The notes beneath the pieces are model-generated. The model had not been told where the DNA came from, did not search any database, and saw nothing but the letters and a program-made list of their open reading frames with translations. From Dimorphilus gyrociliatus (taxonomy: Eukaryota; Animalia; Annelida), in assembly GCA_904063045.1 (NCBI GenBank), contig CAJFCJ010000019.1, positions 1,565,700 to 1,629,699 on the forward strand: a stretch of 64,000 nucleotides of DNA. The letters are read 5' to 3'. Below, piece after piece: positions 1-64,000 of the stretch (position 1 is the first letter of the stretch; every line of letters begins with the position of its first letter). The position numbers were made by a program, and so were the translations under genes.

Positions 1-2741
1 GAAACACAACTGTACTCTCATCCATATGTTTTTCTGCGTCTATTTGATATTTTTCATTTTCACTAATTGACCATTCCCGTCTGCAATTATCATAAAGGAA
101 TAAATTTTAAGCCTTTGAATGCAATAGAATAGATAGCTCACGGTGAAACTTTAGCAGAACCATATAAATTGATTGGAGTTTTATTTGAGGGGATAGTATT
201 AAGAATGATGGTTGTAATAACCTAAAAAAGTGGTCAAGTAATTATTTTTTCATCGATTTACTAAACAAAAGAGCTGAAAAAGTGTATTCCTCACTTGTTT
301 TCCAGTCCATAAGGGCTTAGGCTTCAATATTGTTGGGGGCAATATCTTTAATTTCTTGTGATTATCAGATAAGGCACTAGTAATCAATTGATAGTAGTGT
401 TGTTTGTCAAAAAATCGACCTCTAACGCTTAATTTAACGCCGGATATCATATGATCTTGAATTAAACCACCGAGCGGTGAACCATCCTTAGGCACAGTAT
501 AATGATGATTTGTTGCTACTAAATTATAAGCTTCGGATCTAGCTATTTCATTTTGCGGGAAATGGGCATTCATTTCATCTCCATCAAAATCAGCATTATA
601 AGCTTTGCAATTTGAATAATGAAGTCGGAGAGTTTTTTCATTTGCCAATACTCGCGCTCTATGAGCTTGAATACTTGGCCTATGTAAACTTGGTTGACGA
701 TTAAGTAAAAGTACATCGCCATTTTTCAAATGCCTATATACAACTTTATGAGCAACTTTGCCATATTTTCCTTCAACGGATGTCAAGGGTTTCAATAATT
801 GTTTGGCAATTGCTTCTCTTTGGTTTTTATTAGAACGTGATAAAACAATTTTTGCCCCTTGCTCATCAATTACATGAGTAGCACTAAAATTAAAATTGAA
901 ACTATTTATCAGAGAGCTATAGTTAACAATATCTAAGAATTACCCTGGATATATATTCGGTCCATTTATTACGGCTTCTTTCAACGCCCTAAAGTTGTTT
1001 GACGTAACATACTGCGGATACGTCAATTTGGTAGCAAAAACGTAAGGTATCCCTATTTCATTCGCACTTATAAAAGGATCGGGTGATATAACGGAGCGAG
1101 CTGCATAATTAACTCTTTTGCCCATCATATTCATTCTTAGCATACCCTCTTTTTTTTCCAATATCTGATAATATTAAGACTTATTATATGATAAAGTATT
1201 GAATTCTTAAATATAAATGACCTGTTTAACTCCTCGATTTTTTTCCATTGATAATTTATCCAAATCTGAATCAACTATCGCGTTGACTGACCTTTGTAAG
1301 TTTAACCACGCATAGTTTATTTTATCTATCATACTATTTCCAGGATACATGTTTAAGTCAAACTATACAAATTTCATTAAGTGTAATTATTAATTTGAAT
1401 TTTACTGTTAAAGATAATACAAAACCTTTTCCGTTACGCCATCCTCTTCCGATTGAGAAATAGTTAATAGCTTTTTAATATTGTCCGATGCCTGTATAAC
1501 TTTTGAGAAAATAACGCTTTGTTCATGTTCAAATAATTGACCGCCAACAGGATTCGTCTACAAATATACAATATATATTAAGTATACTGTATACTTTGAA
1601 AAGGAAACTTTTAACTAAACAACTAACTGGTCTAAATTTTGGCGGTGGTACCGGAATAGATCCAAGAACGAAAACCTCTGTAGTACTCGTTCCAATTCCA
1701 CTAAGCATTAGTTCTAATAGTTCTTTGTCATGTTGCCATAATAGATTTAAATGCTCCTCAACACTCATTGGTGTTAAATAGCTTTCGTGTGCTGAAGCAA
1801 TCCCAGTATCCTTTTCTTTCCTATAATTGTAAACGTGAAAATAAATGACCTTTTCAAAAGTACATTATATATAATTATTTACGTTTTAGATTTTCTTATA
1901 TTATCCGTGAAAAATATTTTAGCGTTGTTTTCAGTTGCCAATTTTCTATTTTGTTTCTTGCAGTATGGACAAGATTTAGCAAAAAAGTCTCCTCTTAAGA
2001 ATCGTTTTCGTACAAGAACTTGAATCGATGATATATTTTTTGATTTTGCGTCGTTGTTAGTTCTTTTTTCTAATAAAGGAATTATTAATACAATTATGAA
2101 AGGGAGGGGGGAAGAGACGTTTTTAATCTTACACACCTGAATTATCATCGGAAATATACTTGTGTATAAGGTCTTCCCACAATTCAGGTGCAAAATTTTG
2201 TTGTATAACTTCTAATACGGAAACTTTTCCAACGTTTCCCTGTTCTAGAAGTTTCATTTCTTGTTTTAAGAAAGTACATAAGTTTTGTGGGATGCGTAAT
2301 TTATGACATTCGAAACACATTCCATTTAATATCTAATTAGAAGAATAATCAATAATTGATATTTTATTTAAAAATAATAAGGAGTACTTGCTTACCTTAA
2401 CAAGGATTTTAAACAGGAAAGGATTATAAACTGGCATAGTCAATTTTATATACCCAAAGTGGCCGGGACATTTGATAAAATTAAGGTTACAAGTACCGCA
2501 CACATCTCTGTCATCCGTTGGTCCTGAAATTTGATACACTTTTAACTATAATAGTAAAAGAAGAAATAACTAATTAACCTAATAACGGATCATGTAACCC
2601 ATTTGCGACTGGTAAACCTAATCCATCGAAAGATGATTGCTGTGTTATACGTTTTACCGATATACTTTCAATATCGGCTGAGGAATAAAATGAAAATGTT
2701 ACAGCATTTATTTTCGCTGATGGTATAAGATCGTCATCCAT
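1..2741 (-). CDS. POLR1A: RNA polymerase I largest subunit (5' part; multi-exon, runs off the left window edge)
   Basis: ATG at 2741 ([28 protein letters not shown]|[19 protein letters not shown]). Later exons carry [31 protein letters not shown] and the catalytic [15 protein letters not shown] introns of about 55-90 nt. Confidence 0.96.
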
Positions 2742-2785
2742 TGTATTTACATCGAAAAATTCGTAAGAGAGCGATAAAGTATAAG

Positions 2786-2799
2786 CACGTGGTCACGTG
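2786..2799. promoter_or_regulatory. Tandem CACGTG E-boxes in the POLR1A promoter
   Basis: CACGTG at 2786-2791 and 2794-2799, 45 nt upstream of the POLR1A ATG. Confidence 0.55.
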
Positions 2800-3915
2800 G
2801 GTGAAGGAAATCGATTCGTATTTTACACCGGGTGTCCATAATTTTTGTAATTAGATAAAAGAATTATCCATGTCTCTTTTTCTACCTGCAAAATGTTTGA
2901 AATATAGGAAATACTACATTTAAACTATGTTAATGTTCTAAAAGTTTAGGCAGCTCAAGTATTGTTTCAAAATTTAGGAAAATTTACGTCTTAATATCAT
3001 TAATATATCATTTCGGAATAGTTAGTCTCTTCCTTTCAATTTAATTTCTACCGTTCTTTCTTAAGTTGTATAATTACTTTGTGAACTTTTTATCGTTCAT
3101 TCTACATTATTCAACTAATCTTGACATAAAATTATTTTATATAATAATTATAAATTTGTTTTCATAGTATTACAAAAGCTTAACTTAATATTTCTAAGAG
3201 CAAAAGTAACTTTGGAAAAAAAAAACTATAATTCAAAAGCTTATGTTTCCTAAGTGATAAAAAAAGAAAGAGAAGTTAGTTAAAAGGTAATTTTATAGTT
3301 TACAACCTCTCTGCGGTGTAAAAAAAATTTCCTATTGTCACGATTTTCACATAAGTAGGAAAATAACAAATGATAGGGAAAATACTTTGTTTCATACGGC
3401 ATATTTCTAAGCTACTATAGTATATATTACATTAAAAAATATGCTTTTACACAAGTTCTAGCAATTCTTATTAGTGGCTGGAAAAAAAAAGGCAACTATC
3501 AAATTATACAATGACTATCGATGTCTTATAAACAATATGATTTTTTTATATATATGTATCTGATAGTAATGTATTATTAGGTTTTAACTCTTTCGTAAGA
3601 ATTTCACATCATTGTCTACGAGGATATTTGTTTCTTTTTTCTTAATTGTAGAATAATTTACCTGTAATTGCTTTAGTGAAAATATCATGAAACAGGTAAA
3701 GACAATAAGAGAAAGCAGCTACAGTCAAACCTCAGGCATTTCTTTGTAAAAAAAGTCATCAAACGGCCCAGCAATCGTTTGACTTTTACGCTAAAACGGT
3801 CACGCCCGCTATTATTTCAGTAGACTATATTAGACGAGTTGTACAAGAGACGCGCTTAGTGGCGCTACGGTACAGAACAAAACCGATAGACCGTACGGTC
3901 TACGCAGAAGAAGAT

Positions 3916-6528
3916 ATGCTAAAGAATAAGAGCAGCTGTCTTCGTTTCTTTACAATTTTTAATTCATCGTCCACAGAACCAGGGCTTGCAAAATCGTTAT
4001 CGATATCTCAGTTGGTACCTTTAATCTTCTTACTGGGTGTATTCTTCGCAATTGTGGCTAAATTCTTCAACTATATAAGAAAGTCGATATACAAGGAGCA
4101 AAAGAATATAGATTCATCATTTGATGCTGGAGGAAAAGTTTCTACTGGATTAACGGTGAGTAAATATGAAATGTTTGTTTCTTTATATAATGATTACTGT
4201 GTCTTTATCCCATCCATTATTAAAATATATAGGCGACAACCTTAGTGTCACAATGGACGTGGGCAGCAACTTTATTACAATCTTCTGCAGTGGCAGCAAA
4301 AGTAGGCTTAGAGTTTTTTCAATATGCTAAGACTGTAATATAAATTACATATTTTTTTAATAATAATAGTATGGAATAAGTGGACCATTTTGGTATGCGT
4401 CTGGGGCGTGCATTCAATTTTTATTATTTGCAATGATATCGGTTCAACTCAAAGTAAGGGCTCCTGGAGCTAAGACTTTCCTCCAAGTAATTAGAGCTCG
4501 ATTTGGCTCTAAAACCCATCTTGTATTTTGCGTCTTTGCTCTTCTTACCAATATCATTGTGACAGCTATGTTGATGTTAGGTAATTTTATAATTTAGTAT
4601 CCATCTACCCTTTTATCGTATTATGAATATTGCTGCTTTTTCTTATTTTCTTATTTACAACGTGAACAGGAGGCGCAGCTATAATGACTAACTTAGTAGA
4701 TGGATTAAGCATTGAGTTAGCAACAATGCTGGTTGTTGCAGTTATCTGGACGTTTACACATATTGGAGGCCTTGGAGCAACATTTTATGTATCATATTTC
4801 AATACTGCAACCATTTTTATCATTACAATAGCTTTCCTCGTTCACGTTTATCATACATCCAATGCAGCCGCTGTTGGATCAATGAAAAAAGTGTATGATA
4901 GAATAGTTTGTAGTAAAGCTCCAGAAGGCAACAAAGATTCTAGTTTTCTTACCCTAGTTAGTCGACCTGGCTTAATGTTTGGCATTATAAATATAGTGGG
5001 AAATTTTGGGACAGTCTTTGTTGATCAGTCGTATTGGCAAAGCTCTGTTGCAGCAAAACCAAAAAATGGTGTTTGGGGATTTCTTTCGGGTGGTTTAGTT
5101 TGGTTTGCTGTACCTTTTACGTTCGCTACAACAATGGGATTAGCATATATCTCTATGTCAGTTGAAAATGGCAGGCCATTACTCACTGAAAGTGAAGTCA
5201 ATGACGGTTTAGTACCAGCAGTTGTTGCACAAAGATTATTAGGAGCTCGTGGAGAGTTATTAATTCTTATTTTAGTTTTGATGGCTGTTACGTCAACGGG
5301 TTCAGCAGAGGTTGTTGCAGTTTCTTCTATTCTTATTTATGATGTTTACTGCCTTTATTGGAAGCCGTACAGGTTAGTACATGACGCTAACTCATGTATT
5401 CTATGCGGGAGAGCAAGAGGAAGAGCAGCAACAAAGAAAGATAAATGCATTTGTATAAGTATGACATTTTGCGCTCATTGTAAAGCTGACGATGAAAGAA
5501 GAAATGAAAATAAAAAAAGGGCGCTTAAGGCCGAGTATCAGTGCACAACTCATGGTTCTTTCCGAAAGTATAATGATTATCTCGAGTATTTGAAGGATTG
5601 GAGTATGTTATGGGTTTCACTAGCTATCCTACCTCTAACTCTGATACTTAAGGCCACCAGCATTTCTTTAGGCTGGTTGTACTTGTTTATGGGTATCTTA
5701 ATAGGATCCGCTGTGCTACCTATAACTTTGTGTATGTTTTGGCCTCGTTTAACAGGTATAGGTATGGTAACTGGAGCTTTAAGTGGTACGCTCTCAGCAT
5801 TAATTGTGTGGCTCTCAGTTTCTTCAATAACGGACAATGGACTTTCCGATTTTTTCAATTCGACAGCCGAAGAATTGCCGATGCTTTGTGGAAATATAAC
5901 ATCGATAGCAGTCAGTTGTATTGTAACCATAATAGTCAGTTTGATCACCAATCGTTATTATACAAATGGAAATGATCAGGAAATTTGGGAAAATACAAGA
6001 GATATTGATAATCCCTTATCTCCTTGGGTTGAATTATATGCAAGAGAATTAGATATAAGAGGCGTTCACGAACTTGATAAGCGTCCTTCGTTGCAGGTTG
6101 TTACAAGCACCTTTAAACAAGCGAAAATAATAGCGATGATTGGTGCAATATGTCTTACTCTAATCTTCATTATAATCTGGCCTGGATCAATGGCCTCAGC
6201 CGGAATTCTTGATTTTTCGCAATTTAGAGGTTGGATAGTTTCATGTGAAATTTGGGGTGTTTTAGCAGCTATTTTCATAATTGTTATGCCATTTGTTAGT
6301 GAAGCTATTGAGATAAAGCATAAGCTGAGAGAGAAGAACATGGTGGCAATTGATGTGAAAATTGAGCCGAAAGTTAAAAGGAAGGTAAAAGTTAGGAATG
6401 TATCTGATAGTGTTGTCCATAAAGAATCAGTTACGGATCAAGACGTTTGCGTTGTTCGTGTGGACAATCAAGACGAGCGCCACTCCTCCGATTCCAACTT
6501 GACTGAGGAACATCAAGAGATACTGTAA
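3916..6528 (+). CDS. DUR3: DUR3-like urea active transporter (sodium:solute symporter superfamily), 4 exons
   Basis: Spliced exons give FDAGGKVSTGLT|ATTLVSQWTWAATLLQSSAVAAK|YGISGPFWYASGA..RAPGAKTFLQVIRARFG..|GGAA.. and NFGTVFVDQSYWQS. These are DUR3 signatures. Many TM helices. The start at ATG 3916 is inferred. Confidence 0.9.
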
Positions 6529-7920
6529 ATTGAAAAATGTAAAGATATCTTCAAAGAATATATGAGTTATTTTCAATAATATAAAAGAAACTACATAATT
6601 ATTAGATATTTCATCATTTTAAACGTTATTTATAAAGAACCTAGAAATCCATTAAAAATGGGCTGTTTACTTTAAGAAAGCTTCTATGGTTTAATGATTA
6701 TCATTATTCTAATACAACCCTTCAAACTATCTTGCAGGTGTTCTAATTTCTTAAAGATTTTGAGAAAGTACATGTAGAGAATGATTTTAACTTTTTCTAT
6801 ATACAGTATGTTTCTTGTTAAATAACGAATTCGTTGTCTACTTTTCATTGTTCATGATTTTTTTCTCAGAATGGAAAATGATAAAAGCATTGAAAAAGTC
6901 CAACATTAATTTCTGCATTACTTCTCAAATTCTCAAATGGAGACTATGTAGTTTGTATTCCTTATGTTATAAACATGGGAATTTTTCCTATTCCACTCTC
7001 TTCTATGTAGGTAGATATAAACCACTAGTTTAATAATTAGCGAGGGATGTGAACGTGAATAATAGGCCTCATCGTATTAGACGCCTATAAAGTACAGTCT
7101 TGTTGTAATATTCTCGGAAGTCAGTCAAGGTTGATTAAGGGAAATTTATGATTTTTTTTTTAATTCTAAATACCTATTCTCCATGTTCATAGGCTTACGA
7201 AGAGTCTATTGAAAAACGCCAATACTGTTCAATTCTGTTGTATTTGCTAAAAAGTAAACCGATATTTGTATTATAATAAACTAGCCTTGTCTTCATATAT
7301 AATATGTTACGTTTAATAAAGTTATGGCTAGTAATTAAAGAAAGTTTCCTCACAATATCTAGCAATTAGGTATTTTTATGTTAACGAGCTTAATTAGTAA
7401 ACTGCAATACCTGACTGTGAGATAGTAGGATCTTAAATTAAGGGCGGGAAATAAATATGTTTATACAATTCTGTTGCCGGAGATTTGTGTTATTAAAGCC
7501 TTCAATGGCTATATAATGAGGAAAGAAAGAAGTTTTAGAAAGAACAAAAGACTAAAAACTAAAGGAAAAGAAGAATAAGAATAATAATAAAAGAAAGCAG
7601 AAGCTCTCTTGATGAACGAATGCTATTTTTAGAGACAAATAATAAATAAACTTATATCTCTCGACTTGATAGATACTAAACAATAAACTAAACTGATACT
7701 TATAGAAATACATACACTGTTTATATATATATATAAATTAGTATATTTTGGCATTGTGCAAATCCTGTAAAGCAATACAGTATATACAGTATCTGTTACA
7801 GTAGTTAGAAACTACTTCCCAATTTAAGAACTTGTAATTCTTATGGTTTTTCAATACAAACATGTTTGTATAAACTATTAATATATAGTTTCAAACAAAG
7901 GCTTTAGGCCCATTACTGAA

Positions 7921-7942
7921 TATATATATATATATATATATA
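7921..7942. repeat. (TA)n microsatellite
   Basis: Uninterrupted TA run; one of many such tracts in the window. Confidence 0.9.
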
Positions 7943-8812
7943 TGTGTGTATGTGGAAAGGAATACAGTAAACGATCAATTCTCTTACAGTGTATATGTAC
8001 TTTCAAGCTACTAAATAATCAAAGTAAACCCTTTATAATATAAAAAAAGGCAGAAAGGAAAAGATAACAAAAGGAAAATTACTTCAGTGCACTCCATAAA
8101 TTTAATTAATATCATGGTTAAAGATTATTTAAAATCTAGTGTACTGAGTTTCGGTTCATTTTATGAGAACAATAATAAAAAATACGACAAACTAATTAAT
8201 TTAAGTTGATACAATTAATTTCTTACCATGTGTATAAAATAGATATACAAGTATTCATATATTTTATATTAATATATTTGTATTTTTATATAGAAACAGA
8301 AGTATGTAAAAGTATTCATACTGTATGTATTCACGCTGCATATCTTATATTTTTATTTCCTTGAGCCATTTATCCTTCTTTTCCACTTCACATTAATTCT
8401 TAGATGAGAATAAAAGAAACAGAAAAGTCGGATAGAACCGTATCATACTTTCTACTCAGAACTTCTACTTTTTAGTATTAGGTAATAAAGGATTTGTATA
8501 TTTATTATTTAAAGTTCTTATGCGTACTTCATCAATTTAAAAAATATCTCAATAAATTCATCTTTGATGTCTTGTTAAATAACTCAAAATACATAAGAAT
8601 TTGATTACAAAAAGAGAAAATTGAAAAGTTCATTTATTAAGAATGTAACAATATCATTTTTCTCTCTTTATCATTAGCAATTTTTCCTGGAAATAATATC
8701 ACAGTTTTCTATATAGTTATATAGAGGGTTTGTTATATTTGTTACTGAAATATCTCGCAATTTTAATTAGCTTGAGATTTGAAATATGTATTATTAGTCT
8801 TTTTAAATAATA

Positions 8813-11800
8813 TTATTTTCCCTTACACTCCAATTTAAACTTATTCTCCATTTTGCAATTTATCTTGTTAATTCCATCATAGATTACACCATCTACACCA
8901 TTCTTTTTCAAAAATTCAATATTCTTCTTGTCGTTGTTGTCATCTCCCCAACAAAAGACTATCAAGCCACATTCCTTTGCAAATTTAATAATATCTGGAT
9001 TACGTAATAATTCTTCTGCGTGTGCATTTATACCCTTAATGGACAAAGCAAAACATAAGATATAAGTGAAAGAAAGTAGTATATGACTTACAAGGAAGTT
9101 TTCTGCTTCACAGTAAAGCGACGAGTTTTTTGTAGTCCAGCATCGGGGATCCATGTAAGCCGGATACTTTTCAGTAATGCCTTGAGACAAAAAGAGAACA
9201 GGATACTTGTTTTGCTTTAGTTTCAGCATACAACATATGTTGGGATCAAAGCAACTCTACAGAATAGAAAACTTAGGTTAATTACAAGTATGAGATAATC
9301 ATGAAGAGTTTAAGTACAAATATTATTCTACGATTTTTTCCATAACTTAAAACTTCTTTTAGTATAATATCAACATATTCGTTACGATCCATAAGATCTC
9401 TAAGATTTTCCTCTAATTCTCCAGTCTGTTATTTAAAACGTTTCTTTTTAATGAGAAATAAAAAATTATAGCGTTGTTCTTACAATAATTCTCATGCAAT
9501 ATTTTATCTCGATATTAAAGCCTAAATCCTCATCTAGTGACTCAAAGCAACTTTTTAATGTTGGAAATGGTCGATGATGATTGTCCAACCCGCTCTCTAC
9601 TCAAAATTCATACAAAATATGAATTGTTTATTTATTCTCTCTTTTATATTTGATGATCATAAATAAATTAATAATCGAAAACTAACCATTAACAATGGAA
9701 GAAGAGTAAAACTTCGTTTTCTTACTAGATGCGTGATAAATTCGTAAAGTATCCATTTGTTCCAACGTTAGATCCGAAATAGGAACCTCAAATATTTCTA
9801 ATTCATTACCATCCATACAGTCTTTGTTATATACTTTCTCCTGTTGTTATTATTAATTATAAATACAGTATTTCTTTCTTAAATATTAAATCAAACAAAC
9901 TTTTTTCAGGTCGATACAAACGGTAAAATCGTGATAAACTATTGGTATTTTATCTTTGCTCAATTGAACATCAAATTCAACAAAATCTGCTCCCTATAAG
10001 AGTAAAAGAGAGATATATAGTATATCCACTTTGATTGATTGTCTTTTTTTTGTTTTCAATTAATATTTTCCAGTGTTAATATTTTAATTATAGTGGTATT
10101 TCAGTACAAAATAACTAACGTGACTACCAGCTTCAGCAAGAGAGGCTAATGTGTTTTCTTTAGCGGAAGACAATCTAAGCGAAAAATTTAAATTTAGCAT
10201 AAAATCATATTTGCGAGAAAGAGAAAGAAAAATAAAGAGATAAATGAAAAATGTAAGAAGCAATTTTTTTCTTTCTATTTATCTTCGTTTGATAATTTAA
10301 TTAAAATGATTTTCATGCAATTTTAGTCCTAACATCCATGTAAATTAATAAATTGATATTTCAAAGCTACAAGGTCGGTATTTGTAAAGGCGATTGTAAC
10401 CATCTTTAAATAGCATCAATTCATTGAAAAAAAATTTTTCCATGCCAAAAAGGTGTTCGTCTAAACTTTGAACTAACAAAAGCATATAGGAAAAAGACCT
10501 TTTCATAAAGGGGGGAATGACTTACTCTTTGCAATAAGTTGCACCCAATCCTCTGTGTCCAACGTCCAAAGGTGCTCGCGAATCTTTCCAATGTTTGGCA
10601 TATGATATTTCAAAAGTACAAAGATTTTCTTTTAAAGGCTTAATTATTAGAATTTCAACTGTTTTTTAATAAAGAAACTTTCAGAATATAATTTTTATAT
10701 TATATTACAAAATAAAAATAAATTAATAAAAACCATGTAGTTGTCCAATTATCCGATGCTGTTCATTTAATACTGGTATCGATAACTGATCAGATGTTTT
10801 ACAATTAGTAACTGGTAATAAATTAGCCGATCCAATAAGCGTAGGTATATCATTTTCATTGGCGTGGTTTAAATGACAATATATGATGAAATTGAAACCC
10901 TTTTTAATAATACTGTCATAATGTGTTTAAACAGCTTAATATAATTAATTACCACATATTCAGGATTAAATGATTGTGTTCTGAAAGTAATTGGGTCATT
11001 CTGAAGTAAAGCACCAAATTTCTTCTGAGGTTTGGGTTGTACATTTTTCTCATTTAATGTTGATATGGTGACTGAATGCATTTTCGTTGAGATTTCAGCA
11101 GTTTGGTCGGATAAATCAGATAACTGTTGTGTGAATTTAATAAATTGAGTATTTGATAATAATGTATCAAAATTGAAAACTAACATTCACTATTTCATCT
11201 TTCAGGAGACTTGGAATGCATTTGATAGAGAATTTTCGATTTGTATCAATTTTATTGAAGAATATAAGAGAATCTTTAAGTAGATGTAGTTGTATCTCTG
11301 TTTGGCCATTCAACCAACCTTTATCCACGTTATATAAGCCATCTAAAAAATGATTACAATGTCTAAATAATTGGCGTTTATCTCTATTATACTATTTCAC
11401 CTTTAACACCAAATTTATCAACATGTCCACCTATTGCTATGTATTCTTTTTAAGAAAAATTAACAAATTTATTATTTATGGACTGATTCCTTTTTCTATA
11501 TTTATACCTTTTAAATTCAATAATCTTGGTGTTAAGTGTGTTTCATATTTCAAAATGTATTGACATTCATTGTTCATGCTAGCAGACAGTTTACACTTTT
11601 CCGCAATAATATACTTATAAAATATTTCACAATTATCATTTTCTTGACATATATCTATTGAAATAGTCCAAATTGATCTATAAATGAAAATATTGTAAAA
11701 CAAACACACTTCAATAGTATACTGTAAATATTACTTATCATCCTGTTTATCTTTTGATTCGATCATTGTTAAACATTTGTCTGGATTCCAGTTTCCAAGC

Positions 11801-11880
11801 TCTGGTATGTTTCCCGAAATACATACATGCTCCTGAGCTGAAAGGTCTGCTATTACACTAAAGGTGACTTTGGTCGTCAT
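8813..11880 (-). CDS. GPCPD1: Glycerophosphocholine phosphodiesterase (CBM20 plus GDPD domain), multi-exon
   Basis: N-terminal CBM20 (VCISGNIPELGNWNP). GDPD motifs DVGHRGLG, KENTLAS..GADFVEFDVQLSKDKIPIVYHD, PFPTL..GFNIEIK and FCWGDDNND..GVDGVIYD. Confidence 0.94.
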
Positions 11881-12188
11881 TCTGCATAGAAAGGATTTCT
11901 GTAGAAGACAGAGCAAGAAAAAATGCTCTAAGATAATCCAATATTGATATATTGAATATTAAAAACAAAACAATTTTTATATAAAACTAGATAAGTCCTT
12001 GTAAATCATAATTAACTTTTTGAGCTTTATCAATTATCAACCAGTAGCTATTGATTATCAACTCATAGCAATGATAAACAATATTAAATAATGATTAAAA
12101 TATTACACTGTCTTTATCCTTTTTATCGTCAGCAAACAATTATCATTGGTTTGATATGTTTGAGTTGAGCGAAATTAGAATTTGAAAT

Positions 12189-12208
12189 CGCCATGTTGTC
12201 ACGTGACA
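12189..12208. promoter_or_regulatory. YY1-like motif plus 12-bp palindrome TGTCACGTGACA (CLEAR/USF-type E-box) upstream of GPCPD1
   Basis: CGCCATGTT at 12189-12197, immediately followed by TGTCACGTGACA at 12197-12208. Confidence 0.55.
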
Positions 12209-12469
12209 TAGAATTTTATAAAGCGCCAAAATGTCGAATATTTAAATAATGGTTATAGTATTCAATTTTATTTTTAAAGTACAATATTCACAAAATTAGA
12301 GATGACGGACTTGGACTTAGAATATTTACTTGAATTATATAAATACATAATATAAATATTTATATATAAACAGTAAAATTGAGACCAAAATAATATCGCA
12401 GGTCATTATGATCAAACGTATCATTTGGACAGTTTGAGTTGACATAATTATTTTGAAGAAAGATTTTCC

Positions 12470-12883
12470 CTAGCATTTGTAGCTGCCAATTTCTTTTCTT
12501 AGAGCTTCTAATTCGGCATTTTCGGCATATTTTTGATTGAGTGTCAATAGCTGTTGAATAGTATTTAAAAATAAACTTTTACTTATCCATATGAAAGATA
12601 GAATTTAGTTTAAACATACCTTTTGAGGGACATTGGGATTAACCTCTTCCCAAGGAGCTACAGCTTTAGTTTTATTTACTCTCACATCGCTTTTAGTGGC
12701 TACAGCATAAATAGAGTAGGCAGTAGCACCAATACAGGCCGTTCCAAGAATACCGACCAGTGGAATTAACTGATAAATAATTATTGTATGAAATAATCAT
12801 TCGACAATCTTTTAGAATATATAACTTACCTCCCACTTTTGTCTTAAAGCTTTTAAACCGAATAATGCAGAACCACCGCTCAT
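12470..12883 (-). CDS. C15orf48: NDUFA4/COXFA4-family complex IV accessory subunit, NMES1/C15orf48-like, 94 aa, 3 exons
   Basis: Exons 12883-12830, 12769-12620 and 12550-12470 give MSGGSALFGLKALRQKWE|LIPLVGILGTACIGATAYSIYAVATKSDVRVNKTKAVAPWEEVNPNVPQK|LLTLNQKYAENAELEALRKEIGSYKC*. All introns GT-AG, phase 0. Not in the ORF track. Confidence 0.85.
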
Positions 12884-13775
12884 TTTGAATCTGTAATGCG
12901 AAAAGTCATGAGCTGGACATTTGAAGGTCACAAAAGGACGTATAGACGTTTGTTTGGCTTTTGTTTTAAATTATTTGAATATTTCTCATTACAGAAAAAT
13001 TCAAATAAAGTAAGGAAAGTAAAAAATATTTTTTCCTACAAACCTTATTAAGTGTGTAATTAACTTTAATGAGTAATAGGAAGTTAAATGTCCGGCACCT
13101 AAGCAGTTACTCGTTCGTTCACTCCTTAGCAAGTAAAGTGATGTCTGGTCGGGAATTCCTTATTTTTTATATACATAAGTCATATCGGTCGTGTACGTGA
13201 TATTGTGCACGCAGAACAATAAGATAAAATAAATATTACGTACTAGAGCCTAAAATAAAACCTTAGTTCGTTCTGTTCTAAAATACCAGCCAAATATGTT
13301 AATCTACTATACCCAATAGGCAAATTTTTATCGAGAATACAAGGTGCTGATTGGATGTGAAGTAGAGTAATAAATCTTCCTGTCGTGATGAATGAATTTT
13401 CTCTCTCTCGTACGTTTGAAGGTGAGCTGTCAAGGGCATACGAGACGTTAGTATTAGCAGTCTTGAGTATAGAATGAATAACACATAAACAGATGAGAAG
13501 CTGTTTTAGAAATCTACAAGATAATAGTTTTAAATGGACAAAGGGCCGTTTTTATTTTCCCTGTTACAAAAAAGTAACGTTTTCCAAGGGTGAATCAATT
13601 GTCTGGCTTTCACAAAAAAAGGTTTAAAGAAACAATTACATATAAGAGATAAATTACTTTAAAGAAGTGATATAAGCCAAATTTACTTCTATTCGATTAT
13701 TTTTTGTCTACCTCTAACAAAAAATAAAAGAATATCTTTTAACTTTTCCTGACGTTAAGTATCCAAGTCACATTG

Positions 13776-13784
13776 TCAAGGTCA
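13776..13784. promoter_or_regulatory. ERR-type nuclear receptor element TCAAGGTCA
   Basis: Perfect consensus 0.9 kb upstream of the NMES1-like ATG; near-matches at 12922-12930 and 13430-13438. Confidence 0.35.
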
Positions 13785-14047
13785 AATTTTTGTATAGTCT
13801 TCCATTCTGATTGTTGTAATTAATTTCAATGAATAATTATCAAACGATATTGTGCTTTTATCCTTAAAAGTGAATATATAAATCAGAATTATATTTCAAT
13901 TTCAAATAGGGGATTTCTCTTTCCCCACAATTCCCTATTACATGTTAATGTCGGTCTCTATTAGTCACCAATAATTGAAGGTTTAAAATGGTATAATTCT
14001 CTCTTTGATTATTGTTGGGCAATTATCAAGATAGATAAGATAGATAA

Positions 14048-14080
<33 letters not shown>
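14048..14080. repeat. (AG)n(ACAG)n compound microsatellite
   Basis: agagagagagagagagagacagacagacagaca. Confidence 0.9.
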
Positions 14081-15366
14081 AAATTCTTAATAATTACTTG
14101 CAGTTATGAATATTAAACTTAGAATAGAGCGTAGGTGGTGTTTAATGATTGAACAGTCTGACTATTGAACAGATGGTTACTATTATTGAACAATTGATGA
14201 TATTGTCTACAAATCCTAACATAGAAAAGAAAGAGTTAAGAAAAATGATAGAAAAGTCATTGTAACGGAGAGTAAAATACCTTTGTTATACTATTTATCT
14301 ATATGAACACCTTAAATACACCTTATATACGATATGTTCTAAGAGATTGATACATTTTTGTACCCAGAGTTTATTTTAAGCAATCGATTAGCTACATAAA
14401 CGTGTAAGTTACACTGTATAAGCATCCCATTATAGAATAATCGTTTTTTTTCCTTTCCATATATAACCATAACAGAAATAAATAGAAATAATTTGTATAT
14501 ATATATAAATACGTCAATGACACAAAGGTTAAAGGCATAATAAAATCGAGGTCAATAACTTTTCACCTTCCCTTGTTGTTCGGTTATCAAATATCGTAGC
14601 ATTTTCAACAACAGGCCTATAAGGTTTTTTTTATTATTTTAGGTTACGCAATTTACATCCTTAATCAATTATTTTGAGAAACTCCTTTTTAACTGCTAAA
14701 AAGAATAAAAGATAAGATTTGGAGCATTATTCCAAAAAGTTAACGTTATTTTCTTTTCTTAGAGGAATTATGATAAATCCAATGTCAAAATAACAATGCT
14801 TCTTTTTGAAGAATAGTGTTATTAGTACCCTATTATATATATTTATATCTTTATGTCCTTTGTAGTTTTTGTTGATAAGAAATACTTCTGTTATTATATC
14901 ACTAAGGCTTTATCAAAACAAGATAAAAAGTAGTTGAACTACTTTGTGAGATAAGAAAAAAATTACACATTTTCTGGAATTCAATTCTCAATAATATTTA
15001 TTGATTATACAAATATTTGTACTCTTTGTAACTAAAAATTCCGTTAAACAAAGGAATGCTTTATCAGCAAAAGATATCACCTAGGCTGAAAATATCGAAC
15101 AATTTCTATCGAAATATGTTTTACACCGTCACAGTGTCCATAAAACTTACTCGTTGTTTTCAACGCATGGCTAACATCTTCTAAGATTAACAAAATTGTT
15201 ACTTATAAATTATTCTCGGTGCCACCACTGTATAATCGATCGAGTGTAGGTAGCAAAATTTACATGAATTAAGTTTGACCTTATAAATTAAATTCTGATT
15301 TAAAATAGGTTATAAGCGAAATAAGCCAAACTTGTTTGAGTGATAATAGAGTAAAATCTGTTTACC

Positions 15367-18300
15367 ATGAGCTATAACCACAACAAAATATTTGAAAATT
15401 TTCTTCAACCAAGAGACGTTGAAAATATCCTTGAAACAATTGTAAAGAACATCGAATCAAATAGCGATTTAGAAAATTTACTCGAAAATTTACAAGCATG
15501 TGTCTCTGTTTTGGATTGTTCAAAAAAGAATTGGCCAATATCTGATATTTATAGTAAAATTTTAAAAGTATCACTTGAAGTTCTGAAACAAACCGAAAAT
15601 GCCGAAGTTATAAAAAGTTCTACAAAAATTGTTGGTTTAATATTTTCAAAGTTGACTGACAATCAGAAAAATGAAGTTATTAATAGTTTGAAGGAGTCTA
15701 TTAAACGCTATACAGAAGAAAATGAGAAAGGCTATGATGTTCACGAACAAGTTCCGTGCAAAAGTAATAAATGGTCTATAATAAAAGTTTTTCATTTATT
15801 AGGAGAAATTCTTCGCGAGAAACATACTCTATTAGAAGAAGATAAGGATAGCTTGTTTAAGCTTTTATTTCAAATCGTTCTACTAGGTGAAGAAAAGCCT
15901 GGGAGTAAAGTTCTTTTTGAATTTTTACCAAGTTTAGGTTATGACTATTCTAAACTAGTTTTCATTTGGGAAAATTGCGTTCAATTCTGTAAAGAAGATC
16001 TAGAAAATAAGGTTTCCAATATAAAAAGTACGCCAATCGATAGAATCTTGTCAGTGTTATGCTCAATTGCTGACTTTCTATTACCAATTGACGATAGAAA
16101 GCCATCTTTAAATCTTCAAAACGATCCTAACTTTTGGAAAATTATCTTAAAAGGATTAAATCATGAAAGAAATATATCCAGAAAGAAAAGTCTTTATTTA
16201 TTAAAAAGAATAACTGATTCTCTAAATCAGTATGATATCGCCTGCAATTGTTTTGACGAAGCAACAGGCACAATATTTTGGTGGAGTAAAGACAAGATAT
16301 TCGAAGAAATATGGTACGAGTTTATTTTATTACTCGAAACTTTAGAAGAAACTCAAGTGAGTAAGTCTCTTTAAATGATAACATTTATAATCTATTATAA
16401 TTTATATAGGTACACGTAATAAAGCCTGTTATGCCTAGATTAGAAAAAATTAAGGAAGCCACAACACATATAATTTCAGGTAGTAAACTTTTTCCATTAA
16501 AGTTTAAATCTTTGTTGAGAATGCTAATCCTTTCATTTCGTAAAAAAAACTTGTAGATAAACATCTTATTCATACAAGTTGGTTAATTTGTATTTTCCAT
16601 CGGATATTCTGTCACGATAGTTCGTTTATACGTTTATGGGGTTTACAAGAACTTTTAAAATTGGATAAGGAAATAGTGCCAATAAAAGAGCAAAATCAGT
16701 TATACGTAGGCTATTCCCATATTATATAAAATTGTATTTAATGAGCTTATTTTTTTAGATGTTTGGTAAACCGTTAATAAATATCTTACTGGATCAATCG
16801 ATGTTAAGAAAGTAAGAAGCCAATCACAAATTGTATTACATCACTAGTATTTAATATAATTGATAATATCTTGTAGACCAATTGATATTCCTCTTGGTAG
16901 AATACCACCTGTTGTTGAAAGACTAAAAGAATTTTTTCTAAGATTAAAAATGCTATTAAACACAGCAACATTTAGTAACTATATTATTAATAAATCGGTG
17001 TTTTCATCTATTGACAAACATTCTTTTAACTATTCAGATCTATTAATAAGAAAATTCTTATTGTATATGACTGATGAAAATTGGGGTGGTGTATCATTAA
17101 TATGTGTATTTTGGTCGCTTTCATCATTAAAAGATTGCTACTTTTGTAACGATGAAGTTTTAATATCTTTAAGGTATCGTATTATATACAATATGTTATT
17201 GTCTATTAAATTGCATTGTTCATTAGAATAATTTTTATTACAGAAAAATTCTATTTTCATCATTTCAAACATTTGATCTAAGCGTCCGAGCGCCACTGCA
17301 ACAATTAGCTGCGAAATTATTATTGAATAATATTAACTTTGTAAGTAGTAGATAATTGATTACTTACTGAATTATTTAAAATTCACCTTGAACAGGACCA
17401 AATAAAACTTAGTAGTGTCAATACATTACTATTGGCCTTCAACTTGAACGGTGGTTTAAAAAATACGTCAGCTGTTTGGAGTGAATTTGTCAAATTCTTT
17501 CAACGTTTGGATAAATATGGAAAAGAAGATACAATTAATTTACAATATTTTATTCAATATGTTGACAATTTCCTTTCAAATTTACTCTCGGATTCAGGTA
17601 AATAACTAACTAGTATTAAATATAAAAATTACGTTTAGAAGAATATTAATTTCAATATTATTAAAATAGATGTGACAGATAATGAAATTGAACTAAATGC
17701 CAAATTATTAGTTGCTTTGTTAAATGCTAAAGAGGATATTACTTTTAAATATTATCCCGTAAGATTGATGAGTTTATTGGAGAAAAGTAGTAGTCATGTC
17801 TATCTACCCACAAAAATAACTGATAATACTATACAATTTATCATTGAGATACTACAAACTTTTAATTTTAAAGGAGAAGAGTCGTCTTGGTCAATTGGTA
17901 AATTAGTTTAATTGTAAGTTTAAGAATAACAATTTACTATCTTTATTCAGATGGAAGGTTAAAGAGTTTCATAATAGTACAGTTTATTAAATGTATACCG
18001 GATATTACTGGTTATATATCAAGACGTATGTTTGATGAAAATAGTGTAAGTATTCAGATATAATTTATGTGCTTTTCTTTATTGCAACTTAAAAGTTTAC
18101 TTACGTCTTAGGTTGATGAAAAATTTATAGAATTATGCTATCGACTGATGAAATTTTTAAGACGAATTGTGGTTTTACAATCATCTAAGAATACTAGTTT
18201 TGATTTGGGTATTGCTATAAAGTCTATTGAGAATTTTCAAAGATCTATCCTAAGATGTCTTAAAGAAAATTCAAAGAAGCTAATGCAAAGGCATTTTTGT

Positions 18301-21051
18301 ATAACAATTCTCTCTTCGTTATTTGATCCGTCTCTAAATGCTAAAGAGATTATATCTCTTTTAAAATCGGTTATTGATTTTAATACTGATTTTGTTAAAT
18401 CTCAATCAACTTCAGGAAAAATAATTGAATACTATATCGAAAATGAATTAAGAATATGTAGGAAAATATTACCATATCAAGAAAATGCAAACATTGAATC
18501 TATAATTAATTTTGCTTGTGATTATCTCGATATGGTTAAGGGTGAGGGAACAATTCAAGCATATAAGCTTATTAATATTTGCTTGGTAAGTGAAATTTTT
18601 CAGTGTTTTAATTGAAAATTGAGAGCTATATACATTTTTTTCTAATCACTCAGAAAGCAAGTGTAAATGATAATGATCAAATAATACTAAATTGTTGGCA
18701 TAAGCTACAAGAATGTGTTAAATTATCCAATTATTGGAAAATTTATAATAATTTTATTCGCTGTGTGGTCAATAGTAAAAATGGACTAAATATCGTAAGT
18801 GAACCCTTAATACAAATAATTCATTTCTACCTCCTCAATATTTTTAGATGATGTCTGAAATTTTACTTCTCAGTGAAGACAGAGCTGGTTATATTTGCCT
18901 ACCTGTACAAGAAATTTGTAATAAATGCATAAATAATTTTTCTAGTATACTAGATTATAAAGAATTTATAATAGAAGCTTCAATATATGGCTTTATGCAA
19001 CAAAAAGGTGTTAGGTTCGTATAAAAATGTTTTTTTGTATAGTAATTTCATGGATTTATGAAATTATTTTCCACAGATTTAAACAAGAGGTACTTGCATT
19101 TTTAAACACTTGTGATGATATAGAGACCTGTAATAAGAGGTGAGAGATGAACGATAACTGTACGTAAAAATTGTTCTACAAGTAAACTTATAATATCTGT
19201 TTTAGGGATTATTCTGATGTTTCTGCCAGAGTTAGCTTAGTAACACTTATTAATTCTCAACCTATGTCAAATCAAGATATAGTTATGGAACTTCTTTTGT
19301 GCTTAATGGAGAAGCAAAGACAGCTTCTTGAGCAAACACAGCATAAGCATTTTCCCAATTGTCTACTTCATAGACAAAAACAAAGGGCTACTTCCTTAAT
19401 GCTTGTAATGATACCGTTTGTCAGTGAGCAAATGGCTAAGAATTACTTGCTTCCTTTCTTTGAGGAAGTTCTAACTAAAGAAAATCAAGCGTCAGTAAGG
19501 ATATTAACAGAATTAGCTTTTTCCAAAATTCTACAGCAATTTCCCTCTTTAATACCGGTATTATGAAATGTAATATATTTCCATGCATTACTAAAAAAAA
19601 TATCTTCAGGATGTTATTGAGGATATGAAAGATGGATTTGATAACAAGAAAGTCTATCATCTTTGTTCCCTTTTAGGAGTTATGGTACACGTCTGTAGGA
19701 ACAGTAAAGATGTAACTTTACAAGTAAATAACATTTTTATACTTATTATTATCCTTAAAAAAATGTAACATTTTCAGAATTCAATAAGTACAAATATGCT
19801 TGATATGGTGCTACCTTGGTGTATGTCCAACCATTTCAACCTTAGATCATTCTGTCTCGCATCTCTACATACAATTTCTGAATTTTGTTGTAAAAATAAT
19901 TTTAAAGTTCCTAGTGCCGTTAAAACTATTATCAACTTTTCCGGAAGTAGTCAGTATGCCAATAGAGCCACTGAAAAACTACTAGCAAATTTTTATTTTT
20001 CAATTAATACTGAAGTTGATTACAATTTAGAGGTAATTTTTTAATTATTAATTAAAAATATGATCAAAATAATAATATTGGTATTAGGCCATTTACTACA
20101 CACTGCCAAAATTAAGTCAAGTAGCCGATGATGAATGGGTAACTGGAGGAGTTTTTGAGAAGATGAAAAACAATTCACAATGGACGAATTTTCGGGATAA
20201 CATTCCTATTTATTCAACAGACGACACACTGAAGAAGTGTAAGCCGGGGTCTTGGAAAGTGGCATTCGACCAATTCGGTATATTATTGGCTAAAATATAA
20301 ATATTTATCTGCTTGTACGCAAAAATCTTTTAACAGAGTCAGCAGAGGAAATTAAGGAGGGAAATGTTCAAAAGAAAATAATACCTTGGCGCCTAATGAC
20401 ACCTCAGGATAATGACGAAGAAGATGTGAGAAAAATACCTATTCACGATAGCAGAGGGCTTATACTGGTGACATCCTTAATAAATAAATTACCAAATTTA
20501 GGCGGTCTATGTAGAACTAGTGAAATATTCTCCGTAAAAGAAATGGTAGTTAATAGTTTAAGAGTTATGAATGAGAAAGCTTTTGAAAGTCTTAGTGTAA
20601 GCTCTCACAAGTGGTTACGTAAAGTTAGAGAGGTAAGTAAATTAATTACTATTAAACAACCATAGAAAAATTAATAAAAATATTTTATACAATAGGTGCC
20701 GGAATTTCAATTGAAAGATTATCTCATCTATATGAAAAGTAAAGATTATTCCATAATTGGAGCCGAACAGACAGCAAACAGCGTTCCTCTTTCAAATTTT
20801 CGCTTTCAGGAAAAAACTATCCTGGTTTTAGGGTAAAATAATTAAAATAAGAAACTTTTTCTCTTATTCGTATAATATATAAATTATATTTTAACTTTAG
20901 AAGCGAAAAAGAAGGTATTCCGGTAGAAATTATCCAATTATTAGACGAATGCGTTGAAGTCCCTCAACTTGGAGTAATTAGATCCTTAAATGTTCATGTA
21001 ACCGGATCGTTATTCCTTTACGAATATGCGAAACAATGGCTAATTAAATAA
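15367..21051 (+). CDS. TARBP1: tRNA (guanosine-18-2'-O)-methyltransferase TARBP1/TRM3, multi-exon
   Basis: Long helical N-terminus ([46 protein letters not shown]). C-terminal SpoU domain [70 protein letters not shown]. Stop TAA at 21049-21051. Confidence 0.95.
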
Positions 21052-21520
21052 TATTAGGAAAAAATATAGGTTATTGACAAATTTTATTTGCTATTTGTTG
21101 TTACTGTTTAAAATGAATGAACTCTATATAAAATGATAAAGAATTATAAAAGTCTATATACTAGTTATATGCAGTTTGGGTTATTAAAAAGTTAAGCATA
21201 TAAAAACAAGTATTAAGTAATTAAACAAGTACAATACTACTTATGTTTTATCTTTCGTTCTTATGTAAAACATCCTTATAAGTAATGAAATTAATACTGT
21301 TTTAATTGACTGATTACTATATACAGTAGTTCAGATTATTAAATAAAGTTGAATTTCGACTTTGGATTGCATTATAATTTTGCATTTAATTACGTTGCAT
21401 AACATGAAATAAAGAGATTACAAGTATTAAATAACAATTTTATAGAAAATTTATTGTTATATTTAAAGAAATAAAGTAAATTAAAATTAAAGAGACTGAA
21501 TAGATACTTTTCAGTTTCTT

Positions 21521-21549
21521 CAAACATGGCTGACAAAGAGCCAATCACG
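21521..21549 (+). promoter_or_regulatory. Probable promoter of the SMG1-like gene (YY1-like AACATGGC and NF-Y box AGCCAATCA)
   Basis: caaacatggc..gagccaatcac, lying between the TARBP1 3' end and the gene starting at 22621. Confidence 0.4.
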
Positions 21550-22620
21550 GTGCGATTTATCAGTTACTGCACGACTACCAATAGGAACTACCTATGCAAC
21601 AAATTACAAAATCACGCTTAAAATATTAAACTTTACATATTAAAACATTGTTTTTATTCTACAATGAGAGCATAGTATTTGGAAGACTTAAAATCACTCA
21701 ATAGATTAATTTATCTATTTCAACGTCTTGGTTTGGTATAAAATAAAAACAGGTTGGAATGATGAACAACTTTTCAGATAGTTTTCATGCTTCTTTTCAT
21801 TAATCTTTATAAATTTGTTACTCTGTTACTAATTTAAAAACGTTCTCTATATTTTTTAATAGATTTTATAACTTTTCCACTAATAATATGTATTTAAAAG
21901 AGCAATTAAGAATATGCAAATAAAGTATTCCATAAAAAGAATATATAGAAATAGTTAAGGGGGGAGGGGGAAAGAAAGAGTATTGTAAGATCATATACTA
22001 ATTTCACAATAATAAAATAGTATTTTATAAAAATTTGACAAAATAACTCATTAGAGACATGAAATATTTAAATAGTCTATTTTTTATCTTTAAATCGACT
22101 AATAACAATAAAATCGAGGATAAATTGCAATTCACTTTATTATCTTTCTTGTTTGCTTTTGGTTACCAAATTTCAGGTGAACATTATAAAAGTTTTATAG
22201 GTATAGATTACCGTTTGATAACACTTTTTTTAGATATAAAGAATCGATACAATAAGCGTGTATAATACGATATTTTTTTAACACGATCGTATTGTCTCAA
22301 TGACTAATCTATTGCGTAAAAAAAAGAGAGAAACTGTTTTTTTATTAACTATTCTACAATATACTGTTTATATTGAAAAGCTATTATAGTACATATTAAG
22401 CTAACTAAAATTTTTTACGAATTTTATAATGATTTACAGTGTTTTTTAATTTTTAATTGATTATATAAATTATTAATATTAATTATATTTTCATTTTTAT
22501 TCAGATATTTAAAAAAAGAAAGAAAGAATTTCTTTTTCTTATCTACCTTTAGGAAGTAATCGTTATATCTTGCATTATCAATATTTACATTCTCGTTAAA
22601 GTTATTGATAGAATTCGATT

Positions 22621-25600
22621 ATGACGGAACAAGATGATTCAAGAAGTAAGACAGAAAATATATATCTGTATAATGAATATAGAAGTTTTAAAATTTATAA
22701 TCCACAGCTCCAACAATATTTAGAAATCCTAGTTCAACTCTATCAACATCTATGAGAACTATGTGTATGACTCAAGATCCTGATTTAAGAGCTGAGAGTG
22801 TTAAAGATTTATTAGCTCTGTTAAAAAAAGGCGAAGATGAGGTTTGCATTTATTTTACTTATTTATAAGAACGATTGGTTATTTTAAAGAAAATAGTGGA
22901 AATTAATGAACTAAGATCGAATGTTGTGCTCTATTCTAAGTTTTAAATAGAATCTTACTAAAATTAAAGTGTTTTGTTGTACTGACATATAAATAATATA
23001 AGATAGATGGCGTTTCGAGTGTTATCATCTTAAGTGTACAAGATCTATATACTTTGTCTACTTTTACGATTATTAATTGAATTTATTGTCATAATCAACA
23101 AAGAGTAAACTTAAAATTAATATTTTTTTTTTGTTTTTATATACAGCAATTAAGCAAATATTCTAGTACCTTAGTCGGTTTGCTGTTCGAATTAAACCAT
23201 AAAGAGTAAGTATTATTATTATTTACTTATCTGATTGTATACTATAATTCCAAGTTTAAAGTATAAAGTATTAACCTTTAAATTACTTTATAATCTGATG
23301 TCTTTTCCATCTTCTCCTACCTGCTAAAAAGAGGTTTTCAAGGTCTTGAAAAAGAATTAGCGCAATGTTCTGGTCTTGTTGGATATTATCTGAGAGAGAA
23401 AGTATTCTTGTAAGTATTTTCCGAGTGTGTACTTGCTTTAATATTATTCGGTTTAAAAGAAAGAGCCTAGAAATATCTATGTTTCCTATCAATTCTACCC
23501 CAAAATCTTTTACGTATGTTTTGGTAACAGTATACCAAAAGCATTAGATTAGAAGTGAAACAGATGAAGAAGTTGATAATTCTAAACCAATAAGATACGA
23601 AGAGGAAAATAAATACAAAATTCTTGACTTCTTAACGCTTACAAACTTTACAAAAACTCTAGAGAAGGTTTGGAAGCGAATCTTTATATCAGTAAACTTA
23701 TTCTAACCGTAGAATTATAAATAATAAACTTAGTAAATACTACAAAAGGAGAAAAAAAAATCTAATCAAGTAAATATGAATAAATAATAGCAATTAGCTA
23801 TTAATATTTGCTACTTTTTACTTCAATAAAAGACTAATAAATTCTATTGAATAGTAACTTTACTAATAGAATTTAAGAACATATTTATAGTTTTAAAAAA
23901 TATTTCAAGCTTTTTCATTTATAGATGAGAAATTTTATTTAATCAGTATATTGGACATAAATCCCTTTATCTTTGTACATTTATATAAATTTATATATAT
24001 ATATATATATAAAATTAAAGTATTAATTTAGTGCAATTATAATATTTTTGAACAGCTGACTTTTTATCTTTTTTTTTCTTTAAGTATGGCGATTATTTTC
24101 GAAAACTAAAATATTTGAACTATTCAATTTTGTAAAATAATCTTAAATACGAATACTGAAATATTATTGATTTTTATAGAGCTATTTTTTAATATTTTTC
24201 TCCTTTTTATTTTAAAGGTATATAAACCTTTGGAAAAGTAAAGTAAGAGCAAGTCAAATGGCGAGAGATTTAATACATTTAGTTGATGCTATCAAAGAGG
24301 TTAAGTATAATTTGCATTTCCCTTTTTTTTTCGTTTATATTATTGTGAATTATTAACAATGATAAATTTGACAAATAGCTTTTAAGAGCTGATGTTGATA
24401 CACGGTATCTGGAGATTGAGAATTCTCAGCAGGTTTATATCATTTTAGTCATATTTCACTTTAACAATAAATATTTCAAAATTTTAAAGAATAATGTAGA
24501 CGATATCTGTAAAACAATATCAACTATGGTGACTACAACTACAGATGAAATTGTCTTTTGCAAGTGTGCCAAAGTTTTTTCAATATTCACAAAAGTCTAT
24601 CCAGACACAATGGAAAAATATTTTAAGGTAATATTTGTTACATATTCATTTATTTACTTACTGATACATGTACATTCTTGAAATTTAGGAAGTAGCGGAA
24701 GCAGCTATTAATTGGTCAAGAAATATAGAATCAAAATCGTTTATAGTAGAGAAAGCTAACGAGCTTATTAGCTGTTTTACTCCATTTTGGAGTAAGGATT
24801 TAGAGTTCAGTTTTGCAACAATCAAAAAGTTAATACATGAATTGAATGAATTAGAGCAGGTAGATATTTCCTTTTAAAATTGACATTCCTATAAGGACTA
24901 TATTTTTACTGTGTATATACTGTATAAATTTATATACATTATATATTTATATGTGTTGTTATCTCAGAAATATTATACCAGTCAAAAATCGGATAATACC
25001 ATTAAACAGTGCGAAATAAAAGATGAGATGATATGCGCCTTCTGGTAAGCAAAAGAAAATATATTACTTAATTAGATTAGAGTAATATTTTCCTTTTCTC
25101 TTAATTTAGTATTTATGGAATACTTTTGGATTGCATAGGTCGATTGATTCCTGATAGTGAATTAAGTGAATTTCTTATTGCCGTAAGTAATATACAGATA
25201 GATTGATGCATCCTATTTTTAAAATACTTGTAATTTAATTTTAAAGATAAACCATGTAGTTTAATTACAAACATAAACTTTTTTCTTTTTGGGCTTAATT
25301 AATTTATAGGCGTAAGATCAATAGAATAGTTTTCTATTCTCTTACTATGCAAATCCTACCTAGACAGTATTTTTAATTAACGGAATACTATCACAATATA
25401 AATTTTTTCTGAAATATTTTATATATCTCTACATATACAGTATATATAAATTTATATATATGCTAGTATGTACATATATAAAAATTTTTTGAAATTATGA
25501 AATTCTATTAGCTTGTCAAATATGTTTTTAGATTATCTTTATTTAGTTAGTACTATAGTCACACTTTTCCTAACAATAGGATAGTGTTTTGGAAGCAATA

Positions 25601-25939
25601 ATGAATGGTTCAACAACGGAAGAGGGCCTATTTAAAATAGGTAAATAATTATTTGTATTATTATAAATTTCATTGTTTTTTTTTATTAAATTTTCATAAT
25701 TAATTTGAAAAAAGAGACTTAATAATTATTTCCCAACAGACGTAGGAATTGAGAATGAAGGAGAAAAGCATGCTCAGGGAAATGATAATGTTACTCTATC
25801 AGAGCAAACAAGTTGCTCAGCCGAAACACAGAATGAAAAAAGAGTATCAATCGAAATCGAAGCTACAGTAGAGGAAATAGTGGAAATGCCCTTTATTAAA
25901 TTAGTAACAATGGAAAGTGACCCTGTATCAGAAGTCTAA
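22621..25939 (+). CDS. SMG1 N-terminal HEAT-like protein lacking a kinase domain (~380 aa, ~12 short exons)
   Basis: Phase-consistent GT-AG exon chain from ATG 22621 (upstream in-frame TAG) to TAA 25937-25939. It includes MTQDPDLRAESVKDL, LEKELAQCSGLV, VFCKCAKVFSIFTKVYPDTMEKYFKEV..W..FTPFWSKDLEFS and ILLDCIG. These recall SMG1 RRLATVKQL, LRQEGACCLGLL, LCKCVK..YPHIF..W..LEPFWVADLAFS and VVRSIG. Homology judged from memory. Confidence 0.75.
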
Positions 25940-28900
25940 TTGTAGAGAAACAACTCTAAATTTTCATCTGGTTATTTTTTGCAGTGCAGTGTGGTGCAGT
26001 GCAGAGCTATATTAGATAAATTATTCCTTCAAAATTATACATAAACATAAAAAATTTCACTGCAAAATTAATATAATTAAGGTATAATTTATTTAATGAA
26101 ATCTTGTTCAAAATGTAAATAATATTTTTATTCAAGTGAAGTAGTTTTTTTTGTTTAAGTTTTGTTTTTGTAAAAAAAAAAATGAATCAATTAAACCAGA
26201 GATTATCAATAATTAAGTAATTAATTAATAAGGATAAAATAAAAAACTCGACAGATTTTCTTAATAGAAAAGATATTTGCTTCATTATATTTAGATAATA
26301 GCATAGTAGGATTCCTTATTTATCATATAATATATACAGTATATAAATATATATACTATGTTTCTATATATAGGAGCAGAATATCTCTATAGAAGTTTGT
26401 ACACCTATACATAAATATACTAATTGATTCATATGGGTTTTTTCCTTATTTCTTAATAAACTAATAGAAACATAGAAGTAATAGGTTTTGTAATTCAAAA
26501 AAGTGCAGAACAATATTAATGTAATGAATTATTAAATATGTTTATAGGCCAATATAGCAATTCGGTAAATTTTAAATATTTAATGAATGTCTTATTTAAC
26601 GTGAATAATTTAAAGATCACGGAATAATTTAATATAAATTACTTTTTCTTTCTTTCACCTTCCTTCTTATAATTTAATTTCTTTTTTACTGGATTGTTTA
26701 CCCAAGAGATTCTCCAATCAATAATATTGTTTATTCCTATCCGAATCTTAATTATCTATCTTGATACGAACCGTATTGAGGAATAATCTATGTTGTTTGT
26801 TTTCATTTTTCTTCCCGTTTTGTTTCTTACCCGAAAATAATTTCCTCTCCTTCATTCTCTAAAAGAGATAATTATTCTCCCTTTTCCCTTTTATCTACAG
26901 TCCTTCCTCTCCCTTCCCATTTAAAATTAACATTTGATAATGATAATGCATTACCCTTGTAGATCTACATTTAGTTGTACATTATTATATTACTAAGAAA
27001 TGAACTGAAGATAAATAGATATTTACGTTTATAATAAAAAGAAAATACACCATATACGGTATATTTTTGTTTTACACCACGTTTCGAAATGATAAAATTG
27101 CCTCTATTTGTCTCTTAAACGATCCAATATTCTTCCGGGAAGGATGGGGTGTGAACACTCGAAATTGGAACTAATAGCATTAGGATTGTAACTCTTGCAA
27201 CATCACGATATGAGAATATCTGGCGAGCAACTTTTACAACTATTTGGCCTATATCTATTTAAATATAATATAAAATATTTATGATACTATGCGTATTATT
27301 GTATATATAGTATTTAAATAAGAAGAATCTAAACATTTATAGTTTATATTACGTAATTAAATGAAGAAACGATGATCATCAAGAAGACATAATTGCAATA
27401 AATTTTAATAGATAACTCATAATTAACGTTTCTTTAAAATAAAGGAAGGAGAAAAGAGAACAAAGGATAATTCAGCCAATGTTATTCAATTAATTCTCCC
27501 TTTATTATTAAGCTTAAGATCATCTAACCTTCTCTTTTTCTCCCCCCGCCCCTCTCTCTCTCTCTCTCTCCTTCTCCATCTATCTATATATTTGTATATA
27601 TATATTTATCATATAAAACATTATCTTGTAAAAAAAACTAATAATCTTATATGAATCAACAAGGTAAAAAAAATCCGATTTGCGCAGCTGTCGAAAAGGT
27701 TCAAAGCAGATGGTTAAGTCATCCATGAAATATATTTATTATAATTCTCTTTCTTTTCTTCCTAGTTTTTATTTCTCATTCTCTCCCTTCCTCTTTCACT
27801 CGCTCACACTTTCTTCTTCTTCTTAAATTCTATATTTTTATCCAATATCTCTCCAACATTTTTTTCCTATTGATGAAACTGTTATATAATTTAAATATTA
27901 CAACTACCGGTTGCCTAATTAGCTTTCCTGTTTATTTGTTTATTTTTTAATTATTTGCAAACTACAAAGAAACAATGAAGGAACTAAAATTGATGAAATG
28001 TTTGTATTTTTAAATAGAATATTAAATATAATAAGGTTTGTGGAAGAGTAAACGTGATGTTGATTTAATGGGAATCGAAAAAAGAAGGATCAATCAAGAC
28101 TATGTACGCATTTTATCAAAAAAAGATCCCCTTTTATTTCCATATAAATTATATCATCAGTGAAAACTATTATTATAGAAGAAGAAGAGGAAGAAGACGA
28201 AAAGTATATCATAAATTTTTCCGTAAAATCTTCATGTATTTTACTGCTCTTCTCTCAAAATTGTACAAAAAAGATAAAGATAAAAAGAGAGCGAAGAGAA
28301 AGAGAAGAAAAATAATTGATTAATTAATAAAAAAAAGTGAAAAGAAATGAAGAGAGAGAGAGGGGAAAGAAGAAGAGAAGGTATAGGTAGGAAAAATAAC
28401 CGAATTTTCATATTGTCAGTACAAAAGTAGCATAGAGGATATTTAGAGTCCAACCGAATGCATTTTCACTCGTAATCCATACGTTTCTAGTGCAAATCAT
28501 TATTTACAATATTGTACCTTTTGTTCATTGCCGTATTTTTTGCGGTTCGTATGAGGGATGCAAACACTATACTCTATATTTGTATACATGTATCTTTTGC
28601 TGTGTATGTAAACGTATTTGTTATTTATTATATAGCGAATATTAGTCGAGATTTACCATTATGTTTTCTGAAATAAGCAAATAAAAAAAGAGAATATTTA
28701 ATCACTTTCTTACCTTGGCCTTACCACAGAAAGAAGAATCAAATAGTTGATGAACGATTATCCGTAAAACGATGGAGAATCGAAGGAAATCGTTGAAGTT
28801 TTTAACAACTCATACGAAATGGCACATGTTAGAGAACAGATTGTATATAGATATTGACACTGTTCACTTTCAAGTGCCAATTAGCAGGAGTTATATGCTT

Positions 28901-29850
28901 ATTATAGATGAGTCCATAGAAGAAAATGAACGGGTTTTCGATGCAGTTGAATAACTCTGTATATACGAAAAACTTTATTATAAATTATAAATAAGAACGG
29001 GAAACAACGGGATTTTGGGACAAAGGATGAAAATGTGACCGTAATAGCTATATATGAGAAAGCACCTAGTCAGTACAAAACATTCCCGTTAATATAAGTA
29101 CGTACCAGTACAATGTTTATCATTGTTACCATGGTAGCCTAATTATACTAGCGTCGACGCACCCGGTAGGCATATGCAAATTCCTTAGCGACAGCATAAC
29201 CCATAAACTATCTAACGCTTTATTTGTTTACTTTTATATGTTTATAAATAGTCATAAGGTTTAGTATTTCATTTCTCAAATAAGAAACATTTTAATGGAA
29301 TACCGGTCTACATATATAAATATATATATACTCTATATATGCATATATTTATTTATATAATTCTTTATGTATTTATTTAATTCAACACACACACTGGGAA
29401 AATAATGGAGGAGCTATTTAACAATTGTTTCCAGTTCCATTTCGATTTTTTTTTCTTTTTGTATTAAACTTTTTGCCCACATAACTAAAGGCAGCATATG
29501 GTCAGCTTATCCCCATATTAACACTTATATTTAGATTACGAGTAATCTTTTTTTTGTTAGAATTCCAAAAAAAATAAAAAAGTATATTTTTGTTTTTTTT
29601 AAAAAAAATAATTCATTTTTGTATTTTATTCTTTTTGTGGGTTTTTTTAGTTAAAGTAAAACTAATTATAGAATATATATTAATCTATAATTTATATTTA
29701 ATTATATACAGAATATCGTATACAGTATAAAAGAAGAATATATAAGATTGCAAAGAATAGGTGGATTAAGTGTAGAAGAGTTGAAGGAAAGAAAGTGGTT
29801 GATTGATAAAAAAAAAGAAAAGAAACATAAGGAAAAAGAGAAAGAAAGAC

Positions 29851-29854
<4 letters not shown>

Positions 29855-29889
<35 letters not shown>
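29855..29889. repeat. (AG)n microsatellite
   Basis: About 17 AG units. Confidence 0.9.
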
Positions 29890-29893
<4 letters not shown>

Positions 29894-30591
29894 AAAGTTA
29901 TTCATTTCTGTGCATATGTGCCGAAATGAGTTAAAACATTTTACATTTGAATTGGTATACATTATACTTTTCCATTTACAATTTGTACATTTGTTTCCTT
30001 TATTTATCAAAGATTTCCCAAGTAGATTACACTATATAACTATAAGTTACAGCTAATATATATAAACATTAAAAACTTACTTACTTTTCATGCAATTGGA
30101 AAGATAAAAAATGTTTCTATTTTTCTTTTCTTCCAAAAACTCAATATTTCAACCATTACTCTTTCATTAGCTTTATTATAGCTTTATTATAATCGTTGAA
30201 AAGTCTGTACGAGATGTGAAGGAGCAGATGTTCATAAACAAACTGCACTATCTAACTTTTTAATTTATGCTATTTTTATTATAGAACGCATGCGCATTTA
30301 CATCATCCCAGTTCGGCTTATTTGCATATATTGGTAATTTATTATTAATGAAATTAGACTGGACCATTGAGACAATAAATTTTATTTTGTTTTCATGTTC
30401 TATTTTATCTGTATTTTGCTTATTTTGTAATCATTTCAATACTATAATTCAAGTATTATGAATATAATGAATAGTCAAAATTTCATTATATTTCCTTAAA
30501 CGTTATGTAATATAGATTTATTCAATTTTACAGTAGATTGCAGTATTTTTCATTAGAGAAAATAGTCTTTTCCTTTTTTGGAAAAAATGAT

Positions 30592-30616
30592 TGTGTGTGT
30601 GTGTGTGTGTGTGTGT
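30592..30616. repeat. (TG)n microsatellite
   Basis: Uninterrupted TG run. Confidence 0.9.
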
Positions 30617-32160
30617 ATGCGTGCGCTTGAGCGAGAGAGAGAAAGAGAAGGATATTAAGGAAAATGGAAAGATCCGTAATCTTTGCTTATATTGTCTATA
30701 ATGGTAACTCTTAAATAATTCTTGAAATGAATCTCTTTATATACTCTAATAATAACGTTGATATTTTTTACGGCATGGAAACGCCATTTAAGACAATACA
30801 GACTCAGCGGTGCGCTACGACAGGTGCATAGTTCATCATCAACTGCGTGACTGCTGAATTATTTACTTAATTATCGTTAGCTTCATCCTTCAAAATCGAT
30901 TGTAATTTAAACACCAACACCGCTAAGGGTAGACCGTTTCATATACATCCGCAAGCTCATTTCCTAAATGGTTAAGTAAACAGATAAAATGATGGCCCAA
31001 ACAATAACCTCATTTTTTCATTTTTCCCCACTTTCCATTTCCCTCATCTTTTTTTTTTTACATAGAGCCATAAACTTTAGCAAATAGAGAAAGATCGTCG
31101 ACCCTTTTCCTCAATTCATAATTACTCCTTCCTCTTCCTCCTCCACCTCTCCCCCGTTCTGCTTTTCCAAAGTATAAATCGTTGTCAAATCAATTATTAA
31201 CCTTTAATTTTCTCTCCATCTCTTCCTATTTAGAAAATAAAATAATTGAATAGAAAGAATTTTTACATTTCGTTTATTTCGTTTTATTTCGTTTAATCGA
31301 AAAATGACGAAATCGATAAGATCGATTGATAATTTGATGACAATCCCTACTGCGTGCAACTAAGTTTTGATTATTTAATCGTTTTTATACGTGCATAGTC
31401 AATCATCGGTTCAGCTTTGACGAAACAAAACGAGAAAGTAAAAGCGTTGAAGTATTCATGGAATTGTTTCACCCTCAAAGTAGAATGTATAAATATTTTA
31501 ACGTTTCCCTTGCATATATTTTTACCAATTTTTTTGTCTTTATTATATAAATTATATAAATATATTTTTCATATAATGAAAATAAGTTGTAAATTGCATA
31601 ACTTTATAAATATGCATGTATTTTATAACGATAAACAATTGTTTGTTTTTTCTAGTCTTTGTTCTAGTTGTATAGTATGTTTTGCTAAAGAAAAATATAA
31701 TATGATTAGAAAATAAAATCAAGATTTAAACTTGTTAAGAATAATTAAATGATCTTTATCCATTTATATATGATGAAAACTCCTTAGTGAAATTGATCCC
31801 TTATATCATCCATTTATCCAACAGCATTCTAACAACTACGACACTTTTTATCGTCCCAGATTAAATTTTTTGATGGTTGATTAATCAGTTAATTTAAGTG
31901 AAATCTCTGTAATTAACCCCATATTCAATATTCTTTTATAGTTTATCATTACAAGGCAAAGGAAATCAGTTGAAATTTCAATAGTTTTGTCTTTTCATTA
32001 ACCTTCTTAAGAGGCTGTTGCTAATCAACTTTTTCTTGTCTCTCCAATAAACAACATAACATAACACAACAATTGTTTATGGAACAAATTTATTTTGGAA
32101 CAAATCAGCAACGCCATCTACCGATTATAGAACACTGACGTATATAGTATAGTTTTTAGT

Positions 32161-33693
32161 TTAAGCTTTGCTTACAACGACAGGATTAGACATTCGAAAT
32201 ATACTCTCTAATAAATTTGATATATCGGAAAACATATTTTGAGAAATTCCATTTGGAACTAGAAATGTCACTGTTCTTGATTGTTTGGCACTCCAAGTGC
32301 TCAATTCCATAAGAAAACCCTTAATGCATTTAAAAACTAGCTCTGATCTTTTCATACACCAAGAAATCGTCATTTGCTCGGTAACATCTTGAACCAGTAA
32401 AAGCGGAAGAGTTAGAGAAGTTATGTCGTGTTGAAAGCAAGTTCTAATTATATTACGGTAGCCTAACAATACAGGGTGCCTTGAGGAAACATCACCCGTT
32501 TTCAAAGTGTCCATATCTGTCACGAGATGAAAGACTACCTGCACATTAGAAAGGTTCGAATGTCTTGTTACGTAGCAATCACCAGGTTGAAGTTTTTTAC
32601 CATTTAAAATTGTCTTTATATCCTCTAATTGTTTATCGAAATCGTTCCAATGAAATTCTGTCGAATCCTGACAAATCATTTTAAAATCCTGCTTTATTCC
32701 GAAATAGGAATTAAGTCTATCGTCAACAATTAAAACCATGGCAGAAATGGCATTAGAGTATAATGACATAGAGTTTTGTAATCTTATTGGCGAAGCGGCG
32801 AAATGTCCATGATTTGAATATTTGCACAAATCTAATATGTTAGATCTCACTAATCTAAGATTATGCGTTGTTTTAAGTTGAGCACCAAGATGAATGGTAA
32901 AGCTTTCTTCAAGCCTATTTTCATTAGCAATCGAGTTATCTTGTCCATAAATACTTTGAGAGCTTAACATGTTTTCGTCTAGCAAATGGGATAAATCATT
33001 ACCTGTTTTCAAATCTTGATGCACTTCTAAAAGCCACTCCCTATATTCCCTTCTCTGCTTATCGTAGAGAGCAGTTAATTCACTTTCCCATTTAGATTCC
33101 AACATCTGAATTTTTTCAAATTGCTGATGTGTTATACGATTTATTTCTTCATCTGTATATCTCGATCCCATTGTTGCTAATTTATCCATTGCCGCACTTT
33201 GCCTATTCCTCATATCATTTAATTCTACATTTCTTCTACTTATTAAATCATCTACGGCTCGGGCGTATGAATTTTCCAATTTTAGAATTGTTGTTTGCAA
33301 TTGAGAATGTATTAATTGATTATAAATTTCAGAGAATACCAATTCATTTGATATTTCCTCAGGTTTCGAATGTTCTTTTGTCTCTTCGGAGAAACTTTGA
33401 CACCATTCCGAAATTAATCTTTGTTCAGTACTATCATCTAGAGTATTTGTTACAGATTCTGAATATTCATCACTTATCTTTTCTTTACTCTTTTCAACGA
33501 AAATAATTAAATCTTTCTTTAATTCATCTTCTAGAAAGCATGGAAAATTCTGCTGTGACATAAGTCTATGACAACATTCGGTTATGGTCTCTTGCAGAGG
33601 AAGATTAATTTTTCCAGAAATAGTTTGTTTCTTCTCCTTCGCTCCATAAGAAAATTGAAAAGTTTTTTCCAACCTCTCTCCTAATCCTTCCAT
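32161..33693 (-). CDS. C12orf4: C12orf4 / FERRY complex subunit 3, intronless CDS, 510 aa
   Basis: LEESFTIHLGAQLKTTHNLRL, RLQNSMSLYSNAISAMVLIVD, YVTRHSNLSNVQVVFHLV, SRHPVLLGYRNIIRTC, WCMKRSELVFKCIKGFLME. Confidence 0.93.
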   Translation of the reverse strand: MEGLGERLEKTFQFSYGAKEKKQTISGKINLPLQETITECCHRLMSQQNFPCFLEDELKKDLIIFVEKSKEKISDEYSESVTNTLDDSTEQRLISEWCQSFSEETKEHSKPEEISNELVFSEIYNQLIHSQLQTTILKLENSYARAVDDLISRRNVELNDMRNRQSAAMDKLATMGSRYTDEEINRITHQQFEKIQMLESKWESELTALYDKQRREYREWLLEVHQDLKTGNDLSHLLDENMLSSQSIYGQDNSIANENRLEESFTIHLGAQLKTTHNLRLVRSNILDLCKYSNHGHFAASPIRLQNSMSLYSNAISAMVLIVDDRLNSYFGIKQDFKMICQDSTEFHWNDFDKQLEDIKTILNGKKLQPGDCYVTRHSNLSNVQVVFHLVTDMDTLKTGDVSSRHPVLLGYRNIIRTCFQHDITSLTLPLLLVQDVTEQMTISWCMKRSELVFKCIKGFLMELSTWSAKQSRTVTFLVPNGISQNMFSDISNLLESIFRMSNPVVVSKA

Positions 33694-34069
33694 TTTTATT
33701 CTATCTGTTCAATAAATTTTTCATGTTAGACTTTCACCTTTCTAAAGAAAAGAAGCTTAAAAGTAAACAGTCACTAATATATTTATATATATATATATAA
33801 TATCAATTTTAATGACATTCCATAACAGGAAAAAAACATGATGTTTCTTGTTTGAATAGATCAACCAGAAGAAAATGAAAAACCCTACTTAAAAGTCAAA
33901 TGATGATATTTCTAGAGTTTAATCCAAAACTCACTTATTTTCAAATGGAAAATAACATTTACTATTCATACACAATATACAAATTAATCTATGTATGTTG
34001 TTCACTTTCAATGAATCCTTTAAAACTAAGCTTTCAATTTGTAATCGCAATTCTAACACCCATTTTCGC

Positions 34070-34340
34070 GCGCATGCGTAAAAGAAGTTGTTTTGAAACA
34101 GAGATCCATACTAAATTTAAATAAAAACTTGCAGACGACGCTTTTAAAAAGTGCTTGTGTAAAATAACGAAATAAGTACCATCTACTCATTTTTTATCAA
34201 TTAACAGTAACTTGTTACTTAATAAATATATTTGCGTGATTTTATAAGTAATTCTCCAAAATTTTACGAAAACGTTGGCATTACTCGAAGAGTGATAAAT
34301 AATAGAAAGCGCGTTTTGTTACTACCTGTGCGCATGCGCG
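34070..34340. promoter_or_regulatory. Bidirectional promoter C12orf4/TAF10 with two NRF1-type GCGCATGCG motifs
   Basis: GCGCATGCGT at 34070-34079 and TGCGCATGCGCG at 34329-34340, between divergent ATGs 33693 and 34407. Confidence 0.55.
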
Positions 34341-34406
34341 TTACAAAATATATTCGTTGTCTTTTTAGTTCGCTGTCCACTACAGGAAAAAGCATTTTTG
34401 AAGAGA

Positions 34407-35144
34407 ATGGCCGAGCAAGGTTGTCACCAATTTCACTATTACTACCTCAATATACACTAAAAGCTAATATTTAACATTGCGTTTTTACATTTTATTCTTC
34501 CTTATAAAAAATATGCAATATACCTAGTATAATCCAATGAAAAAAAAACAATGCTCGTTTATTGAACGTACCTTTCCGTATTTATAATAAGCTTCATATA
34601 TCTTTCTACATTCATAGATCAAACTCCTAAAAATGAAACTCCTCGAAAGCCTGATCCAATGGACGATGTAAATGATATATCTCTTGATGATTTGCCCAGA
34701 GTTACCGGAACCCCTTTGAGCCAATTCGCTGCTGAGTTGGAGGACTTTAAACCAACAGTAATGTTTGATATAATTACAAGTAATGAATTGTGATATTAAG
34801 AATAAGGTTAATTCAGATACCCGACGCTGTTACAAATTTCTATTTAAATAGAGCTGGTGTTAGTATAAATGATCCTAGAATGTAAGTAAAATATACTTGT
34901 ATACACACGTAATATTTACATATTTTCATTTTATATTAACAGATTACGATTAGTATCTTTGGCTAGTCAAAAGTTTATAACAGACGTTTGCAACGATGCC
35001 TTACAAAATTGTAAGGTTCGAATTGGCAGTTCAAGTTCAAAGCATAAAACGAAGGAGAAACGGTTCACCCTAACTTTAGAAGATCTCTCTCCAGCATTAT
35101 CCGAAAATGGAATTACCATTAAGAAACCTCCATACTATACATAA
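34407..35144 (+). CDS. TAF10: TFIID subunit 10, 4 exons
   Basis: MAEQ|D..GTPLSQFAAELEDFKPT|IPDAVTNFYLNRAGVSINDPRI|LRLVSLASQKFITDVCNDALQNCKVR..FTLTLEDLSPALSENGITIKKPPYYT*. Confidence 0.95.
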
Positions 35145-35721
35145 CTTTTGAAATTTTTCTTTTTTAATGACTCTTTTTCTTTAAAAAAACATTTCTAAGC
35201 TTGTACAGAAGAAAATATATCATCGCTTTGTCATTTTTTAAAAGAATATAAATAATTGTATTTTATTAATGATTTCAGGTGTTTTTTTCACATGATTTCG
35301 CAATAAGCTTACTATTATAAGGATAGCTACTTTGTTTAATTTGATTCTTAAGCATGAGAACAAACTTAATATGTAAATTAATATACTGCGCAAGTGTACT
35401 ACACAATGTGGGAAAAGCACAAGTTCATTGCTATATGTAGGTTTTTTGTAGATTTATTATGATTAATGAGAGGACAATGTTTCTCATAAGTTTATTCCAG
35501 AGGAAGCCAGCCTAAAATGTAAACATAATATACAAACGCCACCTAGTTAGAATCGTCTGCTAGAACTGTAATAACTGAAACGAGTTTGAGTGACTAAGAG
35601 CCAAGATCAAGAAAAATCATCATAATATTATAAAATATAATAGGTATTTCATATATAAACACATATATGCAGTTAATCAATTAATGATTGTTTTATGTTT
35701 ATAGAAAACAGCCAAAAAGTA

Positions 35722-37652
35722 ATGCCCGGAGATAATCACCTTGGACCAGCATGGCCTGAAAACGTTGGAATATTGGCAATAGAAATATATTTCCCGCCTC
35801 ATTACGTTGATCAAAATGAATTAGAACAATTTGATGAAGTCTCTACTGGAAAGTATGTCATTGGACTTGGACAATCAAAAATGGGCTATTGTACTGATAG
35901 GGAAGATGTCAACTCCCTCTGTTTGACTGTTGTTCAAAAACTAATGGAAAAACACAATATCCCATATGGAAGTATTGGCAAACTCGAGGTTCATATAATT
36001 TGATACACACTGAGCAAATTAATTAAACTTCTCATTAACTTATTTTTAAAACCAAATATTATAATATAATACTAGAGGTTCAATTATACAATATTGTGAA
36101 ATGCAAGATGAAGAAATTTCATAGACATTTTTTTAAAATGATTAATACCAGCGTAGGAGTATGTGTAGTTTATTACTTAGAATGAACAAGTGAATATGAA
36201 TAGTAACATTAGGAGTAAACTTTTTATACAAATGCTAGAATGGACTGTCGTAATTTTTCTTTTTTTTATAAGCTATTATGGACATTTTGCGTGTCAGAGT
36301 TTATTTAAAAGTATTGTCTTATAGGTAGGAACAGAGACTTTGCTCGATAAATCAAAGTCTGTTAAAAGCGTTCTCATGCAACTATTTCAAGAATCTGAAA
36401 ATACTGACATTGAAGGAGTTGATACTACTAACGCTTGCTATGGGGGTACAGCAGCTTTATTTAACTGTATCAATTGGTTAGAATCAAGTGCATGTGATGG
36501 TTTGTATTCATATAAACTATTCATCTTAAGTGCTCAATTATTTAAAACATTAAAAAAAAATTTCATTTCTCTAGGTCGATATGCCATGGCCGTTGCTGCA
36601 GATATTGCAGTTTATGCACGAGGGAGTGCCAGATGCACAGGAGGAGCTGGTGCTGTCGCAATGTTGCTGGGACCTAACGCTCCTATAGTCTTTGAAAGAG
36701 GTAAGTTTTTACTTCGATTTCTAATATATATTAATTATTATGTATAAACTTAGGGGTTAGAAGTACCCATATTCAACATTCCTATGACTTTTATAAACCA
36801 AATATGGAATCGGAATATCCAATTGTGGATGGAAAATTAACAATAGAATGCTACTTATCAGCTTTGGATAAGTGCTACTCAAAATATAAGCAAAAATTTT
36901 CTCAAGTATATCCTAATTCTAATGAGTTTTCCATAACGGATAGTGATGCATTTATTTTTCATACGCCATATTGCAAAATTGTTCAAAAATCGTTAGCTAG
37001 GTTAGCCGTTCAGGACTTTATAAATCATTGTGGAAATTGGCCTGAGTTAGAAAAATTCAAAAATATTGACCTCGAAGAGTCGTACTTCAATAAAGATTTA
37101 GAAAAAGCAGCTATGAGTGCTACCAGAGAGCTCTTTGAGGAGAAAACAAAACCTTCATTGACCTTAGCAAAGAATGTCGGAAATATGTATACGCCTTCTG
37201 TTTACGGAGGACTTGTGTCTTATTTACTGTCTAACGATATAGATAAGTTACCAGGAAAGAGGCTTGTTCTATTTTCATATGGATCAGGCTTAGCATCTTC
37301 TATGTTCAGTGTTAAAATTGATAATTCAGTTTCTCAACAACTGAAAAATTTATACAAAGGTATAGCCGATGTCCCGGCTAGATTAGAAAAGAGAATTAAG
37401 GTTTCCCCTTCCGTTTTTGATAAAATTATGAAATTGAGAGAAGAAACTTGCCATAAAGGTATTTGATTTCAACAGTAATAAATAATAAAATAAATCAATT
37501 TTTCTACTGTAGCCCCCTATTTTCCTGTTGGAGAAAAGGATTGCCTTCTCCCAGGGACATTCTACTTAACCAGCGTTGATGATATGTTTAGAAGAAAATA
37601 TGCAAGAATACCCCCAGAATCCCATAACAATTTTAACCACACGTCTAAATAA
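35722..37652 (+). CDS. HMGCS1: Hydroxymethylglutaryl-CoA synthase (cytosolic type), 5 coding exons
   Basis: [23 protein letters not shown] (catalytic Glu), NACYGGTAA (catalytic Cys), FHTPY (His), [17 protein letters not shown]. Last exon [19 protein letters not shown]. Stop at 37650-37652. Confidence 0.96.
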
Positions 37653-37832
37653 GTTATTTAATGAATATTTTTTGTGCTAATAGACCTCACCCATGTGCTT
37701 TCAAGATAAGACAATAATATGTAAAGAAAGAAGAAGAGATATTATATTAAAATATGCCACTTAAATTTCTTAAATAAATAAGAAAATTTGCAATAAAATA
37801 ATGACTACTAAGATATTACACATTACTAATCA

Positions 37833-39276
37833 TTACAACATTTTTTTCGCTTCCATAACAATAGCAACATTTCTTGGTGAGATTTTGTCATCAAATACAT
37901 TAAGCAGATTTACATCGTAAGAGCCGTTTTCCTTCAAAAAGTACACTCTGTCAATTAGTATTAATGTTTCTATCACACTTTGCAACATAACTTGTAGACA
38001 AGTTATAGGTTCTATCATATTTTCTGCTTCTTCACATTCGCGATACAATTGAGTAATTTCCTCTTTCCAGAGAGAACTGAATTCTGTTCTGTTTATCACA
38101 TCATCTATATAGTGAGCAAACGAAAGACGCTCTTCTCGTCGCACAAGTCTCCTTTTCGTCTTTTTTAATGTTTCCATACCTTTTTTACAATGGATTATAG
38201 AATATTATATTTGGGTTTTTATATTAAAGCTATTCACCTTTATTTTTCAAAAAAAGTTCCAAAACTGCTCTATACAAGACATTGCGTACATGCGTTTCGT
38301 GATCGTTTTCTGTTTGATTTAACCATCTAATTCTTGTTTCTTGAGCTCCTAACCGTAACCCGTATAGAGATAGAGGACCTTTGAAGATGCTCGTTAATTT
38401 GGATGACATAGGCCACTTTGACATGCGATGATAGCAGCACGATACTAAGCAGACGAGAGAAACATTAATTTGACTACAAAGCCTCAGTATATTTACAGTC
38501 AAATCTCCACAACAATGAAGACCGATTACACAAGTATTATTCGAATTATTTTCTTCTATTATATTTTTCAATTTTTCCCGTACCAGTTGGCTATCATCAA
38601 TCCTAAGTGTATAGACTTTAATCTTTGATGATTCCAGCTTTTTTGCTGCTTTTTCTGCATGTGATTCATTACCCTCAAGAGTAACTACTGGGATATTATA
38701 AACTTTTGATAACAATTCACTGACATATCCTAAACCTGCTCCTATATCAATAACCAAATCGCAATCATTCTTATTATAAAGAGACGAAACAACCGTTGCC
38801 ATATTTGATATTTCGTGTAATTTCTTAGCAGATATATTGCGTCTCATTTCTAAAGGAATTTCAGTGGACTCTGTTATTTCTTGCGACCGATTTAAGCTCA
38901 TTTGTTCACAACTTTGAATAAAATGCTTCAAAGAATTTGGAAAGTGATCCGGAAACTCCTTATAAGCAAAAGTAACTTAGATGAGAATATTCAAAGTGCT
39001 TATAAATAAAAAATAACAAACTTTTAAAAAAGGTAGTTCATTTAACTCTTTAAGTGTCATATTTCTGAAAACATCTCCCCACTAAGGTAATGTAAAAGAT
39101 TACATAAATATATTTCGTATGTAAAGTAGGCCTACCTCTTTGTTCATATTAACATAAGGCTTATTAATGAAAAAATCTGTAACTTTATAATCATAAATCC
39201 AACGATATTCTTCTAATAGGGCATTCACTTTTCTTATGTAATCATCATTATATATATGTAAAATATTATCGCTCAT
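37833..39276 (-). CDS. METTL25/RRNAD1-family SAM-dependent methyltransferase, multi-exon
   Basis: ATG 39276 (MSDNILHIY..EYRWIYDYKVTDFF). Motifs KKLHEI, VIDIGAGLGYVS, IGLHCCGDL, SCCYH, ETLILIDRVYFL and FDDKISPRN. Exact paralog (METTL25 vs METTL25B) not resolved. Confidence 0.85.
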
Positions 39277-39437
39277 TATTTCCCACTATTAATCTCTTTA
39301 GGTCGTTCAAAACTATCGACTAGTTTCGAATGCCTATAGTAAATGAATCCGAACAAGAACACTGTGGCACTACTTGTAAGAAAAATACTAGGTGCGTAGA
39401 TTCGAAAGAGAGGATTTCTTATATTCCAGTTCCACAT
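39276..39437 (-). CDS. Candidate 53-aa single-TM microprotein; stop overlaps the methyltransferase ATG (TAATG)
   Basis: MWNWNIRNPLFRIYAPSIFLTSSATVFLFGFIYYRHSKLVDSFERPKEINSGK*. TAA occupies 39278-39276 and ATG occupies 39276-39274. The ORF-track start at 39563 is a TTG. Confidence 0.4.
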   Translation of the reverse strand: MWNWNIRNPLFRIYAPSIFLTSSATVFLFGFIYYRHSKLVDSFERPKEINSGK

Positions 39438-39619
39438 GTCATAGAGAATTTCATGGACTATGCGTGAGCGAAGTTTAGAATAATTTTCTGTATTTTGTAA
39501 TTTGGGCAGTAGTATATGACAACTGTCTACAAAAGCTTTGCATTTTATGCAATTATTAGACAACCAAATGCTGTTTTGTGAGTTCTTCTAAAATTGTTAT
39601 AGGCAATAAGGAAAAATGT

Positions 39620-39860
39620 AGCTGTATATATCACTTAGTCACCCGTCACTAAGGTTCACGTGCGCCCTCTTTTAATTTCTTGCGAAATACCGTTGACTTA
39701 CCGGTTTCATTTATCGTGTAAGAAATCGAAAAAATATTATCGATATCAAAATATTATAATTTAACATGCTATTCGATATTTTCGATAAATATCAGCATTT
39801 TCGATTACTATTTCCGGTAAATTACCGGTTCCGGTCAGATTCCTGAATATTCTATACTAT
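39620..39860. promoter_or_regulatory. Bidirectional promoter region, METTL25-family/CCT4
   Basis: CACGTG at about 39657, TATCGATA (DRE-like) at about 39739 with further CGATA half-sites, and CCGG-containing motifs, between divergent genes. Confidence 0.45.
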
Positions 39861-39956
39861 TTTTGTACTCTAAATAAAATCTGAGAAAATCTCTCTTGAT
39901 TTCCAACGTATATTTTATCATACATAGTATTCGGAGAAACACTTATTTATTGAGCC

Positions 39957-41888
39957 ATGGGAGAAACAAAAGTCGCCAAAGCCTCAGGTAGCAGCTCTGA
40001 GTACAAGGATAAGGACAAGCCCACAGCAATCCGATTCAGCAATATAACTGCTGGAAAAGGTAAATTAAGTCATATTTTTAATGATTTGAACACCACCAAT
40101 TAAATTGAATACAGCTGTGGCTGATGCCGTTCGTACAAGCTTGGGACCCAGAGGAATGGATAAGATGGTAAGTACATTAATGTAAATACATAAAATCATT
40201 CTGAAATTATATTTAAATTCATAGATCCAAGCTGGTAACGGTGAAGTCACAATTACAAATGATGGCGCCACAATCCTAAAACAAATGGAAGTTCTTCATC
40301 CGGCTGCTAAAATGGTTTGTAATGTAATTATGGACAAAGAATATTTAATTATGACGTAATACTTTGCAGCTTGTAGAATTGTCTAAAGCTCAAGATATTG
40401 AAGCCGGAGATGGCACAACTACCGTTGTTGTTATTGCTGGCAGTTTATTGGAGGCTGCACAAAAGTTGTTGTTGAAAGGTAAAAGAGCTAAACACGTGTA
40501 GTTTTACCTAAACAATATTTTTTTGTAGGCATACATCCAACTGCTATCTCTGAAAGTTACCAAAAAGCTGCCAGAAAATGCAGTGAAATCTTGGAAAGTA
40601 TGTCGACTCCAGTTGATTTGAAAGATAAGAATTCTTTATGTCAAAGTGCGTCGACGTCTCTTTGTTCTAAAGTTGTCTCCCAATATTCAAATGTCCTGGG
40701 CCCCCTCTGCGTTGAAGCTGTTATGAGTGTATATGATCCCATTGATAACAGCGTTGACATGAAAGATATCAAGATGATAAAGAAATTAGGGTTTGTTAAT
40801 TATTTTGTATGAAGCTCCATCACAAATAAATATTTATAATTAATAGAAGTACAATCGAAGATTGCGAAATGATAGATGGCTTGGTGCTCGATTGCCGGTC
40901 AGGTTCCGGAGGCCCTAGTAAGATAGAAAAGGCTAAGATTGGTTTAATTCAATTCTGTATTTCTCCTCCAAAAACTGACGTAAGTAATACAAAATTAATT
41001 ACCTTAATTTTCACTTGGTCTATAAATTCTTGCTTCTGATAGATGGAAAATCAAGTTGTAGTATCCGATTATACGCAAATGGACCGCGTCTTGCAAGAAG
41101 AAAGAGCCTATATATTAAACATTGTAAAAGCCATAAAGAAAGCTGGTTGTAACGTTCTTCTAGTACAAAAGTCAATTCTACGAGATGCTTTGTCTGATTT
41201 GGCTTTACATTTCCTCGCCAAAATGAAAATTATGGTCGTTAAGGATGTAGAACGCGAAGATATTGAGTTTATATGCAAAACGCTAAGTTGCAAACCCATC
41301 GCAAGTTTGGATCATTTTACCTCGGACATGTTAGCTTCGGCCGATTTGGTAGAAGAAGTACCCACCGGAACAAGCAAAGTAATTAAAGTCACTGGTATTG
41401 CCAAGAAAGGACGCACCGTCAGTGTTATTGTAAGAGGATCTAACAAATTGGTATTGGAAGAAGCTGAAAGATCAATTCATGACGCATTATGCGTTATAAG
41501 GTGTTTGGTAAAAAAGAGAGCCGTGATTGCAGGAGGTGGAGCACCGGAAATGGAAATGGCTTTGAAGCTGTCGCAATTTGCTAATACATTGACAGGAATG
41601 GAACAGTATTGTTTCAGAGCCTTCGCTGACGCTCTTGAAATTATTCCATTCACTTTAGCCGAAAATGCAGGTTTAAATCCTATAGCTACAGTTACAGAAT
41701 TAAGAAATAGACATGCTAACAACGAGAAAACGGCTGGTATAAATGTTAGAAAAGGAGCTATTACGAATATTTTGGAAGAGAATGTTCTGCAACCATTGCT
41801 CGTCTCTACTTCGGCAGTTCAACTGGCTGCTGAAACTGTTCGCAGCATCATGAAGATAGACGATATAGTAAATTGTATGAGTCGTTAA
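39957..41888 (+). CDS. CCT4: T-complex protein 1 subunit delta
   Basis: [18 protein letters not shown]|[18 protein letters not shown]|[32 protein letters not shown]|[29 protein letters not shown]. Confidence 0.97.
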
Positions 41889-42371
41889 GAGTGTTGTTTT
41901 TTTATTCATACTAAAATAAAATTTCGCTTTAATACATCTATCGGACGAATTATGCATTCATTATCGGAATAAAATAGTTCGCGAGGAGCGAAGACAGCGC
42001 AAACAAACAATCGATTTTGTATCATTTAATAAACAAAATCGGGTTTTTTCAAGAAACCATAACCGAAGAAAACTTGCTTGTACCTGAACTTCTAGTGTTT
42101 GGTGTGGGAAATTGGGAAAAAAGAAAAACCCCTAGAAGTGAACGAGGGGCGTATTTGCGCCGCCCCCCCCATCAGACCAAAGCGCGTACTCGCAGAAGGA
42201 CGCGTGACGTCACACGCAGAGGAAGACAAGACTGGAGAAATGGCGTGCCGCTAATCGCTTCTTAAAACATTTCGTTCGTACATTTTGTGTCAACTGGACC
42301 TTCTCCTTTCTCGTATGGATTAAGCGATCACCGTGGATTAGTAGCGACTCGTCTCATTTCAATCGAACAAA

Positions 42372-45300
42372 ATGGCCGCTAATATGTACAGAGTCGGAGG
42401 TGAGTATTGAACAAACTTGTAAAAAAAAAGCATGGAAGCAATCAAATGCCGGTCGCGTAGTAATATCGTCAAATTTTAAACTCGACTTTTCTAGGAAGAA
42501 TTCACTACAAAATCACTCGTATACTAAGTAAAAGTGCTAATTTTTAATTTTTGTGAGTGGTGGTCGTTGCATTTCGAGCGATAAACGACGCATTTGCGGC
42601 GAAATTGTGCACTCGCTTCGATCGCGTTTTCGCCGATGCCGATAGGCGATTCGCGAAATTCGCGTTTTCTAAATTGAAATTTTTAACAAGTTGGATTCTC
42701 CAGTTTTCGATTTCTATTGTTAATAACTATTATCTCACACTTTTCTTTGTGATGAATTAAGAAAAAAGTAATATTTTGTGTAATTAGCGATTGATTGTCA
42801 GATATTTATGGATCTATTTCTTATGGCGGATGCCGGTAAATGAAAGGTGTTAAAGGGCGCTTTTCTCTCAACAGATCACGTCTACTTCGAAACGTCGGCG
42901 TCGGGCCCTTATCAAATTCGAAGGATAGAAGAGTTAAATAAAGTAAGTATAAGTCGGTGTGTAAAAATAAGCAAATAGTAGTGTAGTATAAGCTTGACTA
43001 TCAAGATACTATGCGTATGAAGTGCTGATATATCTATTATATGTATATACATACATATTAAACAATGCATTTAACCTAATTTTTTTTCGCTTGAACAGAC
43101 TGCAAATGGGAATGTTGAAGCAAAAGTTATGTGTTACTTTCGACGACGGGAGATTGCTGCCAATCTCGTGTCTTTGGCTGACAAACATCAATGTAAGTTT
43201 CTGATGTTATTTTTATAGAGATAGCGGGGCTGTTTTTTGGTTCGTGTTTGTCTGACAAACGCTTACGTTTACTGCAATTTCGAAGATGGCCGCCTTTGCT
43301 GTCTTGAGCTGAGCTTACGTGGCCATACTTTAACCCTTATCCACCCACTGCAATGGAAATTTACCATTGTTCACATTATCAGTGAAATACGCCATCTAGC
43401 GAGTCTTTGAATCGCGCGCGCGCGTGTGTGTGTGTCTTTTCAATTGTAGCCGCACCTCATTGTGCACCTGACCAAACGCGTTCCAATATGAAGTTTGCGT
43501 GAGAAGGCGCTAAAAAATAAAATAAAGAAAAACTTCCAAACATCGTAAAATAACATTACGGAAAAGCGTTTCAGAAGGGATTTATTGTGAGGGGGCGCTG
43601 CGCGTATCAATTAATGCGGCTCGTCTAGAGGCGCAATGATACCTCAGAGCAGATGCCAACAGCGTATTTCAAAACGACTGTAGCTTGCACTACTTTCATG
43701 TTGAGGGGCACCATGACGTCATAAGATGGCTGAACTTGCGCTACTGTCAGCCTCCTTTATTGATTGGTCATTATTGACATTTTGACAATAATCCCATACA
43801 GCCGCTTTGGAAGAAGAAAGTGAAGAGAGGGGTAAAGAAGAGTTAAATGATTCGGAAAAGCACATGGTTAAACACAGGGAATTGTTCCTTTCACGACAGA
43901 TAGATACTTTGCCGGCCACGCATATTCGCGGAAAATGCTCTGTAACACTGCTAAATGAGACCGAATCTCTGCAATCATATTTAAATAGAGACGATGCATT
44001 CTTTTACGCTCTAGTCTATGATCCGAACCAAAAGACATTATTAGCAGATAAGGGTGAGATTCGGGTGGGTATAAAATATCAGGTCGCCGAAATACCTCCA
44101 ATGTTGGATGAGAGAGAGCCTGATCCTCGAGAAAAAGAAATTTTAGAATACTTGGAATGGCGACCTGATGTCCTATCAGGCGAACAGGTCGACCAATTTA
44201 CCGTTGTTGCCAGATCGGTGGGAACATTTGCTCGTGCCCTTGATTGTACATCCACAGTTCGTCAACCAAGTTTGCATATGAGTGCCGCCGCAGCATCCAG
44301 GGATGTTACCCTCTTACATGCTATGAAAGTTTTGCATGAAACCGAGTACGACGTCGGTTGTGCTTTAGCAGCACTTGTTCCATCAGGTGGCCCAGTTTTA
44401 TGTAGAGATGAAATGGAAGAGTGGGCAGCCAGTGAAGCTAACTTGTTTGAAGAAGCAATGGAAAAATATGGAAAAGATTTCCATGATATTCGCCACGACT
44501 TTTTACCTTGGAAAACATTGAACAGTTTGGTCGAATATTACTACATGTGGAAAACAACAGATCGTTTCGTTCAACAAAAGCGTATTAAAGCTACTGAATC
44601 AGAAAGCAAATTGAAACAAGTTTATATACCGACTTATAACAAGCCCAATCCTTTGCTGATCAACAACAGTAATGATAGCAAAGCTTGTGAAAGCTGTTCA
44701 ACGACCAATGGTAAACAATGGTATGCATGGGGTCCCTCTACAAACAATCTCCGGTTGTGCGACTTATGTTGGGTGTACTGGAAGAAGTATGGAGGTTTAA
44801 AAACCCCTTCACGAACTGTTGATGAAAGAACAGTCAGCGCCAACACTCGAGTTTCAGAAAGAATTATTGCCCAACCCCCTTGTACTCCTGTTATGAAATC
44901 GCATAGGTGTACTTATTCTAATTGCAACAAAGAGTTTAAAATGAAGCCACAGTTGAATAAGCATATGGAAAAGGCACACGGAGTTGCTATGAGACCGACT
45001 AGTCCAAATTTGAAACCGTCAATGAAACCAAGAACAGCTTTCTGTCTGCACACCACAGGTCTTACACGCTTATCGAGGCGATTGTGTGCTGATAAACTCA
45101 ACTTGTCTCGAGCGGCTCGAAATCCTTTCCAACCTATTAACATAACGGTTATCAAACAAGTTTGTCAGCAGCGATTGTCGCAAGCACCACTACGACCATT
45201 GCCTCGAAAAGCCTCCCAACCAAGTGAAACAATCCTTCAACGACTCGGCATTGATACCACGCAAACTCCAGCAATTTTAAATCGACAGAATTTAAAGCCG

Positions 45301-45889
45301 CCTGTTACACATTTAGCTTTCCCAAAACCCGACAAAATGCCACTGCCTCGTCTTCGAGCTGCTAGTCCTAACATGAACAACTCGATAAAGCGTCCTCATG
45401 AAAACGGTATAGACTCTATTGTCGACCCAAAAAGGAATTCAGTGAATTCCGTTATTCGACATCCCGGCGGAATCCGTACAGGATCCCCTCATCACCGAAA
45501 TACGGTTATCAATCAAATCAACGGACGGTCCCACTCAAACACTCAGACGTCTAAGTTTTTGCCGAAAGCTACAAGCATATTGAAAAGAGGCGTATTAATG
45601 TGGGTTGATTCACAGGACGATGTACTATTCATAGCTACTGATTCAACAAAGTAAGTTATTTATATTTGTTCCATGTAGAATACATGTATTTATATATTAA
45701 TAACCTGGTCTTGTCAATCACAGAAAAATTCGCCGCCAACTTACTGCCGCCCAATTGAAACGCGCAGGACGTAAACCTTGGCGCAGACTACCAGGCGTTC
45801 GTACTCCTTTGTCTATCACCGAACAACGCGCCTCCGCTGGTCCTACGGCTGCTCCTCTTGTCAAACAGGACGTTGTAGTTGTCGAATAG
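42372..45889 (+). CDS. MTA1: Metastasis-associated protein (NuRD subunit; BAH-ELM2-SANT-GATA zinc finger), 5 exons
   Basis: MAANMYRVG|[17 protein letters not shown]|[47 protein letters not shown] ([15 protein letters not shown]), [21 protein letters not shown]. Last exon 45724-45889. Confidence 0.95.
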
Positions 45890-46334
45890 AAGACGTGCCT
45901 TTTGCTCAGAACGCGCCAACAGCGGAGATTGAAGAGACGTTTCTTTTTTACTCGGCAATGTGGCGGGATTTTTCTTTTTTTGCATATTTTATCATTGGGT
46001 TCCAGTTATCATCGCTATATATTATACATTCGTGTAAAATGTTTTTGTTTGTATATGCTTTTCAGTTACCGTCGTCGATTGACGATTTGAACCGCGTGTT
46101 ACTTTAATTTGTAGTGTACATGGATTGGATGGAATAAATTATTCGTTTAACTGATTCAAAATAACTGTTTTAACTGATACAAATACAAGTTGCTAAGAAA
46201 GTGCGGATTTTATAAAAGATTTTGGAGTAAGTACACTACTGCCCTCTGCAGTGTTAGAATTTTGTTTAAAAGCTTACAGGTGTACTTAGTTGATTGCTAA
46301 TTTCTTCCAGTTTTTTATTAAATATTACCTTGCT

Positions 46335-46956
46335 ATGGCTCCTGACCCAGATGAGAAAACTCGCAAAACTGATAATTACCAACTGTCATCAGAAAATGAA
46401 AACGTTCACCCTATAGACGATCATTCCGAGTCTTCAGACGATGGTGGTAATGAGCAGGACTACAGTGGCTATGAGTTACTTCCTCAGGAAGTTCCAACCA
46501 GTTCCATCAATGAAATTATCAATAATCTCACAGAAGAAAACATCGATAACGTCATACAGAGTTCAATCGATAGTGACTCTCTAACTGTAGGAGGGACAAC
46601 AACAAATTCTTCCGTAGGTCTTACATATTTATCATTGAAAAATAACGCTAATATCAGTGTTGAAACTTATAGCAGGAAAACTCGCATGACGGAGAAATAT
46701 CAGAAAGGTGCTCTGTTTGGAAAACGAAAAGACCAAGTGATAATATTCCCCTAGACGAAGGTTTGTACGTCTTATCTTTCTATATTTTTTTGTTCCAAGA
46801 TTTCATTTTAAAAACATTTTAGATAGGGCATCGCAAATTAAAAATGCTATGTTAAAAATTCAACTGCCTTCATCAGCTCATCCTACTTGGGCAAAAGATG
46901 TATCGGAAGACGTTTGGAAACATAAGTTGTTAAAGTCTCTGACACACAAATCTTAA
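46335..46956 (+). CDS. MEA1: Male-enhanced antigen 1-like, 3 exons
   Basis: MAPDP.., acidic N-terminus with GYELLPQ, then |QENSHD..IPLDED|RASQIKNAMLKIQLPSSAHPTWAKDVSEDVWK. This matches the MEA1 C-terminal 'M..LP....P.WA..I...W' motif. Confidence 0.8.
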
Positions 46957-47228
46957 TAAATGACAATGCAGGGTATATTGATCATTTCACATTCAAAAAA
47001 CAGATTTGTCTAAATATTATAAAAGCGTCATAACGATATATATATGTATAATAAATAACACGATGTCGTCTAAATACTTTTAACAAGTAGTCGTACACAG
47101 ATAGTCTCGCGCGCACGTTTTCGCAGACATGTTTAATGTGATCTACTTAAACATTTACAATTAATCAAGACTAGCAGTCCAGTTATAAAATAGCACAACG
47201 TCATCACAGTATCTGGGCGGGAATGATT

Positions 47229-50584
<3,356 letters not shown>

Positions 50585-50930
50585 TTTGCTTTCGACTGTC
50601 TTTCGCCTTACTGGGTTTTCTTGGCAGCCAAACAACGCCGTTGATTGGTCAATAATAATCACGTGACTTTGAAAATATTTTTCAGCCTGGTTCCCGATCG
50701 ATTAGAGATCAGGTACCAGATTCGTTTCCTTTATAAAAAAAATTAAATAGTAGCTTCCGTGGGTGATGAGGCGTCACCAAATATAATTAGGCCGTAATAC
50801 ATCTATTACGTCGCTAAACGTTCTCTTTCGTCAGGCTTACGTACATGCAAAAAAAAAATAAAAAATAACGCAGCTGTTGTGTTCTATTTATAGGCCTAAG
50901 TGGCCATGATGAAAATAACACGTAAAACAT

Positions 50931-52363
50931 CTAAACAATTAATGACAGATTAACGTTGAAATAAACTTTTCGATCGGAATACAATTTTAGTTTTTTACGT
51001 CGATTATCAACAGGTTTTTTATAGAGCTCTAAAGAGACGCGTTTATCATTCATATCGTCCCTTTCTATATAAGTCCAACATTTTGTACTGGTTGACTTTT
51101 TTTTTGGCTTATAGTGGCAAAATTCGAAGAAAACAGCAAATCCAAGCGGTAAAAATTCGATTGGTTTTTGAAGATAGACTGTTTGATTGAATATTATACA
51201 ATCATTTTCTACTCTATGGGAAGACGGTGTCCTTTGCGTGATGGATACATTTACTCCATTCTGATCTGTTAATTAATATAAATTTGTTAGATTTCGCTAG
51301 ATGAAAAAGATTTAACTATTAATCTTAACTATCTTTCTTTTATATACCTTTTACTGATACAGATATAAAAGGATCTATATATTTATAAGATGACTTTAGC
51401 GCAATTTTTTCAATAACTATACCCAAAGTCGTCTTTCCTGGAAAGGATGGAGGGGCTGGAAGTAAATTTCCTCTACCTAAATTAAACATATTTCCATAGT
51501 TAAAAATAAATAGAAATGTTCAAATAACGGTTATTATAATTCGTTTAAATGTAATAATTACAACTGCCTAACAGGCTACTGTTGTTGGTTCCTTCAGAAT
51601 CTGGATCGTTTTCTTGTAAATTTGGCAAACATATCGTTACCGTGGAAACGCTAACGACATCTGTTGGGAAATTGGACCGAATTTGATGATCATTTTTCAT
51701 TAGCTTAAAATCTGTTTCGAGGAGAGAAAAAATAGGAAAATATTAATATCACTTTTTATGACAAGTGTTCTATTTCTTTAAAGAAAAATATGCCAACTTT
51801 CGGAAATCAGTTTCATATCTTGTAGTGTTATAGCTTTAGACGTCGCTTCCGTGCTCTGTATTAAATTAATTTTCAAGAAAGGATGTGTTAGCCTAGAGGC
51901 ACTTGGGTGCCGGGGTTGTAAAGAAGTATAGCTATACCTCTAGATCTTTTATCCTCAATTTAAGACAGGAAACGAATTTGGAGAGAAATTTCTATTCAAA
52001 GGTGGAACCTTTAGTTCAAATAGAAAATCTATAAATTTATTGTTTTAATACCTTTTCATGTCCTGTAAATAATTCAGTTGTAGGGTAAGATTCTTGTTCA
52101 ATTTGTTGAGAAATTCTGGAAAGAAAGGCGAAGGGGATTAATTTTTCTCCTTATTATCATAAATATTCACGTGGGACTTGTGTTGTATCTAATAGTGCGT
52201 TGTTTTGTTTTCTTTTTATCGATAAACTATACCTTTTATAGATATCTTCAGCTACTAACGGTTCACCCCATGTATCACAGTCCATAGCCTTTTGAAAGGA
52301 CATTAGCCAAGATGATAGAATCGCACTTCGGGCAGTCTTCCTAATTTCCTCTTCGTCTGACAT
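50931..52363 (-). CDS. AIDA: Axin interactor, dorsalization-associated protein (Aida N plus C2 domain), multi-exon
   Basis: WLMSFQKAMDCDTWG, SKFVSCLKLR, GNLLPAPPSFPGKTTLGIVIEKIALK..IDPFISVSVKD, AVFFEFCHYKPKKKSTSTKCW, LELYKKPVD.RKKLKL. Stop TAG at 50931-50933. Confidence 0.92.
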
Positions 52364-52799
52364 ATTGTCTACTTACGACACGGAATGAAAATCTAATTGC
52401 GATAAATACATATGTACTTCTAACCTTAAATAAATATAAAAGTGTATACTATACCCTCTTCCTTCACATACATTCAATATATAAATAATATATTCTTTAA
52501 ATAAATATAAGATAGCTCCACATGTAATTACGACTCCAGATGTAAATGTAACCAGTATATTCTATCTTCTATATAGTCTTGGCGCAATTTTTTACACCTG
52601 AGTACTTTTCGTTCCTTTAAAATATAGTTATTTCACGATAGATTTTGAGTGGTTTTTTTTCCACCGGAATGTAGCTTCCATCTAGTAAAAATCAAAGACC
52701 GTACTCGGTGCCCATGGTTTCCATATTGACAGAAATCAATGCTGGTGCGCCTTGATTGATTACGTAGGCCTATTAGCCTCTTTTATTTCTTTTCCCATT

Positions 52800-52817
52800 C
52801 CCCCCCCCCCCCCCCCC
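52800..52817. repeat. C18 homopolymer (G18 on the minus strand)
   Basis: 18 consecutive C in an otherwise AT-rich intergenic region upstream of AIDA. Confidence 0.85.
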
Positions 52818-53532
52818 TTTCCTTCTCCGCTAGTAATTTTAGTTGTTTTACTACTACCATTGTAAATAGTAAATATACATAAAAATAAAGAGAAAGTAAT
52901 TATTTTTCATTAATAATAAATTCTAATATGCGTTATATTTGATTAGTGTTAGTGGAGTCGTAGGAGGTCTAATTATTAAATACGCTGTTAACAGGTGTAT
53001 CTTGATATCCTTAATTAATTGTTTGTCATATTAATTACTAAAGAATTTTCTTTTTTAAAGAAACTAATTTTTTTTATCGTATAGAACGTAGGAAAAATAT
53101 TTTTTTTGGAGTAAAAAACTTCGCATTTGTAACCTTTATAAAGTCCATAATAAATAAAAAAACAAAACAATGAAGCCAGTAGGAGCGTATACGAACTTGC
53201 TAGTGTGTTTTTTATATATGTATATACAGTGTAACAGAAAATCTAACTTGAAGGAAAAAAACGAGAAAAAAACAACGTAGAATCGAACTACACGTTATTT
53301 TCTATTCTTCTTAACGCAAATTATTCTAAATAGATGGCAGGTAAACTACATTAAAAACTAAGAATATGGAGAATAAAGGGCAACTAAGTGCTCTGACAAG
53401 GGACAAACGAGATTGCATAAGTTTCTTTTTACGTGATCAAGTCTAAAATATACATTATATGTGGTATTGTGTGTATATACTAATATATATAATGTATATA
53501 AATTTATACTAATAGATTTTTATAGTATAATT

Positions 53533-55038
53533 TTATTCATTAGAGAGCGTAAACTGTTGTAAATATGAATTTAATTGCTCTTGTGTCAAATGAAAAACAT
53601 CTTGAGGCAGAGAATTTGTTGATACACTCTCTTCTATACCATTCGTTTGATTATTTTGAACGTTTGGTGCAATATTGCCAGAAACTCTTAGATCGGATAG
53701 AGGTGGTTGACAGTCTTTAGATAATTTATGAACGCCTTGCAAGTGACGCCTTAAAACTGAAGCATCTTTAAAGGTGTATGAACACTGTGAGCATTTGTAT
53801 GGCTTTTCACCAGAATGAATTCTTTTGTGACGTTCAAGAGAATGCTTTTGCATAAATTTTTTAAAGCAGACATCGCACGAAAATTCTAGAATTGATTGGT
53901 GAATTTTTAAATGAACTCTTAAGCTAGTTGCATGCTTAAATTTTTTCTCACAACTTGTACAAGGATAGGGAAAGTCGTCACGGTGAATTCTTTCGTGTTT
54001 TTTTAAGTCGGTACCACGTTCGAACCTCTTGCCACAGGTTGAGCAGCAATGCTTTTTTTCTACTAGATCTCCACTATGTAATTTCAGATGATGCTTTAAT
54101 GAATGCTTTTGTCTGAATGATTTAGAGCAAATTCCACACTTTAAAGTTATAGTGCGCTTTTCATGAACGGTACGAAAGTGGGATTGGAGATTTTGTTTGC
54201 TTGAATAGGATTTTGGACAAGATAAGCAATTAAATCGAGGTTGAGGTAATGATGTTTCCGAATGCGAGCTCATATGCTTTTTTAATGTGTCTAATTCCCG
54301 GTATTGATTATCGCAAATTGAACACTGATAACGTTCAATATGCTTTTGTCCATGCTTCATTAATTCTACGCTGAAGGCGAACGTTGATTCACAAAGTGGA
54401 CATGTGTATCTTCTGGCGACATGGTTTCTAATACAATGTTTTTCTGTTACCGTTCGAGAACGGAAACTTTGTTCACAAGATTTGCATTTAAAAATCGATG
54501 GGTTGGATTCATCTACTATGTATTGTTCTCCTTCCAATACTTTGGTTGTATCTTTATCAATATTTTCAACAATCACTCTCAAACGATCATTTAAAGAATC
54601 AATTACTTCTTTGTCTTCCATTATACATTCGCTTTCTAGTTCTTTAGTATAAGCAAAAATTTTTCCTATAGGATCATCATTATTAAGCACGCCTTTTCTG
54701 CCTTTTGGATTTCTTGGTGTTTTATTATTAAGAAATTTCGATACGTTTCTTAGGTCGTCGGCGGATTTTACAACAAATTCTGCATCAGTTTTTTGGCATG
54801 AAAGTACTCTATCTTCAGTAGACTCGGGCAGTTTTTGAAAAAATGCCTTTAGGACTTCGTGCGCTTTAACTATTGATTCTAAACTTCCCTCCAGATGATA
54901 GAGACAGTTGCTAGGAGTGCTATACAACTCTACTCCACAGTCTTTTAGAGATGATAACAAAACAGTAGATATTTCACTTGATTGCTTAGGTAGAAGATTT
55001 TCCGGTAGTTTTGCGACAACATTAGCAAAAAAAGACAT
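53533..55038 (-). CDS. C2H2 zinc-finger protein, 9 fingers, single-exon CDS, 501 aa
   Basis: Nine CxxC..H..H fingers (for example YPCTSCEKKFKHATSLRVHLKIH) and one HSGEKPY linker. Confidence 0.93.
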   Translation of the reverse strand: MSFFANVVAKLPENLLPKQSSEISTVLLSSLKDCGVELYSTPSNCLYHLEGSLESIVKAHEVLKAFFQKLPESTEDRVLSCQKTDAEFVVKSADDLRNVSKFLNNKTPRNPKGRKGVLNNDDPIGKIFAYTKELESECIMEDKEVIDSLNDRLRVIVENIDKDTTKVLEGEQYIVDESNPSIFKCKSCEQSFRSRTVTEKHCIRNHVARRYTCPLCESTFAFSVELMKHGQKHIERYQCSICDNQYRELDTLKKHMSSHSETSLPQPRFNCLSCPKSYSSKQNLQSHFRTVHEKRTITLKCGICSKSFRQKHSLKHHLKLHSGDLVEKKHCCSTCGKRFERGTDLKKHERIHRDDFPYPCTSCEKKFKHATSLRVHLKIHQSILEFSCDVCFKKFMQKHSLERHKRIHSGEKPYKCSQCSYTFKDASVLRRHLQGVHKLSKDCQPPLSDLRVSGNIAPNVQNNQTNGIEESVSTNSLPQDVFHLTQEQLNSYLQQFTLSNE

Positions 55039-56624
55039 TACGTCAATAAGGAATATCTTTGCAGTATTCAGGCTAGATCATTACTCTCGTTTTTAGAGAT
55101 GTAAATTTCCAATCATATAAAAGACGATAATAGGGGGATTTGTTGGAATGCAGTAAAGTTTTCGTAAAAAATTAGTGGTAGGGCAATCCATCAATTAAAA
55201 AGCCATTTCAACTAAGTGTATAATAATAGCGCATAAATTTATGTGTATGCTTAACTAGAATATCAATAGTTCATTCATCGGCACGAAAATAATAAGATTA
55301 GTAGAGACCTCTATCGTTCAATAACAAAAAAAAAAAACTATTCACAATGAGCAAATGTACGTTAAACGACGGATTTCAATACTTAAGCTTTTTGTACGAA
55401 ATGAAAGGAAAGGAAGTTTAATATGTTAGCGATTATTTTTTAAATTTAAATTAATCGAACCATTCAATAAAACATTTAAATCAGAGAACTTGAACTAGTG
55501 ACTTGAAAGTCTTTTTAACACATTTTACTTAACGAATAATAACAAAGGAGAAAACTTTTATGATGTATTTGTCCGATATTTAGTTCAATCTCTACTTAAA
55601 AATTCAAAAGTATTTGTTGTAAATGCGATATATGTTTTTATATTAACGCTCTGTCTCTTGATTCTCTTGACTGCACGTGTTTCCTTTCTTTTCATAGTCC
55701 TTGCAATAGAAAAAGTACGTGTAAATTTAAAATATAAAAATATATTAGTACAGTCATAAAAAACTTTATAGATACTTTCATATACGAATATAATATTTCA
55801 CAATCGAAATATCTACTATACCTTGAAACTTTCAAGTATATTTACGTGTTTTCTTTTGTTTCTCCCCATTTAATTTGCTTTTATGCAAGAAGGAAAAATA
55901 GATTAAGTAATTGCATAGTTGTTTTTTAGTATACGATATAACTTAGGCGAAGATCTTTCATGTTTTGCTTTTCTTTCTAGCTATTTAAAGCTCATTACTT
56001 AAGTTATATTAATACTTGAAATCTATATATATATATATATATATACTGCATATAATGCCATTGCGTTTTGATTTCTATGAATTATTCTTATTTCTTCTTT
56101 ATGAATTCTATATATGATAATACAATTTCATTCCTTTGTATTCCTGCCTTTTCTATAAGAAATTTCTAGAGCTGGTAGAAAATCTTCGTAAACGTTTTCA
56201 TTTGTTTATTCAATTTTAAAGGGCAAAGAAGCTGTCCAAGGGAAAGAAAGCTATTTTTTTAGTTTATCATTTTCCTTTCGTTTTCAAGAGAAAATTGTAG
56301 ATATCTCTATCAATAAACATTTTCATTGGTTTCATTTAACGCTAAAAGCAAAGAATATATCCGAGGGAGAGGCAGCTTATTTTCTTATGAATATTTATAT
56401 TATTAAGTTTACAATTATTTAAATATTTGATATGTAAACTCATTAAATATATAAGTAAACATATGTATAAATATATATATATTAAAGTATAAATTTATAG
56501 CAATTTGACGCTGAGTTTTCAAGTAGGCTGAGAAAGTATAAAAAAATAAAAAAAAGAATGAACAACAAGAAAAAAAAAATAGTCTATGAAAATTGTTTTA
56601 AGCGCAAACAATAATAATTTCGTT

Positions 56625-58936
56625 TTACTTGATAGCTTTCTTTTCTGTCCTTACTCCCGAGTATTTCCTATTAAATTTATAAAGGTAGCAATGACTGCGA
56701 CCAGATGTCACATTGACAAGATGTATAAACGTTTCAATGTCAAAGATAATTTCGTGCTCCGCGCTTTCGTCCCATTTTTCTTCCAAGGGGAAACTTGTCA
56801 ACAGAGAACCGTTATTATCGTCGTACAAGGAAAGAACACATTCACTGGTTCTTTCATCTAATACAACCAGATATAATACTTCCAAATCATCTTCATAGCC
56901 CATTAGTGGTATAATCTTAAAGGAGAGAATGCATTAGTCAAAAATGTCAGGATTATATTTGAAAAAGATAATAATCATCGGAATATAACAAAAAAAATTG
57001 ATAACCTTTTGATAATTATGAATAATTCCATCTTTCTTCGTTGATTTTATAAGTCGCCCTGATGATGTATACTAGTAGCCAATAAAGAGATATTAGTCTT
57101 TAAAACAATATATCATATATAAGATATACAACTTTCTGTTCTTCGCTTTGCTCAGGAGGAGATGCCGTAATTGTGTAAGACTCTTTAAATTCGTCTGTCC
57201 CATGACTCTGCTTTAGGCATCTTAAAAGAAATAAAAGAAAATGATAGAATAAAGATGATTAGTGCTTTAGTATTTATCCATTGTTTATTTGTTCTTGTTT
57301 TGTTTTTTTCATACCGAACAAGATGATAATTTGTAAAGATTATCCGTCCCGATTCGTCCGAATGGAAATTACACTTGTCATCTTCAATAAAATTCTTACC
57401 AGTTGGAATTTCTATTACCTACATAAGTATAATTATATAAAATTCTAAAAACACAAACATTTAAATAATTCTCACAAGTGTTCTATTTCTCAAGGTTTCT
57501 ATTTTAAAATGATTTTCATGCATACATATATATGAGTAGGGAAAACCTCCAATTTCGAAGGAATGCTTCTCACTAAGGACATCAAATAAAGGTGGTGGAA
57601 GATCTGCATAGAAATCATTATCAAACTGAACAAGTAAAAATAACACAAACCATCGCAACTAATATTAAACGGAAGACCATCTTCATCACTTCCGACAACT
57701 CCATTAAACTCGGGACAAAATTCCCCCAATTCAGCGTCGAATCTTTTACCCTATTGCAAAGAGAAAGAAAAAAAAATAAGAGAAATTAATCCAAGTTAAT
57801 TAACTATTAAAGAATATTTATTACTTTTTTAAGAATATCGCGAAAATCATAAATTAGTATTGTACTAGGACTCTTCATTACCAAGAGTAGATCAAAACTA
57901 ACAAGAATATCAACGATATTATCTATAATCTATAAATATGAAGAAAAAGATGTTTTCTTTTATTATTATTAATAAATAATTAGATATTTATATAATAGTA
58001 TTCTTACAGGAAAACTCCATAATCCGACGAATGCAAAAGGTTTTACTTGAAAAAAACCTAATACTTTTCTCTTGACAAATTTTTTCTTCTGCAAGGAAGA
58101 TGCTCCCCCTGGCTAATTTTCGTACAGAGCTTTATAAATGCAGAGACTCTGTAAATTAGGGAAAGTAAAATTTACCTGATTTTCACTTTGCCACCTAAAA
58201 CTTTTCGAATGAATAGCGATTGTTTTTTGATTAACATTCCATTGAATATCTCTAAATTCGAATTGCTTATGGAGAAATACCCTTCTAAGCACTTTTCCAG
58301 TATGCCAATCAATCTCGTATAAACATTTTTTTGTAAGAACATACATAACTGCAGGATATGATATTCCGTAGTCATCCCTCTGTAAAACGTTGAGATAAAT
58401 TTTATTTCTTAAGAGATGGCTATACTGAGTCGAAATAGCTTATGTATACTTACTGATATACTCGTTGATGATATGATATTTATTATCTTTTTACCATGTA
58501 AATTTAGTTTATAAAGACGTCGAGGTCCCCTTTCAGTTCCTGCCCTATACATTTACATATCTTTAAATATAATCTTAATATATATATAATGAAATATCTA
58601 CCAATGATATACTTGGTTGTAATGACTAAAGTATAGTCTCGAACTGGATAGATTTGTTATTAGTTATTATTAGAAAAGATTGTAATAGAATATACTTTTC
58701 ATGATGAATTTTAGATGATGAAGATTTAGACCAAACTTTTTGAAATTTTGCAGTTTCCTTTTCAATGAACAGTAAGTAATAACGATAATAGAGTATTTTA
58801 GTCAACTTACATCACAAACGAGTCTCTTGAGCATTGAAACATTTTTTCTCGTTACCTTTCCGGTTAGATACTCTTTATTAATAATACTTTGGCATATATT
58901 TCGCGGTTTTTTAGATCTAGCCGATGGAAAACTCAT
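56625..58936 (-). CDS. DCAF17: DDB1- and CUL4-associated factor 17, multi-exon
   Basis: ATG 58936 (MSFPSARSKKPRNICQ..MLKRLVCD|ETAKFQKVW..|SRLYFSHY). Also TGKVLRRVFL, LPPPLFDV..FEIGGFPYSYI and GYEDDLEVL..GSLLTSFPLEEKWD..HEIIFD. Confidence 0.88.
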
Positions 58937-59751
58937 GTTAAAAGGAGCCGTGGTTAACGGTCAACTACCGGTTTCTACTTTCAATTTGAGGAGTGTCACG
59001 TTAAACAAAAAAATTTTTTTTTTAATACTTTCAAAAAAAAAATGAAAGAAAGTAAAGAATCTATATTGCAAATATTATACGTTAATTTGACATATTACAT
59101 TTATTATTGATTTAAAGTTAAAGACTGAGAGTACTAATTAGACACAACAGCACACATTCTTTTTACATTTTGTACCGATTCTAACACGTAAAAACAGAAC
59201 AGAAATACAACGTTATTTTTTTATTTATACAATATAAAATGAAAACAGAAAAGTATTATATAATTGGCAGAACATCTGAGTAGGAGAGAGAAAGGGAAAA
59301 GGATAATTGACCAATTTCCGGCTGCATTTTTCATATATGGATACTATACACACATATTGCATACAGTATATATATATACATATATATGTATATATTAATA
59401 GTGATACAAATTTAAATGTATTCTCTCTTGATGCTTTCTTTTGTCCAGTATATTTGTCTTTTCTTCTTTAAATCAACTTTTATCAAATACATCAATACTT
59501 GTTATTATTATTTCATGGAATATTTATAGAACTTGATCCATTTCTTTTGTTAGCTAGGATATTTTTATAAGAACAGGAAAGGAAAAAAGATAGAGCGAGG
59601 GGAAGAAAAAAACACGGGACTGCGGGTTATTTTGATAATCAATAACTGCTGGCTAACGTTAAAAATAATCTTTTTTACGGATAGAAGAATCTTATAGAAC
59701 ATAGTTATTCTATAGTTCTTTCATTGTTTTACATTTAAGTTCTGTTTTTAT

Positions 59752-61167
59752 CTAAAGGATTAGCAACATTAATAAATTTAGGATGGATATGATAACCAAT
59801 GCATAATGGTTTTGTTGGCCAGAATTTGGATTTAAGTTCAAATCGGCCAGATAAGTTGTACGACCGTTTAGAGGTTGAGTTTTCCTGTAGTTGTTTAAGA
59901 GTAGCCCATTCGAGTTATCTTTGCCATCGTACATCGTATACAAGTGCTCGAGCTAAAATAACCAGCAAATATATAATATGTATTGAAGAAATTAATGTAA
60001 ATACGTTTAATAATATTTTGCTTACTTGTTCCTGTGAGATGTAAACGGGTTCTGTAAACAACGTCCAGGTTACAGTTTCGTGACAAGGAGGAACTGTAAG
60101 GCTTCCCTGATACCTGATAACTTTATTTCTATCCTCTGGGAATAGGTTAATAAATGGAAATTCGGGTATATCTACGGTTTTTTCTGTGAAATTTCGTAGA
60201 AAGAAAGAAAGAAAGAGAAACAGTTAATTTTATTTAGTTTTTCTCCCTCAAGTTCCATATCTTACCTTCATAAAGTAATTTTCCAATTTGTTCATCGATT
60301 TTATCGAATACAGCACTTTTTTCTTTGTTAACCTCAATAAATACACCCAAAACAGCCAAGCCATTGTGCTCGGAAGCAGCATCATTTACACTCTTTTTGT
60401 CTAAATGATGATGGACAAAATGCATTTCACCTTTAAACTTTCTTATTGTATTTCCGCTGTTTAAAATATGCTCGCCTTGAGGATTTTCTTTTGTACCTAT
60501 AAATAAATGTCTAAATTAAAGGGTTATAAAAGCCTTTTTCGCAATTGCTTAGAATGGTTCATTAGACATGAAAATAGCTAAGAATAAATAAAAACTGCAA
60601 ACCCCAGTGAAAATGAACATGATCCAATTTGAATTTTCCATTCAGTCCTCCTCCTGATATTATATGATCATGACAAGTTGAAATTTTTATTGAATGGCCA
60701 GTGTGAGTCAGGGTCATGTTACAAGCATGGTTTTCATAACCTTCAAATTTAAATGGTTCAAATTTTGCGGGAACCAAGGCATTTTCATTTATATTAATGG
60801 GAGATTGTTCATCATAACCGCATTTCGCCCATTCTTTATTATTCTTCCAATTATCTTGGTCTGCGAATGAAAATGAGCAATTATATATTATATTTTACCA
60901 TAAGAAGATACCAGCTATAAGGAAGTAGAAGCTAAAGAGGGATAGGGAGGAGGAGGGGGTGGAACAAAGAGCAGGAATATTTAAGATACAATTCATTTAC
61001 CCTTGTAATTCCATTTATCTCTAGACTCTATTTGAAGAAACTGCTGTGTATCTAGGACGAATACGGTTTGAAATATTTAAATAGTTAGAAACAAAGCTGA
61101 TTGTAAATAATTCGACTTAAGGATTAGATGACTTACAAAGAAGAACAAAGAACAAAAAGCGAATCAT
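59752..61167 (-). CDS. Alpha carbonic anhydrase with signal peptide and probable GPI anchor (CA IV-like), multi-exon
   Basis: MIRFLFFVLL|Y..KWNYK|DQDNW..CGYDEQSPINI, TGHSI (proton-shuttle His), HVHFHWG, GEH, EMHFVH (Zn ligands), YQGSLTVPPCHETVTW and NYRKTQPLNGR. Ends NSG plus a hydrophobic tail. Confidence 0.92.
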
Positions 61168-64000
61168 GTTTATCGTTGCTCCAGAATGCACCATATAACA
61201 TACGTTGGGGTATACCTTCTTTAAACTTGCTAGGCTGTAAAGGGCATTGATTTATGCATCAAACTTAGTTCGGATGCTCTTTGATAGAGGGCGTATTTCC
61301 CCTCCCCCCAGTATATACCCAATCTTAATTAGCAATAGCTATAATAAGTATTATTTATTAAAGCTAAAAATTGCTACAAAAGAGATAAAAGCCAAAGGTT
61401 ACATATAAATATATATATATATATATGTATTTATATAAATACAGTATATAAATAGGGAGAGAGAGGGAGAGAGAGGGAGAGAGATAAGCATATATTATGT
61501 TTATTCCTGAAAATGCATCTATATATATATATATATATATACAGCATATATATATATGCGCAAAACGTATACTTTACGTCATAAATATTATTTTTTCAGA
61601 CATATTAATGTTTAATGCTATATGCAAAATATCCAAAGCGTCTAAAGAGATGAAATTAATAATTCTTTCTTATAGATTTACCTTGTAATATAAAGAATCT
61701 TTAAGAAGGTGTGGCTATATAACTGTAGATTTTCTATTTTTAGTAAATGTAGCGAAAAAGTAGTTTGTTTAAAGGAATTAGCCACTTTTTTCACCTACTC
61801 AACGTCTCTGTTTCCTTTTCCCTTTACTTTTTTCATTTTTCTCAATGCGTTTCTCTTTTAAAGATAATTTGAGTGAAGTTGAAAAAAAAAACCTTTGGCA
61901 TTACCAAAGATTTTCCATTTTAATACTATAAAACGCTAATTACTTTGTAAGATAATTCCTCACTCCCGCTTTGATTTTGAAAGGAGCTGAAGTGAAAAAT
62001 ACAATACATTTTCCATCTTATAATCGCTAGAAATCTCACTCCAAAGTCAGATATATTAAATAACAAAGATTCATAAATTTTGTATATTTATATAAATATG
62101 TATTCAATTATAATAAAACACTTATTAACAGGTTGTTTTATGTTTATGTATTATTTGGCTGATGGTATAAAAAATTGTGTTATTTCACTGCACAAAATAG
62201 TGAATATCCTATCAATTTGTCTAATATTGCGCGTGTAAACACTTGTTAAAAGTGCTAACTTGATTATTCCAATAATGCACTGGCAAATCTATATATATAT
62301 ATATATACATTAGAATATATATAAATAGTATATTTGATATATTCTTTTTTGTAGCTTTTTATTACTTTATTTTAAACTGTCAATCTGTCAATTTATTAGT
62401 ACGAAATAGGAAATTCTATATATTTCAGTGTAATTTTTGTTGAATAAAGTCGGCTAAAAATGAAAAATAAAGCGCATTTATAATGTTTTTTTCCAAATGA
62501 ATTGAAGTAAAAAGATGGAAGAAGGAATAAATGACATAGACATATTGCTAATATTTTTTTTAGGAACAGAACTATATGAAAGAAAGAAGCATGTGCTATG
62601 TGGATAATCATTAGGAAAATTTGCTAATTAATATATATTAAAATAGATAAGAAAATTAATCTAATAATTATATATATTTATATATTAAATGATAAAGGAA
62701 AAAGGTATATATATATATACTGTATATAGTGTTTTTCATCACTCACATCTTATTAATGCACATTATATATTTTTAAATTAAAAAAGCCGTTATAGATTTA
62801 AATTCTATTTCCTTTAATTCCATTATACATGAACCAGAGATTAAAAAGTTAATCAATAAAAGAAAATCACGTCTTTATTTATAATTCAGATACAAGAGTA
62901 TAATTATGATATAATAAACTTTCTCTTTATATATATATATATATATACTGTATATAAGGTAAGTTAGTATACTTTTATTATACATACTGTAAATATTTAT
63001 CTTTATATATTTATACTGTATATGTATATTTTTGTTCCTTTTTGAAAAGAGAAACCTATCGATTTACCGACTTCCTACCCTTTTATTAAGAAGTTTCTGA
63101 TTATTCAATAGATAATTTGATTGATCGAGAATATCTTGTAGAAATGGAAATCATATCAGTTGAAATTTTTTACCGCATCGATATAATGGAAATAGCGATA
63201 GTATAGAGTAAATTTTGTAGTAATTCAACTACGAATTTATTAGATAAACGCAAGTTAAATAGTTTAAGTCCTTACGGTACGAATTCCATTCAGGATCAAC
63301 TCGTAAACTACATAAAACGAAGATTGATAGGAAAATCGAATGAAACCGATAGTATGAATTAAGAGCCGCACGATTAACTCTGTGAGTTTCTTAGTAGTTC
63401 TTCAATTTCCGATAGAAAAAACTTTAACTTTCATCTTTAGACAGTAAAGGGCGCGTGGAAAAAGAGATTTGCGATAATCCCAATCTCTAATCTCTAAGCT
63501 AAATTTATAGATATATATATATATATACAGTCAACATCTTACATTCTATATATAGTAAATATGGATATCCATTATAGCTGTAGTGCATTATTGAATTTTT
63601 TTAACTGATTTTGTTAGGTAATATTCTTTGTATTATTATTACAACTGCCAGTAATCCTTGTAACAATGATACTATTGAACAAATTAACACCTGAGTTCTT
63701 CTGACTCTCGTAAGGATGCTTTTTATAGCTGGATTCCTAAAGTTATGGATGGATTATAGCAAATGCAAATAATTACAAACTTATTAGGTCTACATCCATT
63801 TGATCAGTAAAAGCGTTATCAAAAATTGCGCACGAAAACGATCTATTTGGCCGACATAATATGGGGAAAAGAGCCGTCAGCTTTATTATATGCTGACATA
63901 CAAGCATTTTTACTATTATTGTTTTTGAAAAATTCGCTTTCTTTTCTATGTAATAGAAAGACGTCCCCTTGAATTGTAAAATCAGCGTCAGCCAATAGAC

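Follow-up and report, generated by a model that had tools for sequence, protein, structure and literature searches.

Can the N-terminal arch of a PIKK be maintained as a gene of its own, apart from the kinase? The question is raised by a locus at 22621-25939 (+) of the window, by which we mean the whole stretch of 64,000 nucleotides analysed here, from a contig of the tiny marine non-model worm Dimorphilus gyrociliatus. The sequence-only reading of this DNA had described the locus as a stand-alone, HEAT-only gene and a truncated paralogue of the nonsense-mediated decay (NMD) kinase SMG1. We find a real, expressed and conserved gene whose product joins a HEAT part homologous to the start of the SMG1 arch to a linker and a C-terminal motif and which, in our judgement, probably arose as a partial SMG1 duplicate and acts as a non-catalytic binding module.

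Gene structure and transcription

The spliced model built from the sequence has 12 coding exons (Table 1), with all introns GT..AG and phases consistent, and its 383-aa product is identical, letter for letter, to DgyrCDS11671 (P0001), which is already present in the annotation as an unnamed CDS. The earlier estimate of about 12 phase-consistent GT-AG exons encoding ~380 aa and closing on the same TAA was therefore accurate. The region around the 5′-UTR exon (21513-21876) has a conserved counterpart at the orthologous locus, and an Rfam scan over 21-32.2 kb of the window gave no significant match.

Table 1. Features of the DgyrCDS11671 locus, in window positions
Feature	Position	Strand	Basis
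Coding exons 1-6	22621-22645, 22708-22841, 23147-23205, 23332-23409, 24218-24299, 24379-24432	+	Spliced model
Coding exons 7-12	24490-24627, 24689-24859, 24968-25044, 25110-25182, 25580-25640, 25740-25939	+	Spliced model
Stop codon TAA	25937-25939	+	Spliced model
5′-UTR exon, spliced to 22502	21641..21749	+	X2 contig joint 21749|22502, GT..AG
Second exon: 5′-UTR 22502-22620, then start codon and 25 coding nt (22621-22645)	22502..22645	+	Model and X2 joint; orthologue has same 25-nt coding start, MTEQDDSR
Coding exons 2-11, helical-repeat region (~residues 15-305)	22708..25640	+	Model, contig joints, SMG1 matches, AF2 model
Last coding exon: acidic linker (predicted disordered), conserved motif at the C-terminus, TAA	25740..25939	+	Orthologue has same 200-nt exon and same stop
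Conserved C-terminal motif, last 26 residues	25859..25936	+	Four-protein alignments
3′-UTR to end of RNA-derived contig	25940..26144	+	X2 record 6

DgyrCDS11671 is an expressed gene. In the X2 contigs, which are RNA-derived because introns are absent from them, 10 of its 11 coding introns are spliced, as is the intron in the 5′-UTR (21749|22502), and exons 5-9 occur in spliced form in a coral metatranscriptome (X1). The sole intron that has no RNA joint, 23206-23331, lies at a contig break beside a skipped repeat and finds support in the annotation and in the orthologue, whose exon sizes are identical. One contig (X2 record 6) spans 25738-26144, passing through the stop codon into the 3′-UTR, with one letter beyond. 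This last RNA-derived piece ends ~205 nt past the TAA, a contig end, which cannot by itself establish a poly(A) site; no canonical AATAAA occurs just upstream of the end at 26144. Among the RNA-derived contigs, no loose ends were found at the exon borders of DgyrCDS11671.

The protein ends at residue 383, and Pfam searches of the whole sequence and of its single exons showed no FAT or kinase domain and no FATC. No genes are called at 25940-32160, where ORFs are of low complexity only, and beyond 32160 follow Ferry3 (-), TAF10, HMG-CoA synthase, a methyltransferase (-), TCP-1 and MTA, so that no kinase exons lie downstream, in keeping with the earlier reading of the following 6 kb. The locus of the paralogue described below is likewise followed by unrelated genes.

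Orthologues, a second gene and the C-terminal tail

An orthologue of DgyrCDS11671 lies at a locus (L005) where B12D-TARBP1 synteny is kept; it has identical exon sizes, aligns over 383 aa without gaps at 68.7% identity, and stops at the same position, and dN/dS between the two is 0.19 at dS ~1.0. D. gyrociliatus also holds a paralogue, DgyrCDS12212 (P0002), which is 40% identical to DgyrCDS11671 through to the C-terminus, has the same exon sizes 54/171/77/73/61, and is shorter, being without the first ~110 residues, i.e., the first two repeats. This gene has its own orthologue (L003), with CSN8-ACOX synteny kept and dN/dS of 0.13 over the HEAT part. Pairwise identities among the four proteins give clear orthologue pairs, and the duplication behind this two-gene family predates the split between D. 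gyrociliatus and the relative represented in the SRR233722xx runs; the family appears to be lineage-restricted. Frames and GT-AG sites are intact in both genes of both species. DgyrCDS11671 is under purifying selection and is selectively maintained. A pseudogene or gene fragment is ruled out by dN/dS values of 0.19 and 0.13, by the intact frames and splice sites, and by the spliced RNA.

The tail had been called acidic from the letters alone, and its last 78 residues indeed hold 18 D/E against 5 K/R. An acidic linker and a C-terminal motif are common to all four proteins (two paralogues, two orthologues), the motif following the pattern VEE[IV]..F[IF]K[LI]... and finishing in S/T-x-V-COOH in the four-protein alignments, with termini of -SEV, -TEV, -SHV and -SDV. 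Between DgyrCDS11671 and its orthologue, dN/dS is 0.25 for the tail and 0.12 for the last 30 codons. Judged by pattern alone, the S/T-x-V ends fit class I PDZ-binding motifs and may be such. The sequence-only reading had missed this motif, as well as the second paralogue and the existing annotation of the CDS. A reading of the C-terminal motif as a remnant of the first FATC helix, left by an internal deletion in SMG1, was dropped for want of support from the tail profile against the PDB or from Pfam; the four-tail profile retrieved no PIKK chain from the PDB at E ≤ 10.

Relationship to the SMG1 arch and competing origins

In a phmmer search of the PDB, residues 15-243 of DgyrCDS11671 are collinear with residues 143/144-369 of human SMG1 (6L53_A, E 1.5e-7), and a profile of the family improves this match to E 2.9e-9 (hmmsearch, PDB). 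In the PDB, with its thousands of HEAT/ARM chains, SMG1 alone falls below E 0.4; the runners-up stand at E ≥ 0.4. The match is remote, at 34-39 bits resting on one solved relative, human SMG1, and the homology probably reaches somewhat beyond human residue ~369. The HMMER alignment of the worm protein with human SMG1 pairs RAESVKDL with RLATVKQL and LEKELAQCSGL with LRQEGACCLGL, and it also lines up CKCAK..YP..F..V..W and PFW..DL.FS. Motifs that had been matched by eye (R..VK.L, L..E.A.C.GL, CKC.K....YP...F..V...W and PFW..DL.FS) are thus aligned with human SMG1 by HMMER; a further one, "IG," falls outside the aligned stretch.

Other searches were less informative. Pfam hmmscan at E ≤ 10 with the whole of DgyrCDS11671 and with the paralogue gave only a spurious "Sterile" match and no SMG1 family, and scans of single exons gave no meaningful family. 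A word-index protein search with the whole protein returned only itself, and the same search with exon 8 returned no candidate with enough words in common; this type of search is too insensitive at such divergence, and its length window excludes full-length SMG1. Of the truncated SMG1 paralogue originally proposed, a stand-alone, HEAT-only protein homologous to the SMG1 N-terminal arch stands by phmmer and profile search; the Pfam match to SMG1 that had been suggested as a check was not obtained, and the homology rests on the phmmer and hmmsearch matches to human SMG1. The label "paralogue" of SMG1 also presumes a full-length SMG1 elsewhere in the D. gyrociliatus genome.

Could SMG1 instead have undergone fission in this lineage, with DgyrCDS11671 as the detached N-terminal piece that assembles in trans with a kinase remainder encoded elsewhere, as a part of the complex and not its competitor? 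The match does begin exactly at the first structured residues of the SMG1 arch and runs collinear with it, and selection on DgyrCDS11671 is strong, both as fission would have it. However, the second paralogue is without the first ~110 residues, both paralogues carry the added acidic linker and conserved C-terminal motif, and divergence from human SMG1 is strong. With this truncated paralogue, added tail and strong divergence, a derived accessory protein is a better fit than an indispensable part of the kinase, and we consider fission unlikely.

SMG1 is retained widely across animals, which argues against the idea that the kinase gene was lost or degraded in dinophilids and that the short genes, its sole survivors, persist in a role independent of SMG1. 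The genome paper and its supplements are silent on SMG1, as such a loss would have it, although this is a silence of the text and not a genome search, and the same paper describes the gene repertoire of D. gyrociliatus as conservative (PMC7854359). Such a loss strikes us as quite improbable.

We give an equally low standing to an unrelated, lineage-specific HEAT protein whose match to SMG1 would reflect chance or the compositional likeness of helical repeats. The missing Pfam match is consistent with it, as are the fold searches. The AF2 model has 16 helices, all in helical hairpins over residues 11-305, and on this model DgyrCDS11671 is predicted to be a HEAT/ARM alpha-solenoid of stacked antiparallel helix pairs; the model is of low confidence overall (mean pLDDT 59), with residues 150-300 at pLDDT 75-92. 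The nearest structures are all HEAT/ARM (Foldseek PDB, VIA-align wide, ESM Atlas), generic solenoids with SMG1 not among them; the top hit scores Z 11.9, with 3.9 Å over 162 aligned residues, and ESM Atlas TM scores are 0.5-0.6. Structure searches of this kind are non-discriminating, and we counted them neither for nor against SMG1 ancestry. When exon 8 was compared exhaustively by phmmer with 1.84 billion representatives, SMG1 was likewise absent from the results, which comprised the gene itself, the paralogue, a fragment of the paralogue's orthologue and one spurious repeat protein (P0004); that canonical SMG1 was not significant is expected for a 57-aa query so diverged. Against an unrelated protein stand the position of SMG1 as the sole PDB sequence below E 0.4, the improvement of the E-value by the family profile, and the ~230 residues matched in order, unusual motifs such as CKC.K and PFW..DL.FS included. 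Importin-beta, Rix1/PELP1, MMS19 and other HEAT/ARM adaptors have the same predicted fold of stacked helical hairpins but no sequence relationship to the worm protein, for which SMG1 alone is significant by sequence.

That the locus is really a 5′ end belonging to a full-length SMG1, through misassembly or alternative splicing to distant kinase exons, or else a decaying pseudogene fragment, is barely credible: no support for it was found, the sole caveat being that contigs cannot prove a transcript end, and it is contradicted by the stop codon, whose position is shared by two species and by two paralogues, the RNA contig passing the stop into the 3′-UTR and the exon borders without loose ends, the unrelated genes on both strands downstream of both loci, dN/dS of 0.13-0.19, and the integrity of every splice site. 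On the points that the sequence-only reading had itself named as able to overturn it, the gene matches SMG1, shows no splicing to kinase exons in the RNA-derived contigs, is expressed, and has a dN/dS that is not neutral.

Proposed origin and role of the family

The product of DgyrCDS11671 has about seven HEAT-type hairpins homologous to the start of the SMG1 arch, followed by an acidic disordered linker and the conserved C-terminal motif of ~25 residues. Set beside the kinase (human Q96Q15; PDB 6L53/6L54, 6Z3R), worm residues 15-243 correspond to SMG1 144-369, where the structured repeats of the arch begin, but the worm protein has 383 aa and not ~3,600, is without the middle HEAT region, FAT, kinase, insertion and FATC, adds the acidic linker and S/T-x-V C-terminus missing from SMG1, and is so diverged that it has no Pfam match. 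We infer a partial duplication, at the DNA level, in which the 5′ portion of an SMG1 gene was copied; the duplicate would then have gained a new terminal exon, and the new gene would have duplicated again to yield DgyrCDS11671 and DgyrCDS12212. Partial genomic copies of SMG1 are also present in humans, as the SMG1P partial duplicates on chromosome 16, which are of recent, primate-specific origin and are classed as pseudogenes or as non-coding. The genes of the worm differ in being old (dS ~1 between species, 40% paralogue identity), intact in frame and under purifying selection. In the literature, we found no described case of a PIKK N-terminal platform surviving as an independent conserved gene.

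The N-terminal HEAT helices of human SMG1 bind SMG9 and a short segment of SMG8 (PMC8592573, PMC12988323, PMC9162471), and the binding sites for SMG9 and SMG8 are provided by the repeats of the N-terminal arch (PMC7334022, PMC8592573, PMC12988323). We propose that the worm protein is probably a protein-binding module without catalysis. Its most plausible partners would be the segment of the SMG9 G-domain and the short stretch of SMG8 for which the SMG1 N-HEAT is the docking site in other animals, and the ~230-290 residues retained may include the contacts for them. In that case it would be a competitor of the SMG1-8-9 complex or a bridge to it. The S/T-x-V motif would be a second, independent docking point, of PDZ type or other. 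Because DgyrCDS12212 is without the first two repeats, any partner common to both paralogues must bind the later ones. The role as decoy or scaffold in NMD that had been suggested is a possible one, drawn from what the human N-HEAT binds (SMG9/SMG8; PMC8592573, PMC12988323). A conceptual parallel is UPF3A, a paralogue of UPF3B that can damp NMD (PMC9162471), in that a weakened or partial copy of an NMD factor could modulate the pathway through partner competition; UPF3A, however, has the complete domain arrangement of UPF3B; of the parent of the worm genes, one end only is kept. In a bolder form, which we hold to be rather unlikely, the family would constitute a catalytically empty dinophilid "mini-SMG1" whose N-HEAT sequesters or relocates SMG9/SMG8 while the S/T-x-V tail tethers it elsewhere, setting the gain of UPF1 phosphorylation and NMD. 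If true, a PIKK would here have an endogenous decoy made from its own arch. Loss of the kinase gene, weighed above, would be a more radical version still, with the family as the last remnant of SMG1 in a compact genome.

The N-terminal solenoids of PIKKs are partner-docking platforms, and here such a platform appears as a separate gene. The case illustrates how a partial duplicate may become a stable new gene, by acquiring a terminal exon that carries a conserved motif of its own and then duplicating a second time. Should SMG9/SMG8 be bound, the family would offer a natural means of studying what the SMG1 arch contributes independently of the kinase, and would exemplify a partial paralogue that tunes a pathway.

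A transcribed twelve-exon gene

Open segments in the three forward frames over 22.5-26.1 kb of this AT-rich animal DNA (24-43% G+C), spliced at GT..AG sites, gave a gene of 12 exons, with a CDS of 1,152 nt that encodes 383 aa and ends in TAA at 25937-25939. Exon 8, searched exhaustively with phmmer, matched a 383-aa database protein, DgyrCDS11671 of Dimorphilus gyrociliatus (assembly GCA_904063045.1, scaffold CAJFCJ010000019.1), identical to the spliced model, and the gene had therefore been annotated before as a CDS, though without a name or Pfam domain. Exon 8 also matched P0004, a 227-aa protein with seven tandem copies of MSCFETKTELTEKANDV, at E 6e-6 through repeated 'EKAN..SCF' words; as a relative of the gene this protein was judged spurious, the match being driven by its repeats.

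Two sequencing runs matched the gene, a coral metatranscriptome (X1) and a second run (X2), and their contigs were compared against window positions 21600-27500 (5,901 nt). Introns are absent from the X2 contigs, which are thus RNA-derived, and the sole model intron without an X2 joint is intron 3 (23206-23331), where the contigs break beside a skipped repeat at 23199-23223. The last X2 contig extends from exon 12 past the stop codon as far as 26144; the transcript likely ends near 26.14 kb, as judged from contigs, which cannot prove transcript ends. In X1, exons 5-9 are present in spliced form with no differences from the gene. The gene is expressed, and the RNA contigs show no splicing on to kinase exons. 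All listed loose contig ends are intronic, at a short AT-rich dispersed repeat, with none at exon borders; this repeat explains the chimeric ends, the 'go back' joints and a spike in read depth over 25343-25539. The X1 match, a 401-nt contig over 24273-24859, means that D. gyrociliatus or a strain almost identical to it was living in the coral or aquarium sample.

Features of the gene, its flanks and its paralogue (window positions unless stated; identities are nucleotide identities to the orthologous locus)
Feature	Position or sequence	Strand	Remark
Coding exons 1-6	22621-22645, 22708-22841, 23147-23205, 23332-23409, 24218-24299, 24379-24432	+	GT..AG model
Coding exons 7-12	24490-24627, 24689-24859, 24968-25044, 25110-25182, 25580-25640, 25740-25939	+	GT..AG model
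5'UTR intron	21749/22502	+	X2 contig joint
X2 splice joints	22645/22708, 22841/23147, 23409/24218, 24299/24379, 24432/24490	+	GT..AG, agree with model
X2 splice joints, continued	24627/24689, 24859/24968, 25044/25110, 25182/25580, 25640/25740	+	GT..AG, agree with model
AT-rich dispersed repeat	24914-24952, 25412-25466, 26332-26373, 23966-24019		introns 4, 8, 10 and 3' flank; core ATATACAGTATATA..AAAT..TATA
Intronic conserved blocks	23551-23633, 23988-24079, 25294-25387		introns 4 and 10; 72-81%, the last 81% over 94 nt
Downstream conserved blocks	26507-26734, 27059-27537, 27986-28098, 28772-29253		81%, 69%, 86%, 84%
TARBP1/SpoU methylase gene			upstream of the gene
Further genes	beyond 32,160		Ferry3 (-), TAF10, HMG-CoA synthase, METTL25-like methyltransferase (-), TCP-1 chaperonin subunit, MTA-family gene, zinc-finger gene
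Conserved block near paralogue	L002:9641-9706		67 nt, 82% conserved with L003
Paralogue DgyrCDS12212	L002:10001-11790		
C-terminal tail, window gene	…EATVEEIVEMPFIKLVTMESDPVSEV		
C-terminal tail, its orthologue (L005)	…EAKVEEVVEVPFIKLATMETEPITEV		
C-terminal tail, DgyrCDS12212	…SSVVTREEVYFFKIISPDGEKISHV		
C-terminal tail, paralogue's orthologue (L003)	…SSVVIEEEVYFFKIIAPDGEKVSDV		

Homology to the SMG1 N-terminus and the missing kinase part

Pfam assigned no family to the protein, whole or by single exons. Among all PDB chains, a sequence search matched only human SMG1 (6L53_A, E 1.5e-7, 34.3 bits), aligning query residues 15-243 to SMG1 144-369; a profile of the protein, its paralogue and a fragment improved this to E 2.9e-9, and the next matches were unrelated enzymes at E ~0.4. 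The alignment is collinear, begins where the structured SMG1 arch begins and contains the motifs from which the sequence-only reading had proposed a stand-alone SMG1 N-terminal HEAT gene (RAESVKDL/RLATVKQL, LEKELAQCSGL/LRQEGACCLGL, CKC.K....YP...F..V...W and PFW..DL.FS). An AlphaFold2 model built from only three aligned sequences (mean pLDDT 59) folds residues 11-305 into a series of helical hairpins (pLDDT 75-92 for residues 150-300) and leaves 307-383 as a disordered tail. Foldseek, VIA-align and ESM Atlas returned only generic HEAT/ARM solenoids, a result that fits the fold and cannot tell families apart. An unrelated HEAT protein is a main rival, against which the sequence match argues. 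On these alignments we take the protein to be a remote yet specific homologue of the N-terminal HEAT region of SMG1.

The same reading held that the gene lacks a PIKK kinase domain, and this stands: the product is 383 aa, no annotated gene lies within 25,940-32,160, where ORFs are low-complexity only, and unrelated genes follow. FAT, PI3K-like kinase and FATC were all tested for and nothing resembling them was found within the window, which places the protein outside the SMG1 kinase family. The 6.2 kb annotated as gene-free 3' of the gene holds four blocks that exceed most of its coding exons (66-75%) in identity to L005, the relative's contig carrying its orthologue, and that contain no ORF and match nothing in Rfam. 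In a genome that is otherwise compact, these blocks could represent cis-regulatory elements or a non-coding RNA locus missed by the annotation. The conserved intronic blocks likewise had no Rfam match.

An older duplication under purifying selection

The exon 8 search also returned DgyrCDS12212 (266 aa), encoded ~2 Mb from the window gene on the scaffold they share; it has 40% identity to the window protein over residues 124-383 of the latter, up to the C-terminus. In size and phase its exons (51, 54, 126, 171, 77, 73, 61 and 188 nt) agree with those at the end of the window gene (…54, 138, 171, 77, 73, 61 and 200 nt), which points to DNA-level duplication. Nothing corresponding to the first ~110 residues, two repeats of the window protein, was found upstream, and its start Met is conserved in a relative (MEGSLIV/MEGNLII); the paralogue therefore appears truly to begin without these two repeats. 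A conserved block ~300 nt upstream may belong to the promoter or form an exon of the 5'UTR. CSN8 and then acyl-CoA oxidase, with no kinase exons, lie 3'.

The paralogue's orthologue, on a Logan genomic contig (L003, run SRR23372229), has the same neighbors (CSN8, ACOX and aminotransferase), the same exon structure, a longer acidic linker and an unchanged C-terminal motif. That of the window gene, located with the neighboring TARBP1 exon as anchor, lies on a 30.7-kb contig (L005, run SRR23372228) keeping the B12D-TARBP1 order; its twelve exons, all GT-AG, have exactly the same sizes, and its 383-aa product aligns without gaps at 68.7% identity with the same stop position. For the window gene, dN/dS is 0.19 overall (residues 1-305, 0.18; tail, 0.25; last 30 codons, 0.12) at dS ~1.0, and for the paralogue 0.13 over 204 HEAT-part codons at dS ~1.4; with synonymous distances close to saturation these ratios are approximate, though far below 1 at both loci, which contradicts neutral evolution. 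Together with the expression and the lack of splicing on to kinase exons, this goes against the outcomes by which the sequence-only reading would have been refuted. Orthologue pairs are 69% and 64% identical, versus 32-41% between paralogues, and the duplication is therefore older than the split of the two species. Contigs of relative(s) came from further runs as well (L006, SRR23372216; L007, SRR23372231; L008, ERR14224706). This whole set, L003 and L005 included, shows dS ~1, 83-85% identity in a TARBP1 exon and the same local gene order, and is useful for comparing this compact genome.

In each of the four proteins an acidic stretch, differing in length, leads into a conserved C-terminal motif, whose ends (-SEV, -TEV, -SHV and -SDV) conform to that of class I PDZ ligands, as a pattern rather than as binding. 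The motif was suspected to be what is left of the first FATC helix, an idea that neither Pfam nor a tail profile against the PDB supported. The window protein and its orthologue share a T-Q site (ETQ) in the tail, to which we give no weight.

A stand-alone HEAT module and its possible role

Very probably, the protein is a conserved HEAT module that derives from the N-terminus of SMG1, stands alone as a gene and has gained a linker and a C-terminal motif. The other main rivals are gene fission and a relic of a lost kinase; both hinge on the presence or absence of a canonical SMG1 in the genome and on the form of its N-terminus, on which the D. gyrociliatus genome paper makes no statement. The SMG8 and SMG9 binding sites lie on the SMG1 N-terminal arch (PMC7334022), whose HEAT helices dock one SMG9 segment and a short SMG8 segment (PMC8592573), and SMG8/9 modulate kinase output. 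We speculate that the worm proteins might bind SMG8/SMG9 as the SMG1 HEAT region does, and would thereby compete with, or bridge to, the SMG1 kinase complex, with the C-terminal motif supplying a second docking site. This specific choice of partners, made by analogy, is tentative and rather unlikely to be correct.

Full-text searches found no literature linking Dimorphilus to SMG1, and none of the papers that searches on SMG1 structure and on SMG1 paralogues listed describes a stand-alone SMG1 N-terminal gene. The nearest known parallel is human SMG1P, partial SMG1 duplicates that are regarded as pseudogenes. UPF3A/UPF3B offer a conceptual parallel to the worm gene family (PMC9162471). The reach of the gene is bounded by its apparent lineage restriction, its remoteness in sequence and the putative nature of its role; within those bounds it is a clean, somewhat surprising case of gene origin with a testable regulatory hypothesis.
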